Below are positions 1 through 64,000 of a stretch of 64,000 bases of DNA, piece after piece. The DNA lies in the NCBI GenBank assembly GCA_038063415.1, contig JBBTVD010000002.1, positions 792-64,791 on the forward strand, read 5' to 3'. Made by a program: the position numbers and the translations under genes. The notes under the pieces are model-generated. The model made no database searches and had not been told where the DNA came from. It saw nothing but the letters and a program-made list of their open reading frames with translations. This DNA comes from Patescibacteria group bacterium. Lineage in GTDB: Bacteria; Patescibacteriota; Microgenomatia; Levybacterales; UBA12049. Within the stretch, counting starts at the first letter, position 1; every line of letters begins with the position of its first letter.

Positions 1-10
1 AAAATTTTTT

Positions 11-1735
11 ATGAATTTTTTTAAAAAACTTTTACCATTTATTATTATCCTTACACTTTCTTACTGGGCCATAAAGCCACTCTTTCTGCCAGGGTTTTTC
101 CCTATGCATGATGATACGCAAGTAGCTCGAGTTTTTGCAATGCAACAATCGCTCACTGATGGGATGTTCCCTGTTCGGTGGGTTTCTGACTTGGGCTACG
201 GGTATGGGTATCCCATCTTTAATTTCTACGCGCCACTTTCCTATTATGTCGGAGCTTTTTTTGATCTCATAGGCTTTGATACCCTTAGCGCGACCAAAAT
301 AACGATGGGTATTGGTATTGTGGCAGCTGGTATCTTTATGTATTTGCTTGCCAGCAAATTCTTTGGAAGGCGTGCGGGAATTATTGCTGGACTATTGTAT
401 CTCTATGCACCCTATCATGCTGTTGAAATCTATGTACGAGGTGATGTGGCCGAGTTTTGGGCATATGCATTTATTCCACTTGTTTTTTATGGATTCTACT
501 CACTCTCTCTTTCCCTTCTTGAAAAAAAGAACATCCAGTTATGGCTTTGGATAAGTGTAAGTGCTTTTGCGTATGCCGGGCTTATCTTATCGCATAATTT
601 GACAGCCTTTATGGTTACTCCTTTCCTTGGTGTTTTTGTCTTTTTGCTTTTCCTTTTTGCAAAGAAAAAGATTGGATGGAAAAAAGCATCGATTCTTTTA
701 AGTGGGTTGGTTATAGGCGTACTGATCTCAGCTTTTTACTGGTTGCCGACGCTTGCGGAAATGCGTTACACCAATATCCTTTCACAAGTTGGGGGAACAG
801 CAAATTATGCAGATCATTTTGTCTGTCCGAGACAACTCTGGGAAAGCCCCTGGGGATTTGCTGGGACTGCACCAGGTTGTACTGATGGAATGTCTTTTGC
901 ACTTGGTAAGTTACAGATACTTTTTGTCTTACTGGCAATGATTGCTTCCTGCATCTTTTGGAGACGTGAGGTAACTCGGATAAGATTTGTCTGGCTTACA
1001 CTCGTCGAGTTTATTTTTGTTATTTTCTTAATGCTTCCGTGGTCTCAGTTCTTGTGGGATATTGTGCCTCTTATGTCATTTTTTCAATATCCCTGGCGCT
1101 TTCTTATTCTGGCATCCTTTTTTAGCGCTTTTTTAGGAGGATTTGTTTGGAAATGTGTTGAAGGTGTTTTTGCAAAAAAGAAAGTCTTATTGTCCGCTGG
1201 CACGATCATTCTCATTTACACCATTATTTTTTTCAACGCAGCTGTTTTTGTTCCGCAAACGATACTAACTCGTTCTGCATCCGATTACACATCGCCTCTT
1301 GCTCTTCGTTGGTATGCATCAGAACTTACTCATGAATATCTACCACCAGCCTTTAGCGAACCAGAGAAGCAAGCAGATGTCCCTTTACGAAAATTAGTAC
1401 CCAACCCTATCGTATCGATTCACTCTTTGGATGAAAAAACACAACAGATAACAATGATTCTTACTGCAAGAGAAAAGACGAGTTTGGTCGTTAACCAGGC
1501 ATATTTCCCTGCGTGGCAGTTATTTATTGATGAGGAGAAGCGCCCATATCGTTTTTTTGACAAAGGGATTATCTTAACTATTCCAAAAGGGAAACATGAC
1601 GTTGTTCTCAAATATGTTGAAACACCAATCGAAAAGATAGGAAATGCCTTGTCTCTTACTGGCATTGGGATCCTAATTCTTGGTATAATCTCTCACAGAA
1701 GAAGAAATAAGACGTATGGCAAGAAAACTACCTGA
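11..1735 (+). CDS. Polytopic membrane protein, YfhO-like / GT-C-fold putative lipid-linked glycosyltransferase
   Basis: 574 aa ORF with about 12 hydrophobic helices and a soluble C-terminal domain. The C-terminal motif (AYFPAWQLF...PKGKHDVVLKY) resembles the YfhO-family C-terminus. Paralogous in style to ORF 7953..10265. Confidence 0.5.
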   Translation: MNFFKKLLPFIIILTLSYWAIKPLFLPGFFPMHDDTQVARVFAMQQSLTDGMFPVRWVSDLGYGYGYPIFNFYAPLSYYVGAFFDLIGFDTLSATKITMGIGIVAAGIFMYLLASKFFGRRAGIIAGLLYLYAPYHAVEIYVRGDVAEFWAYAFIPLVFYGFYSLSLSLLEKKNIQLWLWISVSAFAYAGLILSHNLTAFMVTPFLGVFVFLLFLFAKKKIGWKKASILLSGLVIGVLISAFYWLPTLAEMRYTNILSQVGGTANYADHFVCPRQLWESPWGFAGTAPGCTDGMSFALGKLQILFVLLAMIASCIFWRREVTRIRFVWLTLVEFIFVIFLMLPWSQFLWDIVPLMSFFQYPWRFLILASFFSAFLGGFVWKCVEGVFAKKKVLLSAGTIILIYTIIFFNAAVFVPQTILTRSASDYTSPLALRWYASELTHEYLPPAFSEPEKQADVPLRKLVPNPIVSIHSLDEKTQQITMILTAREKTSLVVNQAYFPAWQLFIDEEKRPYRFFDKGIILTIPKGKHDVVLKYVETPIEKIGNALSLTGIGILILGIISHRRRNKTYGKKTT

Positions 1736-2435
1736 ACTTTCTCTTTTTTTTCCATTTTGGAATGAAGAATCAAATATTGAACACGTGGTGACAACTGCTC
1801 TTCCCATTGCGGAAAAAGTGGCCGATAAATGGGAAATGCTGCTTATTGACGATGGTTCTTCTGACAATACACTTGAAATTGCTAAAAAACTTGCCAAAAA
1901 AGACAAGCGTATCAAAGTTATTAGTCATCAACCAAATAGAGGCTATGGGGCTGCGTTAACTTCTGGGTTTGCACAGGCAAAGTATGCCTATATTGTCTTC
2001 ACAGATGGAGATGCACAGTTTGATTTTGCTGAAGTAAGTAAATTTATTGAAAAAATCGATAACAAAGACATTGTTATTGGTTTTCGTAAAAAAAGAAGAG
2101 ACAATAACCGTATCAAGAGATTGCTTCTTATGAACTTACTAAAAATGTGGGATTTCCTTCTTTTTCACTTTTCTTATCGTGATATCGATTGTGGATTTAA
2201 GATGTTTCGACGGGAGGCTATCAGAACGTTACTTCCACTACGTTCTGAAGGAGCAATGATTACCACAGAAATTTTGGCAAAAGCAAAAAGAAAAAAATTG
2301 TCGATAGCTGAAATAGGTGTAACACATTATCCTCGCTTACACGGAAATCAGAGTGGTGCCAATATCCCAGTCGTAATTCGGGCTATTCTGGAAAGCTTCA
2401 TCTTGTGGTACGATTTACATTATGGAAGAACTTGA
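1716..2435 (+). CDS. GT2 glycosyltransferase, Dol-P/Und-P-sugar synthase-like (DPM1-like, soluble)
   Basis: N-terminal FFPFWNEE...LLIDDGSSDNT and FTDGDAQFD(DxD)-type motifs typical of GT2. Overlaps the upstream gene by 20 nt. Confidence 0.75.
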   Translation: MARKLPELSLFFPFWNEESNIEHVVTTALPIAEKVADKWEMLLIDDGSSDNTLEIAKKLAKKDKRIKVISHQPNRGYGAALTSGFAQAKYAYIVFTDGDAQFDFAEVSKFIEKIDNKDIVIGFRKKRRDNNRIKRLLLMNLLKMWDFLLFHFSYRDIDCGFKMFRREAIRTLLPLRSEGAMITTEILAKAKRKKLSIAEIGVTHYPRLHGNQSGANIPVVIRAILESFILWYDLHYGRT

Positions 2436-3876
2436 TATCGCAACAGTGGTAAAGCGTTCCATTCGTGGTGTGCTTGCCCTTGTCTCCCGCTCAATTGTGA
2501 TCCAGGGCATCAGTTTGCTAACTGCTTTGCTGCTTTTTGGGTTACTTGATGAGTCTGATATTGGTATTTTTGCAGTTGTTTCAGCATCACTCGCTTTCCT
2601 TACCTATTTTTCAGACATTGGTCTGGCCGCGGCTCTGATTCAGAAAAAAGAGTCACTCACAACAGATGACCTTCGTACCACTTTTACCATACAACAGATA
2701 CTGGTTGTATTACTTGTTCTCATTGCATTTCTCCTGTCAGGGTTTTTGGGAGCAATGTATCATTTAAATAGCGAAGGGATTCTTCTTTTCCAAGCTTTAG
2801 TAGTTGCCTTTTTTCTGGCATCACTTAAGACAATCCCTTCAATTATTCTTGAAAGAAATCTTCAGTTTGAAAGGTTAGTTTTGCCACAAGTTTTTGAAAC
2901 GCTTGCGTTTAGTGGGGTAGTGCTCTATTGTGCTTTCCATGGCTACGGAATCATGAGCTACACCTATGCGGTTCTAGCTCGGGGAATTGTTGGTCTTATT
3001 GCTATTTATTGTATAGCTCCGTGGAGGATTGGTTTTACCTTTTCAAAAAGTGTCGCTAGGAAACTGTTGTCATTTGGTGTCCCTTTCCAAGCCAATAGCA
3101 TTCTTGCACTTCTCAAAGATGATTTGCTAACCCTCTATCTAGGTATCGTTTTGCCTTTTGCTCAGGTTGGCTATATTGGCTTTGCACAAAAGCTTGCTTT
3201 TACCCCGCTACGACTGGTGATGGACAATATTATTCGTATCACGTTTCCTACTTTTTCTCGTCTTGCGCACGAACCTACGAGTCTGGGTAAGGCAATTGAA
3301 AAGTCTCTCTTTGTGACGTTGGCATTAATTTTACCGGCATTAACAGGTGTAGTGATTCTTGCACCATACCTGATTGAGTATGTCCCTAAATACCAGAAAT
3401 GGGAACCAGCATTGGTTGCTTTAACTTTTTTTGCCATCAACGCTGCTTTTTCTTCGTTATCAACGCCACTTACCAATGCGCTTAATGCTATTGGCAAAGT
3501 CAAAGTGACACTCTATCTGATGGTTTTCTGGACAGTACTTACTTGGGGCATAACGCCGCTTGCGATCATGCAATTTGGTTTTAATGGTGTTGCCTATACC
3601 TCCGCACTTGTTGGGACAACTGCTGTCATTGTTGTGGCCGTCGTAAGACGGTATATTCAGTTTCGTCTCGGTAACATTATCTGGGTACCGTTGCTAGCAA
3701 CAGCGATTATGGGTATTGTACTTTTCTTCATAAGTGCTATCGTTATTACAAACATCCCGATGCTTTTTGTCGCTATAGGTATCGGAACGGTAGTCTATTT
3801 TGGTACGCTTTTTGCTCTTGGCAAACAACATATCATTGAAGATGTTCGGATGATTGCACTAAATTTAAGAAAATGA
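2422..3876 (+). CDS. Wzx-like oligosaccharide flippase / polysaccharide biosynthesis protein (MOP superfamily)
   Basis: 484 aa, about 12-14 TM helices, typical size and hydropathy of O-antigen flippases. Embedded among glycosyltransferase genes. Confidence 0.65.
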   Translation: MEELDIATVVKRSIRGVLALVSRSIVIQGISLLTALLLFGLLDESDIGIFAVVSASLAFLTYFSDIGLAAALIQKKESLTTDDLRTTFTIQQILVVLLVLIAFLLSGFLGAMYHLNSEGILLFQALVVAFFLASLKTIPSIILERNLQFERLVLPQVFETLAFSGVVLYCAFHGYGIMSYTYAVLARGIVGLIAIYCIAPWRIGFTFSKSVARKLLSFGVPFQANSILALLKDDLLTLYLGIVLPFAQVGYIGFAQKLAFTPLRLVMDNIIRITFPTFSRLAHEPTSLGKAIEKSLFVTLALILPALTGVVILAPYLIEYVPKYQKWEPALVALTFFAINAAFSSLSTPLTNALNAIGKVKVTLYLMVFWTVLTWGITPLAIMQFGFNGVAYTSALVGTTAVIVVAVVRRYIQFRLGNIIWVPLLATAIMGIVLFFISAIVITNIPMLFVAIGIGTVVYFGTLFALGKQHIIEDVRMIALNLRK

Positions 3877-4781
3877 AAATTTCTGTCGTAATTTCAACAT
3901 TTAATAACGAAAAACAGATTGAAACATGCCTCAAATCAGTAGCGTGGGCAGATGAGATTGTGGTAGTTGACGATGGTTCAACTGACAAAACGCTTGAGAT
4001 TGTCAAAAAATACACGTCTCAGATTTATCATCATAAAAGTGTCGGTTATGTCGAGCCAACGCGAAATTTTGCTATCAAAAAAGCAGCTGGGGATTGGATT
4101 CTTATCGTTGACGCTGATGAAGAAGTCCCAGAAAGTCTTGCCAAAAAACTCCGTGCAATTGCAGACACTTCTTCTGAAATAACACACGTACTTCTCCCAA
4201 GAAAAAACATGATCTTTGGAAAATGGATACAACATACTGGTTGGTGGCCAGATCATCTGATTCGTTTTTTTAAGAAAGGATCCGTCACTTGGCAAGATGA
4301 GATTCATAGCATTCCCAAAACAACAGGGGAGAGTATGACGTTGGATGGTGAATCAAACGGGCTTATTCATCATCATTACCAGGCGATAACGCAATTTCTT
4401 CACAAGAATTTAGAACAATATGCTCCTCAAGAAGCAAAAGAACTATTGGAGAAAGGTTATCGCTTTTCAGCAGTAGACGTGATTCGTTTCCCAACGCGGG
4501 AGTTTCTTAGTCGATATTTTGCCCGCGAAGGGTACAAAGACGGGCTACATGGTCTGATTCTCTCGCTTCTAATGGCTGTGTATCATTTTGTTATTTTCTT
4601 ACATCTTTGGGAAGCAAATAAGTTTACGCAAGTTGATGAGAAAACACTTTCCAAAAATATTAAGGATGAAGCAAATTCAATGAAAAAAGAGTTTATCTTT
4701 TGGTTTAACAAACAACAAGTAGATAAAGCAGCAACGCCTCTTAAAAAATTTCTCTTAAAAGTAAAAGGAAAGCTTCAGTAA
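3873..4781 (+). CDS. GT2 glycosyltransferase (WaaE/KdtX-like)
   Basis: MKISVVISTFNNEKQIETCL...VVVDDGSTDKT...IVDADE motifs. ATGA overlap with the previous gene. Confidence 0.8.
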   Translation: MKISVVISTFNNEKQIETCLKSVAWADEIVVVDDGSTDKTLEIVKKYTSQIYHHKSVGYVEPTRNFAIKKAAGDWILIVDADEEVPESLAKKLRAIADTSSEITHVLLPRKNMIFGKWIQHTGWWPDHLIRFFKKGSVTWQDEIHSIPKTTGESMTLDGESNGLIHHHYQAITQFLHKNLEQYAPQEAKELLEKGYRFSAVDVIRFPTREFLSRYFAREGYKDGLHGLILSLLMAVYHFVIFLHLWEANKFTQVDEKTLSKNIKDEANSMKKEFIFWFNKQQVDKAATPLKKFLLKVKGKLQ

Positions 4782-4788
4782 TTAAATT

Positions 4789-5700
4789 ATGAAAAAAATT
4801 GCTATTGTAACCGTTAATTATAATACGGCTGATGAAACGAAAAAATTACTCGTTTCTCTCGAAAAGATTAAGAAGGATACTATTTCTCTTGAAGTTATTG
4901 TGGTTGATAATGGTTCCAAAGAGCGGTTGGTGCTTGATCCAAAAGATTTCTCTTACCAACTACAACTGCTTTATTCAGAAGAAAATACTGGCTTTACTGG
5001 TGGCTATAATAGGGGTATTAGACAAGCGCTTGTCGATGGCGCTGAGTATCTGTTACTTATTAATAACGATACCATAGTCGATCCCTTGGTACTTACCAAG
5101 CTACTTGAACCCTTTGAAACAGATAAAAAAATAGGAATAACCGTTCCCAAAATTTACTTTGCCCGGGGACATGAATTTCATAAAGGTCGTTACACAGAAA
5201 AAGACTTAGGAAGAGTATTTTGGTATGCTGGAGGAGCAATGGATTGGGATCATGTGATGAGCCGCCATCGAGGAGTTGATGAAGTTGATCACGGTCAGTA
5301 TGATGTGACTGAACAAACTGGTTTTGCTACTGGTTGTTGCTTGCTCGTCAAACGTGAAGTTTTTAAAAAAGCAGGACTCTTTGCTGATAACTATTTCCTA
5401 TACTTTGAAGATGCAGATTTTACCCAACGAGTGAAGCAATTAGACTATGACATTTTGTATGTCCCAGCGGCAATCATCTGGCATAGTAATGCTGGTTCCA
5501 GTGGTTCAGGAGGTGAGCTTCATGATTATTTTTTGACTCGTAACAGAATGCTCTTTGGGATGAAGTATGCACCACTTCGAACAAAAATTGCTCTAGTAAG
5601 AGAAAGTATCCGCCTGCTTAATCAAGGTAGACCCTTTCAAAAAAAAGGAATACAGGATTTTTATCTCAGGAAATTTGGAAAGGGGAGTTTTTTTGATTAA
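4789..5700 (+). CDS. GT2 glycosyltransferase (rhamnosyltransferase-like)
   Basis: IAIVTVNYNTADETKKLL...VVDNGS...YFEDADF motifs of GT2. Confidence 0.8.
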   Translation: MKKIAIVTVNYNTADETKKLLVSLEKIKKDTISLEVIVVDNGSKERLVLDPKDFSYQLQLLYSEENTGFTGGYNRGIRQALVDGAEYLLLINNDTIVDPLVLTKLLEPFETDKKIGITVPKIYFARGHEFHKGRYTEKDLGRVFWYAGGAMDWDHVMSRHRGVDEVDHGQYDVTEQTGFATGCCLLVKREVFKKAGLFADNYFLYFEDADFTQRVKQLDYDILYVPAAIIWHSNAGSSGSGGELHDYFLTRNRMLFGMKYAPLRTKIALVRESIRLLNQGRPFQKKGIQDFYLRKFGKGSFFD

Positions 5701-5703
5701 TAT

Positions 5704-6450
5704 ATGACAAAATTATCAGCTGTTATCTTAACCAAAAATGTCGAAAATCTGATCGCGGATTGTATTGATTCGCTTTCTTTTTGTGATGAGGTGATCATTA
5801 TTGATGATGGATCCACTGATCGTACGGCAGATATTGCCAAACTTCTTGGGGCAAGTGTTTACCAATTTACTGGAGAGAAATTCTCAGACAAAAGAAACTA
5901 TGCCTTGCGAAAGGTAAAAAGTAAGTGGGTTGTGTATATAGATGCAGATGAGAAAGTATCTTCAGAGCTAAAAAATTCAATTTTACAGGCAGTAAATCAA
6001 GAACGAAATCCGATTTCTGCCTATCGTATCAGAAGACAGAATTTTTATCTTGGAGACTACGTATGGCCACAAATTGAACTCTTAGAAAGACTCTTTAAAA
6101 AAGCGAATCTTGAAGCATGGTATGGGGATGTCCATGAGACAGCAAAAGTAACGGGTAGTATAAGTGAACTTGAAGGATTACTTTTTCATTATACGCATCG
6201 TGATTTAACTTCTATGGTGAATAAGACTATCCAGTGGTCCCAGATTGAAGCAAATTTGCGCTTTCAAGCACGTCATCCTAAAATGTCCTGGTGGCGTTTT
6301 TACCGCGTAATGTTTACGGGATTTTATGATTCTTATGTCAAACAAAAAGGCTACAAAGTAGGAACCTCAGGGCTTATTGAAAGTATCTATCAGGGATTTA
6401 GTATGTTTATTACTTATGCAAGACTGTGGGAGATGCAGAAGGGTAAATAG
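5704..6450 (+). CDS. GT2 glycosyltransferase (WaaE/KdtX-like), paralog of 3873..4781
   Basis: LSAVILTKNVENLIADCIDSL...IIIDDGSTDRT...IDADE motifs. Confidence 0.8.
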   Translation: MTKLSAVILTKNVENLIADCIDSLSFCDEVIIIDDGSTDRTADIAKLLGASVYQFTGEKFSDKRNYALRKVKSKWVVYIDADEKVSSELKNSILQAVNQERNPISAYRIRRQNFYLGDYVWPQIELLERLFKKANLEAWYGDVHETAKVTGSISELEGLLFHYTHRDLTSMVNKTIQWSQIEANLRFQARHPKMSWWRFYRVMFTGFYDSYVKQKGYKVGTSGLIESIYQGFSMFITYARLWEMQKGK

Positions 6451-6478
6451 ATCCTGAAACGAGTTCAGGATGACAGGG

Positions 6479-6736
6479 TTATTCAACTTTTTTGGTCGTA
6501 AAGGTGTTCTTGAACCAACCCTTAATTTCTGCGAAGGTTAATCGTTTCTTTGCAAAGCGGAACAGATAAATCAGATCTAAAATACCAATCGTATTAAGGA
6601 CAAGAATAACCACAAACCAATTCCTCTGCTTTGCATGGGCTGCTCGCCAAAGTGCTATTCCTTTCCAAATCATTGCCCAAACCATAAGGACATAGATGAG
6701 GATTGTTTCGCCAAGCGGTGGAGGAGTTCCATTCAT
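6479..6736 (-). CDS. Small two-TM membrane protein (CPR-type conserved small protein, function unknown)
   Basis: 85 aa ORF on the opposite strand between co-directional GT genes. Two hydrophobic helices and a WAMIWKGIALWRAAHAKQRNWF motif that looks conserved rather than random. Confidence 0.4.
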   Translation of the reverse strand: MNGTPPPLGETILIYVLMVWAMIWKGIALWRAAHAKQRNWFVVILVLNTIGILDLIYLFRFAKKRLTFAEIKGWFKNTFTTKKVE

Positions 6737-6800
6737 AATTGTATCCTACCATGACTGTGGGTGCTATGCAAGTAGTAATGAAACTTGATACAATCGAACT

Positions 6801-7865
6801 ATGCACATTGGCATTTATGATCCATATCTTGACGATTTAGGTGGAGGAGAAAAATATATGATGACGATTGCCGAGTGTCTGAGTCATCAGCATGATGTCG
6901 ATATCTTTTGGGATAATGCGTCAGATCTGATAGCAGTTGCTACGCGGTTCTCTCTTGATGTATCTACTATCAAGATCGTCCCCAATGTCTTTGCCCAAAC
7001 AATTCCTCTGTGGAAACGACTGCTTGTCACTCGAAAGTACGATGTCATTATTTTTTTAAGCGATGGGAGTATTCCTCTTGTGCTCTCAAAAAAACTCCTC
7101 GTGCATATCCAGCAACCTTTGCAGAGCGCTGATCAATCGTCTATCAAAAGAAAGAGAATCACAAAGATTTTTTATAATTCTCTTTTTACCAGGAAATACA
7201 ATCAGAAACTTTTTACGCATATCCCAAGTATGGTTTTGTATCCTCCTGTTGTTATCAAATCAGTTCCTGTCTCCAAAGAAAATATTATTTTGCATGTTGG
7301 GAGATTTCGGGTAAATAGTGAGTGGGAAGGAGATTATAAAAAACAATTTGTCATGGTTGAATCATTCAAAAAAATGATAGATACTGGAGTTACGGGGTGG
7401 AAATTTGTCTTAGCGGTCAGTCTTCGTGCGGAGGATGCTGAACAATTTGCACGGTTACGTCACAATGCCAAAGGATACCCTATCGAATTTCTTATTGACG
7501 TACCCAATGATGCTCTTTGGAAGACATATAATAAAGCAAAAATATACTGGCATGCTTCAGGCTATGGAGAAGATCTATCAGCACATCCTGACTATGCAGA
7601 ACATTTTGGGATTTCGACAGTCGAAGCAATGGGAGCAGGAGTTGTTCCGATAGTCATCAATGCGGGGGGGCAGACGGAAATTGTCGAAAATGGTAAGGAT
7701 GGATTGCTTTGGAACACGTTGGAAGAGTTAGTAAGTAAAACAAAAAAGCTTATGCATGATCAAAAATTATGGCAACAGTTATCGCTCAACGCAAGGGAAA
7801 AAGCCCAAAAATTTACCAAAGAGCAATTTTGTAGAGATGTACAAAAGCTAGTAAGTGAATCTTAA
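6801..7865 (+). CDS. GT4 glycosyltransferase (group 1, RfaG-like)
   Basis: C-terminal ...HFGISTVEAMGAGVVPIV...GGQTEIV typical GT4 nucleotide-sugar binding region. Contains a G7 homopolymer at 7664-7670. Confidence 0.75.
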   Translation: MHIGIYDPYLDDLGGGEKYMMTIAECLSHQHDVDIFWDNASDLIAVATRFSLDVSTIKIVPNVFAQTIPLWKRLLVTRKYDVIIFLSDGSIPLVLSKKLLVHIQQPLQSADQSSIKRKRITKIFYNSLFTRKYNQKLFTHIPSMVLYPPVVIKSVPVSKENIILHVGRFRVNSEWEGDYKKQFVMVESFKKMIDTGVTGWKFVLAVSLRAEDAEQFARLRHNAKGYPIEFLIDVPNDALWKTYNKAKIYWHASGYGEDLSAHPDYAEHFGISTVEAMGAGVVPIVINAGGQTEIVENGKDGLLWNTLEELVSKTKKLMHDQKLWQQLSLNAREKAQKFTKEQFCRDVQKLVSES

Positions 7866-7872
7866 TCTAATT

Positions 7873-7948
7873 CTGTCATTCTCGTCGAAGCGGGAATCCA
7901 GAGCATATTATTTTATAGATTCCTGCCTATGCAGGGATGACATTCTAT
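7873..7948. repeat. Imperfect ~26-bp inverted repeat pair separated by ~19 bp in the intergenic region (hairpin-forming; ATTCTC-N8-GGGAAT core)
   Basis: 7873-7898 ctgtcattctcgtcgaagcgggaatc. The reverse complement of 7918-7948 is agaatgtcatccctgcataggcaggaatc (~75 percent identity). Each arm also contains its own small palindrome. Confidence 0.35.
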
Positions 7949-7952
7949 AGTT

Positions 7953-10265
7953 ATGAAAAAATTTTTGCCAATTATCATTCTCCTCGTAAGTATCCTTTTC
8001 TTCTTTCAGCCGTTTTTCCTTCAAGGAAGGGTTCCAATTCCTGCTGATACTATTGTGGGGCTCTATCATCCATTTCGTGATCTGTATGCGGCTGAGTATC
8101 CCAATGGTGTCCCGTATAAAAACGCTCTCCTTACTGATCCTGTCCGCCAACAATATCCCTGGAAGCATTTGGCAATCGGGCAGGAATCTCGTATGACCCT
8201 TCCTCTCTGGAATCCCTATGCGCTGGCCGGTACACCGCTTTTGGCAACCATGCAGGGAGGGGTGCTTTATCCACTCAACATTGTCTTTTTTATCATGCCT
8301 TTTACTTCTGCCTGGGGAGTATTTATTTTTTCACAACAAGTACTTGCAGGACTTTTTCTTTTCTTGTACCTGCGTAATCTCAAACTAAGTAAGCTATCGA
8401 GTCTCTTTGGTGCGATTACCTATTCCTTTTGTGGCTTTGTCATAGCTTGGCTTGAATGGGGGACGCTGGTACACGTCGCAGCATGGTTGCCCTTGATTCT
8501 CTATTGTATTGATAATATTTTTGTTTCCTATCTACATGATCATGCATTAGAATTTGATGAGGATAGTAAAAAGCTCAAGAATAGAAAAGTTGCTGGATGG
8601 TTCTTCCTCTATGCCTTTGCCTTAACCGCAGCATTTTTTGCTGGACATATCCAAACATTTTTTTACCTCTGTCTCTTTACCTGGAGTTATTTTATTGCCA
8701 GGTGGATCCAGTACGGAAGAACAAGGAAAATATTTCTCCTTTTTATTCTGGTAAACCTCTTCTTTGCCGTTATAACTATCGTTCAATGGCTTCCGACACT
8801 TCGGTTTATTAGTGAGAGTGCCAGGTCAATTGATCTTGATTGGCATAAAGAAGGGTGGTTTATCCCCTGGCAGCATCTTATTCAATTTATTGCTCCTGAT
8901 TTCTTTGGGAACTCGGCAACCCTTAATTATTGGGGTGTATGGAACTATGGAGAACATATTGGGTATATTGGGATTATTCCGTTAGTCTTTGCTTTTTTTG
9001 CACTCTTTCAGAGACATGATAGAAAGACCCTTTTTTTTGGCACGGCTTTTTTTGTTTCGTTAGTTTTTGCCCTGCCCACATTCTTTGCCATGCTTCCGTA
9101 TCTTCTGCAACTCCCTTTTCTTTCGACCGCACAGCCGACAAGATTACTTTTTATCATTGATTTTTCCCTTGCAGTTTTGGCAGCTCTTGGATGTGAATAC
9201 TATCTCAGAATATTGCACAAAAAAAGAATGCTCTGGACGCTTCTCTTTTTCTTTATTATTTTTGTTGGTCTCTGGGGAGGTGTTCTGTTTGGTCAGGAGG
9301 TTTTCTCACTTACCCAGGAAGATCTGGCAACTGCCAAAAGAAATCTTTTCCTTCCAACAGCAATTTTTGCAGGTGCAGCACTCTTTTTTGTGAGCATGCT
9401 TTTTATTAAACATCGGGGAGTAAGACAGGTGCTCGTGGGTATATTACTTGTGATTACTATTGTTGATTTACTTCGTTTTGGCAACAAATTTACTCCTTTT
9501 ACCGATGCCGCTTATCTTTTCCCAAAGACTAAAATCCTTTCATTTTTGCAGGAACAACAATCGTATCCTCGTATTATGACGACTGATGACCGGATCCTTC
9601 CTGCGAATTTCTCAGTGATGTATGGACTTTTTGGTGTTGATGGTTATGATCCCTTATATTTGCAGCGATATGGGGAATTACTCGCTGCAATAAAACGTGA
9701 CCGTCCTGATATTGCTCCACCATTTGGATTTAATCGTATCGTATCATTACATAACTATGAATCTCGGTTAACTGATTTGCTCGGAGTAAAATACATCTTA
9801 AGTCTTTCTGAACTCTCTTCTCCTAAATTGCGCTACATAATGAGTGAAGGAGAAACTCGGTTGTATGAAAATACCCAAGCTTTTCCACGAGCTTTCTTTG
9901 TTGAAAACCTCATTCAGACGACTAGCAAAGAAGCCTCAATCCAAAAACTTTTTGATGAGAGCATTGATTTACGAAAAACAGCTATTGTCGAGCACAATAA
10001 AGAAGTTCCGCAAAGGACGTATTCAGTAGGTAACGCAGCTATCGTATCCTATTCATCAAATGATATCACTGTACGAGTAAAAAATAATCAGGAAGGATTT
10101 CTAGTCTTTATGGACAGTTTTTATCCAAGTTGGCGAGCAAAAATATGTGATACGCAAAACAATAATTGTGCAGAGATTTTTGTCTACAGAACAAATTATA
10201 CGTTTAGAGGGGTAATTGTCCCTGCTGGAGAATACAACCTTCTCTTTTACGTTAATGCGCTATAA
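7953..10265 (+). CDS. YfhO-family polytopic membrane protein (GT-C-like, putative glycosylation of envelope polymer)
   Basis: 770 aa. N-terminal TM bundle plus a large C-terminal domain ending ...FYPSWRAK...RGVIVPAGEYNLLFYV, like the YfhO C-terminus. IAPDFFGNSATLNYWG motif. Confidence 0.55.
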   Translation: MKKFLPIIILLVSILFFFQPFFLQGRVPIPADTIVGLYHPFRDLYAAEYPNGVPYKNALLTDPVRQQYPWKHLAIGQESRMTLPLWNPYALAGTPLLATMQGGVLYPLNIVFFIMPFTSAWGVFIFSQQVLAGLFLFLYLRNLKLSKLSSLFGAITYSFCGFVIAWLEWGTLVHVAAWLPLILYCIDNIFVSYLHDHALEFDEDSKKLKNRKVAGWFFLYAFALTAAFFAGHIQTFFYLCLFTWSYFIARWIQYGRTRKIFLLFILVNLFFAVITIVQWLPTLRFISESARSIDLDWHKEGWFIPWQHLIQFIAPDFFGNSATLNYWGVWNYGEHIGYIGIIPLVFAFFALFQRHDRKTLFFGTAFFVSLVFALPTFFAMLPYLLQLPFLSTAQPTRLLFIIDFSLAVLAALGCEYYLRILHKKRMLWTLLFFFIIFVGLWGGVLFGQEVFSLTQEDLATAKRNLFLPTAIFAGAALFFVSMLFIKHRGVRQVLVGILLVITIVDLLRFGNKFTPFTDAAYLFPKTKILSFLQEQQSYPRIMTTDDRILPANFSVMYGLFGVDGYDPLYLQRYGELLAAIKRDRPDIAPPFGFNRIVSLHNYESRLTDLLGVKYILSLSELSSPKLRYIMSEGETRLYENTQAFPRAFFVENLIQTTSKEASIQKLFDESIDLRKTAIVEHNKEVPQRTYSVGNAAIVSYSSNDITVRVKNNQEGFLVFMDSFYPSWRAKICDTQNNNCAEIFVYRTNYTFRGVIVPAGEYNLLFYVNAL

Positions 10266-10273
10266 TACACTCT

Positions 10274-11227
10274 ATGACACTCAGTATTATTATTCCTAAC
10301 TATAACGGAGCACGACTGCTCGAAAAAAATCTTCCTCATGTGCTTGCTGCTGTACAGGCGTATAATGCCGAAAAGACAGAAATAATTATCCCTGAAGATC
10401 CCTCAACAGATGATTCAGTAGCTGTTATTGCTAAGTTCATCAAAAGCTTAGACGGGAAAAAAATAATCGGAAAAACTATTGAAAATCGAAACAAAAAACT
10501 TGCAGGTTTTTCTCATAATGTAAATCGTGGGGTGAGTCTTTCGACAGGAGAGATTCTTGTTTTATTAAATTCTGATGTTCGACCATATAAAGATTTTTTA
10601 ACACCACTTCTTGAGCCATTTAAAGATCAAAATGTCTTTGCTTGTGGTTGTCTTGACGAAACAGAAGAAAATGGCAAAATGATGCAACGAGGAAGAGGTA
10701 TCGGCCGTTGGCATCAGGGATTTTTGGTTCACGCGGCAGGTTGTCTAGACAAGCAAAATACGTTATGGGCAAGTGGTGGCAGTAGTGCTTTCCGTAAATC
10801 ATTGTGGGATAAGTTGCATGGATTAGATACGATCTACGATCCCTTTTATTGGGAAGATATTGATCTTTCTTATCGTGCACTAAAATCAGGATACAAAATT
10901 TTTTTCGTCCCTGAAAGTAGAGTAAGACACGCGCATGATGAAGGTGTCGTAAAAAGCAATTTTAGTTCTTCATATGTCAAAAAAATAGCCTATCGTAACC
11001 AATGTATTTTTGTCTGGAAGGATATTACGCAGACAAATCTGCTCTTGTCAAATATATTTTGGTTAGTGTATCATAGTCTTAAGGCACTCTACCGAGGAGA
11101 TTGGCCTTTTTTTCAAGGCGTCGGTATGGCACTGATGCAGATACACACTATTTTACAGAAACGGGCTCGGGCAAAGAAACTGTTTATTAAATCAGACAAT
11201 GAAGTTTTAGCCAACTATAATCAATGA
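10274..11227 (+). CDS. GT2 glycosyltransferase
   Basis: MTLSIIIPNYNGARLLEKNLP... followed by a DxD-type region (LNSDV) and WEDIDLSYR. Confidence 0.75.
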   Translation: MTLSIIIPNYNGARLLEKNLPHVLAAVQAYNAEKTEIIIPEDPSTDDSVAVIAKFIKSLDGKKIIGKTIENRNKKLAGFSHNVNRGVSLSTGEILVLLNSDVRPYKDFLTPLLEPFKDQNVFACGCLDETEENGKMMQRGRGIGRWHQGFLVHAAGCLDKQNTLWASGGSSAFRKSLWDKLHGLDTIYDPFYWEDIDLSYRALKSGYKIFFVPESRVRHAHDEGVVKSNFSSSYVKKIAYRNQCIFVWKDITQTNLLLSNIFWLVYHSLKALYRGDWPFFQGVGMALMQIHTILQKRARAKKLFIKSDNEVLANYNQ

Positions 11228-11943
11228 AGTTATCAATTATCATCCCAGTTTATAATGAAGAAAAAACAATTAAACAAATAATCCTTCGGGTTGTCGCTGC
11301 CAAAATTCCTGATGTAGAAAAAGAAATTATCGTTGTTGATGATGGGTCAACTGATAACTCCATTAAAGAGATGGAATCGCTTCCAGCTGATATTAAAAAA
11401 CAAATCCATCTTATTTATCGTAAGAAAAATGGAGGTAAGGGAGCAGCTCTTCGATCTGGTTTTGAAAAGGCTACTGGTGACTATATCATCATTCAGGATG
11501 CTGATCTAGAATATGATCCGACCAATATTGCCCGTCTCGTAAAGCCTATTCTTGACGGGAAAGCGACCGTTGTCTATGGGACACGGCTTGATCGTTTGCC
11601 CAATCTTACCAAAGAGGAAAGTCATCCGTTATTCCTTCTGCATTATGTGGGAAATCGTTTCCTTAGTCTCATGACTAGTGCTTTGTATGGGTATTGGGTA
11701 ACGGATATGGAAACCTGTTACAAACTCTTTCCTAAAAAAGCGCTTGAGGGGATGACAATCCATGCACGAGGTTTTGAATTTGAGCCTGAGATTACCGCAA
11801 AACTTCTCAAAAGAGGCTATAAAATTTATGAAATGCCAATAACTACAACACCACGTGGCTATGAAGAAGGGAAGAAACTCAATACTGTCCGAGATGGAAG
11901 CAAAGCGGTCAAAGCTTTGTGGAAATATCGCTTCACCGAGTAG
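11224..11943 (+). CDS. GT2 glycosyltransferase, Dol-P-mannose synthase-like (DPM1-like)
   Basis: LSIIIPVYNEEKTIKQI...VVDDGSTDNS...IIIQDADLEYDP. ATGA overlap with the previous gene. Confidence 0.75.
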   Translation: MKLSIIIPVYNEEKTIKQIILRVVAAKIPDVEKEIIVVDDGSTDNSIKEMESLPADIKKQIHLIYRKKNGGKGAALRSGFEKATGDYIIIQDADLEYDPTNIARLVKPILDGKATVVYGTRLDRLPNLTKEESHPLFLLHYVGNRFLSLMTSALYGYWVTDMETCYKLFPKKALEGMTIHARGFEFEPEITAKLLKRGYKIYEMPITTTPRGYEEGKKLNTVRDGSKAVKALWKYRFTE

Positions 11944-12013
11944 CCTATCCTTTTCTGTCATCCTCTGGAGATACCATTGATTTACTTGACAAAAACGCTA
12001 TGATAGAAGAGCG

Positions 12014-13525
12014 ATGAAAAAAAGTATCTCCATTTCAAACCTTCGCAAACAGTGGTTTCTTTTTGCAGTAATCTCGATCATCCTTCTTGCTACCGTCTTA
12101 CGATTCGCCAATTATTCGGAGCGTTTTGGACTGGCATATGATCAAGCCCACGATGCCCTCATTGCTCACTATGCTGTCACCTCGTACCAACTTCCCTTAC
12201 TCGGACCCTTCTCTTCTGCTGGGCCTTTTCAGACCGGGGGAGAGTGGTATTGGCTTATTATGTCGGGGACGGTACTTGCTCCACAATTTCTTTTGAGTCC
12301 ATGGATATTTATCACCTCACTCTCTGTGCTTTTTGTCTATCTGATGATTCTAGTTGGTAAAGAAATTGCTGGAAAGCAGTTTGCCATTCTTGCTGGGTTT
12401 CTTGCTGCTGTTTCTCCGGGACAAATCAATCAAAGCACCAATCTTACCAATCAATCGCCACAGTCGCTTTTTGCCGTCCTTGCCATTTGGTTTGCGTTAC
12501 TCTTTTTACACCAATATAAACTTCGTTATGCCTTCCTTTTGGGACTTACCATTGGTATTGCGTCAAGTATTCATCTTTCTGGAGTTGCTTTGGGGTCATT
12601 GGCTGTGGGATTACTTTGTATCTTCCTTTTTGTTGAGAAGAAGATTCCCTATCGTGCAGCGCTTCTTGTCATCTTGGGGGTTGTTCTTCCTTGGATTCCC
12701 GTACTTTTGGTTGACCTTCAGCACCATTTCTTTAATTTCGGTAATATGATTCAGTACTACCTGCATGATCAACACAACATCTCTCTTGATGTGTTGGGGA
12801 GAAGGTGGCTAACGTATCTTGGTGTCTTTTGGCCAACAGAATGGGCATTTATCATTGGTGGATTTCCCTGGGTAGGTTATCTTATTGGGGTATCTTTTCT
12901 TTCTTTTATTTTTCTTAGAAAATTCGTAAAAAAAGAAATTGTTATTTTACTCATAAGTCTTGCTATTATGATTGGTTTACTTCGATATACCCATACTCCC
13001 ATTTTTACTAGTTATCTTGTCTTCACACACCCATTTGTCTTACTTATTACTGCATGGATTATCTTTATGCTTTGGCGTAAGCAAGTCTTCGTTGGAGCTG
13101 CATTTTTTGCTCTTCTTGTTGCTAGCTCACTTTGGCAGGATTATCAGATTATCAGTACTGCACAAAACCAAACCGCTCATACTGTCGAAAAACAAATCCA
13201 AGCACTTGAAGCGAGGTATCCCAACAAAAAGTTTGCTGTGTATACCTACCAGGGGAAATGGAATGACAAAAACTATTCTTTAGCTTTATTTCTCGTTAAA
13301 AGAGGTCTGCTTGACGACAATGGTATAAAAGTAAGCACTGTCATTGCCACGCAAGTACCCGAACTCAAAAAATATGTTTTCTTTGGTCCAGAGGGAGATT
13401 TTCAATTAGTTGCGGTACCGAAGCTATCAGCAAAAGAGTTTGAGCAAAAACAATGGAAGCAGATTAGTGACAAGCAAATCTATAAAGAAACAGAAGAGTG
13501 GTTTTATCATAAAGACCAACCCTAG
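12014..13525 (+). CDS. Polytopic membrane protein, putative GT-C glycosyltransferase (subfamily shared with 16975..18468)
   Basis: 503 aa, many TM helices. N-terminal LRFANYSERFGLAYDQAHDALIAHYAV...LPLLGPFSSAG aligns with LRNLYLPGNMLFGYEQGRDALVVKD...LIGPKTDIDG of the minus-strand paralog. Confidence 0.45.
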   Translation: MKKSISISNLRKQWFLFAVISIILLATVLRFANYSERFGLAYDQAHDALIAHYAVTSYQLPLLGPFSSAGPFQTGGEWYWLIMSGTVLAPQFLLSPWIFITSLSVLFVYLMILVGKEIAGKQFAILAGFLAAVSPGQINQSTNLTNQSPQSLFAVLAIWFALLFLHQYKLRYAFLLGLTIGIASSIHLSGVALGSLAVGLLCIFLFVEKKIPYRAALLVILGVVLPWIPVLLVDLQHHFFNFGNMIQYYLHDQHNISLDVLGRRWLTYLGVFWPTEWAFIIGGFPWVGYLIGVSFLSFIFLRKFVKKEIVILLISLAIMIGLLRYTHTPIFTSYLVFTHPFVLLITAWIIFMLWRKQVFVGAAFFALLVASSLWQDYQIISTAQNQTAHTVEKQIQALEARYPNKKFAVYTYQGKWNDKNYSLALFLVKRGLLDDNGIKVSTVIATQVPELKKYVFFGPEGDFQLVAVPKLSAKEFEQKQWKQISDKQIYKETEEWFYHKDQP

Positions 13526-13552
13526 AAGTTGCATGAAGTAAAATTGTCCGTC

Positions 13553-13579
13553 ATGCTGGCTCGTCCAGCATCGGTTTTG
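13553..13579 (+). terminator. Candidate rho-independent terminator (7-bp stem atgctgg/ccagcat, loop ctcgt, then GGTTTTG)
   Basis: Hairpin read directly in the sequence after the stop of 12014..13525. The T-run is short, so it is weak. Confidence 0.3.
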
Positions 13580-13605
13580 ATTCTGGGTGCGCTGTGCTTA
13601 CCAGA

Positions 13606-15276
13606 ATGACGAAAGTACGTATCGTGAAAATAACCAAGCAAACAACTATTCTAATCATTATTTTACTCACTGCTGCTTTTCTTCGCTTTTATCAGTTGGG
13701 CAGTAATCCTCCATCGTTGACATGGGATGAGGTTGCGTGGGGATACAATGCGTATTCATTAGGACTTGACGGCAAAGATGAATTTGGCAAGTTTTTGCCC
13801 TATACTCACATAGAATCATTTGGTGATTTTAAGCCTCCACTGTATGCTTATTTGAGTATGTTGCCAGTAAAATTATTTGGTATGACAGAATTTGCGACCC
13901 GTTTTATCTCAGCGTTATTTGGGACATTGACAGTGCTGATAACCTATTTCTTAACAAAAGAATTGTTTAGAAATAAGACTGAAGACGTAAGATATACGTC
14001 ATATATCCCACTTGTAGCATCATTCTTAATGGCCATCATGCCGTGGCATGTTATGCTTTCTCGAGCGGCATTTGAAGCAAATCTTGCGACGTTTTTAATC
14101 GTTACAGGCGTCTGGCTCTTTCTCCTTGGGATACATCGTTACTCCTGGTTTCTTATCCTCTCGATTCTTTCTTTCTCACTTTCGTTGTATACGTTTAATA
14201 GTGCCAGAATCGTTACCCCGTTATTGCTCCTTGTTCTTGCAATCACCTTTTGGAAAAAACTTTTTGCCAAAAAAGCGATGGTAGCAGTCACCGTTGTTCT
14301 CGGGCTTGCGATTGTTTTGCCCCTCGTGCCATCACTCTTGTCTCCACAAGCAAAAGTACGATTTGATGAAGTGAACATTTTCTCAGATTTGGATATTATT
14401 GAGACAAGTAACCAAGAGATAGCCAATGACGATGGTGCCTGGTGGTCGAGTATCTTACATAATCGTCGAGTAGCTTATGGAGTAGAATTTCTTGATCATT
14501 ACTTTGATAATCTTTCTCCACAATTTCTTTTTATCTCAGGAGACGGGAACGCGAAGTTTTCTATACAAAGCATGGGACAGCTTTATCTCTGGCAACTACC
14601 ATTCCTTTTGATCGGTCTTTTCTTACTCGTTCGAAAAAAAGATGGCCTTTGGTGGTTTATTCCTCTGTGGATTCTTATTGCAATTATTCCGGCAGGGATA
14701 GCTCGTGAGACGCCTCATGCACTTCGTATCGAAGCGGCAGTTGTTCCTTTTAGTATTATTATTGCTTATGGTATCGTACAGAGTGTTCTTCTCCTTAAAG
14801 GAAGCATGTTTAAAATTCCATTACGTGGACTTCTTCTCGGCAGTATCAGCGTGAGCGCTCTTTTTGCCTTGGTATTTTTTGTTACTGATTTACTAGTCTA
14901 TTATCCCAAGCAATTTTCCCATGAATGGCAATATGGCTATAAAGAAGCTGTTGGCTATCTCTCTCAAGTTGAAGATGAGTATGATATGATTGCCTTTTCC
15001 CAAGTGCTCGGTAGACCCTATATCTATATGCTTTTTTATACCCAGTATCCGCCACAAGAGTTTCGTGATAAAGCAGATATCTCTCGAGATATTTTTGGTT
15101 TTGTAACAATTAAATCGATAGGGAAGTATTATTCGGGTAAAGAGCTCTTGCCGGCAACAGAAGGGAAACGGGTACTGTATTTTGATAAGGAAAAGGACAT
15201 GCCACCTGGCGCAAAAATACAAAAGAAGTTCTATCGGTTAGATGGCAAGGTGGCACTGGTGGCTTTTACCTTATAA
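13606..15276 (+). CDS. ArnT/PMT-family (GT39/GT83-like) membrane glycosyltransferase, paralog 1
   Basis: LRFYQLGSNPPSLTWDEVAWGYNAYSL...GKFLPYTHIESFGDFKPPLYAYL matches the ArnT/PMT loop-1 DE motif and KPPL. ATG at 13606 preferred over the GTG at 13594 used by the ORF track. Confidence 0.7.
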   Translation: MTKVRIVKITKQTTILIIILLTAAFLRFYQLGSNPPSLTWDEVAWGYNAYSLGLDGKDEFGKFLPYTHIESFGDFKPPLYAYLSMLPVKLFGMTEFATRFISALFGTLTVLITYFLTKELFRNKTEDVRYTSYIPLVASFLMAIMPWHVMLSRAAFEANLATFLIVTGVWLFLLGIHRYSWFLILSILSFSLSLYTFNSARIVTPLLLLVLAITFWKKLFAKKAMVAVTVVLGLAIVLPLVPSLLSPQAKVRFDEVNIFSDLDIIETSNQEIANDDGAWWSSILHNRRVAYGVEFLDHYFDNLSPQFLFISGDGNAKFSIQSMGQLYLWQLPFLLIGLFLLVRKKDGLWWFIPLWILIAIIPAGIARETPHALRIEAAVVPFSIIIAYGIVQSVLLLKGSMFKIPLRGLLLGSISVSALFALVFFVTDLLVYYPKQFSHEWQYGYKEAVGYLSQVEDEYDMIAFSQVLGRPYIYMLFYTQYPPQEFRDKADISRDIFGFVTIKSIGKYYSGKELLPATEGKRVLYFDKEKDMPPGAKIQKKFYRLDGKVALVAFTL

Positions 15277-15305
15277 AATAAAACATAAAAAAGTAAAAAT
15301 ATACA

Positions 15306-16991
15306 ATGAAAAAGAATACAATAGTTTTGCTAATCATAATCATCTTTGCTGCTGCCTTACGGCTGTGGCAGTTGGGGACGGTGCCACTTTCCCCTGATTG
15401 GGATGAAGCAGCACTTGGTTATAATGCGTACTCGATCATGCAAACGGGCAAGGATGAGTACAGCGACACTCTTCCAATTGTCTTACAATCGTTTGGTGAT
15501 TATAAGCCAGCGCTCTACGTTTATTTTGCTCTGCCTTTTATTGCCCTTTTTGGTCTTGATGTTTTTGCTGTACGACTACCGTCCGCTCTTTTTGGCATTT
15601 TGACGGTACTTGCGACGTATTTTCTGGTCAAAGAGCTCTTTGGACACAAGACTAACGATGAAGAACGTAAGAAGACAACTCCTTCTTCATATAGTTCTTA
15701 TCTTCCACTTCTAACGACATTTTTGCTTGCCATTTCTCCTTGGCATATGCAATTCTCTCGTGTTGCCTTTGAGGCAAATATGGCACTAAGCTTTATTGTT
15801 TTTGGTGTACTATTTTTTCTCAAAGGCTTATACAAGCCGTGGCTGTTGGTGCTTTCTATTATTTCTTTTGGAGCTAGTTTATATACCTATCAAAGTGAGA
15901 AGGTTTTTGTACCACTTTTGGCGATTACACTCGTTCTTATTTATAGGAAGCAGGTCTTTTCATTACCCAAAAAAGTGTTGATTCGTTCAAGTATTGTTGT
16001 CCTTCTTGTTTGCTTGCCTATGCTGTATTCATTTGTTACCGACGCCAATTATCTTGCACGAGCGCGCGGGGTGAGTCTGCTTTCCACGCAAGATGCAGTG
16101 CTTAAACAAGATGAAGATAAATTGCTTAAGGCCAAAGAACAGGGAGATATTATGGGTCAAATCATCTATAACAGACGGATAACCTATGGGAAAGAAATAG
16201 TAAGTGGTTACCTTGCTCATTTCGATCTTAATTGGCTCTTTATTCATGGTGATATTGCCAGGCATCATGCTCCGGGTATGGGATTACTCTACTTATGGGA
16301 GTTACCTTTTCTTTTGATTGGTATCTACCTCCTGTTCTGTATGCCTTTTTCTCGGCAAACAAAATTACTTATCTTTCTGTGGTTTGCTATTGCTCCGATA
16401 CCGGCATCCATTACCAACGGTGTGCCACATGCAGTAAGGACGCTTAATTTCCTTCCGATATTTCAGATTTTTACGGCAATTGGACTGGTAGGTGCGTTTG
16501 CATGGTTCGTTTCCAAATATAAAATGCAAAACCTAAAACCTAAAAAAATAGTGATCGCTTATTCTTTTTATCTTTTACTTTTTATCCTTGTGTTAGTTAA
16601 TGTTGCTTATTATCTCAATCAATATTTTGTGCAACAGGATTATTTTAATTCGCAAGAATGGCAATATGGGTATAAAGAAGCTGTATCAGAAGTCATAAAA
16701 AGAGAAGGTTCCCACGATAAGGTAGTTGTTGCAAATACTGGTATTCTTGACCAATCGTATATCTTTTTTCTCTTCTATCTTCAGTATCCACCAGCAGACT
16801 ATCAAAAAGAGCGTAGTGGTGAGCATAACTTTGAGAAGTACGAATTTAGGAAGATAGATTGGTCTAAAGAACAAAAGGATGGCAAAACACTGTATGTGGG
16901 GCAAAAGGATGATTTTTCTGATGCAACTACTCCTTTGCATCAAGTTACCTTCCTCAATGGAGAATCGGGGATACTTATTGTTGATCGGTAA
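15306..16991 (+). CDS. ArnT/PMT-family membrane glycosyltransferase, paralog 2 (tandem)
   Basis: LRLWQLGTVPLSPDWDEAALGYNAYSI...LPIVLQSFGDYKPALYVYF. Clear paralog of 13606..15276. Confidence 0.7.
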   Translation: MKKNTIVLLIIIIFAAALRLWQLGTVPLSPDWDEAALGYNAYSIMQTGKDEYSDTLPIVLQSFGDYKPALYVYFALPFIALFGLDVFAVRLPSALFGILTVLATYFLVKELFGHKTNDEERKKTTPSSYSSYLPLLTTFLLAISPWHMQFSRVAFEANMALSFIVFGVLFFLKGLYKPWLLVLSIISFGASLYTYQSEKVFVPLLAITLVLIYRKQVFSLPKKVLIRSSIVVLLVCLPMLYSFVTDANYLARARGVSLLSTQDAVLKQDEDKLLKAKEQGDIMGQIIYNRRITYGKEIVSGYLAHFDLNWLFIHGDIARHHAPGMGLLYLWELPFLLIGIYLLFCMPFSRQTKLLIFLWFAIAPIPASITNGVPHAVRTLNFLPIFQIFTAIGLVGAFAWFVSKYKMQNLKPKKIVIAYSFYLLLFILVLVNVAYYLNQYFVQQDYFNSQEWQYGYKEAVSEVIKREGSHDKVVVANTGILDQSYIFFLFYLQYPPADYQKERSGEHNFEKYEFRKIDWSKEQKDGKTLYVGQKDDFSDATTPLHQVTFLNGESGILIVDR

Positions 16992-18468
16992 TAAGCCTCT
17001 TCCTCTGCTGTATTTCAATTCCACCAATGGTTTGTTTTCGGACTGGTGTTGTTACCTTATGATAAGTTGCCAACCATTGGATAAAGATCTTCCCTTCAGC
17101 ACCTGGTTCGATAATCATAAAAACAGTCTCTTTTTCTCCTGGTGTCGCATTGTTGGCATATTGCTTTGGATACTTTTGCTTACCATACCAGTCATATAAA
17201 TATTGCCAAGCATGTTGATGGAAATTGGGGATGTTATACGACTCTATCGTAAATCCATTGCCACCATGAGAAAAGACATAATCAAGTGTTGCCAGCTGGT
17301 CCTTATACATATAGTTTTGTTGTACTGCATGGTAAAACACATGCGAGTTATTGGGGAGACTTTTGTTTGTGTAGGAAATATTCCCTACAACGATGAGACA
17401 ATAAGCAAGCACAACGCCATACTTGGTCAGTGATTTCTCTGTATTACTGACGAGAAAGTTAAAGCCAACGATCCAGCCGATCGCTGTTCCTGCATAGAAA
17501 TGCTCAAGCGATCCATATTTGAGAAGAAAAATATAAGGGAAACTAAAGAAGATCATAAGGAGAATCAACTTAAATTCAATGCTCATTTTTTTTGTTTTTT
17601 TCTTAAAATAAAACATGAGCATTGCGGTAATAAAAAGGAAGAGTAGCATCCCGTTTGAGGGGAAGAGGGTCGCTACCATATTGAGGGTTAGCCCATCAAT
17701 ATACGTGTAGATAACCTTGAGTGGATCAACTGAGAGGGATTGGGAAGTAAGATAGTGCAGTACCGCATTGGTCAGGAGGAATTGATGTCGGGCATCAAAG
17801 AGAATGAAGTTGGCATTTATAATAATGGCCAGGCCAAGTCCAAAAAGAAAATACCGATTTTTTATAGGGAGTGAAAAGATTTTGATCGCGATGATGATAG
17901 TAATAAAAGCATAGAGGAGATGCAGCAGTTCAAACTGAGAAAGTAGTCCTCCAAAGATACCAATCGCAAGCCAGTATTTGGGATTTTTTGTTTTGACTAG
18001 CTTAATTAATGAGAAAAAGAACAAGGCAACAAGGGGGATACTAAATGATACATTTGAGAGCCAACGACCATAGACAATCACATCAAATGATACTGCTGTC
18101 ATGAGTGCTGCAAGAAGAGCATATTTTGTCTTGCCGATAAGTTCCTTTGCCAAAAAGAAGACGATAATAGCGGTGAGTGCATTAATAACAGTAAAGGCAG
18201 CAATAACACTTGCAGGATTTCCTTGGGCAAAGAAATAAATTGCAGCCAGTATATAATAGTAGCCTGCTCCATGAAATAAGCCATCAATATCTGTCTTTGG
18301 GCCAATAAGGGTAAATTTATCAAGGGCAATAATATCCTTTACTACCAAGGCATCTCTCCCTTGCTCATAGCCAAAGAGCATATTCCCAGGAAGATAGAGG
18401 TTTCTCAGATAGATGCCGAGAAAAAGGATCATTGCAAGTGCTGCGAGGAGGAGAATCTTCTTTTTCAT
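16975..18468 (-). CDS. Polytopic membrane protein, putative GT-C glycosyltransferase (paralog of 12014..13525)
   Basis: 497 aa, N-terminal motif shared with 12014 ORF. Converges on 15306..16991 with a 17-nt 3' overlap. Confidence 0.45.
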   Translation of the reverse strand: MKKKILLLAALAMILFLGIYLRNLYLPGNMLFGYEQGRDALVVKDIIALDKFTLIGPKTDIDGLFHGAGYYYILAAIYFFAQGNPASVIAAFTVINALTAIIVFFLAKELIGKTKYALLAALMTAVSFDVIVYGRWLSNVSFSIPLVALFFFSLIKLVKTKNPKYWLAIGIFGGLLSQFELLHLLYAFITIIIAIKIFSLPIKNRYFLFGLGLAIIINANFILFDARHQFLLTNAVLHYLTSQSLSVDPLKVIYTYIDGLTLNMVATLFPSNGMLLFLFITAMLMFYFKKKTKKMSIEFKLILLMIFFSFPYIFLLKYGSLEHFYAGTAIGWIVGFNFLVSNTEKSLTKYGVVLAYCLIVVGNISYTNKSLPNNSHVFYHAVQQNYMYKDQLATLDYVFSHGGNGFTIESYNIPNFHQHAWQYLYDWYGKQKYPKQYANNATPGEKETVFMIIEPGAEGKIFIQWLATYHKVTTPVRKQTIGGIEIQQRKRLITDQQ

Positions 18469-18529
18469 AGCTTATCTATAACTTATGTATGATATCGTTT
18501 TATATTTGTAATTACAAGAATGAATTATG

Positions 18530-19699
18530 CTAATAAACAATCGTATACATGCGTGCGGTATCTATTTCTTGTATAAGTTGTATTTTCCCTGCTTTCTCCA
18601 TATTGGTTAATGCGCTTCGAATATTTTGTGGACTTTCGAGCAGTTGTGTCACCCATTGTCGATCATCAACAGTAATAATAAGGTATTGAGGTTTTCCAGA
18701 GAAGTCAAGCCACCAACAGGTATTTTCCCCGCATTTTTCTTGTGCTTCTTTCCCCGATTTTTGTCTGGGCCAGAGGAGATAAATTTCTTTTCTATGCGTT
18801 AAGTGAGGAACGAGATTTTGCGTAGTGGCGATACTGGCATCAGTCGGAATTTCTTTGAAGAGTGAATCAGTATCTTCCATCCATGAAGCCCTCTGCCAGT
18901 ATCCTTGTTTGACAAGTTTGTTTAACGGGAAATGAAAGACATATTGCAAAACAATTGCCGTAAGGACAAGTACCCCTACCGGAAACAGTAAATCAATTTT
19001 CTTTTTTCTCAAAAAGACAAGGGCATCAAGCGTCCCCAGACTTAAAAAGACTGCCAGGATAGCACGATGATGAAGATATGGTGTGAGCATGTGACCGAAT
19101 TCGCTTGCTGCAGCAAAGTATTGGGAGAGGTCAAGAGTCACGGCAAAGATACTTCCAGGGGAAAGAAGCGGCAAAAAAGCAAAACTACTAAATGAGTAAA
19201 GCCAAACAAGACGTTTCTCATGCGTATCAAAAAATTGCGTTGCGATAGACAAAGGATCATGAGCAACTTTTGGTTGATATTGGTAGCCTACAGGAGAAAG
19301 CAAGCTGACAATGCCAACCATAATAAGACTTGCCACAATGCCGCCAAGAATAAAGAGTAATGCCTTTTTTCGGTATTGCTTCTGAAAGAAATAGATACAA
19401 CCAAGTGATGCCAACGCAATTCCCATATTTTCCTGGGTTAACAGCATGACAGCAAGCGTTCCCCAGAAGAGTTTTCTCTTTCTGGCTTCAAAAAAATACG
19501 CAAGCCAGGCGAGGAGTCCAACGTCAGAGATCCAAAGGGTGAAGTCAGAACCACCGCGTATGATCATTGGAAAGAAACTACCATTGATGAAAATGGCCAT
19601 ATCAAAAGAGAGTATAAAAACGCCTATGACAAAATAACCAAGGTTGAAGAGGTAAATGGGGTCGAGACATATACCACGACGTATATCTACGATTCCCAT
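18530..19699 (-). CDS. Polytopic membrane protein with C-terminal soluble domain (DUF2079-like, unverified); start uncertain
   Basis: ORF track gives 18530..19840 with a TTG start. The Met at 19699 (MGIVDIRR...) or later Mets near 19447 are more plausible. The first ~85 codons run antisense to YD-repeat-like coding in the + frame. Confidence 0.4.
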   Translation of the reverse strand: MGIVDIRRGICLDPIYLFNLGYFVIGVFILSFDMAIFINGSFFPMIIRGGSDFTLWISDVGLLAWLAYFFEARKRKLFWGTLAVMLLTQENMGIALASLGCIYFFQKQYRKKALLFILGGIVASLIMVGIVSLLSPVGYQYQPKVAHDPLSIATQFFDTHEKRLVWLYSFSSFAFLPLLSPGSIFAVTLDLSQYFAAASEFGHMLTPYLHHRAILAVFLSLGTLDALVFLRKKKIDLLFPVGVLVLTAIVLQYVFHFPLNKLVKQGYWQRASWMEDTDSLFKEIPTDASIATTQNLVPHLTHRKEIYLLWPRQKSGKEAQEKCGENTCWWLDFSGKPQYLIITVDDRQWVTQLLESPQNIRSALTNMEKAGKIQLIQEIDTARMYTIVY

Positions 19700-19741
19700 G
19701 ATGCGCTCACCAAAATTACTGATGCAGCAAATAACGATAAT

Positions 19742-21016
19742 GTGCTTACCTATGACACGCTTGGAAGACGAATATCTCAGGCAGATCCAGATATGGGAAC
19801 ATGGCAGTACAGTTATGATGCTGTTGGAAATCTTACGCAAAAAACAGATAACCGTAACATCATGACAAGCTATCTCTATGATGAGCTTGATCGCAAAACA
19901 AAAATCGATTATCCCAATGATGTTGATACGGTCTATGCCTATGATGGGAATGGCAAAGTTGGGACCCTCACCTCAATTGTCGATACAGCTGGAATCTTGA
20001 ACTATACCTATGACAACAGATTACGCAAAATAGCAGAATCCCGAAGTATTGATGGAACTACCTGGACAACTCAATTTACTTATGATGCGGTAGATAGAGT
20101 TGTTAGCAAAACCAATCCTGATAGTGAAGTTTCTACCTATACACATAATGCTCAAGGAGAGGTTAACAGCGTCAGCGGTATTCTGAGTGATATTGATTAC
20201 AACGCGCAAAATAAAATAACCAAAAAAATATTTGTCAACGGATTGACGACAAATTATACGTACAATACGACTGATTTTCGATTGAGCAATAGTAAGACTG
20301 GGACGTTGCAAGATATGAGTTATACCTATGATAGCATCGGCAATGTAACAAACGTTATTGACAATCTCCTGAGTAAGACCCAGACGTTTGATTATGATGA
20401 CTTGGATCGATTAGTTACTGCATCAGAAAGTGCTGGATACATACATGAGTATACCTACAATGCTATTGGCAATTTGACTAAGTTTGTCAAAGATGGGACA
20501 ACTATTGATTATACCTATGGACAAAATGCAGGAGTTCATGCCGTAACTTCCTCGACAGAAAACCTACAAACGCCTACACCAACACCAGTAATAACAGCAA
20601 CTCCGACACCAACACAGGCACCATCTGAAATAGAACTCCTCACAAATACCTGGACATTGGCAGGAAACGATGGGTCTGATGAGGAAGACAAACAAATTCC
20701 TGCTGATTCCCTTGTCGGTAAAACGTCAGTACAAGTCACGTTTAATCTTCACGGGACATCCTTTGGTGGGGGAAATGATGAAGCTTCAGTTGTTTTTGTC
20801 CAGAACGGAGACTGGCGTGCAGCAAATGTCATCGTTGCTGGTGGTCAAAATGGGTTAAATGGATCGCAAACGGTGACGATTCCGATGAGTAGTTTCCATA
20901 AAGTAGGGGATACAAGCATACTGCTTGATCCAAATCAAAATGTATCAAATCTCCATGCCCGTTTCTGGAATAGTGGAAGTTTTTCGGTAGATATTACGAG
21001 TGTGAAGGTACAGTAG
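19742..21016 (+). CDS. RHS/YD-repeat protein fragment: more than 10 YD repeats, PT-rich linker, C-terminal beta-rich domain; no N-terminal domain and no canonical start
   Basis: Repeated YxYDxxGNL/YTYD motifs (TYDTLGRR, YSYDAVGNLTQ, YAYDGNGKV, YTYDSIGNVT...). The same frame stays open and YD-like back to about 19442. The TPTPTPVITATPTPTQAP linker is followed by a ~130-aa non-YD domain. Confidence 0.65.
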   Translation: MLTYDTLGRRISQADPDMGTWQYSYDAVGNLTQKTDNRNIMTSYLYDELDRKTKIDYPNDVDTVYAYDGNGKVGTLTSIVDTAGILNYTYDNRLRKIAESRSIDGTTWTTQFTYDAVDRVVSKTNPDSEVSTYTHNAQGEVNSVSGILSDIDYNAQNKITKKIFVNGLTTNYTYNTTDFRLSNSKTGTLQDMSYTYDSIGNVTNVIDNLLSKTQTFDYDDLDRLVTASESAGYIHEYTYNAIGNLTKFVKDGTTIDYTYGQNAGVHAVTSSTENLQTPTPTPVITATPTPTQAPSEIELLTNTWTLAGNDGSDEEDKQIPADSLVGKTSVQVTFNLHGTSFGGGNDEASVVFVQNGDWRAANVIVAGGQNGLNGSQTVTIPMSSFHKVGDTSILLDPNQNVSNLHARFWNSGSFSVDITSVKVQ

Positions 21017-21017
21017 G

Positions 21018-21671
21018 TTACCGGGAAAAGGTAATTGTCTGAATCATCTGTTCAAAGGTTTCAATTTTCTTCGTTACTGATACATCTTTTTCATTGATAT
21101 ACCCTCCTACATACACATTCAGGACATTTCCTCGTTCATTTTTGTCAGTAAGATAATAATTGTGAATATCTTTTGGAAGTGGATTTCTAATTCCATAGCC
21201 GTTATTGATAATTACCCAATCGGTCTTATCTGGATACGTTTTGCAATTACTCCCACAGTCACTTTTTCTAAAGGCGCTAAAGCCATCAATCCCTTTTTTG
21301 TTGGTATTTGCCAAATAAAGCGCTGTCACTTTACCCGGGAGTTTCTTTTTGCTATCTTCAGCAAAAATAAACACGGTAATTCTCCCTTCTGAAGTTTGTC
21401 GCTCATCAATCATAATGTCTTCAGGATACTTCATAGAGTAACGCAATGTTTCGTCAGTAAACGTTTGCCAGGTATCAATAGCTGCGTCAGGCGTTGGTAT
21501 GGTGATAAATTGTGTAGGCTTTGCTGTTGGATATGCTTTGAATGGAGTCGATGTTTGTTTATTGGTAAAAAGGATGCTCGTACCAATAATACCTATCCCA
21601 AGAACAAGAGCGCTAGTAATAAAAACAAGATGCTTTGTTTTCCTTTTTTTCATAGACGTTATCTGATGCAA
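21018..21671 (-). CDS. Hypothetical secreted or membrane-anchored protein
   Basis: 217 aa. N-terminal KKRKTK plus a hydrophobic helix (signal anchor). The rest is hydrophilic with a CGSNC motif. Confidence 0.45.
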   Translation of the reverse strand: MHQITSMKKRKTKHLVFITSALVLGIGIIGTSILFTNKQTSTPFKAYPTAKPTQFITIPTPDAAIDTWQTFTDETLRYSMKYPEDIMIDERQTSEGRITVFIFAEDSKKKLPGKVTALYLANTNKKGIDGFSAFRKSDCGSNCKTYPDKTDWVIINNGYGIRNPLPKDIHNYYLTDKNERGNVLNVYVGGYINEKDVSVTKKIETFEQMIQTITFSR

Positions 21672-21701
21672 TTATACCATAGGTTTGTTATACTAATCCG
21701 T

Positions 21702-22553
21702 ATGCACAAGCTCAGTGTAATCCTCGCTACCTTTAATGAAGAGAAAAATCTCGGCCCCTGTCTTGAGGCGCTTAAAGATATCGCTGACGAATTTGTCATC
21801 GTTGATGGAACATCTACTGATAAGACTGTTGCAATAGCAAAAAGTTACGGGGCTCGCGTGCTTGTCAGGCAGAATGAAAAGATTTTCCATATCAATAAGC
21901 AGAAAGCGCTTGATATGGCACGTAACGAATGGGTACTCCAAATGGATGCTGATGAAATTGTCAGTAAAGAACTTGCCAAAGAAATAATGCAAGTTATTAC
22001 TATGACGAAAGAAGAGCTTGAGGCATATCAAGAGAAGCTCCCAAACAAAAAACTTTTTCTTCGTCATCAGAAACTTCTGGCAGACCGTGATGGCAATATT
22101 GGTACAGAAGGTGGAGATTATGCCGCCTTTTTTATCCCACGTCTTAACTACTTCCTGGGTAAATACCTTCGATATGGAGGTGTCTATCCTGATGGGGTAA
22201 TCCGTCTTATCAAAAAAAGTAAATCACATTTCCCTTGTGTAAGCGTGCATGAACAGATAGCTGTCGATGGTCGAGTGGGCTGGCTCCAACATGATCTGTT
22301 GCATATGGCCGACCCCACTTTTGAGCGGTATCTCAAACGAAACAGTCGTTATATAAATCTGATTGTTGATGAACTCAAACAAGAAAAACATGTCTCAGCA
22401 TTTGCGTATATGGTGACACTTCCTCTTGGTTGGTTCTTCGCAACGACTTTTCGCCATAAGGGAATCCTTGATGGTTGGCAAGGGGTAACCTTCTCGTTTT
22501 TCTCTGCGCTTCGTTTCCCTCGGGCATATCTACGGTACAAAAAACAAAAGTAG
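21702..22553 (+). CDS. GT2 glycosyltransferase (WaaE/KdtX-like)
   Basis: MHKLSVILATFNEEKNLGPCL...VIVDGTSTDKT...MDADE. The ORF-track start at 21396 is a spurious extension overlapping the minus-strand gene; ATG at 21702 is preferred. Confidence 0.75.
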   Translation: MHKLSVILATFNEEKNLGPCLEALKDIADEFVIVDGTSTDKTVAIAKSYGARVLVRQNEKIFHINKQKALDMARNEWVLQMDADEIVSKELAKEIMQVITMTKEELEAYQEKLPNKKLFLRHQKLLADRDGNIGTEGGDYAAFFIPRLNYFLGKYLRYGGVYPDGVIRLIKKSKSHFPCVSVHEQIAVDGRVGWLQHDLLHMADPTFERYLKRNSRYINLIVDELKQEKHVSAFAYMVTLPLGWFFATTFRHKGILDGWQGVTFSFFSALRFPRAYLRYKKQK

Positions 22554-22570
22554 TTTCTTTGCAAAAGCCT

Positions 22571-22612
22571 TTGACGTTTTGTCAAGAATCTTGACACGTT
22601 TATCTATTGACA
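22571..22612 (+). promoter_or_regulatory. Overlapping TTGACA-containing palindromes (candidate operator and -35 elements)
   Basis: TTGACGTTTTGTCAA at 22571-22585, TGTCAAGAATCTTGACA at 22580-22596, TTGACA at 22607-22612. A possible -10 TATACT lies at 22632-22637 (19-bp spacer). Confidence 0.3.
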
Positions 22613-22644
22613 AGAGAGAAGGTGTGTCGTGTATACTTAATGCG

Positions 22645-22668
22645 GAGACATTTGTCTCTTTTTTTTAT
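22645..22668 (+). terminator. Short hairpin (GAGAC-ATTT-GTCTC) followed by a T9 run, located between the candidate promoter and the ATG at 22680 (terminator or leader attenuator)
   Basis: Read directly in the sequence; the stem is only 5-6 bp. Confidence 0.3.
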
Positions 22669-22679
22669 ACCATACTATT

Positions 22680-23595
22680 GTGAGAAACAGACTGACTGCC
22701 CTTATTGTTCTCGTGCTTGGATTTTTTTCGTTTTCCATTGCTCCTGTCTTTGCTATTGAAGCAATTCCAATCCCCAGGTCTCCCTACTCTTTTGTCGGTG
22801 CTTATCAAACAGATCTTTTTACAGGGAGCGGCAATTATAATTATCCACTCAAAGTCCCAAAAGGGGTTAATGATCTTACTCCAGAGGTAAACCTTTCTTA
22901 TAATAGTTCGTCGGGTTATTCGTTCTCTTCTTTTGTTGGGAATGGTTGGCAGATAAATCGTGATTATATTGAGCGCGATGTCAATTTTACTCCCGCCAAT
23001 AGTAGTACGGGAGATGACAAGTTTAAACTATCGCTCAACGGTTCAGTCTATGAATTCCCGACTGAGTAACGTTACCGTCAAGACAAATAATACACTCGTT
23101 CGGCAATACGACTTTGCTTTTTCACTTGCAGAAAGTAACCAGAGTCTCCTCAATTCCATTACTGAGAAAGGAAGCGACGGATCATCCCTCCCACCAACGA
23201 CTTTTGCGTATAAACCAGAAATCAAAAGTTGGAATTCCCAAAAAGAAATTTGGATAAATAATGCCTATATTGATTCCAATCTTGAGAGGCAAGATACAGC
23301 CCTTGCAGATGTTAATGGAGATGGCTATCCCGATATTGTCAGAACAGTACATCATGGAGGACCAAATGTTACTTGGAAAGTGCTCTACAACCAGGGAGGC
23401 AATAGTTGGTCTACCCAATTTCAAGTTGTAATAAATAACGTAGCAATGGAAGATGCTCGTCTTGATCGTAATGATGTAAGACTTGTTGATGTGACTGGTG
23501 ACCAGCTCCCTGATATTGTTATGGCAGTAACATCAAACCCATGGAGGGTTTGGAGAATAACCACCACCCTAACCACCACCCTCCAGGTGGAGTAG
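22680..23595 (+). pseudogene. RHS/Tc-toxin-type N-terminal region: signal peptide, SpvB-like domain, VCBS/FG-GAP-like mid domain. Frameshifted near 23040-23070 and 3'-truncated by a REP insertion
   Basis: DLFTGSGNYNYPLKVPKGVNDLTPEVNLSYNSSSG...GNGWQ matches the SpvB/TcdB N-domain signature. DVNGDGYPDIV and DVTGDQLPDIV are VCBS-like. Two overlapping ORFs (22680..23069 frame 0; 22960..23595 frame 1). The last codons (TTTLTTTLQVE) are encoded by REP DNA. Confidence 0.65.
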
Positions 23596-23697
23596 GTTTA
23601 CACCCAATACATTTCCCGCTAGTAAGAAAATAGAGAGAGGAGTAACAACCACCCTCCAGGTGAACCACCACCCTTCAGGTGAAACAGCTTTACACCT
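23559..23697. repeat. REP-like palindromic elements, three partial or complete copies in inverted orientation relative to the downstream copies
   Basis: AACCACCACCCTCCAGGTGGAGTAGGTTTACACC at 23571-23605 and AACCACCCTCCAGGTGAACCACCACCCTTCAGGTGAAACAGCTTTACACC at 23647-23697. The reverse complement begins GGTGTAAAGCT like the copy at 24468. Confidence 0.6.
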
Positions 23698-23792
23698 ATA
23701 AATTGATTAAAAAAGGGAGAGTGAATATCCCCATATAGAATGTCTATTTTTAAGATATTAAACAACCAATTTTATTAGACTAAAATAATACT

Positions 23793-24464
23793 ATGGCAGC
23801 TAATCGGAAGTTAATATTTTTGAATGAAAGTTATTATCATGTATTTAACCGAGGTATTGATAGGCGAGTAACATTTACAAACAAACGAGAACATGATCGT
23901 GCAATAGAGCTTCTTTCTTTTTATCAATATGCAACGATCCCCCTCCGTTATTCTCATTTTTCCTTATTGCCAGAAGATAAAAAAGAGGAATATTTATCGA
24001 CAATGATAAGCAGTGGAAAGATAGTAGATGTGATTGCTTATAGCCTTATGCCAAATCATTTTCATCTACTCCTCAAACAAAAGAAAGAAAAAGGAATAGC
24101 AACATATCTTGCGAACTTTATGAACGCATACACAAAGTACTTTAATACAAAACATGCCAGAACAGGGTCATTATTTCAAGGAATATTTAAAGCAATATAT
24201 GTCGAAACAGATGAACAGCTTATTCATCTCACCTGTTATATCCATCTTAATCCCGTAGCATCCAGTCTGATCTCTCCAGCGCAGTTAACAACCTATATGT
24301 GGTCATCGTATCCAGCTTATATTGGTATAGATACCGATAATTTAGTAAGTCGTGATGCTATACAATCAATTAAAGCATTGGTTAATAGTTACGAAGATTT
24401 TGTAAAAGATCAAATAGCCTATGCAAAAGAACTTGAAAAGATTAAGCATATGACTTTTGAATAA
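23793..24464 (+). CDS. REP-associated tyrosine transposase (RAYT, IS200-like Y1 transposase family)
   Basis: YHVFNRGIDRRVTF N-terminal motif, HxH motif YSLMPNHFHLLL, C-terminal YIHLNPVASSLISPAQLTTYMWSSY (catalytic Tyr region). Confidence 0.8.
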   Translation: MAANRKLIFLNESYYHVFNRGIDRRVTFTNKREHDRAIELLSFYQYATIPLRYSHFSLLPEDKKEEYLSTMISSGKIVDVIAYSLMPNHFHLLLKQKKEKGIATYLANFMNAYTKYFNTKHARTGSLFQGIFKAIYVETDEQLIHLTCYIHLNPVASSLISPAQLTTYMWSSYPAYIGIDTDNLVSRDAIQSIKALVNSYEDFVKDQIAYAKELEKIKHMTFE

Positions 24465-24467
24465 TAA

Positions 24468-24518
24468 GGTGTAAAGCTAAAACACCCTCCGGGTGGCGAT
24501 CTCCCGGGTGGCGATCTC
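24468..24518. repeat. REP-like element (forward orientation)
   Basis: GGTGTAAAGCTAAAACACCCTCCGGGTGGCGATCTCCCGGGTGGCGATCTC. Hairpin CACCC-TCC-GGGTG plus a duplicated CCGGGTGGCGATCTC. Confidence 0.6.
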
Positions 24519-24653
24519 TAGTAGCGGTAAAATTCTCTCTCATAAGTCTCTCCCGCAGTCTTACAGGTATTAATATCGTTCTCTTTTGTGATTGGAAGTG
24601 ACTGCAATTTTTGCAGATTGATACTTTCACCCGTAAAGTTATAAAATAACCTT

Positions 24654-25606
24654 ATGAGTTCAGAGGGTTCAGGAGAATATATAGGCGTACCGACTGGAGG
24701 GATACCAAAAAGCGTCTTCCGATTTGATCCCACAAGGAGAGACCAAACCTTTACTACCGCTTCAGGAGCAAGATTGGTCGGAGATGTCACCAGAGACAGA
24801 ATTTTTATTCACAACCCTAACGGATTTGGTGAATTTGGTGCAAAAATAGAAACGTACAACGGAAAGCCTCTGGTGCGCTTTACCATTAACAATGTACTTT
24901 GGGGACCACAGGGACACAGGGACACAGGGACACAGGGACACGGGCAAAGCATCCTGACATTTATCCAGCAAGGCTTCTTGCGGAAACGATGCGATACTTT
25001 CGGGAGCAAGGACATGATATTCGCTACCTAAAAGGTGATTGGACAGATGCACCACAAGAAGGAACAAATTATAATCAGTATTGGAACTATTTACGAGGAT
25101 TAGGAAAAGACACTTTCACCGATGCAGATAAGGCAGCGGCAGCACGACGGACATGGACAGGAAACCAAGCTCGCCTCTATGGTTTCACTGATGTCGTGGA
25201 TGTTCGGGAACTACAAGATGCTTTTGAAAGAAAGGTTGTGGTTATCTTTGGCAAGCCTCAAGAGCAAGCTCCATCACCACCCTCAGCTGAGCCTCAAAAA
25301 ATAACACCTCCACCAACTCCTGAGACAGGCGTTTCAGTAGGTGGAGGAGCAAGTATCCGAGTAGCAAAAGAGTAGCTTGGGACTGCTGATGAAAAACTAA
25401 CTGAGGTTGTTGGCATTTTAGGTCAGTCAGCACAAGAGATTGAGGATATCCGTGGCGCAGTTCTCGCCGTCGCTGAGGGGTTAAATAATCCCGCTATTGC
25501 CAATTTATTAGCTGCATTGGAAAATCTGAATGATGCCGCACAACAAGGTGCTGGTCGTCTTGAAAATGCAAGAGTTGATACGGAAGAGTATCGAGAGAAT
25601 TTATAG
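24654..25606 (+). pseudogene. Toxin-like / RHS-C-terminal-like ORF of unknown family, split by a frameshift inside an 8-bp tandem repeat and by an in-frame TAG
   Basis: Frame 0 ORF 24654..25031 and frame 2 ORF 24899..25375 are each meaningful only on their own side of the repeat. The frame stays open after the TAG at 25373-25375 to 25606 with no start codon. A PT-rich linker is present. Confidence 0.4.
24902..24942 (+). repeat. 8-bp tandem repeat GGGACACA x5 (3 perfect copies at 24911-24934 plus 2 imperfect flanking) inside a coding region
   Basis: Read directly. Encodes a GTQGHRDT repeat. Unit length is not a multiple of 3. Confidence 0.85.
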
Positions 25607-25690
25607 CCACTCTATACCAAACAACTTAATCACGAACTCCCCCCCCGTCTTGCTGTCTCTTTTTCGCTTCTTCCATAAGTTTACGATGAT

Positions 25691-25720
25691 AACCACCCTC
25701 TAGGTAGAATAGCTTTACAC
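25691..25720. repeat. REP-like element (reverse orientation)
   Basis: AACCACCCTCTAGGTAGAATAGCTTTACAC. Confidence 0.55.
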
Positions 25721-25747
25721 ATGCTACGTTGGTAGAAGTAAGGGGGA

Positions 25748-25795
25748 GGTGTAAACTTAGACCACCCGTCGGGTGGTAATTACCGGGTGGTAATT
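25748..25795. repeat. REP-like element (forward orientation), head-to-head with 25691-25720
   Basis: GGTGTAAACTTAGACCACCCGTCGGGTGGTAATTACCGGGTGGTAATT. Hairpin ACCACCCG-T-CGGGTGGT; palindrome GGTAATTACC. Confidence 0.6.
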
Positions 25796-26088
25796 ATTTT
25801 ATTGGATACTTGCAAATATATTTGTATTGTTTATTCAAATTGTTATCTTTATTTTATATGTGATTTTAGTTGCAGATATTGGTTTTAAGCTTGATCCTGA
25901 AGTAGAGAACTCAATAGTTCCATAATTTTTTGCTTCAGCGAGCAGCATCTCTCTTTCTTACTTTGCATTCAGTAAGTTACGTTATTCGATTATTAAACTT
26001 GTACTGACATTCTTACTTGGAATAGTGTTATCTGTTATTGGATTTGTCGCAGTAATAATAGCTTTTCAAGCAATTTAGCTTAATATGA

Positions 26089-26208
26089 CTACAGTATGAT
26101 GCCAATGGGAATATGACATCGGATGGGACCAAATGCTATGAGTACAATGAAGCCAATCAGATGGTGAAGGTGAAGAAGTGCAGTAACAACCAGACGATAG
26201 CAGAGTAA
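26089..26208 (+). pseudogene. Remnant of a YD (RHS) repeat, 39 codons without start
   Basis: Translation LQYDANGNMTSDGTKCYEYNEANQMVKVKK... fits the YD repeat consensus YDxxGN..S....Y.Y.......V. Confidence 0.45.
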
Positions 26209-26467
26209 ATACTCATAAATCTCCCTTCATCAGCTCACTACGCCTATTCCATTCTTTCCAACCTATAAGAGCAATAGTCGTCATTAATGGTATGGCTAAA
26301 ATCCACAAGGCTAAATATACCCCAATCTTGAGGCTAGACACAACATTTTCAACTCTTTCCACAAGACGTGTGCTCATGGTTAGAGTCGTTGGTAAAGTTG
26401 CTGCATTCATATGTCCCGTAGTATATCGACATGTTACTATTTTGTCAATAGTTATTGGTGTAAGAGG

Positions 26468-26515
26468 TGGTGTAAATCCATACCACCCGTCGGGTGGTAA
26501 TTGCGGGTGGTAATT
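26468..26515. repeat. REP-like element (forward orientation)
   Basis: GGTGTAAATCCATACCACCCGTCGGGTGGTAATTGCGGGTGGTAATTG. Confidence 0.6.
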
Positions 26516-26609
26516 GTTATCTCAATCAGCCCTAGGGGTTGCATTCGTTTCTAGAATACGGGCGCCGAATGGGTTTGACACATATTTTTATAAGGATTAT
26601 ACTCATGCA

Positions 26610-26861
26610 ATGAAAGAAAAACAGCCAACAAGAAGAGAGGCAATCGGTCTCGGCTTAAGTGCGATGGTAATTGCAACCAGCTGCAGTTCAGAAGGGCAAC
26701 CTTCTTCTGAAGCATTGAACAGCCAAGATTGGCTATTAAGGTCAGACGATCCTAATCTTATTCATACGGTAGAAAATTTTCTTCTTGAAACTAGCAATAC
26801 GTTATCGCTGTTGAAGCTGCACAACCCTATTCCAAACTACCTTCAACAGCGCTCCCTATAG
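26610..26861 (+). CDS. Small putative Tat-signal lipoprotein
   Basis: MKEKQPTRREAIGLGLSAMVIATSCSS: twin-arginine motif, hydrophobic core and a lipobox-like ATSC. The ORF-track start at 26514 overlaps REP DNA. Confidence 0.35.
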   Translation: MKEKQPTRREAIGLGLSAMVIATSCSSEGQPSSEALNSQDWLLRSDDPNLIHTVENFLLETSNTLSLLKLHNPIPNYLQQRSL

Positions 26862-27206
26862 AACAAAAGCACTTTAGATTTAAGCAAGAAAACAATACCT
26901 ATGATCAGTTCAATTAAGAAGTCCCCAAACAGCTACAAAACCAGCTTCTAGCGAGATATGGGGATCAATAGATAATGGAGAAACACGTGTAACCATCCTT
27001 GTCCGAAGTGATGAATATGGGGTTACAGTAGGAAGATCACATCAAAATTCACACACCGATGTAAGTCCAACTCCAACTCCACAATCTTCAGCTATTGATC
27101 CAGAAAATGCCGAAAATGCCTTGGAACAAGCACGTATCTTCTTCGCTGATATACAACAAGCAGCAGAATCTTAGCATAGATTCTTGCTCCGGTCAGGTTG
27201 CCACTT

Positions 27207-29000
27207 TCACTTGAGAGGGTTTTCTGGCTCTTCATGTTGTTCAGAGGTAATCAACCATCTATCACAGAATGTTACTTCATCCATTTGCTCAATCGCAAAA
27301 TCTGAGAAGGTATGATTATTTTTCCAGGGCATCATTTCTACTCCACGACAAAGATTGCCATTGATCACTTTATAAATATGCCCTGAATCTGCTCGGTCAA
27401 AGATATAATACGAAGCTTTTGCTTTGCTCAGACAACTTTTTCGAGTAGTGGAAACGATATAGGTCACTGTCGGCGCTGCTTTTTGTGGACAGACATTGGT
27501 AAAGGTAGCTGAGTCGATGGTATAATTCCCCTTCAGGAATTCCTCCTTTTGTTTGGTCAGCAGACTCGTTTTTTTTTGCGGATCACTGTAAAAAATTGTT
27601 TCCAGATACACTTCTCTTGGAGAATCATCAATCACTATCACAGGGAAGCCCTGGGCTGTCTCAAAAGAAACATATTTGGCAAGCGCTCGCTGGCTCGTAT
27701 AGAAATTTTCTTGACCCAAAATTGGCAGACGAAAGAAATAGAAGTAGAGAAAATTGAAATACCCAAAAGACATGATACCTATCAGTATCACGGCAAAAGC
27801 TTTTTTATATACAGCTTTCGGCATAAGCTTATAAAAAACAAACATGCCATATGCGCAGAGAACGATCAGTAAAGGGAGTAACATAAAGGATCGAGTGATG
27901 ATGGCTTCTGATTGCGCACTCACGGCCGAAGGAAGAGGGACAATGAGAATCAATGCCAGTAAAGAGAAAAACGTGATGCGATTTTTCCTGGCAAGAGAAA
28001 AGATTGCAAAAACAATAAAGACACATTCATACCAATAAAAGAGTCCATGATAGTGATAGCTAAGAACAGCTCTGGGGTCACCCGTTATAAATAAGTGCAA
28101 TGGAGAAATCACGACAAAATAATTCTGTGCCATTAGTCGCAAAGATTCAGTACCTTTATTAATAAAAAGTGAAGAAAAAGGAGAAAGAATAGACTGCGTT
28201 CTGAATTCATTGACGTATTTGGTGAGCAGCTCAGAGTTCAGAAAGATAATGTCATCGGCTCTGCCAGTGATGATAGAACTGGAAATCAAGAGATTTTCGA
28301 GTGCATAGATGCAAAGGAATAAGACCATTGCGATGGCAAAAGTAATTTCATCATGGAGAGGAGCTTTCTCTTCTTTTTTTTGCTGCATGCGATACACAAG
28401 ACAGATGAGAATAATTGGTAAGAAAAGAAGCTTGGCTCCATGATAGGAAAAAAAGCCAAGAACAAAAGCCAGAAAAGCAAAGAGCAATTTGTAGCCATGT
28501 ACTCGTAACAATAAGATTATTCCAAGCAAATAAAAGAACAATGCAAAGGAGGTCTCTACCGCAAAATGGGAGAGGAAGTAAGCCCACGGATTAATCAAAA
28601 AAAGTATCGCAGCAAGGTAGGCAACCGATTTCTTTTTGAAAAGTAGATACGCGAAATATCCTACTAAGCCACTTATTATACAGGTGAGAATTACATAGGG
28701 AATACGGACAGTTTCATGAGAGAGAGGGAAAATCATCCATAAGGGAGAAAGGAGCAACGGTGCAATGGGACTAATTTCTCCCAATGTCCCTGTCTGAAGA
28801 AGTGACAGAGGAAACGGCGTCCCGGAAAGATCTTCTCCAAAAAGTGCATATGTTTTACTACTGAGAGAATACTCTATCTCGTCATGACTCACCCCCGGGG
28901 GAAGCATCGTAACCCACAAAAATTGCGTGGCAAGCAACACAACAAAGACTAGAAAGATAAGGACTTTCTTCATAGATTTCTCTATTATAAAGAGTTTCAC
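27207..29000 (-). CDS. ArnT/PMT-like GT-C membrane glycosyltransferase (divergent paralog)
   Basis: 597 aa. N-terminal TM followed by LPPGVSHDEIEYSLSSKTYALFGEDLSGTPFP (DE loop motif), then many TM helices and a C-terminal soluble domain. Confidence 0.55.
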   Translation of the reverse strand: MKLFIIEKSMKKVLIFLVFVVLLATQFLWVTMLPPGVSHDEIEYSLSSKTYALFGEDLSGTPFPLSLLQTGTLGEISPIAPLLLSPLWMIFPLSHETVRIPYVILTCIISGLVGYFAYLLFKKKSVAYLAAILFLINPWAYFLSHFAVETSFALFFYLLGIILLLRVHGYKLLFAFLAFVLGFFSYHGAKLLFLPIILICLVYRMQQKKEEKAPLHDEITFAIAMVLFLCIYALENLLISSSIITGRADDIIFLNSELLTKYVNEFRTQSILSPFSSLFINKGTESLRLMAQNYFVVISPLHLFITGDPRAVLSYHYHGLFYWYECVFIVFAIFSLARKNRITFFSLLALILIVPLPSAVSAQSEAIITRSFMLLPLLIVLCAYGMFVFYKLMPKAVYKKAFAVILIGIMSFGYFNFLYFYFFRLPILGQENFYTSQRALAKYVSFETAQGFPVIVIDDSPREVYLETIFYSDPQKKTSLLTKQKEEFLKGNYTIDSATFTNVCPQKAAPTVTYIVSTTRKSCLSKAKASYYIFDRADSGHIYKVINGNLCRGVEMMPWKNNHTFSDFAIEQMDEVTFCDRWLITSEQHEEPENPLK

Positions 29001-29103
29001 TTACCTTCTGTCAATACATGAGATTACTATAATCAATACTCCTTCCACTACATCGGGGATGAATTAGGCTTGTGTTTATCCCTCTAAAAGCTACTTTTTG
29101 TTT

Positions 29104-29122
29104 TTGTCAATGTTCTTGACAA
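29104..29122 (+). promoter_or_regulatory. Perfect 7-bp inverted repeat TTGTCAA-TGTTC-TTGACAA upstream of 29168 gene (candidate operator / -35)
   Basis: Read directly. Same TTGTCAA/TTGACA palindrome type as at 22571-22612. Confidence 0.3.
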
Positions 29123-29167
29123 CTGTGTCATCGTAGAGAGAATTTTATTCATATAATATATAGGAAT

Positions 29168-30862
29168 GTGGCCAATATGAATAGATTTATCTCCCGGTAT
29201 TATTTACTGATCCTTATACTTATCTTCGCTACATTTTTACGTTTTTGGCTACTCGGACAAGTTCCTGCAGGGCTACACGAAGATGAAGCAGCATATGGCT
29301 ACAATGCCTACTCCCTTCTTCTGACGGGTAACGATGAGCATGGAAAATCCTTTCCGATAGTACTCGAATCATTTGGGGAATACAAACCTGCGTTATATGC
29401 ATATCTTACGATTCCATGGATTGTAGTTTTTGACCTCACTCCCTTTGCTGTTCGTGCTACGTCAGCACTTTTTGGAGTTTTTTCTATTATTATGGTCTAT
29501 TTACTTGCAAAAAAACTGTTACAGAACACAACGATAGCGCTTATCGCGGCGGGTATGATTGCTCTTTCTCCCTGGCATTTGACGCTCTCAAGGACGACAA
29601 GTGAAGTAGTTGTCTCGGTATTCTTTCTTTTGGTATTTGTCTATGCGGCGCTTTCATTAAAAGATACCTTTAATAAATGGTGGCTAATTACCGCAGTTCT
29701 TACTGGTATATTGGCTGTAGAAAGTTATACAGCCGCTCGTTTCTTTGTTGTTGCACTCGCTGCTTTAGTTTTTGTATTTTCATTCAAAAAAACACAGAAA
29801 AAGATACTCATTAACTGGACATTATTTTCTTTGTGTCTGTTTTTTATTGTGATGGGGTTAATTATCAGCACGTTGGATTCAGCTACTCGGTTTAATCAAA
29901 TCAGCATTGTCTCCACGCCAGAAACAAAATTAGTTCTGGAAGAGCAGATACGGGAAGATGACCAAACTGAACCTTTAATAACTCGTTTTTTCCATAACAA
30001 AGTGTTAAATTATTCACGGACATTTATTGAAAACTATGAAGATTACTTTACCATTGATTATCTTTTTTTGAATGGCGGAAGTCCTGTACGGGTAGATATC
30101 CCACAAAGTGGTTTACTCTATTCCTGGCAGTTTCCCTTTTTGCTTCTTGGTATATACGTTATAGTACGTCAGCGGATATCTTGTGGATATTTCCTTTTTT
30201 CCTGGTGGCTTTTACTGCTTTTTCCAGCTGCATTCACCTTTCATGAAATACCAAATATCTATCGGTCTTTGATTGTCTTGCCAGCGCTTCTTATGATACT
30301 TTCCCTGGGAATGTATCATTGTGGGAAATATGTTTTGGAAAAGAAAGGTCATCTTTTCTCTATTGCATCTATTCTTCTTTTACTATTTGTTATATCTTTG
30401 GAATTTATCTCTTTCCAACATCAATACTACATCCATCAAGAGAAGCATCAACCTTGGTATCGAGGATATGCATTTAAAGAACTGACAATAGCTTTGCAGG
30501 AATTATCCCCAAAATACAAAAAAATGATAATAACCAAAGGAATCGGAGGCGCTTACATTTCCCTTCTCTTTTATAGAAAATATGATCCTTTGACCTATCA
30601 ACAGGAGGGGTCTCCTGGGTACGATGGGTTTGACACCTATACTTTTGTTCCTATTGATTGCTCACTTAACGCGGGGGAAAAGGGTGAAGGGAAAGTAAAA
30701 GGGGAAAAGGGTGTTTTATATGTAGATCGTGGAGATTGTATCCTGGCAAAAAAAGATGTCAAAGTACTCAAAACAATTTATTGGCAGGATGGAAATCCTG
30801 CGGTTAGATTATTAGAATATATCCCCTCAAAAGCGGTATTGCCCCCTTTCAGGGATATCTAA
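29168..30862 (+). CDS. ArnT/PMT-family membrane glycosyltransferase, paralog 3
   Basis: LRFWLLGQVPAGLHEDEAAYGYNAYSLLLTGNDEHGKSFPIVLESFGEYKPALYAYL. Confidence 0.7.
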   Translation: MANMNRFISRYYLLILILIFATFLRFWLLGQVPAGLHEDEAAYGYNAYSLLLTGNDEHGKSFPIVLESFGEYKPALYAYLTIPWIVVFDLTPFAVRATSALFGVFSIIMVYLLAKKLLQNTTIALIAAGMIALSPWHLTLSRTTSEVVVSVFFLLVFVYAALSLKDTFNKWWLITAVLTGILAVESYTAARFFVVALAALVFVFSFKKTQKKILINWTLFSLCLFFIVMGLIISTLDSATRFNQISIVSTPETKLVLEEQIREDDQTEPLITRFFHNKVLNYSRTFIENYEDYFTIDYLFLNGGSPVRVDIPQSGLLYSWQFPFLLLGIYVIVRQRISCGYFLFSWWLLLLFPAAFTFHEIPNIYRSLIVLPALLMILSLGMYHCGKYVLEKKGHLFSIASILLLLFVISLEFISFQHQYYIHQEKHQPWYRGYAFKELTIALQELSPKYKKMIITKGIGGAYISLLFYRKYDPLTYQQEGSPGYDGFDTYTFVPIDCSLNAGEKGEGKVKGEKGVLYVDRGDCILAKKDVKVLKTIYWQDGNPAVRLLEYIPSKAVLPPFRDI

Positions 30863-30912
30863 AGGGTGGCTGGAAGAATTACAAGGGGTAGGCATTTGTA
30901 CGCTTATAGGAA

Positions 30913-31167
30913 ATGATGTATAATAAATGTATGGCTCATCAAATTCTCCCACCATATATTACACAATATTTTTGGGGAGATAACCTCACACAGCTTGACT
31001 TGGAGAAAAATCAAAAATATATTATAGAAACACTTCTTGAAAGAGGAGATAGTCATGCGCTACATTGGTTGTTCTCACACGTTGATAAACAAACAATAAT
31101 TCATTTTTTGCCCAAGTTAAAATTAGGTAAAAAATCAGAACATTTCTGGAATATCTATTTTGCTTAA
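30913..31167 (+). CDS. Small protein, possible cognate antitoxin partner of the downstream AbiEii-like gene
   Basis: 84 aa, overlaps the next gene by 8 nt. No recognisable family by eye. Confidence 0.3.
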   Translation: MMYNKCMAHQILPPYITQYFWGDNLTQLDLEKNQKYIIETLLERGDSHALHWLFSHVDKQTIIHFLPKLKLGKKSEHFWNIYFA

Positions 31168-31792
31168 TATGCAACTCTACACAGATACTTTGCCGAAATC
31201 AACAGCAGCTGTTCTTGAGAAGATCAAGGGAATAAATAAATTAAAAAGTTTTTATTTAAGTGGAGGGACAGCCCTTTCCTTGCAACTTGGTCATCGAGAG
31301 TCGGAAGACTTAGACTTCTTTATACAAAATACCTTTAATCCTGAAGTGCTTCAACAAGAGCTTCTACAACAAGGCAAATTAGAGCAGGTAATGATTGATG
31401 AAGGCACCTTGAATGCATTTATGGATAGTGTAAAATTGCAGTTCTTATTTTATCCATATGACTTACTCGAAAAATCGAAAGAATGGAATGGTATTTATCT
31501 TTCTTCAGTGATTGATATTGCTTGCACAAAATTAGTAACTGTTTCTATGCGTGGCAGTAAAAAAGATTTTATTGACATATATGTTATTTTACAGAAGGTA
31601 TCCTTAGCTGATTTATTTCAGAAGCTACATGAGAAATACAAAAATGTTGGGTATAATGAGCCTCATCTTTTAAAATCACTCGTTTATTTCGATGATGCAG
31701 ATGTACAACCTATGCCCAAAATGCACATCTCTCTTGAATGGGAAACAGTTAAAAATTTTATAGTTAAGGAAGTCAAAAAGATCACTTTTTGA
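31160..31792 (+). CDS. Nucleotidyltransferase, AbiEii/DUF1814-like (type IV TA toxin family)
   Basis: FYLSGGTALSLQLGHRESEDLDFF fits the GG[ST]AL...R.S.D[IL]D nucleotidyltransferase motif of AbiEii. Confidence 0.65.
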   Translation: MLNMQLYTDTLPKSTAAVLEKIKGINKLKSFYLSGGTALSLQLGHRESEDLDFFIQNTFNPEVLQQELLQQGKLEQVMIDEGTLNAFMDSVKLQFLFYPYDLLEKSKEWNGIYLSSVIDIACTKLVTVSMRGSKKDFIDIYVILQKVSLADLFQKLHEKYKNVGYNEPHLLKSLVYFDDADVQPMPKMHISLEWETVKNFIVKEVKKITF

Positions 31793-31796
31793 TTAC

Positions 31797-32525
31797 TTAC
31801 TTTTCCTTTTTTCTTCCTCTCTGATATATTGCAGTAGCAAAATGGTCAAAAATAGGCATTAACTTTTTATCCATATTAGGATGACATTGAGCGCCAAAAC
31901 AAAAGACTCCTTCAGCCTCGATAAATTCAACAACGCCCATTGGTGATAGACCTGAAATTTTCATGCGGTTTCCAGGATTTCGAATACCTTGATGATGTAA
32001 TGAATTAACGTCTTTTAGTAATTCTGTTTGAAAAATTTCGTATGCTTTTGTCCCAGGTTCGATAAGGATATCGTGATAAGCAATTTTTTTCGAGGCATCT
32101 TTTTCCTCTATAGAAACACCGTGGATTTCTTCAGGGAATGCTTCCGGAAGATGTTGATAGAGATCCCCACCTGATGCTACGACGAGCAACTGAGCGCCTC
32201 GACAAGTGCCTAAAATAGGCTTGTCTTCACTGATAGCTTCCTCAATTGATTCCGCTTGTATTTCATCAAGCAGGTCATTGATCCCCGATGTCTTCGGATG
32301 AAGAGATTGACGATATCTGTTAGGATTGACGTCCCCTCCACCGGGAATGAAAAGACCACTTACTGAACGGTGCATTTGATCACGGTCTCTTTTGGGGGTA
32401 TCCAACGCTATGAAAACCGGTACAAGCCCAACTTCTTGCAAAGCCTGAGCACAATGAACCTCATCCAAAGTTCGCCGCTTTGGATCAGAATGGATTGCAT
32501 GCATAAGCACTCTTGGTCTTTCCAT
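31797..32525 (-). CDS. Class-I glutamine amidotransferase-like hydrolase (peptidase C26 / gamma-glutamyl hydrolase PuuD-like)
   Basis: ILGTCRGAQLL (Cys nucleophile), SLHHQG, and AQCHPN near the C-terminus. Start taken at MERPRVLM (ATG at 32523-32525) rather than the ORF-track 32612. Confidence 0.65.
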   Translation of the reverse strand: MERPRVLMHAIHSDPKRRTLDEVHCAQALQEVGLVPVFIALDTPKRDRDQMHRSVSGLFIPGGGDVNPNRYRQSLHPKTSGINDLLDEIQAESIEEAISEDKPILGTCRGAQLLVVASGGDLYQHLPEAFPEEIHGVSIEEKDASKKIAYHDILIEPGTKAYEIFQTELLKDVNSLHHQGIRNPGNRMKISGLSPMGVVEFIEAEGVFCFGAQCHPNMDKKLMPIFDHFATAIYQRGRKKEK

Positions 32526-32608
32526 GACACAGGTTTGCTTGGCGGATATCTTTCTTATATATCTCCTAATAGAGAAAAGCAAGTAGTGATTTTTAAAGCT
32601 AACCCTGT

Positions 32609-33019
32609 TCACTGCTTAAAGTACTTCGGAAATGTATACGATAAGGTTTTTGGATGGATAATGCCAATACCAGCATATTCTTTGAGAGCAAGAAGGTCTT
32701 GATCCAAGCTTACAATGAGGTCTGCCTTTCCGGAAACAGCACATGCAAGAATCTTTGTATCATCGGGATCACGATTAAAAATTATTGTGTCGGTTACTTC
32801 TATGACATCAGCGATTTGTTTTATCTTCAGTATAAAAAATGTTGTTTGTTCTTTTGACCAATGAAATTTTGTAAGCAATTTTTTCTGAAGCTCCGTGAGG
32901 ATTTCTGGAGAAGTCAATAAAACAACAATTTTTTGATCAGCGAGTGAAATGATGTCTTGCGCAAATCCGCCTCGTAGTGCTGCGGCGATAAAGACATTAG
33001 TATCAAATACAATTCTCAT
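32609..33019 (-). CDS. PIN-domain toxin (VapC-like)
   Basis: MRIVFDTNVFI...DPDDTKILACA...ADLIVSLDQDLL: acidic residues in the PIN pattern. Confidence 0.7.
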   Translation of the reverse strand: MRIVFDTNVFIAAALRGGFAQDIISLADQKIVVLLTSPEILTELQKKLLTKFHWSKEQTTFFILKIKQIADVIEVTDTIIFNRDPDDTKILACAVSGKADLIVSLDQDLLALKEYAGIGIIHPKTLSYTFPKYFKQ

Positions 33020-33243
33020 CCCGCAATTTTTTCAATATCATCGTATGATTCAATACCCATTTTTCTCGTCGTTTCATCTCCCCATCTTCGGACTTTTGAC
33101 CAATCTCTCTGGAATTGATAGACACGAAAAGCCTCCCGTAAGAGTTCGCTGATTGTTTTATCTTCTTCGGCTGCAAGGTCTTTAATTTTTTTCTCCAATT
33201 GAGCTGGTACAGAAATATTAATAATAGATCGTTGTAAACTCAT
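33016..33243 (-). CDS. Ribbon-helix-helix antitoxin (VapB/CopG-like) for the PIN toxin
   Basis: 75 aa, 4-nt overlap with the PIN gene. ...ISVPAQLEKKIKDLAAEE... is typical of RHH. Confidence 0.55.
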   Translation of the reverse strand: MSLQRSIINISVPAQLEKKIKDLAAEEDKTISELLREAFRVYQFQRDWSKVRRWGDETTRKMGIESYDDIEKIAG

Positions 33244-33334
33244 ATCTGTAATAAATTGTATTACAAGAAGAGGCTGTTGTCAACTCTTTTCCCTTGTTTC
33301 TTCCTCTTTTGGTCTGGTACAATATGAGGACTTT

Positions 33335-34318
33335 ATGAATATTCTTGTCACGGGTGGAGCAGGGTATATCGGGAGCTTTATGGTTAAGCGTCTGATCGAT
33401 GACGGACACACCGTTATCGTAGCAGATAGCCTGGAGCGTGGACAGGAGAAAGACATCCATAAGAAAGCCATCGTCAAAGTAGGGGATCTGGCAGACAAAA
33501 CCTATCGTGACTCACTCTTCAAAGAAACGGCAATTGAAGCAATTATCCACTTTGCAGGCTACATCTCTGTTGGGGAATCTATGGAGAGCCCCTATAAATA
33601 CTTCCACAACAATGTCGCAGCAACCCTTGATCTGATCGAAGACGCCCATCGTGCTGGGGTAAACAAGATTATCTTTTCTTCCTCGGCTGCTGTCTATGGG
33701 AATCCGACACAGATCCCCATCCCGGAAGATCATCAGAAGCAACCAACGAGCGTCTATGGAGAGAGTAAACTGATGGTTGAAGATATGCTCCGTTGGTACG
33801 GGGTAACCAAAGGACTGAATTCGGTGTCACTACGTTACTTCAATGCTTGTGGCGCAGCACTCGATGGGAGTATGGGAGAAGCACATGAGCCAGAAACGCA
33901 TATCATCCCTCGAGCAATTCAGTCTCTTTTGGAAGGCAAACCGTTCACTATTTTTGGGGAGGACTACAAGACGCCTGATGGGACATGTGTCAGGGATTAT
34001 ATCCATGTCCTTGATCTGGTTGAGGCGCACGTCGTTGCTTTGAAAAAACTGGAATCAACTGAGGGAGCTTTGGCCTACAACGTAGGGACAGGCAAAGGCT
34101 ACTCCAATAAAGAAATCGTGGCAATGATTGAACAGGTCTCAGGGCAAAAAGTATCAGTTACCTTTGGTTCACGACGAGCAGGAGATCCCGATGAACTGGT
34201 TGCAGATGTATCCAAGATAAAAAACGAGTTGGGTTTTGAAGCCAAGCACTCTGATCTTAAAACCATTATAGAGTCAGCCTACACCTGGCACAAGAACCAA
34301 GCAGAATACGTTTCATGA
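33335..34318 (+). CDS. galE: UDP-glucose 4-epimerase
   Basis: MNILVTGGAGYIGSF Rossmann motif, YxxxK (YGESK), 327 aa, strong overall GalE pattern. A candidate extended -10 TGgTACAAT lies just upstream. Confidence 0.85.
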   Translation: MNILVTGGAGYIGSFMVKRLIDDGHTVIVADSLERGQEKDIHKKAIVKVGDLADKTYRDSLFKETAIEAIIHFAGYISVGESMESPYKYFHNNVAATLDLIEDAHRAGVNKIIFSSSAAVYGNPTQIPIPEDHQKQPTSVYGESKLMVEDMLRWYGVTKGLNSVSLRYFNACGAALDGSMGEAHEPETHIIPRAIQSLLEGKPFTIFGEDYKTPDGTCVRDYIHVLDLVEAHVVALKKLESTEGALAYNVGTGKGYSNKEIVAMIEQVSGQKVSVTFGSRRAGDPDELVADVSKIKNELGFEAKHSDLKTIIESAYTWHKNQAEYVS

Positions 34319-35364
34319 AGGTTGCAATTGACATTTCCCCGTTACAATCAGGACATAAAGTACGTGGTGTAGGATTCTATCTGCACTACCTCAAAGCATC
34401 TTTCCTCAAGTATTTCCCTGAGCATGACTATACTTTCTTTACGGATACGAAAGAAATTCCTGCTGACGTAGACTTGGTACATTATCCTTACTTTGACCCC
34501 TTCTTTCTGACGTTGCCACTGGTAAAGAAACATAAAACAGTAGTGACGGTACATGATCTGACGCCACTGGTCTTCCCAGAGCATTTCCCAGCTGGAATCA
34601 AGGGGACGCTGCGTTGGCAACTACAAAAAATGCTACTACGCCAAGTGGACGGGGTAATTGGGGATTCTGAAGCATCACGAAAAGATATTATCAAGATTGC
34701 AGGTGTGGATAAAGAAAAAGTATTCTCTGTCTATTTGGCAGCAGGAGAAGAGTTTAAAAAAATGGAAAATGGAAAATGGAAAATGGAAATTTTAAAAAAG
34801 TATAATCTTCCTAAAAAGTTCGTCTTATATGTGGGAGATGTTACCTGGAATAAAAATCTTCCCAATTTGGTAAGAGCAGTGCAACAAGCAGACCTGCCAT
34901 TGGTAATGGTGGGGAAATCGCTTGCAACAGAGACATTTGATCACACTAATCCCTGGAACGCGAATCTGGTCGAATTTCATGAGCTGATAAAAAACGATAA
35001 GCGAATCATTCGTTTGGGATTCATCCCGACTGAAGATGTCGTTGCCCTTTATAATAGTGCAACGGTTTTTGCTTTCCCGTCACTGTATGAAGGCTTTGGT
35101 CTGCCGGTTATTGAAGCGATGCAATCTGGCTGCCCGGTTGTAACGACCAAAGGAGGTTCGCTTGCCGCGGTTGCTGGAGACGCTGCATTTTTTGTTGATG
35201 GGTATGACGTCAACAGTATTGCCGATGGCATGAATAAAGTTTTTTCAGACAAGCATATGCAACAGGATTTAATAGCAAAAGGATTAAAGCAAGCAAGTAC
35301 CTTTAGTTGGCAAAAGACAGCATCCGAGACCATTCAAGTCTACCAAAATGTGCTACAATCCTAA
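34315..35364 (+). CDS. GT4 glycosyltransferase (group 1)
   Basis: EGFGLPVIEAMQSGCPVVTT. Contains the ATGGAAA x4 heptanucleotide repeat at 34761-34788. Confidence 0.8.
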   Translation: MKVAIDISPLQSGHKVRGVGFYLHYLKASFLKYFPEHDYTFFTDTKEIPADVDLVHYPYFDPFFLTLPLVKKHKTVVTVHDLTPLVFPEHFPAGIKGTLRWQLQKMLLRQVDGVIGDSEASRKDIIKIAGVDKEKVFSVYLAAGEEFKKMENGKWKMEILKKYNLPKKFVLYVGDVTWNKNLPNLVRAVQQADLPLVMVGKSLATETFDHTNPWNANLVEFHELIKNDKRIIRLGFIPTEDVVALYNSATVFAFPSLYEGFGLPVIEAMQSGCPVVTTKGGSLAAVAGDAAFFVDGYDVNSIADGMNKVFSDKHMQQDLIAKGLKQASTFSWQKTASETIQVYQNVLQS

Positions 35365-36646
35365 TATGCGAGAGAAGGTCAAAAAAGTTGTTGGACACCC
35401 ACTTATTTCAGGCAGTGCAGTTGTTTTTGTTGGCTCACTAGCGGCAAACGTATTTAATTTTCTTTTTAACCTTTTTATGAATTGGAATTTAAGTGTAGTT
35501 GATTATGGTATTTTGATTAGTCTTATCTCGCTTACAACCCTTCCTCCAATGCTACTAACCTCAATTATTCCAACGACAGTTATTTTCGCAGCAGGTTATA
35601 TTTCTAAAAGTGAATACGATAAAGCAAAAGGATTCTATCTAAAGATGAATAATATAATCCTTCTTATAGCGAGTGTTTTTTGTTTGTTATTTATCTTATT
35701 CGCAAAAAACATTGCCGATTTTGTACATATTGAGAATAATTTTCTTTTTATTCCTTTTTCAGGGATTATTGTTTTCTTGAGCTTTATAGTGCTCGTTAAC
35801 ATGGCCTTTCTTCAGGCCAAACTTTCTTTTCGATTCATTTCACTCACGACATTTTTGGGTGGATTCATTAGATTTGCTCTTGGACTCGTGATGGTAGTTG
35901 TCGGTTTTGGGGTCGGAGGAGTGCTTGTCGGGATAATTATTACCGGAATGATTAGTTATTTGTTGAGCTTTATTCCATTGCGTACTATCTTGCAATCTCA
36001 AGCAAAACCAGTTCATGTCACCTTGAAAGAGATCGGTGGATACGCTATCCCTGCAACACTTGCTTTATTTGGTATTACGTCATTTATCACCTCAGATATC
36101 CTTTTAGTTAAGCACTTTTTTTCCTCACATGATGCTGGATTGTATGCGGGGCTAGCACTTGTTGGAAAAGTAGTCTTCTATTTTTCAGCTCCAATAGGTA
36201 TGGTGATGTTCCCGCTTGCTGTCAGAAAGTACGTGCAGCAGGAAAAATATCATATGCTCCTTATCTCCTCATTACTGTTAGTACTCATTCCTTCTTTTTT
36301 TATTACCTCTTTCTATTTTATAGCTCCAGAATTTACAATAAAATTTTTCTTTAAAAAGGAAGAATATCTTGCCATTGCTGACAAAATTGGCCTGTTTGGT
36401 GTTTATATGACTGTCTATTCTCTTCTTTCTCTTTTAACCAATTTTTACTTGTCTATTAAAAAAACGAAGGTATTTATTCCGATTTTGCTTGGTGCAATTT
36501 TGCAAGTAGTACTTCTTTGGTTTTTTCACACGTCACTCTTTCAAGTTATACTTATTTCACTTATAATTACTAGTGTTTTATTGTGTTTACTTCTCGCTTT
36601 TTTCCTAAAAACAATCTTTTTTTCCAAAACTAATTACGGTGAATAA
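35348..36646 (+). CDS. Wzx-like flippase / polysaccharide biosynthesis membrane protein (second copy)
   Basis: 432 aa, about 12 TM helices. Confidence 0.6.
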   Translation: MCYNPNMREKVKKVVGHPLISGSAVVFVGSLAANVFNFLFNLFMNWNLSVVDYGILISLISLTTLPPMLLTSIIPTTVIFAAGYISKSEYDKAKGFYLKMNNIILLIASVFCLLFILFAKNIADFVHIENNFLFIPFSGIIVFLSFIVLVNMAFLQAKLSFRFISLTTFLGGFIRFALGLVMVVVGFGVGGVLVGIIITGMISYLLSFIPLRTILQSQAKPVHVTLKEIGGYAIPATLALFGITSFITSDILLVKHFFSSHDAGLYAGLALVGKVVFYFSAPIGMVMFPLAVRKYVQQEKYHMLLISSLLLVLIPSFFITSFYFIAPEFTIKFFFKKEEYLAIADKIGLFGVYMTVYSLLSLLTNFYLSIKKTKVFIPILLGAILQVVLLWFFHTSLFQVILISLIITSVLLCLLLAFFLKTIFFSKTNYGE

Positions 36647-37412
36647 AATGGGACAAAAACTAAAACTAGTATCATTGATAATTCCTGCATATAAGCAGGA
36701 AAGAACAATAGAAAGGGACTTGAAACGTATCGTTAAGGTGATGGATCAGATTCGTTATAATTACGAGATTATTGTCGTTGTTGATGGCGAATTAGATAAT
36801 ACGACTAACATTATTAAAAAAATCAAATTACCTAGAGTAATTGTGACAGGATATGGAGAAAATCATGGAAAAGGGTATGCTATCCGTTATGGTATGCAAA
36901 AGGCTTCGGGTGATATTATTGCCTTTATCGATTCCGGTATGGATATTAACCCAAACGGTTTATCTATGCTGTTAGAGCATTTTGAATGGTACCATGCAGA
37001 TATTATTGTTGGATCAAAATTACATCCAGTATCCAAGATCCATTATCCAATGCAAAGAAGAGTTCTTTCTTGGGGATATCGACTACTCGTAAAAATACTC
37101 TTCGGTTTAAAGATACGAGATACACAAGCCGGCTTAAAGTTCTATAAGCGAGAAGTCCTTGAAGACGTTCTTCCGCGACTTGTTGTCGAGAAGTATGCCT
37201 TTGATATTGAACTGCTTGCTGTTGCTTATAGTTTGGGTTATAAACGGATTTATGAAGCACCTATTGAGTTAGATTTTACGGGCTACTCTTCAATTACTTC
37301 AAAAAACTTTTGGCATACTGTAACAAATATGGTGATTGATACCTTTATCGTTTTCTATAGACTTAAGATTAGAAAATGTTATAATAGAAGGAAGAATGCT
37401 GCATATGCTTGA
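36639..37412 (+). CDS. GT2 glycosyltransferase
   Basis: [22 protein letters not shown]...VVDGELDNT...FIDSGMD. Confidence 0.75.
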
Positions 37413-38343
37413 TCTTTCAAAAAATACTATACTTGTAACCGGGGGAGATGGTTTCCTTGGCAAACAAGTAGTCAAAAAACTTATCCTGCATGGAGCAAAA
37501 AAGGAGAACATACGAATTCCGAAATCAAAAGAGTATGATTTGAGAGAAAAAGAAAATTGTGAGAAAGTTATAAAAGACATAGATATCGTTATCCATCTTG
37601 CGGCAAATGTCGGTGGGATTGGTTACAATCAGGAAAAACCTGGTGATTTGTTTTATGACAATGTCCTGATGGGCGCTTTTTTACTTGAAGCCTCGCGAAA
37701 AGTCCCAGTAAAAAAATTTGTCGGCATTGGTACCGTTTGTGCGTATCCCAAATACACACCAGTTCCTTTCAAAGAAGAAGATTTATGGAATGGCTATCCG
37801 GAGGAGACAAATGCTCCATATGGCCTAGCCAAAAAAATGCTTCTCGTTCAAGGACAAGCATATAGACAACAATATGGCCTCAATGCGATTTATCTTTTGC
37901 CTGTTAACTTATATGGTCCACATGACAACTTTGATCCCAAATCCTCTCATGTTATACCTGCGCTAATTAGAAAGTTTATTGAGGCAAAAAATAATAATGT
38001 CCCTGAAGTTATTGTCTGGGGAACAGGAAAAGCAACACGAGAATTTTTGTTTGTCGAAGATGCGGCAGAGGCAATTGTTCTCGCGACAGAAAAATACGAT
38101 AAAGAAGAACCAGTAAATATAGGATCATCATTTGAGATAACAATCAAAGATTTGGTTACGTTAATTAAAAAGATTGTTGGGTATAAGGGAAAAGTAGTTT
38201 GGGATGCTTCAAAGCCTGATGGTCAACCACGAAGAAAGCTAGACACAAGTAAGGCGGAAAAAGAATTTGGTTTTCGATCAAAGACCAAATTTGAAGAAGG
38301 GTTGAAAATGACGATTGATTGGTATCGTGAGAAAACAAAATGA
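37396..38343 (+). CDS. fcl: GDP-L-fucose synthase (GDP-4-keto-6-deoxymannose 3,5-epimerase/4-reductase)
   Basis: [60 protein letters not shown] and [11 protein letters not shown] all match Fcl closely. ATG at 37396 preferred. Confidence 0.85.
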
Positions 38344-39143
38344 AAAAAGTAATAGTGATTTCCGGATGCTCCTCCGGTTTAGGGAAATATATCGCAGAGA
38401 AACTGGAGAGTAAAGGCAACAAGATATTCGCTGGAATTCGAGACGAAGAAGCAATAAAAGAACTCTCCAAAATATGGAAAAAAGAAGGAAAAGATATTAC
38501 TCCTATAAAGCTTGACGTTACCAATGATGAGGTCTGTCAAAAAGCTGTCAAAAAGATTCTCCAACATGGAAAGCGGATTGATGTTGTGATTAACAATGCG
38601 GCCTCTGTCTTGGTTGGTCCCGCGAGTGAACAGACAAGTCAAAACTTTTTAGATATTTTAAATACCAATACTGTTGGTGCATTTCGTCTGACCAAATATG
38701 TTTTACCCTCTATGAAAGAACAGAAAGGAGGCAAAATAATCAATATTACTTCGCTGAATGGAATCCTTGCATTACCAAATTTTGCCATGTATTGCTCCTC
38801 AAAATTTGCGCTAGAAGCTCTCGGTCTTGCGTGGCGATATGAAGTCGCTAGGGATAATATTTGGATTACTAGTCTTGCTCCAGGAGCAATTATGAATCCT
38901 GATGAACATAAAAAAAAGAAAATGCCACATAAACCAGCTCGTGAAAAATTTTTCATTCTCAAATTACTTATGCCATTTTTGACCTACGAGAAGATTACAA
39001 ATAAAATCGAATCAATCATTAATCAATCGAATCCTCCTGCGGAAGTTATCATGGGAGCAGATGCATTTATCACATCGAACTTACAAAGATTTTTGCCTAG
39101 AAATATTTGGGATAGATTGGTATTATACGTTTGGAATAAATGA
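38340..39143 (+). CDS. Short-chain dehydrogenase/reductase (SDR)
   Basis: [19 protein letters not shown] glycine-rich motif, NNAA, YCSSK (YxxxK). Confidence 0.7.
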
Positions 39144-39973
39144 AAAGAGTAACAAAACCGTTAGTAACCGTTTTAATGGCCGCATATAATTCTGAGAAAT
39201 ATATTGCTCAAGCTATCGAGAGTATTTTGCACCAATCGTTGAAAGATTTTGAATTAGTGATCATTGATGATTGCTCTCGAGATGCTACGTGGGAAGTAAT
39301 CCAAAAATATGCAAAAAAAGATGCCAGAATTACCTCCTACCGTAATAAAACAAATCTCAAAAGCTGTCAGACGTTGATTAATGGGATGAAATTGGCAAAA
39401 GGAAGATATATAGCTATAATGGATCACGACGATTGGTCATACCCAGATAGGCTTGAGAAACAATATGCCTTTCTTGAGAGGCATCCTCGTGTGGGAATTG
39501 TCGGAGGAACATTGGAAATCACTGACGAAAAAGGGGAAATAACCTCAGAAAGGAGATATAATCTTACGGACAGGCCTATAAGAGAAAAGATTTTTAGATA
39601 TAGCCCTTATGCTCATCCGCTCATTATGATACGAAGATCAGTCTTACAAAAAATTGGGTATTATAATCCAAGTTTTGCTCCAGCTGACGATTATGAGCTT
39701 TATTTTCGGATTGGAGAGATTGCAGAATTTGCTAACCTTCCGGATAAATTGGTGAAATATAGAGTGCTGTTAAATTCGATAACCAATAAATCGACAAAAA
39801 AGATGGAGCTTAAAACTATACAGGTAAGAAATACGTATAAAAATACCCGTTCCTATACCATGAGTAAAAGTGATAAAATATATAACATGCTTCATTATTT
39901 TTCTCTATTTATCATTCCAGAGAAACTTAAGTTGCGTCTTTTCAATATATTAAGAAATAGTAGAGTAAACTAA
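39140..39973 (+). CDS. GT2 glycosyltransferase
   Basis: VTVLMAAYNSEKYIAQAIESIL...VIIDDCSRDAT...MDHDD. Confidence 0.75.
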   Translation: MKRVTKPLVTVLMAAYNSEKYIAQAIESILHQSLKDFELVIIDDCSRDATWEVIQKYAKKDARITSYRNKTNLKSCQTLINGMKLAKGRYIAIMDHDDWSYPDRLEKQYAFLERHPRVGIVGGTLEITDEKGEITSERRYNLTDRPIREKIFRYSPYAHPLIMIRRSVLQKIGYYNPSFAPADDYELYFRIGEIAEFANLPDKLVKYRVLLNSITNKSTKKMELKTIQVRNTYKNTRSYTMSKSDKIYNMLHYFSLFIIPEKLKLRLFNILRNSRVN

Positions 39974-41125
39974 ATGACACAAAAAGAACAACATACCATA
40001 GTCATCGTAGCTCACAAGCTAACCACGCAGCCGGATGACGATCTGGTTATTTACCTCAACAAGAAAAGGTATCCAGATGTGCTCCATATTTGTCATAGTT
40101 TTTCTGATGCACCAGATCGACGAAGTTGGTTTACCTGGTATAAAAACGGAAAAGTTTTTAAAGAACAAAAAACAAAAGATTATAAGCACTTGCCAGAACC
40201 CATGATTTATTTGAAGGAATGGTATTTTACGTGGTTATGGGTATTGCAATCACGACAACGATGGGATCGCTATATTGGTATGGATGGGCTGTGTGTCTTT
40301 TTTGGTAATGTATTACGAAAAGTTGGTCTTGTTAGAAAGACCATTTATTGGGCAATTGATTTTGTTCCAAATAACCGCTTTACATCTCAAATTAAAAATA
40401 AGATATATCATTTTATCAACATTCAAGGATACAAAGATTCAGATGAGATGTGGGATCTTTCTCCACGGATGAAAGAGGCGCGAGAAAAGTACTTGGGAAT
40501 TAAACAAACTATCTATCGTTCACACAAAGTGGTTCCTTATGGAACCTGGATTGACCGAATAAAGAAATATTCTTTTGCTCAGTGCGACAAAAATACGGTT
40601 GTTTTTATGGGACATTTGATTGAAAAACAAGGTGCACAATTATTGATTGAAGCTATCCCTGGAATCATCAAAAAAAATCCAAATTTTCGATTCAAAATAA
40701 TCGGTGGAGGACAATACAAAGAACAACTCATTGAGTTAGCAAAGAAGCTTCATGTGTTGAAATACTGTGACTTTAGAGGGAAAATTCCTGACCATAAAGT
40801 CCTTGAAGACGAAATAGCAAAGTCAGCTGTTGCTGTTGCTCCTTACATCAAAAAACTGGACACCTGGACATATTATGCTGATCCTGGAAAGGTAAAAACA
40901 TACCTTGCTTGTGGTGTCCCGGTGTTGTTGACGGATCTTCCGTGGAATGCAAAAGAGATAGAAAAAGATCAATGCGGGGAAATAATTACAGAAAAATTGG
41001 AAGATATTCAGTCGAGTGTTTTAGATCTCATGCGTGGTGAAAAAAATCAAAAGTATCGTGATAATGCAATTGTTTATGCACAAAACTTTAACTACACGAA
41101 CATTTTTGACGGAGTATCATTATGA
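39974..41125 (+). CDS. GT4 glycosyltransferase (group 1)
   Basis: C-terminal Rossmann domain ...VVFMGHLIEKQGAQLLIEA...KIIGGG.... Confidence 0.65.
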   Translation: MTQKEQHTIVIVAHKLTTQPDDDLVIYLNKKRYPDVLHICHSFSDAPDRRSWFTWYKNGKVFKEQKTKDYKHLPEPMIYLKEWYFTWLWVLQSRQRWDRYIGMDGLCVFFGNVLRKVGLVRKTIYWAIDFVPNNRFTSQIKNKIYHFINIQGYKDSDEMWDLSPRMKEAREKYLGIKQTIYRSHKVVPYGTWIDRIKKYSFAQCDKNTVVFMGHLIEKQGAQLLIEAIPGIIKKNPNFRFKIIGGGQYKEQLIELAKKLHVLKYCDFRGKIPDHKVLEDEIAKSAVAVAPYIKKLDTWTYYADPGKVKTYLACGVPVLLTDLPWNAKEIEKDQCGEIITEKLEDIQSSVLDLMRGEKNQKYRDNAIVYAQNFNYTNIFDGVSL

Positions 41126-41979
41126 TAAAAAATATTATCAACGCAAAGGAAGCAAAATTGGATAAGAACGGCATTTATGTCGTTAATTTAACATTATCAG
41201 AAGAAGAAAAAGGAAATCAACATGCATGGGAAAGAATTTATAACTTCAAAAGTGCATCGATGAAAAAAGATCGAGAGGATTTTTTTGTCAATAAACTACA
41301 AGATCATATAGCGTACATTGAAAAAGCCTACACGTTCTCCAATAAAAAGGTTTATCTTGAGATTGGTTGTGGCCCAGGGTATATTGGAGAGTATCTTATG
41401 AAAAAGTATCACTGTTCGTTTGTTGGTGTAGATTTTAACTATCCAATGCTGGTAAATCTAAAAAAGTATCTGACAGAAAAGGGATATACAGACTTCATTC
41501 TCGTCTATGCTGATGTGAAGAAGATGCCAATACAGGCTAATACTATCGATTTTATTTATGGTGGAGGAGTGATAGAGCACTTTAAAGACACACAAAACTT
41601 ATTACAACAACTGTATCGAATTCTACGAAAAGACGGGGTTGCGTTCAATACCGTTCCAGCGTTTAATCTTTTTTGGTTGGCAAGAAGTTGGAACAGTATC
41701 CCTGCGGCGACATTTCTGCGAAAGCCTTTTGAGTTGCTCCATCTACGTATCTTAAAAAGTTGGTTGCTCTCAAAGTATCATGGATATGAATTAAGTTTTA
41801 CTTTAGGAAAGTTGTATGACCTTCATAAAAAAGTTGGTTTTAAATCTATTTCTGGGGGAGCTTTTGCTTTTCATCCATCCTCGAGCAAAATGAAAAGCAA
41901 AGTGACTCGAGATATGTATTACTTCTTAAGTAAACAAAAACTCTTTTCCCCGATGTATTACATTGTTGGCAAGAAATAA
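41122..41979 (+). CDS. Class I SAM-dependent methyltransferase
   Basis: VYLEIGCGPGYIGEYL motif I; GVDF motif II. Confidence 0.7.
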   Translation: MIKNIINAKEAKLDKNGIYVVNLTLSEEEKGNQHAWERIYNFKSASMKKDREDFFVNKLQDHIAYIEKAYTFSNKKVYLEIGCGPGYIGEYLMKKYHCSFVGVDFNYPMLVNLKKYLTEKGYTDFILVYADVKKMPIQANTIDFIYGGGVIEHFKDTQNLLQQLYRILRKDGVAFNTVPAFNLFWLARSWNSIPAATFLRKPFELLHLRILKSWLLSKYHGYELSFTLGKLYDLHKKVGFKSISGGAFAFHPSSSKMKSKVTRDMYYFLSKQKLFSPMYYIVGKK

Positions 41980-41980
41980 T

Positions 41981-43033
41981 ATGAAGATTCTTTACCACAT
42001 GCCTTCACTTTCCACGATTTACGCCGGAAGAACTATTTATTATGGATATAAACACGCATTTGAAGATCTTGGGCATACCTTTTATACGCTAACTTCAGAT
42101 GATAACCAGGAAGAATTGTTTGAAAAGGTAAATCCTGACATTTTTATTTCTTCTTTATCAGATTACAACCTGAAATTTTTAGATTTAAAAATCTTAAATA
42201 ACGCAAGAAAAAAAGGAACAAAAGCATTTATGAGTACTCATGCTTGGAAATCTCCTATGTCCAAGATAAGAATAAATGAGCCATATAGCCTGAGTGGACA
42301 AAAAGCGAAAGTATCAAAGATCAAAAACCATCAACTTGGTGACGTCTTCTTTAATCCTATGGAGCAGGGAGATGAACGTATGGAAGGATTCCAAAAGGAA
42401 ACTGGCTATCCTCACACGACGATACTCTTGGCGGCGGATAAAACCATTCTTTATCCGGAACCACAGCAAAAATATCGAGCCGACATTTCTTTTATTGGGA
42501 CTTATTTACCAGAAAAAAGAAAGTTTATCGAAGAGTACGTTTTTCCTTTGCGAAAGCACTATAATCTAAGATTATATGGACAGGATTGGACTTCTCTTGA
42601 GAGATTAAAAGGTTTCGCTCAGAAAATTGGTCAATATTTTAATATTCCCTATCTGAAATCTTTTCAAAAGGCGCAGCTTGCACTTAAAGAAGAGCGGCAA
42701 GTGTATAGTTCTTCAACTATTTGTATTAACATTCACGAAGAGTATCAGCGAAGAATTGGAGGAGATTGTAATGAAAGGACATTCAAAATACCGCTCTGTG
42801 ACGGATTTGAAATTACCGATGATGTTGCGTGTATTCACAAGTACTTTAAAGAGGGAAAGGAGATAATTATTGCAAAAGACGCAACAGACTGGTTTGAAAA
42901 AATTGCATATTTTTTCAAAAATCCTGAAAAGCGTCTTCCGATTATTCGCGCTGGGAAAAAGCGTGTATTACAAGATCATACGTACCATAATCGTATAGAA
43001 CAAATGATTGCTATTTATAACAAAATTGCATAA
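41981..43033 (+). CDS. CgeB-like / DUF3880-type glycosyltransferase-fold protein
   Basis: C-terminal ...TICINIHEEYQ...RTFKIPLCDGFEITDD...DHTYHNRIEQ pattern is reminiscent of CgeB-family proteins. Low certainty. ATG at 41981 preferred. Confidence 0.4.
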   Translation: MKILYHMPSLSTIYAGRTIYYGYKHAFEDLGHTFYTLTSDDNQEELFEKVNPDIFISSLSDYNLKFLDLKILNNARKKGTKAFMSTHAWKSPMSKIRINEPYSLSGQKAKVSKIKNHQLGDVFFNPMEQGDERMEGFQKETGYPHTTILLAADKTILYPEPQQKYRADISFIGTYLPEKRKFIEEYVFPLRKHYNLRLYGQDWTSLERLKGFAQKIGQYFNIPYLKSFQKAQLALKEERQVYSSSTICINIHEEYQRRIGGDCNERTFKIPLCDGFEITDDVACIHKYFKEGKEIIIAKDATDWFEKIAYFFKNPEKRLPIIRAGKKRVLQDHTYHNRIEQMIAIYNKIA

Positions 43034-43036
43034 ACT

Positions 43037-43633
43037 ATGAAGAAGTTGAAAAAAGTAATTGTCAATTTAGGTTGTGGAAAGGTCAAAATTCCTGGAGCTA
43101 TTGGACTGGATAGAGTAAAGATAGACGGATATGTTGATATTGTTCATGACTTGGACGAAGTTCCTTATCCATTCAAAAAAGATTCTGTTGATGAGATACA
43201 TTTTTATCATGTCTTGGAGCATTTACATGATCCTATCCGTAAACTTGAAGAAATTCATAGGATTTTAAAACCAGGCGGTCTGCTCCATATGCGTGTGCCT
43301 CATTTTTCGAGTATGGGTGCGTTTACTGATTTGACGCATATTCGTCCTTTTGGCTATTATAGTTTTGATTGTTTAGAAAGTGATAATTACCAACATTTTT
43401 ATACAACGGTATCATTTAAGATACAAAAAAAAGAAATCAAATATCTCGGTATGTATCCCAATGACGGCATTTATGCCAAATATGTGCATCCAAACCAATG
43501 CCATATTCTTGCTAGACCATTTGTCCGATTATTAAACTATTTGATCAAACTTTCTCCGACTGCTTTTGAAAGAATCTGGTGTTATTGGGTTGGGGGAGCA
43601 ACAGAAGTTGTCGTTACTTTAGAAAAAGTATGA
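43037..43633 (+). CDS. Class I SAM-dependent methyltransferase (Methyltransf_11-like)
   Basis: VNLGCGKVKIPGAIGLDR...LKPGGLLHMRVPHF. Confidence 0.7.
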   Translation: MKKLKKVIVNLGCGKVKIPGAIGLDRVKIDGYVDIVHDLDEVPYPFKKDSVDEIHFYHVLEHLHDPIRKLEEIHRILKPGGLLHMRVPHFSSMGAFTDLTHIRPFGYYSFDCLESDNYQHFYTTVSFKIQKKEIKYLGMYPNDGIYAKYVHPNQCHILARPFVRLLNYLIKLSPTAFERIWCYWVGGATEVVVTLEKV

Positions 43634-44448
43634 GCAAACAAACAAAACATGTGATCAGTGACCAAGAGGCGTTTTTTAACCAAAATGCCGAACATAAAAA
43701 AGATATCAATCTCGACTCTCTTTTTAGTGAATATGCAAATAAAGAGCAATGGGGAGGTTTAGATTGGATTGCTGATAAAAAAAAGATTTTAGAGTACGGT
43801 TGTGGGACAGGCACGTCACTTGATGTGTTTTTTAAAAAAAGAAAAAGAAAAGAGTATCAGATTTATGGGGTTGATATAGCTGGAGTTGCCGTAAAAAAAG
43901 CCAAAGAAAACTATCCCGAATTTACCTTTTATAAAATCTCAAATAATAAAATGCCCCAAATTAAAGATAACAGTCTTGATGCTGCTTTTATGTTCCATGT
44001 GTTACATCATACAGATGAACATCAAGCAATCTTTGATGAAATAGGTAAAAAATTGAAAAAGAATGGCAAATTTCTTATCAATGATTTGTCTTCAAATAAT
44101 CTTATTAATAAAACAGCGCGAAATGCTTTTATCCATATGCCTTCATTTGTGAAAAAGAAATTTGGTGATGATCTTGTGGTGGGTGAGAGTATCCCAGAAA
44201 AATACAAAGTTACTATCGAAGAGGTGGTAAAAAAACTTAAAAAAGCAGGATTTAAAGTAGAAAAGGTCGGACATGGGCATCTTTTCTTTTTTGTTTTTGG
44301 CTGGGTTGATCGCTTTATTCCTCTCTCCAAGTTGTCACTGATACGAGCCTTTTATAAGCGACTTATCAAAGGAGAAGAACGATTACTCCATCAAAAGTTT
44401 TTCCAAAAAAGAACAGAAGTATTTTTTATTCATGCAGTAAAACAATAA
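43630..44448 (+). CDS. Class I SAM-dependent methyltransferase
   Basis: ILEYGCGTGTSLD...YGVDIAGVAV. ATGA overlap with the previous gene, so ATG at 43630 preferred. Confidence 0.65.
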   Translation: MSKQTKHVISDQEAFFNQNAEHKKDINLDSLFSEYANKEQWGGLDWIADKKKILEYGCGTGTSLDVFFKKRKRKEYQIYGVDIAGVAVKKAKENYPEFTFYKISNNKMPQIKDNSLDAAFMFHVLHHTDEHQAIFDEIGKKLKKNGKFLINDLSSNNLINKTARNAFIHMPSFVKKKFGDDLVVGESIPEKYKVTIEEVVKKLKKAGFKVEKVGHGHLFFFVFGWVDRFIPLSKLSLIRAFYKRLIKGEERLLHQKFFQKRTEVFFIHAVKQ

Positions 44449-44458
44449 CTATTCATCA

Positions 44459-45094
44459 ATGAAAAACACACCAAATTCAGGAGATTACAGCCTTTCTTTA
44501 AATTCGTATGTTATCTCGCAAGTGCCGGACAAAAGTGTTTGTTTGGACGTAGGATGTTGGACAGGAAACCTTGGTAAATTTCTCAAAGAAAAAAAAGACT
44601 GTATTGTCGATGGAATTGACGTAGCAGACGAGCCACTCCAGAAAGCAAAAAAAAACGGCTATCGTGAAACATACAAAATAAATCTCAACAACGACCCTTT
44701 GCGTTTGGATCAATTAAAGAAATATGATGTTATCATTTTTGCCGATGTTCTGGAGCATTTGGTTAACCCTCCGGCAATTCTTTCGCAAATGAAGAAGAAA
44801 TTAAAAACAGACGGAACAGTTATTATCTCTTTACCAAATGTCGCCTTTCTACTCAATAGACTTCTGTTACTCTTCGGTAAGTGGGATTATCGTGAATTTG
44901 GTACTTTAGATAAAACACATCTTCGATTTTATACTATTGATTCTGTACAAAAGATGGTTGAGTCAGCTGGTTTTACCGTGACGAAAGTAAAACCCTATAA
45001 CCAATTTGGGTTGCTGCGCTATATTGCGCCCCTGACAGCTTTATTTCCGTCGCTTTTTGCTTATCAGATTCTTCTTGTCGCGAAACCAAAATGA
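44459..45094 (+). CDS. Class I SAM-dependent methyltransferase
   Basis: CLDVGCWTGNLGKFL...DGIDVADE...IIFADVLEHL. Confidence 0.7.
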   Translation: MKNTPNSGDYSLSLNSYVISQVPDKSVCLDVGCWTGNLGKFLKEKKDCIVDGIDVADEPLQKAKKNGYRETYKINLNNDPLRLDQLKKYDVIIFADVLEHLVNPPAILSQMKKKLKTDGTVIISLPNVAFLLNRLLLLFGKWDYREFGTLDKTHLRFYTIDSVQKMVESAGFTVTKVKPYNQFGLLRYIAPLTALFPSLFAYQILLVAKPK

Positions 45095-46146
45095 CCAAAC
45101 ATGTTCCAAAAGACATTGTATTATCAGTTGCGATTCCGACCTATGAACGGCCGGGACCACTGGAGAAAATTCTTGAGCAGCTAATTGCGCAAAAAGAACA
45201 ACGGTTTGCTGTCGTTATTTCAGATGATAGCGCTTCAACTGCGATTGAGGAAGTTGTAAAGAAATATGCCAAAAAACTACCACACTTACTCTATCATAAA
45301 AATAAAAAGAATTTAGGCTTCAGTGGTAATGTGTGCAAGCTTTATGAGCTAGCCCAAACCCGCTATGTGTGGTTTCTTTGTGATGATGACACCGTGTTAC
45401 CAGATGCGATAAAGAATATCCTCAGTGCAATTGAACGTTATAAGCCTGTTGTCGCTGTTTTTAATACTCGTTGGGTAGATTCTTTTGGCAGAGACAGTGT
45501 CGCTGGGGTAAAAAAAGACATTGTTTATACTGATAGACAAAAGTTAACAGATTATCAACCATTAATGCGAACTACCTTTCTTTCAATTGTTGTGGTAGAA
45601 AAGAGACTATCTTTAGATGCGATAAAAGAAAAGGCCTATACAGACAACATTTTTTTTCAAGTAACACTTTCTTTATTATTACTCAGTGACAAGTTTACTT
45701 ACTGTGAAATAGCTTCTCCCATTGTCAGGAGAAATGTCGGTTACAAGTATGGAGAATTTTTCAAATTCTATTTGGTAGATGAACTCAAAGCCGTAACGAT
45801 TGTTGATCATGCATTTGATAATAGAAAGTTTATGCAATGGTCGGTCAAGCATTTGCCTTCTGCCTTTGAACTATATCTATCTCAAAAGATTGGTTTATTT
45901 AAGTACCACGGTAGACCAACGAAGACTACCATAAAATTGCTTCTCCATTTTTATGGAGTATACAGTCTATTGTTTCCATTGTTTGTCTTGGCATACTACC
46001 TCACCCCTTCAGTTCTTATTGCGTTGGTTTACCGAATGGTGTTATGGAGATATCACGGGATAACAACGGGTAACCGTGTGTATAGGGAGAATGTTAATAG
46101 AGCATTTACGGATAACAGAAAGACAGGTTTTACAAGTTATAGATAA
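45091..46146 (+). CDS. GT2 glycosyltransferase
   Basis: LSVAIPTYERPGPLEKILEQL...VVISDDSAS...LCDDD. Confidence 0.7.
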   Translation: MTKHVPKDIVLSVAIPTYERPGPLEKILEQLIAQKEQRFAVVISDDSASTAIEEVVKKYAKKLPHLLYHKNKKNLGFSGNVCKLYELAQTRYVWFLCDDDTVLPDAIKNILSAIERYKPVVAVFNTRWVDSFGRDSVAGVKKDIVYTDRQKLTDYQPLMRTTFLSIVVVEKRLSLDAIKEKAYTDNIFFQVTLSLLLLSDKFTYCEIASPIVRRNVGYKYGEFFKFYLVDELKAVTIVDHAFDNRKFMQWSVKHLPSAFELYLSQKIGLFKYHGRPTKTTIKLLLHFYGVYSLLFPLFVLAYYLTPSVLIALVYRMVLWRYHGITTGNRVYRENVNRAFTDNRKTGFTSYR

Positions 46147-46183
46147 TAGAAAGCTCTCTTTTAATTTAAAAGGGTTAGTTTTC

Positions 46184-46561
46184 TTAAACTAACTCTTCGA
46201 CATGAATAAATCCTTGTGCATCGCTAGCCATATAAAGATTTACATTATTTGAGCCAGTATCTCTTTGCATAGTTAATTTGTACGTATGATTTCCCGCACT
46301 TGGAGTGATAATTGCTTCAACAATAAGCGCTGCCCCTTCAGCTACAACACCATAATAAGCAGTCTGAATAGTTGTTGATCCTTCTTTAATACGAAATGCT
46401 ACTCTATCTCCAGCTGTACCATACATTCTGGGCAAGAAGCCCGTAATCCTTACTTTATATCCACCCGTTGATACTGTAACGTCTACAGAAAGACTCGTAA
46501 TATCAACTTCAGAAGTAATATTACTTTGGGTTGTAGTTGCTTCAGCGTAACCTATTTGCAT
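46184..46561 (-). CDS. Small beta-rich protein, member of a 3-paralog family in this window (function unknown)
   Basis: 125 aa. C-terminal ~90 aa align with 59752..60384 (GTAGDRVAFRIKEGS vs NGDGTAIVRFQIRPESG; LIVEAIITPSAGN vs FTLQSLITLPGGQ; TGSNNVNLY vs TSNNTEFYF). Confidence 0.4.
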   Translation of the reverse strand: MQIGYAEATTTQSNITSEVDITSLSVDVTVSTGGYKVRITGFLPRMYGTAGDRVAFRIKEGSTTIQTAYYGVVAEGAALIVEAIITPSAGNHTYKLTMQRDTGSNNVNLYMASDAQGFIHVEELV

Positions 46562-46631
46562 ATTGAACTAATTAAACATTTTTCTCTAAGTCTTGTCAAG
46601 AGATCTTTGTGTATCAAGAATAAGATTGCCC

Positions 46632-46660
46632 CTTGAAAATCTTGAGAAAACATACTACTA
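46632..46660 (+). promoter_or_regulatory. Candidate sigma70-type promoter for 46678 gene (-35 TTGAAA, 17-bp spacer, -10 TACTAT)
   Basis: Read directly; the -10 lies 18 nt upstream of the ATG. Confidence 0.35.
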
Positions 46661-46677
46661 TCAAATGAACTTAAAAT

Positions 46678-47409
46678 ATGTCTAAACTGATAAGTGCTTA
46701 TGCAAAGCGAATACAATATAAAGCGAAAGTCTATTCTCGTTTCACCTTAGATTCTTTATTTCCCAAACAACAACAAAAGATTATTGATGCCTTTCATAAG
46801 CTTTTTTATGATTCCAATATCATAGGAAAAACATGGAATGATTCTTATTTTTTGGGAACTGGAATCCAGAAATGTCCGCTTGATCTTTTTATCTACCAGG
46901 AGATATTATTTGACGTAAAGCCAGATATCATCATTGAAACTGGAACAAAATTTGGAGGAAGTGCTCATTATCTCGCAGTACTTTGTGATGCTCTTAAAAA
47001 AGGTGAGATCATAACAGTTGATATTACACCAGAAAAGAACATGCCAAAACATAAACGGATTAAATACCTGGTTGGTTCTTCAATAGACAGTGAAATATTA
47101 AAAACAATAAAAGGCAGAATTAAAAAAGGTAATAAGGTTCTTGTTATTCTTGACTCAGATCACTCCAAAGACCATGTTCTTAAAGAGCTTAAAATTTATA
47201 ATAAATTTGTAACAAAGGGAAGCTATATGATTGTAGAAGATTCCAATGTAAATGGTCATCCTGTAAATAAAGAACATGGGCCAGGTCCGATGGAAGCAAT
47301 TGAAGCATTTATGAAAGAAGAAGGAAAGAAACAATTTGTTATCGATAAATCAAGAGAAAAGTTTTATGTAACCTTTAATCCAAATGGGTATCTCAAAAAG
47401 ACTGCTTAG
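46678..47409 (+). CDS. CmcI-family (cephalosporin hydroxylase-like) class I methyltransferase, putative sugar O-methyltransferase
   Basis: ...GIQKCPLDLFIYQEILFDVKPDIIIETGTKFGGSAHYLA...ITVDI... pattern is typical of CmcI/rhamnosyl O-MTase proteins. Confidence 0.55.
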   Translation: MSKLISAYAKRIQYKAKVYSRFTLDSLFPKQQQKIIDAFHKLFYDSNIIGKTWNDSYFLGTGIQKCPLDLFIYQEILFDVKPDIIIETGTKFGGSAHYLAVLCDALKKGEIITVDITPEKNMPKHKRIKYLVGSSIDSEILKTIKGRIKKGNKVLVILDSDHSKDHVLKELKIYNKFVTKGSYMIVEDSNVNGHPVNKEHGPGPMEAIEAFMKEEGKKQFVIDKSREKFYVTFNPNGYLKKTA

Positions 47410-47411
47410 CC

Positions 47412-49535
47412 TTGTCATGTATGGGTAAAAAAATCCCCTATTTTATTATCGTTTTACTCCCGCTACTTCTGACCTACGTTTTTTTCTATAATATTACTGG
47501 GAATGATTTTTTGTTTCTCCATGATGAGTACTTAATACTCAATAAGCAAGAAAGTTTCAATATATTTTTTACTCAAAATCCCCTTAGTTTAGGTATTGCA
47601 AATACAACTGTTTTAATTGTTACCTTTCTTGAAAAGCTCTATTATTTTTTGACATACTCTTTTGACCTTCAAACTCCTTTTATACAACGATTATTATATT
47701 TCATAAAGTTATTTTTTCTTCTTCTTTTGCCTTACATTGGTTTTATGAAAATTTCACGATTGTTCTTTAAAGAGCAAGATAATCTTTCTGTCTTCTTCAT
47801 ATCTCTTTGGTATAGTTTTAATACCTATACCTTAATTTATTTACACGGGAATGCATTCTCCTTGACGTTACTTATTTGTTACGCACTTGCTCCTTTAGCT
47901 TTTTATTTTTATCATAAGTCTATCTTTGGTGTACAAGAAAAAATTGATAGATTAAAAGTAGTTCTTCTGTTCTTCTTTATGTCATTTGCTGTTTATTTGC
48001 ATGCCGCTTTCCTTTTATGTATTGCTATCTATACTTTCCTTTTCACCTATTTTGAGAAAGTGGCTGTTTCTAAAGTAATAAAGAATATTTTTCTTTTGAT
48101 CATTATGTCTTTGCCAACACTGGGTATACTTTTTCTTATTCCTTATGATATGTTTTTTTCTTCGACTGCGACAATTAATACTACTGGAGGAGAAACGTTT
48201 GGTAATTTACAAGGAGGGCTCTTATATCCATTGCTCATGTGGTTTTCCTGGGGGATTTATACCTTTTGGGAACCAAGAAATATTTTTACTTTTACTGATT
48301 ACTTTCGTACGCTTCCCTCCCTTATTGCTCCGTTTATTATCTATGCGCTTTTGTTACCAGGTATATTAGCAAAGAAGAAAAAGCCACTTTTTTTCTTATT
48401 CCTTTTCCTTTTCTTACTCTTTTTGTTTTTGATCAAAGGGCCTCAGGCTCCTTTTGGAGACATCTATGTCTGGATTGTTCAACATATTCCTGGTTTTCGT
48501 GTCTTTAGATCTCCTGACAATAAATTTGGTTTTATCCTCATTTTTCTTCTTTGTCTCTTACTTTTGTATGTTTCGTCATCGTATAAGAGAAAGGTTTTTA
48601 TCTCATTGGTTAGTCTCGTGATCCTGATACAGGGGTATTTGATTTTCAATGGAGTAGCAATTAGGGGAGAGAACACTGTAACTTCCTCTGATCGTATTGT
48701 GAAAGTACCACAGGAGTATTACCATGTTGCAACATATTTTAACGAAAATGCTTCTCCTTATGGATACATCATGCCAATTCCTTCAGCTGAGTTCGGTCAT
48801 TATCGACTTGAGCCCCATAAGAGACATATTGGGCAAGATATTCTGCCCAAATTAACAAATCTACCTTTTCTTTACATAACTGCTGATAGTGGGATTGCAA
48901 GTAATACCTACGAAAAGTTGTCCACTATTCTTAAAGAAAAAGATATAAAAAAGCTTTCAGTTTTTCCTATAAAATATTTCCTTCTTAGAAATGATAGTTA
49001 TATTGAAACAAAGGACGAAAAAGAACTAAAAAAGCGTATCGCAGAGACTTTTAAAGAAAAATATCAAAACAAATATTTTGTTGTCTTTGAAAATGAGCAT
49101 TTTACCCCTCTCATTCAGGCACGCAAGAGTACTTTTATTATGGAAAGCCCCATTAGATACAAAATTTCGTTAAAAAATATCAAAGAGGAGCAAACAATCA
49201 TTTTTAATCAAAGCTATAACCCCAATTGGGTTCTGTACCCGGCTAAATCAGATGAGCTAAAATTACTTTTTACACCTGAGCTCTTTACCAGCACACATGA
49301 TGTGGCAAATGGATACGCCAACTCATGGCATGTGTCTGCGGAGTCTGTAAAAGCGTCGCTAGATAAAAAGGATTATACCATTAATGCTGATGGTTCAGTC
49401 GATCTTGATCTTATTTTATATTTTAAAACACAAGTGTATTTTTACCTAGGAATTATGGTAACGAGTATCTATCTGATTATCATTTCGCTTTATCTCCTTT
49501 GGCATGATATAGTGAGAAAGAGAATACATTTATGA
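47412..49535 (+). CDS. Large polytopic membrane protein with C-terminal extracytoplasmic domain (GT-C/YfhO-like), tandem paralog A
   Basis: 707 aa. Shares FGNLQGGLLYPLLMWFSWGIYTFWEPRN, APFGDIYVWIVQHIPGFRVFRSPD and HIGQDILPKL blocks with 49532..51820. Confidence 0.5.
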   Translation: MSCMGKKIPYFIIVLLPLLLTYVFFYNITGNDFLFLHDEYLILNKQESFNIFFTQNPLSLGIANTTVLIVTFLEKLYYFLTYSFDLQTPFIQRLLYFIKLFFLLLLPYIGFMKISRLFFKEQDNLSVFFISLWYSFNTYTLIYLHGNAFSLTLLICYALAPLAFYFYHKSIFGVQEKIDRLKVVLLFFFMSFAVYLHAAFLLCIAIYTFLFTYFEKVAVSKVIKNIFLLIIMSLPTLGILFLIPYDMFFSSTATINTTGGETFGNLQGGLLYPLLMWFSWGIYTFWEPRNIFTFTDYFRTLPSLIAPFIIYALLLPGILAKKKKPLFFLFLFLFLLFLFLIKGPQAPFGDIYVWIVQHIPGFRVFRSPDNKFGFILIFLLCLLLLYVSSSYKRKVFISLVSLVILIQGYLIFNGVAIRGENTVTSSDRIVKVPQEYYHVATYFNENASPYGYIMPIPSAEFGHYRLEPHKRHIGQDILPKLTNLPFLYITADSGIASNTYEKLSTILKEKDIKKLSVFPIKYFLLRNDSYIETKDEKELKKRIAETFKEKYQNKYFVVFENEHFTPLIQARKSTFIMESPIRYKISLKNIKEEQTIIFNQSYNPNWVLYPAKSDELKLLFTPELFTSTHDVANGYANSWHVSAESVKASLDKKDYTINADGSVDLDLILYFKTQVYFYLGIMVTSIYLIIISLYLLWHDIVRKRIHL

Positions 49536-51820
49536 AAAAATACTTCCTCATTGCAGTACTTTTTTTGCTGATTGCAGGAGTTATCAATTCCATAATCTTT
49601 ACCAATATTGGTCCCAACAAATTTATTTATATAGGAGATCAGTTTTTCCGATTTAGTTATTTTGAAGCATTCATTAATTCGTTTTTTATCCGCAAATTAG
49701 AAAATCTTAGTGTGCTTAATGGCTGGCAGTTTACCACACAATTTTGGGATGCTGTTTATTATTTATTTGTTTATACATTGCACATATCTTTTATTACTGC
49801 TGAAAAAATGCTTTTCTTTCTTACATTAGCTTTATCTTTGCTTCTCTCTTTTATTGGTTTTGTAAAGATACAAAGCCTGGTAAGTAAAGAAAAGAAAATC
49901 GTTTTACTTTTTGTTATTACGCTCTGGTATTGTTTTAATCCGTATATTGTCATGCTCTGGCATGGGGGAGTGTACAATCTTGGCTCAGCCCTTACGTATT
50001 CACTGGCTCCACTTATTCTTTATTACTATCACCGAGCAGTATTTACGGATTCTCCTTTTCGGCAAAAGGTAATTTGCGCGATACTGATGGCAGTTGCTTC
50101 GTATACGTTTTGGCTATTTGCACCCTTTGTCTTTCTTTTGATTCTTTATTCTCTGTTGTATCTTATTTTTAGCCTTAGGGCTTTCCCACGTTTTTTGAAG
50201 AATATTTGTATGCTGCTCATGCTTTATTTACCGCTTGTAAGCTGGTTGCTTTTTAATATTCTTTATGAATACACCAATAATGTAGGTGATAATAATGCTA
50301 CGTTTATGCCAACCTTTGGGAATGAGCAAGGAGGATTTTTGTATCAACTACTTATGCTTTTTTCTTGGGGGATTTATACTGTTTGGACGCCTCGCTCGAT
50401 GTATCCTTTTCATGCATATTACTTTTCAAACACCTATATCTGGGCGACGCTTGCTGTTTATATCCTTATTGCTCTAGGAGTTATTAGTCATTATTTTTGG
50501 ATCATTGTACGGTTCCTGCTAAAAAGAAAGAAAAAGTTGGTAGTTTTGCCAAATGCTATAACGAAATTTTTAAAGAAAAAAAGCCAATTAGCAGAATATA
50601 GCTTATCAAGCAAATTACTTATTATTTTTTCACTCCTTCTTTTCATTTCGATATTCCTTGCCAAAGCAGCACAGCCACCCTTTGGAGAGATATTTCTTTA
50701 CCTGTATAATAATGTGCCCTTTTTCTCTGTCTTTAGAACAGCAGATATTCGGTTTGGTTTTTGTGTCGTTTTGAGTATCTCTTTGTTATTTTTATTGATC
50801 TCCCGGGAGTTTAATAAATATGTCTTAGCTTTTGTGATTATTGTTATCATAGGCTTACAGAGCCCCTTTTTCTTTACAGGTAAGGCGATACAAGGTGAAA
50901 ATATAAAAAAACTTTTCTATGATCGAGTGATCTATTACCCCACAGAGCAGCGTGAAGTTGTTGACTTTATTAATAAAGATAAAAGCTTAGCAACATACGT
51001 ACTGACCCTTCCTGCTATCGAATATGGTGACTATTCGTTTGATTCTGGAGAACGTCATTTTGGTCAAGATATTCTGCCGAAACTAATCAAAAAATCTTTT
51101 GTTTACCTTTCACAATCAAATGGTATATCCGTGAAGGGATATAAAGAGTTGCAGCGTGTTATTGAAAAGAAGGATTATGAAGGTTTAAAAAAGTTCCCGA
51201 TAAAATACCTCATTTTGCGACAAGATATTAGTTGTATCGGTTGCCCTAATTTATCGGAGGCAGAAATTGGGAAAAATCTCCCACTCGTTTATAAAAACAA
51301 ACGGTTTGCTGTCTATGAGATACAAAAGCATCAGACGCTTATTGATGGAGAAAATATCACCTTTAGTATGGTCAATCCAGTGAAATACCGTGTACATTTT
51401 GATAACCTGAAAAAAGAACAAACATTACAATTATTGACAAGTTTTAATAAGGACTGGAAGGTGTATCTTCAGAGAAAAAAGGAACGATCTTGTAATGCGA
51501 AAGTTAATTATTCTGAAAAGAAGACAGAATGTTTAGAGGAAGTAGCCCTTTTTGAGGGAGAAGAACTAGCCTATCTCTGGGAGAAACCTCTTTTCGAGAG
51601 TTCTCATCAACTCTCTTCCGGTTATGCAAACAAATGGGAAATTGATCCTCAATTTATTAAAAGAAACTACAGCAGTGATTATTATACGCTCAATAAGGAT
51701 GGTTCAATGAGCGTTGATATGCTAGTGTATTATCAACCACAGTCCTGGTTCTATCTCTTCTTATTAGTATCAAGCTTGTCTCTGTTCATGGGATTGATCT
51801 ATATGTTCAGATACAAATAA
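49532..51820 (+). CDS. Large polytopic membrane protein (GT-C/YfhO-like), tandem paralog B
   Basis: 762 aa. FGNEQGGFLYQLLMLFSWGIYTVWTPRS, PPFGEIFLYLYNNVPFFSVFRTAD and HFGQDILPKL blocks. Confidence 0.5.
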   Translation: MKKYFLIAVLFLLIAGVINSIIFTNIGPNKFIYIGDQFFRFSYFEAFINSFFIRKLENLSVLNGWQFTTQFWDAVYYLFVYTLHISFITAEKMLFFLTLALSLLLSFIGFVKIQSLVSKEKKIVLLFVITLWYCFNPYIVMLWHGGVYNLGSALTYSLAPLILYYYHRAVFTDSPFRQKVICAILMAVASYTFWLFAPFVFLLILYSLLYLIFSLRAFPRFLKNICMLLMLYLPLVSWLLFNILYEYTNNVGDNNATFMPTFGNEQGGFLYQLLMLFSWGIYTVWTPRSMYPFHAYYFSNTYIWATLAVYILIALGVISHYFWIIVRFLLKRKKKLVVLPNAITKFLKKKSQLAEYSLSSKLLIIFSLLLFISIFLAKAAQPPFGEIFLYLYNNVPFFSVFRTADIRFGFCVVLSISLLFLLISREFNKYVLAFVIIVIIGLQSPFFFTGKAIQGENIKKLFYDRVIYYPTEQREVVDFINKDKSLATYVLTLPAIEYGDYSFDSGERHFGQDILPKLIKKSFVYLSQSNGISVKGYKELQRVIEKKDYEGLKKFPIKYLILRQDISCIGCPNLSEAEIGKNLPLVYKNKRFAVYEIQKHQTLIDGENITFSMVNPVKYRVHFDNLKKEQTLQLLTSFNKDWKVYLQRKKERSCNAKVNYSEKKTECLEEVALFEGEELAYLWEKPLFESSHQLSSGYANKWEIDPQFIKRNYSSDYYTLNKDGSMSVDMLVYYQPQSWFYLFLLVSSLSLFMGLIYMFRYK

Positions 51821-51865
51821 TTTTGATGGAAGCAAAAATGTTCGTCTGTATAAAACTTATTCTGT

Positions 51866-53008
51866 ATGAAAATTAGTATAAAAAAAATATTTATTTTTAG
51901 ATTATTAATAGTTAGTATCACTTTAGTAATTTCGTTAGTGGCTGCAGATTACATTCTTGGAAAATATGTTATGTGGGATTCTCATAAAATTGACTCGATT
52001 TGTAAAGATTTTGCAATGGATAAATTTGCGGAATCTCGTGGATTTTCTTTGGTAAATGCTTTTTATAAGCCTTTTGATCGTGTCACTCATTGTGGTTTGG
52101 AATTTAATTATACATACCACATTGATAAAAATGGATTTCGATATGACAAAGATGACAAAAAAAGAAAAAATATTTTGACTATTGGAGATTCGTTTACTTT
52201 TGGTTTTGGGGTAAAAGATAATGAAAATTTTGCAAGTTTACTTCACGCATACAATGCAGGTATGTGGGGAAATCCTTTTGACGTACAATTTGCTTCTTTA
52301 AAAAGAAATATACCTTTAATAAAACCAAAAGTCATTATTTGGGGAATATATCCATCTCATATAGTCACAATGATGCCTCATGAGTGGTCTGATTGGTGCC
52401 CGGGTGATATGAAATATCCCATCAATGCTCCTCATTCAGTAATCAGTGGCTTTGATAATTCGGGTATAGCAAGTTACCTTAAGAAAAACACATCTCTCAA
52501 AAGTATTGAATCAAAAGATAATGCTCTCTATATTTTAAAAAATTGTTATATGACAAAAGAGGTGTTATTATATGATGAAAACTTGGGTGGAAATCGCTAT
52601 ACATATAATGAAGCTGTTAATAAGACTTTTCTTAAAGATAGAGATCGTGTCTACAGGCAGTTACAATCGTATATGATACAGGCAAAAAAAATTGCAGATA
52701 AAAATGATGCAAAGCTTTACTTTGTCTTAATTCCATCACGCATGCAACTTCGATTGCAAGAAGGTAGTTATTCTGTTACTTATCCTGAGAGTAAGATTAA
52801 TGCCAATCTTCCAACAGAAACCATAACAAAAATGATTGTCAAAGCCGGATATGAAAAGGATTCAATTATCGATTTGGGTACGGCCTTTAGTGGACAACCA
52901 GAATGGCGAGAGTACTATTTTGTCACGGATGCGCATTGGAATGCGAAAGGCCACAAGTTCGTTGCAGAGAGAATAAAGAATATTTTGAAGAGAGAGGAAG
53001 ATAAATGA
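51866..53008 (+). CDS. SGNH/GDSL-family hydrolase or acyltransferase with N-terminal membrane anchor (AlgJ/AlgX-like DxHW motif)
   Basis: ILTIGDSFTFGFG (GDS block I) and FVTDAHWNAKGH (DxHW/DxxH block) motifs. N-terminal TM. Confidence 0.5.
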   Translation: MKISIKKIFIFRLLIVSITLVISLVAADYILGKYVMWDSHKIDSICKDFAMDKFAESRGFSLVNAFYKPFDRVTHCGLEFNYTYHIDKNGFRYDKDDKKRKNILTIGDSFTFGFGVKDNENFASLLHAYNAGMWGNPFDVQFASLKRNIPLIKPKVIIWGIYPSHIVTMMPHEWSDWCPGDMKYPINAPHSVISGFDNSGIASYLKKNTSLKSIESKDNALYILKNCYMTKEVLLYDENLGGNRYTYNEAVNKTFLKDRDRVYRQLQSYMIQAKKIADKNDAKLYFVLIPSRMQLRLQEGSYSVTYPESKINANLPTETITKMIVKAGYEKDSIIDLGTAFSGQPEWREYYFVTDAHWNAKGHKFVAERIKNILKREEDK

Positions 53009-54888
53009 TGCACAAAAAAGGATCAATTACTATTCTAGGCATTTCAGCTTTTTATCATGATTCAGCAGCAGTCTTGTTGCGTGACGGTGAAGTTGTTGCA
53101 GCAGCTCAAGAAGAGCGCTTCACCCGGGTAAAAAATGATGAATCGTTTCCAACAAAGGCCATAAAGTATTGCCTTAAAGAAGGTAATGTCTCACTTGATG
53201 AATTAGATTGTGTTGTTTATTACGAAAAACCTTTTGTTAAATTTGTGAGGCTTTTGGAAACCTATTATGCGTTTGCCCCAAAAGGTCTCAAATCTTTTTT
53301 GTCGGCAATACCTCTTTGGCTAAAAGAAAAATTATTTCTTAAAAAATTTATTAAAGACAAACTCAATGAAATAGAACCAATTGATAAAAAAGCCATCCAT
53401 CTTATTTTCTCTAATCATCATTTGTCTCATGCGGCAAGTGCTTTTTATCCCTCTCCTTTCACGAGTGCTGCTATTTTGACAATAGATGCTGTTGGTGAAT
53501 GGGCGACAGCGACCATATCTCATGGAGAAAAAAATAAAATAAAAACCTTAAAAGAGCTACGATTTCCTCATTCTGTTGGTTTACTTTACTCTGCATTTAC
53601 TTACTATCTCGGATTCAAAGTAAATTCTGGAGAGTACAAACTAATGGGACTCGCCCCTTATGGTGATCCAACTTCTGACCGTGTTGTGACCTACAGAGAG
53701 ATAATAAAAAAACATATTGTTCATATAAAAGAAGACGGCTCAATTTGGCTTAACCAGGCATATTTTGACTATGCCACTGGTTTAAAAATGGTTAATGAAG
53801 AGAAATGGAAGGCGTTGTTTGGTTTTGCTAGCAAAAAGCCAGAATCCCAACTTGAGCAAAAACATTGTGATTTAGCTTTAGCAATTCAGCAAGTTACTGA
53901 AGAGATCGTCCTTAAAATGGCAGTAACGGCAAAGTCTATAACAGGCGAAAAAAACATTTGTCTTGCCGGAGGGGTTGCCTTAAATTGTGTCGCAAACAGC
54001 AAACTTTTTGATAAAAAGATTTTTGATGATGTATGGATACAGCCTGCTTCCGGAGATGCTGGAGGAGCATTGGGGGCTGCGTATGCAGCTTATTATTTAT
54101 ATTTTCAAAAGCAGCGCGTCATCAAAGACAAAGAAGATTCGATGCAAGGTTCTTATCTTGGCCCCGAGCACGGAAATGACGAGATAAAACGAACATTTGA
54201 CAGCTTGCAGGCTTCCTATACCTATATTCCTGAGTTTAATGATGTTTCTCAACAGGTAGCTAACCTCTTAGCAGAAGGAAAAATTATTGGTTGGTTCCAA
54301 GGAAGAATGGAATGGGGTCCCAGAGCCTTGGGAAATCGAAGTATTATAGCAGACGCGAGAGATAAAAATATGCAAAAAAAACTAAATTTACAGATAAAAT
54401 ATCGAGAAGGGTTTCGCCCTTTTGCTCCAATTGTCCTAGCAGAAGAGAAAAGAGACTATTTTAAGATAAAGAAGGACTCTCCTTACATGCTTTTTGTCTC
54501 AGAGATTGTTGATAAAAGAAAGAAAATGTTACCAAAAGACTACCATCAGTTATCAGTAAAAGAAAAACTTTATTTTATTCGTTCAGATATCCCCGCAGTA
54601 ACGCATCTTGATTATTCAGCACGGCTGCAAACTGTTCATAAAAAAACAAATCCTCGCTTTTGGCAACTCTTGCAATCATTTAAAGCTAAAACAGGGTACA
54701 GTTTGCTTGTCAATACAAGTTTTAATAGAAGAGGGGAGCCTATTGTCTGTACGCCCGAAGATGCGTATCGGTGTTTTATGAAGACAGAATTAGACTATTT
54801 AGTAATAGGAAACTTTGTGTTTGATAAAAAAAAGCAGAAGAATTATAATGAGAATAAGTTAGGTAAAGACATTCTTATTCTTGATTAA
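53005..54888 (+). CDS. Carbamoyltransferase (NodU/CmcH/TobZ family)
   Basis: ILGISAFYHDSAAVLLRDGEVVAAAQEERFTRVKND is the family-defining N-terminus. 627 aa. Confidence 0.85.
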   Translation: MMHKKGSITILGISAFYHDSAAVLLRDGEVVAAAQEERFTRVKNDESFPTKAIKYCLKEGNVSLDELDCVVYYEKPFVKFVRLLETYYAFAPKGLKSFLSAIPLWLKEKLFLKKFIKDKLNEIEPIDKKAIHLIFSNHHLSHAASAFYPSPFTSAAILTIDAVGEWATATISHGEKNKIKTLKELRFPHSVGLLYSAFTYYLGFKVNSGEYKLMGLAPYGDPTSDRVVTYREIIKKHIVHIKEDGSIWLNQAYFDYATGLKMVNEEKWKALFGFASKKPESQLEQKHCDLALAIQQVTEEIVLKMAVTAKSITGEKNICLAGGVALNCVANSKLFDKKIFDDVWIQPASGDAGGALGAAYAAYYLYFQKQRVIKDKEDSMQGSYLGPEHGNDEIKRTFDSLQASYTYIPEFNDVSQQVANLLAEGKIIGWFQGRMEWGPRALGNRSIIADARDKNMQKKLNLQIKYREGFRPFAPIVLAEEKRDYFKIKKDSPYMLFVSEIVDKRKKMLPKDYHQLSVKEKLYFIRSDIPAVTHLDYSARLQTVHKKTNPRFWQLLQSFKAKTGYSLLVNTSFNRRGEPIVCTPEDAYRCFMKTELDYLVIGNFVFDKKKQKNYNENKLGKDILILD

Positions 54889-54896
54889 CTAGTCTT

Positions 54897-55046
54897 ATGG
54901 AAAATATCAAAGATTTTTTAACATTTTTGAAAGAGCAAAAAAAATGGTGGTTGTTTCCGATAGTTTTGGTACTGCTCTTAGTAAGTACATTACTCGTTTT
55001 TGTTAGCGGAAGTGCAATTTCTCCATTCATCTATACGATGTTTTGA
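54897..55046 (+). CDS. Small single-TM protein of the type found immediately downstream of carbamoyltransferase genes (DUF5989-like); not in the ORF track
   Basis: 49 aa MENIKDFLTFLKEQKKWWLFPIVLVLLLVSTLLVFVSGSAISPFIYTMF. ATG 9 nt after the carbamoyltransferase stop. K-K-W-W-L-x-P-I and SAI(S/A)PFIYT motifs. Confidence 0.55.
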   Translation: MENIKDFLTFLKEQKKWWLFPIVLVLLLVSTLLVFVSGSAISPFIYTMF

Positions 55047-55050
55047 TTAC

Positions 55051-55416
55051 ATGGATACACAAGAAACCTACAAAACTATTACTGTCCTCGTCCTCGTCTC
55101 TTTGCTTGTATATGCTGTGAATCATAACGCGCTATTTCTCCTTCTTGCAATCATTTTACTCATAAACAATGTATTCTTTTTCTGGGTAAATAAGCTCATT
55201 ACAAAATACTGGTTAAAGTTCGCTGAGGTTCTCGGCAATGTTAATACAAAAATATTGTTAACTATTATCTTCTTTCTCTTTTTAACACCACTAGCATTTT
55301 TTTATAGAATTTTCAATAAACATACGACTGAATATTTTAGAAAGGATATTCAGGAAAGTTATTTCGCGGAGGTAAACGAATCATATAATAAAAATTATTT
55401 TACAAAGCAGTGGTAA
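55051..55416 (+). CDS. Small polytopic membrane protein (SxtJ-like companion of the carbamoyltransferase)
   Basis: 121 aa from ATG at 55051 (the ORF-track start at 55000 overlaps the previous small gene). 3-4 hydrophobic helices. Confidence 0.4.
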   Translation: MDTQETYKTITVLVLVSLLVYAVNHNALFLLLAIILLINNVFFFWVNKLITKYWLKFAEVLGNVNTKILLTIIFFLFLTPLAFFYRIFNKHTTEYFRKDIQESYFAEVNESYNKNYFTKQW

Positions 55417-55454
55417 TCCTCATATAATACTTAATTTTTCGTGCTTTTTTCCAA

Positions 55455-55484
55455 TTGACAACCATTGCTACTTATATGTAACAT
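55455..55484 (+). promoter_or_regulatory. Candidate promoter for 55491 gene (-35 TTGACA, 18-bp spacer, -10 TAACAT)
   Basis: Read directly; the -10 lies 6 nt upstream of the ATG. Confidence 0.3.
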
Positions 55485-55490
55485 AAATGT

Positions 55491-56219
55491 ATGGAAGGTA
55501 ACTTTGACGGTTGGGTACCAGTAAATGAGACGTGGACGTATGCTTCAGCTGATTCACCAACATTTACCTTTACCCTTTCAGGTGATAAAACAAACAAATA
55601 TTCACCTGGAATGCGGATTAAACTTACACAGACTTCTGTTAAGTATTTTATCGTAACAGCAGTCTCGTATTCTAATCCCAATACAACCGTTACTGTCTAC
55701 GGAGGGACTGATTATACATTAGCAAATGCAGCAATTACGATACCTTATTATTCAGAAGCAAAAGCACCACAAGGATTCCCGCTTGATCCAACGAAATGGA
55801 CTGTTGAGGTAACTGATAGCACAGCACGAAGTGTATCTTCGCCTGCCGTAAATACCTGGTATAATCCAAACGCGGCTGATCAAATAAGTATACCAATTGG
55901 CGCATGGGACGTTGAATACGCGGGCGCCTTATACGCATACAAAAATTCTATTACCTGGATTTATGTAAAAGGGACACTGTCAACCGCCAATAATACAGAA
56001 TCTGATACGGGCTTTACTTCCTATATAAACGCTTATGGAGCATCAAGTGGTATGCAAGCAAATGGCGCTGGAACAAGAAGCAAAAATCTAACCCTTACGT
56101 CAAAGACATTGTATTATTTTAATATATCTGCTGATTCCTCAGCAAGTACCCTAGACGATCTGATATTAAACAACACTACCTTTCCACTAAAAATTAGTGC
56201 AGTAAGTGCTTACTTATAG
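55491..56219 (+). CDS. Beta-rich hypothetical protein rich in N-x-S/T sequons; possible distant member of the small beta-protein family
   Basis: 242 aa, no signal peptide, Ser/Thr/Asn-rich. C-terminal region is loosely similar to 46184 and 59752 proteins. Confidence 0.35.
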   Translation: MEGNFDGWVPVNETWTYASADSPTFTFTLSGDKTNKYSPGMRIKLTQTSVKYFIVTAVSYSNPNTTVTVYGGTDYTLANAAITIPYYSEAKAPQGFPLDPTKWTVEVTDSTARSVSSPAVNTWYNPNAADQISIPIGAWDVEYAGALYAYKNSITWIYVKGTLSTANNTESDTGFTSYINAYGASSGMQANGAGTRSKNLTLTSKTLYYFNISADSSASTLDDLILNNTTFPLKISAVSAYL

Positions 56220-56267
56220 ATAATTTAATTCAAAAAAGAGCAAGTAAAACTGCTAGAATATGTACAG

Positions 56268-58490
56268 ATGCATATTTCTTTAAAAATATCCCTCTTTCTT
56301 ATTTTACTCGTCCTTTCAAACATCTATTTGTTCAAAAGTGGGTACTGGTTTGCCCAGGATACAAGCTATTGGCCCAAGAACGACCTTGAGTCGTTTACCA
56401 TGATAAGCCAACAGTTGCATGTTTTTAGTAATTTTGGCTATTATCTCGGCTTTGATCAAGGACTTTTTAATTTTACGAGGATTGGGGTGGTTGGTGCTAT
56501 TACATCTTTGCAACACCTAGTTGGTTTTGAAGGCTCACAACTGATTTTTACTCTGAGTGGGTATATCTTAACCTTCTTTTCCTTCTATCTGTTCTCTGGA
56601 ATTTTTTTCAAAAATAACAACAATAGATATCTTCTCTCGCTCCTATACACTTTTAATCCTCTCTCTTATACGCTACAAGGCTATGTCTTTTATAATGCTG
56701 CTGTACCCCTCTTTTTATATGCCTACCATCAATATTTTTATGTACAAAAAAATGTTCGAGTAGCCTTTTTGCTGTTAAGTATTTTTGCTGCATATATCTG
56801 GGTTGCCTATATTCGTTTTGTCCAAAGTAACTTTTTTGTTATTTTTCCTTATTGTCTGTACTTCTTTTTTTACTACAAGCGGCAGTTTGTCGCCAAAAAA
56901 GTAGTCGTTTTTATTGTTTCATATTTGTTGCTTTTTCTTCCCACGATCTATTCTTTTGCATCTCAGCTCTTTGAAAAGTCTCAGACAGCTTTCTTTTATG
57001 GGGAGGTATTTCGCAAGTTCGTCCCCAAAGACCATATGTATAATGCGTTCAATATATTCCAAACAATTGGGGTTACGCTCTATGAATATCCTATCTGGAC
57101 AATCATTGGGTTAGGATTTTTCCTCGCGATTCTTAGATTTCTTATTACTCTCCCCAAAGAAAAATATTCTGGTTTACTTGTACTTAACCTTGGGTTAGTT
57201 TTGTTTGGGTGTGGACTTTTTGGTCTCGCAAATCTTCTTGGAGATAAAGGATATAGTCAAGCGATTTCTTTATTCCCCTTTATTACAAATCAACCAATCT
57301 TTGCTTTATTTGTTATGTACCTTCCTCTGATTACACTTATTGGGCTTGTAACACAGGAAAGAATTCGCTCGCTTATTCTTTTTAGCTCCTTGTTTCTTAC
57401 TGCTGCAGTTTTTCCTTTTTTCAATATTTCAGCGACACAATTTAAAAATTTTGATATTGCTACTGTCCCACAACCATATCAGGAATACTTTATCAAACCA
57501 TATGCTGGAATCGCCGAATCTACGTATTATCCCTTGCAGCCCTGTTGGCAAGCGACATACATGAATCAAGCTGGTATTATCCCCATTTGTCTCAACTTTG
57601 GACTTAGATATCCCTCAGCAACGTTGGGTGATCCTCGTCTTGTAGCAGGAGAGCAGTATTCTTTGGCTCAACTTTTGGCAAAAGAGACAAAAATTCTTAA
57701 CCTAAGAGTTACGCACAATCTTAAAAATATCATTGTACCGCGTGATGCGGCAAAAGAGGATGAAAAAGAAATAGCGCAAAAAGCCAATGCGGAATTTGAA
57801 AAAAATCCATTACTTACTCGTTTATCTAATGAAAATTTCGCTCACTACTTTTTTGTAGATAAAGATCGTTACGATTTTTTATTGTATTCACCTTTAGAGA
57901 TCGTACAAAAAGACACCAGTGAATCAATTGTCGATAATAGCCTTGATGCTGCTCAACGGCCAGTAGTGGTGTCGTCGGATTCTTTATTTGCCAAAGAACA
58001 AGTGCAAAGCGTAAACGTTGCTTACAAAATTTCGTCCATGAATCCAACAAAATATTATGTACATATCTCCGCAGATAACCAGAAGCCCTTTATGCTTCAA
58101 TTAAATCAGGTATATGGTTCGTCGTGGAAATTGAAATGGGTAGATAAAGCATATTTTGATTCAAAGCAGTGTATGACCGCTTGGGAAGTTTTTCCTATGA
58201 CAAACAATCAGCGATGTCAGTACGACAGTAAGTTGTTTGAAATTGGTGATATAGAATTACTAGCTAAACCATCATTAAGAGACTCTCTTCATAGTCAAAG
58301 CAACTTTGGCAATAACTCGTGGCTGGTGAAACCCGAAGAGGTACCGATATCCATTAGAGGGCAGAAAGACCTTTATGCGGTGCTTATTATTGAAAAGCAA
58401 ATCTATTATACTATTGCGATCCTTCTTGGTATAATGACGATTGTAGTGTTATCTTTCGTGGCTTTTGCACAAGAAATAAAAAGAAAATAA
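56268..58490 (+). CDS. Large polytopic membrane protein with C-terminal soluble domain (GT-C-like)
   Basis: 740 aa. More than 12 hydrophobic helices in the first ~450 aa, then a hydrophilic domain and a final TM. Confidence 0.45.
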   Translation: MHISLKISLFLILLVLSNIYLFKSGYWFAQDTSYWPKNDLESFTMISQQLHVFSNFGYYLGFDQGLFNFTRIGVVGAITSLQHLVGFEGSQLIFTLSGYILTFFSFYLFSGIFFKNNNNRYLLSLLYTFNPLSYTLQGYVFYNAAVPLFLYAYHQYFYVQKNVRVAFLLLSIFAAYIWVAYIRFVQSNFFVIFPYCLYFFFYYKRQFVAKKVVVFIVSYLLLFLPTIYSFASQLFEKSQTAFFYGEVFRKFVPKDHMYNAFNIFQTIGVTLYEYPIWTIIGLGFFLAILRFLITLPKEKYSGLLVLNLGLVLFGCGLFGLANLLGDKGYSQAISLFPFITNQPIFALFVMYLPLITLIGLVTQERIRSLILFSSLFLTAAVFPFFNISATQFKNFDIATVPQPYQEYFIKPYAGIAESTYYPLQPCWQATYMNQAGIIPICLNFGLRYPSATLGDPRLVAGEQYSLAQLLAKETKILNLRVTHNLKNIIVPRDAAKEDEKEIAQKANAEFEKNPLLTRLSNENFAHYFFVDKDRYDFLLYSPLEIVQKDTSESIVDNSLDAAQRPVVVSSDSLFAKEQVQSVNVAYKISSMNPTKYYVHISADNQKPFMLQLNQVYGSSWKLKWVDKAYFDSKQCMTAWEVFPMTNNQRCQYDSKLFEIGDIELLAKPSLRDSLHSQSNFGNNSWLVKPEEVPISIRGQKDLYAVLIIEKQIYYTIAILLGIMTIVVLSFVAFAQEIKRK

Positions 58491-58493
58491 AAG

Positions 58494-59552
58494 ATGAAGA
58501 AGTTTTTTTCTCATAAAATAGTAAAGTGGGTACTGGTTCCTTTATTGCTCCTTCTCTTTTGGTTAGTTTTTACGCTAAAACTTATCAACGAAACTTCAGG
58601 GATTACCATGTTTGTGTATCCCTATGGTAGAAGTGATTTTACTTCCTGGAAGGATACAGAGTTATTAAAAGGACAGAAAGTGGCTGGTGAATTTCAATCC
58701 TCTGCAAATAATTTAGGTATTATTGCTGTACGTTTCAATACCTACCAGCGAATAAATAAGGATGCTTTACTTTTTAGTATAAAAGAGAAAGGCAAAGAAG
58801 AGTGGTACTATACAAATACCTACTTAGTTAACCAGTTTCAACCCGATCAATTTTTTACTTTCGGCTTCCCCATTATTGAAAAATCTGAAGGCAAAATATA
58901 CCAGTTTGTGTTGGAATCACAAAGAGGAAAGCCTAACGACGCTGTCTCACTTAGTACAATAGAACCTGCTTTTGTAACAAAACATGCTTATACAAAGCAA
59001 TCTCTTTTTTCCGATAAAGATACATTGGTAGAGTTCTTCGCTAAAAAATCAGGGAATTTATTTGCAGAAAAAGACTTTATTACCACATCCTTAAGCTATC
59101 TATTGCCACTCATCTTTTATCTTATCTGGCAGAATTTTTCTCTTTCAAGTGTTGTGTTTGCACGATCAGCAACAGCAAGAAAAGTTCAAGAAAGATTACA
59201 GAATTCTCGATCCGTTAAAAATATGGTTCGTTATTTTTATCAACTTACTATTGTGACAAAGCATATATTGATTTTACCAATACTCTTTGTTCTTTTCGAT
59301 GTATTTTTTGTTCAGAAAGTCTCTCATATTACGATACTAGCGCTTACGGTCATATGGCTCTTTATCGTAAAGAAGTTTCACCTAGAGAGTAAAGTTTCCT
59401 TTTTGGTCGCATTCTTTTTACTAGCGTTTTGTCCTATCTTACTCATTATAAATTGGATACACGTTGCAGAAAAGGCAGCAATGTGGTCATATGTCTTCTT
59501 GCTGATTGGCGTGGTTCAACAGATTTTTGCTCTAAGAATTAAAGAAGAATAA
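58494..59552 (+). CDS. Membrane protein: N-terminal TM, ~200-aa extracytoplasmic domain, C-terminal TM bundle; function unknown
   Basis: 352 aa; hydropathy pattern only. Confidence 0.4.
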   Translation: MKKFFSHKIVKWVLVPLLLLLFWLVFTLKLINETSGITMFVYPYGRSDFTSWKDTELLKGQKVAGEFQSSANNLGIIAVRFNTYQRINKDALLFSIKEKGKEEWYYTNTYLVNQFQPDQFFTFGFPIIEKSEGKIYQFVLESQRGKPNDAVSLSTIEPAFVTKHAYTKQSLFSDKDTLVEFFAKKSGNLFAEKDFITTSLSYLLPLIFYLIWQNFSLSSVVFARSATARKVQERLQNSRSVKNMVRYFYQLTIVTKHILILPILFVLFDVFFVQKVSHITILALTVIWLFIVKKFHLESKVSFLVAFFLLAFCPILLIINWIHVAEKAAMWSYVFLLIGVVQQIFALRIKEE

Positions 59553-59751
59553 GTTATTTTTTGGCATCTTGACGAAGAATAAAAATTATTTGTATTATTT
59601 AGTTACCGTATGGTTACTACTTCTCAAATAGGAAATAACTTAGGTTAACAGCAGGTACCCATACATTAAAGGTGAATTTTTCAGGCTTTTCCGATACGAC
59701 TATGACGGTTGGACATATCCGCAATCAGCGTATGAGTATCATGCGCGTATT

Positions 59752-60384
59752 TTGATTATCATGAAGAAATTTAAAATTTTTGGAAAGAGACAAGTTTTAG
59801 TAGGAAGCTTTTTAGTTGTTGCTTTGTCGTTGACCTATCTTTTTGGTGACAATTTTCTTGCACAAGCGACAAGTCCTACAAAATTAACTGGTTGTCTCAG
59901 TACTAATCCAGGCCTCTTATATAGTCTAAAATTTGGTAGTAGTCCAATTTCTCCTTGTCCTACTGGTGATCCTGAGGTATCATTAATTTCAGAAGTTAAG
60001 AGATATCAGTCTAGTGGAACAGGCATACAATATATTACTCCTGTTGATACCTGGATGGATATACCAAACGCATCAATCTCTGGCACTTTTGAAGCAGGAG
60101 AATGGAAGGCAACCTATACAGGTGTTCTGGGCGTAACAAATGGCGATGGGACTGCTATAGTTCGATTCCAAATACGACCGGAAAGTGGTAGTCCAACCAA
60201 TGTTGGCTCAATTTCTCTGTATCAGTCTTCAAGTGTTAATACCACACAAAATGTTACTCAGCCTTTTACTCTTCAATCCCTTATTACTCTTCCAGGGGGT
60301 CAAGTAAGTGTAGTTCCTCAAGTTACCAGTAATAATACGGAGTTTTATTTCCTCACTGGTTCTGTCCTCATTCTAGAAAAGTAA
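59752..60384 (+). CDS. Secreted or anchored small beta-rich protein, paralog of 46184..46561
   Basis: N-terminal signal anchor (KRQVLVGSFLVVALSLTYLF). Alignment with 46184 protein across the C-terminal 90 aa. Confidence 0.45.
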   Translation: MIIMKKFKIFGKRQVLVGSFLVVALSLTYLFGDNFLAQATSPTKLTGCLSTNPGLLYSLKFGSSPISPCPTGDPEVSLISEVKRYQSSGTGIQYITPVDTWMDIPNASISGTFEAGEWKATYTGVLGVTNGDGTAIVRFQIRPESGSPTNVGSISLYQSSSVNTTQNVTQPFTLQSLITLPGGQVSVVPQVTSNNTEFYFLTGSVLILEK

Positions 60385-60419
60385 CCTACAACTTGAGTAA
60401 AGCATGATACAATAGTAGT

Positions 60420-61361
60420 ATGCTTAGCGTTGTTGTCCCCGTTTACAATGAAGAAGAAAGTCTTGAAAAATTCTACGAAGAATTACTTCGTGTTCTTCCA
60501 GATCTTTCTAAAAAATATGAAATTATCTTTATCGATGATGGTTCGACAGATAACTCTCTCTCTATTTTAAAATCCCTTGCGAAGAAAAATGAACATGTCC
60601 GCATTTTTTCTTTCCGTCAAAATCTTGGCAAATCAGAAGCCCTAACGCTTGGTTTTATGAAGGCAAAGGGTGAGTATATTGTCACCCTTGATGCTGATTT
60701 GCAAGATAAGCCAACTGAGATTCAGAAGCTTCTTGTCCGAGCAGAAAATGGAACTGATGTTGTTTGTGGATGGAGAAAAGATCGGAAAGATAGTCAAAAT
60801 GCCGTATTATCTTCAAAATTATTTAATGCATTTGCCGGAATGTTTTGGGGATTACAACTGCATGATTACAATTGCGGATTAAAAGTCTATCGCAAGGATG
60901 CTGCAAGAAGTCTCTATCTGTATAGTGGTATGCATCGATTTATTCCGCTTCTTGCATATCAGCAAGGATTTACTGTTGAAGAAGTTGCGGTCGATCATGC
61001 AGAACGGAAGTTTGGTGAATCAAAATACGCCAGAGGAATTATCAAAATTTTCCAGAATCTTCCCGATATGTTTACGATGCTTTTTCTTGCCAAATATAGT
61101 AAGCGTCCGATGCATTTCTTTGGCGTGATAGGGGGAACACTTTTTGTTGTAGGATTTGTTATTTTTAGCTATCTTTGCATTATTTGGTTTATGGGAGAAT
61201 CAATTGGGACACGGCCATTATTAACACTCAGCATTCTATTAATTCTAAGTGGTTTGCAAACATTTCTTACCGGTTTTTTGGCAGATCTAATTATTAACAT
61301 CTCCCATAAAGAAGGAAATATAAATTCCTTCCCACTTAAGTATACAAGCGATACTCAATAA
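60420..61361 (+). CDS. GT2 polyprenyl-phosphate glycosyltransferase (GtrB/ArnC/DPM-synthase-like) with C-terminal TM helices
   Basis: LSVVVPVYNEEESLEKFYEEL...IFIDDGSTDNS...TLDADLQD motifs, plus two C-terminal hydrophobic helices typical of GtrB. Confidence 0.8.
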   Translation: MLSVVVPVYNEEESLEKFYEELLRVLPDLSKKYEIIFIDDGSTDNSLSILKSLAKKNEHVRIFSFRQNLGKSEALTLGFMKAKGEYIVTLDADLQDKPTEIQKLLVRAENGTDVVCGWRKDRKDSQNAVLSSKLFNAFAGMFWGLQLHDYNCGLKVYRKDAARSLYLYSGMHRFIPLLAYQQGFTVEEVAVDHAERKFGESKYARGIIKIFQNLPDMFTMLFLAKYSKRPMHFFGVIGGTLFVVGFVIFSYLCIIWFMGESIGTRPLLTLSILLILSGLQTFLTGFLADLIINISHKEGNINSFPLKYTSDTQ

Positions 61362-61368
61362 AAAAGGT

Positions 61369-62244
61369 ATGAGTACAAAAAATATCACATTACTTCTTAT
61401 CGTTACTGTTGCATTCTTAGGTGGTGGTATGGGAGCTATTACGAAGATTGGGTTGGCAGAAATTCCACCCTTAAGCTTTGCTTTTATTCGTTTTTTCCTT
61501 GCTTCTTTAATTATCTTACCTTTTTTTCTTATGCATCATGAGAAGAGAAGTAAACTTCGGGTAGTCCTGCCTATTTCACTTTTTGCTACAGGGAATATTA
61601 CTTTGTACACGTTGGGTGTGCAAACAACTACGGCAACGATCTCTCAGTTATTGTATTCTGCTGTACCACTTTTTGTCACTTTACTTCTTTATATCCTTTT
61701 TAGAGAAAAACTTTCAAAAAGAGAAATGCTGGGTATAGGAGTTGGATTTTTGGGAATGTGTCTGTTTATCTTGTTACCCGTTGTGCAGAGGGGCACCGAT
61801 TTTTCAGGAAGTCTTATTGGGAATGTATTGATTCTTCTGGCTGTTGCTTCTTACTCATGCTATATGGTCTATTCTCGCAAATTACTAAAAACCATTTCAC
61901 CGTTTTTTATTACCAGTGTGTTTATTTTTATTTCAACCATTATCCTTTCCCCTTTTTTTCTCTACGATATCGCTGTTGGGAATAATTGGATGTCTCAACT
62001 GAGTTTTTCAGGCTTTGGCGCGATTTTGTATGTTACATTGGTTGGCACCTTATTATTATATGTTTTGAGTCAGTATGCAATTAAGCATGGAGGATTGGTG
62101 TATGCTTCACTTACTTTCTACCTTCAACCTCTTTTCGGTTATTTATTTGGGATGTTCTTATTGGGAGAGCAACTTACCTTTGGTATTATACTTGGCGCAG
62201 CGATTATGCTAACGGGTCTCACCTTAGTGATAAAGAGTAAATAA
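61369..62244 (+). CDS. EamA/DMT-family transporter
   Basis: 291 aa, 10 TM helices, duplicated EamA-like halves. Confidence 0.7.
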   Translation: MSTKNITLLLIVTVAFLGGGMGAITKIGLAEIPPLSFAFIRFFLASLIILPFFLMHHEKRSKLRVVLPISLFATGNITLYTLGVQTTTATISQLLYSAVPLFVTLLLYILFREKLSKREMLGIGVGFLGMCLFILLPVVQRGTDFSGSLIGNVLILLAVASYSCYMVYSRKLLKTISPFFITSVFIFISTIILSPFFLYDIAVGNNWMSQLSFSGFGAILYVTLVGTLLLYVLSQYAIKHGGLVYASLTFYLQPLFGYLFGMFLLGEQLTFGIILGAAIMLTGLTLVIKSK

Positions 62245-62262
62245 TATAGTACAATAAAAGCG

Positions 62263-62835
62263 ATGAAGATTGGTATTGATATTTCACAGCTTGCTTATGA
62301 ACATACTGGAGTAGCCAATTATCTTCGTAATCTTGTTGACTCTTTAATAACTTTGGACAAAAAGAATGAGTATATTCTGTTTTATTCTTCTTTACGCAAA
62401 GATCTCCCTGAAGCAGTTTTTGACTGGAAATCCAGTCCAAACGTTACTATAAAACAGTTTAAATTTCCCCCAACGGCCCTTGATTTACTCTGGAATAAAT
62501 TACATATTGCTCCAATTGAATGGTTTGTTGGGGATATTGATCTTTTTATAACCTCGGACTGGACAGAACCGCCTACGCTTCATGCAAAGAAAGCGACGAT
62601 AGTGTATGATTTTATTATATACAAGTATCCTGAGGAAACACATAATAAAACCGAGTTTCATTTAAAAGATTTACTATTATCGCCAAATATTGTTGTTTCC
62701 CAAAAAAGGAAACTAAAATGGGTAAAAAAAGAATCAGATATGATTTTTTGCATCTCTGAATCTACGAAACGAGATGCAGAAAAAATTTTGGGAATTGAGG
62801 AACAGCGGTTGAAGGTAACCTATCCGGGTTTTTAG
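62263..62835 (+). pseudogene. N-terminal half of a GT4 glycosyltransferase (truncated duplicate of the downstream gene type)
   Basis: 190 aa ending ...LKVTYPGF at the point where full-length GT4s (62855 ORF has VTHLGI...) continue into the C-terminal Rossmann domain. Stop TAG at 62836-62838. Confidence 0.4.
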
Positions 62836-62854
62836 GTAATTAACGTCATAAATT

Positions 62855-63973
62855 ATGGTTATTGGCATAGACGCAAATGAAGCAAATGTAGCAAAAAAAG
62901 TAGGCATTAGTGAATATGCTTATCAATTATTGTTACAATTTTACCGATTACAGCCTGCTGGCATCACTTTCCACATTTATCTGAAAGAACTTCCACGAGA
63001 GGAACTGCCAACTGAGAGAAAAGGGTGGAAATATCGAGTGCTTACTCCTAAAAAACTTTGGACACAATGGCGTTTACCCCTTGATTTGTATACCCATTTT
63101 CCCAGGCCTGATGTTTTCTTCAGCATGACGCATTATGCACCTCGATTGTCCCCTGTTCCGACAGTTGTTGCTATCATGGATGTTGCCTACCATCATTTTC
63201 CTGAAGCTTTTGCAAAGAAGGATCTCTATCAACTCCAAAATTGGACCAAATATTCGGTAGAAAAAGCAAGGCGTGTTTTTGCCATTAGCCAGTCAACCAA
63301 AAATGATATAATAAAAACGTACGCCATCCCTGAAGAGAAAGTCATTGTGACACATCTTGGAATCAAGCGAACAGTATCATTAACACCACACGTATACGGT
63401 ATGAACGAATTGAAGGCTAAATACGGCATCTCAGATAACTTTGTCCTTTTTGTTGGGACACTTCAGCCTCGCAAAAATATTGCCCGTCTCATTGAAGCTT
63501 TTGCAAAAGTACCAAAAAAAGATGATTTACAACTTGTTATCGTTGGAAAGAAAGGTTGGTTATATGAAGATATTCTGGCAGCTCCACAAAAGTATGGTGT
63601 TGAAAAAGAAGTAAAATTCCTGCATTTTGTGCCTGATGATGAACTCAATATTCTCTACGCACATGCCCGTTGTTATGTCTTACCCAGCCTCTATGAAGGT
63701 TTTGGACTTCCTGTGCTTGAGGCCATGAGCCATAATTGTCCTGTTATAACAAGTAACGTTAGTAGTATGCCCGAAGCTGGTGGAGATGCTGCTTTGTATG
63801 TTGATCCAAAGGACGTTGATGATATTGCCAAAAAGATTGAGAAGCTTGTCACGGATAATGCTCTGAGAAAAACATTGATAGAAAAGGGGAGAGAACAAAT
63901 AAAGAAGTTTAGTTGGGAAAAAACAGCCAGACAAACGCTTTTTGTTCTAGAAGAAGTTGCAGGACAGAAATGA
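62855..63973 (+). CDS. GT4 glycosyltransferase (group 1)
   Basis: Complete two-domain GT4 with EGFGLPVLEAMSHNCPVITS. Confidence 0.8.
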   Translation: MVIGIDANEANVAKKVGISEYAYQLLLQFYRLQPAGITFHIYLKELPREELPTERKGWKYRVLTPKKLWTQWRLPLDLYTHFPRPDVFFSMTHYAPRLSPVPTVVAIMDVAYHHFPEAFAKKDLYQLQNWTKYSVEKARRVFAISQSTKNDIIKTYAIPEEKVIVTHLGIKRTVSLTPHVYGMNELKAKYGISDNFVLFVGTLQPRKNIARLIEAFAKVPKKDDLQLVIVGKKGWLYEDILAAPQKYGVEKEVKFLHFVPDDELNILYAHARCYVLPSLYEGFGLPVLEAMSHNCPVITSNVSSMPEAGGDAALYVDPKDVDDIAKKIEKLVTDNALRKTLIEKGREQIKKFSWEKTARQTLFVLEEVAGQK

Positions 63974-64000
63974 AGTAGCAGTTCTATCATCCTCGCGCAT

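Follow-up and report, generated by a model that had tools for sequence, protein, structure and literature searches.

The gene examined here lies on the plus strand of the window, by which we mean the whole 64-kb stretch of DNA analysed, and is composed of three segments. The 5' half (24654..24909, +) is read in frame 0 from Met1 to ...FTINNVLWGP and carries the family motif YIGxxTGGIPxxxF. The 3' half (24942..25375, +) is read in frame 2 from RAKHPDIYPARLL... to VAKE, where it is closed by the stop codon TAG at 25373-25375, and displays the motifs KHPDIYP, YFxxQG, GxW, NYxxY, AAxxTWTGxxA, and FGKP followed by a Pro-rich linker; from its Met onward, it is identical to protein P0001 (MEK7570667.1). 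The third segment (25376..25606, +) continues in the frame of the 3' half for another 76 codons and ends at a second TAG (25604-25606). A promoter-like site (TTGATA-18-TAAAAT, 24618..24647, +), which matches the consensus at 10 of 12 positions, is located 6 bp 5' of the start codon, although promoter-like sites are no commoner in this region than in shuffled sequences, which makes the match weak evidence for a promoter. The G+C content of the gene is ~45-46%, as compared with ~33-41% in its surroundings (window 24600-25600), a difference in composition that could reflect horizontal acquisition.

The two halves meet at a short tandem repeat. Read base by base, the sequence keeps period 8 without a mismatch over 35 bp (24907-24941), and in this run four perfect AGGGACAC units (24910-24941, +, 32 bp) are preceded by GGGACCAC and followed by GGGCAAAG; in the other register, its exact composition is GGGACCACA plus three copies of GGGACACA plus GGGACAC. 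TRF placed the repeat at 24902-24941, with period 8, 4.9 copies, and a score of 71, the highest in the window. The 8-bp repeat of the original prediction is therefore real, although its five units were a slightly generous count for a perfect run that holds four. A chance origin is ruled out by comparison with shuffled sequences, as the 16-mer GGGACACAGGGACACA, equivalent to a double unit, occurs three times with at most one mismatch against 0.00 expected occurrences (100 shuffles), and tandem arrays with a TRF score of at least 50 number nine in the window against 0.46 in dinucleotide shuffles.

This repeat sets the relationship between the two reading frames. The ATG at 24654 opens an ORF of 125 codons that ends at 25031 and makes sense through ...FTINNVLWGP and none beyond, while the downstream sense frame, the one reading RAKHPDIYPARLL..., is open from 24890 to the TAG at 25373; across the tract, the four units shift frame 0 to frame 2. 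Among alleles with 0-8 units constructed in silico, 0, 3, and 6 units join the two frames (229, 237, and 245 codons, respectively) and the present number, 4, does not; the frames can be rejoined by dropping one unit, by dropping all four, or by gaining two. TRF and the translations confirm that an 8-bp repeat separates two frames, and the constructed alleles show that the predicted arithmetic, fusion by losing one unit or gaining two, was right. Fusion into a single ORF also holds, but not its predicted length of ~300 codons: removing one unit gives 237 codons, the other 76 being situated beyond the TAG at 25373-25375. Two minus-strand ORFs that overlap the repeat (24762-25067 and 24809-25015) were discarded as spurious, the family homology being located on the plus-strand frames. 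Rfam and tRNA scans of the window produced no matches.

An exhaustive HMMER search against 1.84 billion representative proteins retrieved 127 proteins at E <= 1e-3. Two of them are the window's own ORFs, P0001 (MEK7570667.1) and P0002 (MEK7570666.1), which derive from a 'Patescibacteria group bacterium' MAG and appear in the NCBI annotation as two separate ORFs. Most of the others measure ~180-200 aa, in a family of ~190 aa, and the full-length matches cover query residues ~8-200 in a single stretch that runs across the break. An alignment of 40 sequences revealed conserved motifs on both sides of it (YIGGxTGGIPExIF, (K/R)HPDIY(P/A), YFExQG, GxW...DNYxxY, AAxxTWTGxxAxxLGFTE, and VxFxKP), and the window protein keeps its own residue in all eight invariant columns and all nine nearly invariant ones, as listed by the aligner. 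The 5' half aligns with the N-termini of the family and starts at the same position as its relatives. Word-indexed protein searches were much less informative: they found nothing with the fused 314-aa query and only four proteins with the family alignment. Since the relatives align straight across the break, the two halves belong to one gene, split at the repeat as originally predicted.

The repeat falls within a loop of variable length in this family, between 'INN' and KHPDIYP, where the allele with 0 units (NNVLWGPRAKHPDIYP) has the typical family length. When the query is left out of the family HMM, the protein scores 175.9 bits with 0 units, 169.9 with 3, and 166.3 with 6, inside the range of the members used for training (151-211 bits). 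Because the 0-unit loop is the typical one and also obtains the best HMM score, the 32 bp can be considered an insertion into an otherwise undamaged gene. Codon usage agrees with a coding nature for both halves, with log-odds per codon of 0.206 for the 5' half, within the range of real genes (0.289 +/- 0.086), and 0.329 for the 3' half. The alignment across the break and the family-range score of the repaired protein support the view that the locus is a recently inactivated or switchable gene and not ancient junk.

The segment after the TAG shows the highest codon log-odds of the three (0.528 per codon) and lacks ATG, GTG, or TTG codons over most of its length. The same frame thus does go on past the TAG at 25373 as a tail with coding-like codon signal, 76 codons long instead of the 77 predicted. 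It has no significant Pfam or NCBIfam match and, among the HMMER matches listed, none has its best-scoring stretch there. This segment is probably helical and probably represents the former C-terminal tail of the protein; the TAG looks like a recent nonsense mutation that removed it, although it might be a true stop if the tail is the relic of something else. An alternative genetic code or TAG read-through was rejected, as long ORFs in the window are closed by all three stop codons (TAA in 22 cases, TGA in 12, and TAG in 4); because long ORFs end in TAG, it is an ordinary stop in this genome. The gene hence combines an otherwise intact core domain that scores as a family member with an in-frame TAG that removes a coding-like tail, and no 'on' allele was observed.

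The split gene is embedded in a cluster of mobile repeats. Upstream is a gene for a Y1 (IS200-like)/REP-associated tyrosine transposase (RAYT, 23793-24464; sub-threshold NCBIfam match), and six REP-like elements are distributed around it in both orientations (23571-23604, 23644-23696, 24465-24518, 25688-25721, 25745-25798, and 26466-26518). These elements of ~50 nt consist of GGTGTAAA, a short CACCC...GGGTG palindrome, and tandemly duplicated GGGTGGTAATT, and they are restricted to the RAYT cluster, with none elsewhere in the 64 kb. One of them (24465..24518, +), directly after the RAYT gene, bounds the split gene on its 5' side, and two in opposite orientation (25688-25721, -, and 25745-25798, +) bound it on its 3' side. 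A contig from another assembly that also contains the locus (L003, see below) breaks exactly at a REP-like element. Gene fragments are also found nearby: an RHS-repeat fragment (19742-21016), an N-terminal SpvB plus FG-GAP fragment that is spread over two overlapping frames and breaks off where a REP element begins to intervene (22680-23595), and a single RHS repeat that scores below threshold (about 26096-26209). These RHS/Tc-toxin-like pieces occur in the wrong order, with glycosyltransferase and other genes between them.

The proximity of RHS-repeat and SpvB/FG-GAP fragments recalls RHS/polymorphic-toxin modules, and the gene had originally been described as toxin-like. Unlike the C-terminal modules of such toxins, it begins with a Met of its own, which falls in the alignment where the stand-alone relatives start. 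Its family members matched no relevant family in Pfam, NCBIfam, or PADLOC and had no significant PDB sequence match; in particular, no toxin or immunity family matched the fused protein, for which a polymorphic-toxin C-terminal domain had been envisaged. The relatives examined are stand-alone genes of ~190 aa in differing neighbourhoods: the five loci inspected are surrounded by unrelated genes (an operon of unknown genes, toxin-antitoxin genes, cell-wall enzymes, cytochrome oxidase genes, and gatCAB), and contain neither an RHS gene nor a conserved partner gene, so the 'toxin-like' label is unsupported. A few relatives have low-complexity N-terminal extensions, in which we saw no RHS repeats by eye.

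A single-sequence AlphaFold model of the protein had a pLDDT of only 42 and was replaced by an alignment-based model with a mean pLDDT of 88.3 (168 residues at or above 90), the confidence of which dips exactly at the repeat-encoded loop (65-83). Fold searches with it produced distant matches only, and the top Foldseek matches are weak and correspond to GNATs. On the basis of this model, we read the fold as distantly GNAT-like with the usual CoA-binding motif absent, and the nearest comparisons are with the GNAT (Gcn5-related N-acetyltransferase) superfamily and with Aquifex AQ_1966 (PDB 2arh), a protein that is itself uncharacterised. The GNAT acyl-CoA motif Q/R-x-x-G-x-G/A was not found at the start of helix alpha3, where, by our reading of the placement, the family consensus is (K/R)HPDIY(P/A)xxL; judging from this consensus and from the secondary structure of the model, KHPDIYP appears to occupy the position of the CoA-binding motif. 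Among the matches listed for the 40 members, there was no GNAT Pfam model. Inspection by eye revealed no obvious signal peptide, and the protein does not appear to belong to the surface or restriction-modification classes.

If the two halves form one gene, the full-length protein could still be made from the present sequence by programmed -1 ribosomal frameshifting, with an RNA G-quadruplex stalling ribosomes so that some of them pass from frame 0 to frame 2. The shift needed is indeed -1, and the tract with its flanks (24901-24944) contains six G3 runs at 4-6 nt spacing, which form a canonical (G3+N1-7)x4 motif, the only one in the 64-kb window with both strands considered. Folding that takes G-quadruplexes into account gives -17.1 kcal/mol, against -13.6 without them, and predicts a quadruplex in the mRNA; RNA G-quadruplexes are able to stimulate -1 frameshifting (PMC3919603). 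This motif is, however, the automatic outcome of repeating a unit that contains GGG, and the relatives are single ORFs with no frameshift at this position. More decisively, frame 0 contains no X_XXY_YYZ slippery heptamer in the overlap of the two frames (24890-25031), for which reason we reject frameshifting as extremely improbable. Stimulatory structures must sit a few bases downstream of the slippery site, whereas the shift would here have to fall inside or before the structure.

The locus is also present in three other assemblies, ENA ERZ1292645 (L001), ENA ERZ1292660 (L003), and a Logan assembly of ERR3858140 (L002). At consensus level, the number of units is constant, with four in the window and in each of these assemblies (three samples), although consensus assemblies hide minority alleles. 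Their divergence from the window is minimal. Over 11.8 kb, L001 differs by 13 SNPs, all of them in one 190-bp patch (33942-34129) inside an epimerase/dehydratase gene (33335-34318), which points to an exchange by recombination or to a strain variant brought in through co-assembly, and L003 shows a single difference over 3.6 kb, a poly-C of nine instead of eight residues. As L001 differs by that one patch only, we do not invoke divergence between strains as evidence that the tract is stable; the four assemblies represent nearly the same population, and their agreement is for that reason modest evidence. The assemblies also bear on whether the break is a mere assembly or sequencing artefact, the true genome having three units and an intact gene. 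MAG consensus sequences may miscount repeats, and coverage was low here (contig names cov_5 and cov_6), but typical short reads are longer than the 40-bp tract, the NCBI annotation of the MAG likewise has two separate ORFs, and the three other assemblies, from two pipelines (ENA and Logan) and three samples, have an identical tract. Because two pipelines and three samples agree on it, we attach very little credence to an artefact.

We also looked for other alleles in sequence collections. An exact look-up of the products of the 0-8-unit alleles in 15 billion proteins found only those of the 4-unit allele. Neither gapped DNA patterns nor protein-based scans for the locus found other alleles or close relatives in genome and metagenome contigs. 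At consensus level, the slipped-strand phase variation proposed in the original prediction is consequently unsupported, with four units in four assemblies and no product of any other allele in 15 billion proteins.

These observations bear directly on the possibility of a true contingency locus, in which slipped-strand mispairing would make the gene alternate at high frequency between an on state (0, 3, or 6 units) and an off state (other numbers), the sampled population being off. As in the simple sequence repeat (SSR) contingency loci of Haemophilus, Neisseria, Campylobacter, and other bacteria, the tract lies inside an ORF, its unit length is not a multiple of three, its copy number sets the frame, and one third of the alleles are in frame. 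The rest of the gene is intact, and the loop that receives the repeat is length-variable in the family and coincides with the dip in model confidence, so that in-frame insertions may be tolerated. Octanucleotide units do occur in SSR contingency loci (PMC3309571, PMC7383803), and the four perfect copies found here are above the in-silico criterion for potentially phase-variable ORFs, which for octanucleotide repeats is at least three units (PMC7383803). The tract is nevertheless far shorter than the one octanucleotide tract that the literature search retrieved, the 12-15 copies that precede hmw in H. influenzae biogroup aegyptius (PMC3309571). The ~4-5 units, the identical copy number in four assemblies, and the empty protein and contig searches argue against switching, as do the second inactivating lesion, the TAG at 25373, and a protein that lacks an obvious signal peptide and, judged by eye, does not belong to the surface or restriction-modification classes. 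Experimentally validated contingency loci usually carry many more units than 4-5. The host, a Patescibacteria MAG, also sets this gene apart from the known SSR contingency loci: in the texts retrieved by a full-text literature search, we found no described phase variation or contingency loci in Patescibacteria.

Two other repeats of the window are relevant to this explanation. A perfect 7-bp repeat, AAAATGG x4 (34759-34786), is located within the ORF 34315-35364, which encodes a GT4 glycosyltransferase, and lies in the stretch that links its two domains; the ORF is in frame now, and the gain or loss of one unit would truncate it. Glycosyltransferases are a classic class of phase-variable genes. 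Of the GT4 alleles with 1-7 units, only the present product was found in the protein collection. A poly-C tract (25639..25646, +), present as predicted, is located in the 3' intergenic region, 33 bp past the last stop, and comprises C8 in the window and C9 in L003 (at about 2090), a difference that may reflect either a genuine change in homopolymer length or an error due to low coverage (L003 ~6x). Both repeats favour a contingency locus. On balance, we consider it unlikely that the tract is a maintained switch, and equally doubtful the broader scenario of a CPR bacterium that would switch a GNAT-like protein of an undescribed family by means of a G-quadruplex-forming octanucleotide tract, with the GT4 heptanucleotide and the poly-C as further switches.

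The explanation that we prefer, with a probability of roughly 60%, is that the locus is a recent pseudogene, made by slippage, of an unannotated GNAT-like family in the genome of an uncultured groundwater bacterium of the Patescibacteria (CPR). An 8-bp unit lies in the DNA encoding the length-variable loop before KHPDIYP, and the four extra units (+32 bp) put the last two-thirds of the gene out of frame with its beginning. Replication slippage would have produced these units, with the near-repeat GGGACCAC/GGGCAAAG as its probable seed; the nonsense codon TAG at 25373 would in addition have cut off the former 76-codon tail. The gene probably became dispensable and would now be decaying, like the nearby RHS/SpvB fragments around the REP/RAYT cluster. 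Both breaks must be young because the remaining coding sequence is undamaged, as seen in the conserved columns kept and in the normal codon signal of the three segments. The second lesion, together with the decay of the surrounding genes, speaks for a simple pseudogene of recent origin; that a gene lying among the remains of others has been hit twice of late is more readily explained by relaxed selection than by a switch under maintenance. Ordinary pseudogenes produced by slippage or tandem duplication share with this locus a short unit expanded out of frame, an additional nonsense mutation, and gene fragments and mobile repeats nearby.

Some observations count against this recent-pseudogene reading. 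The tract contains no mismatches, its unit length is not divisible by three, and a second non-triplet repeat, AAAATGG x4, exists in the same window. Compared with ordinary slippage pseudogenes, the tract has a length and regularity unusual for a single indel event, and it forms a G-quadruplex motif. Since four units probably needed several slippage steps, it has been dynamic. It is presumably still able to slip, and a return to the in-frame states of 3 or 6 units would be mechanically possible, although nothing indicates switching at a useful rate or under selection.

Genuine switching of the tract would provide evidence that genes can be under stochastic on/off control in Patescibacteria, ultra-small episymbionts in which phenotype variation is poorly known. 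If the locus is only a pseudogene, its value is for annotation, as the 'hypothetical proteins' MEK7570666.1 and MEK7570667.1 would be the halves of one broken gene. The repair of this gene reveals an unannotated family of ~190-aa proteins with a confident structural model that appears distantly GNAT-like.
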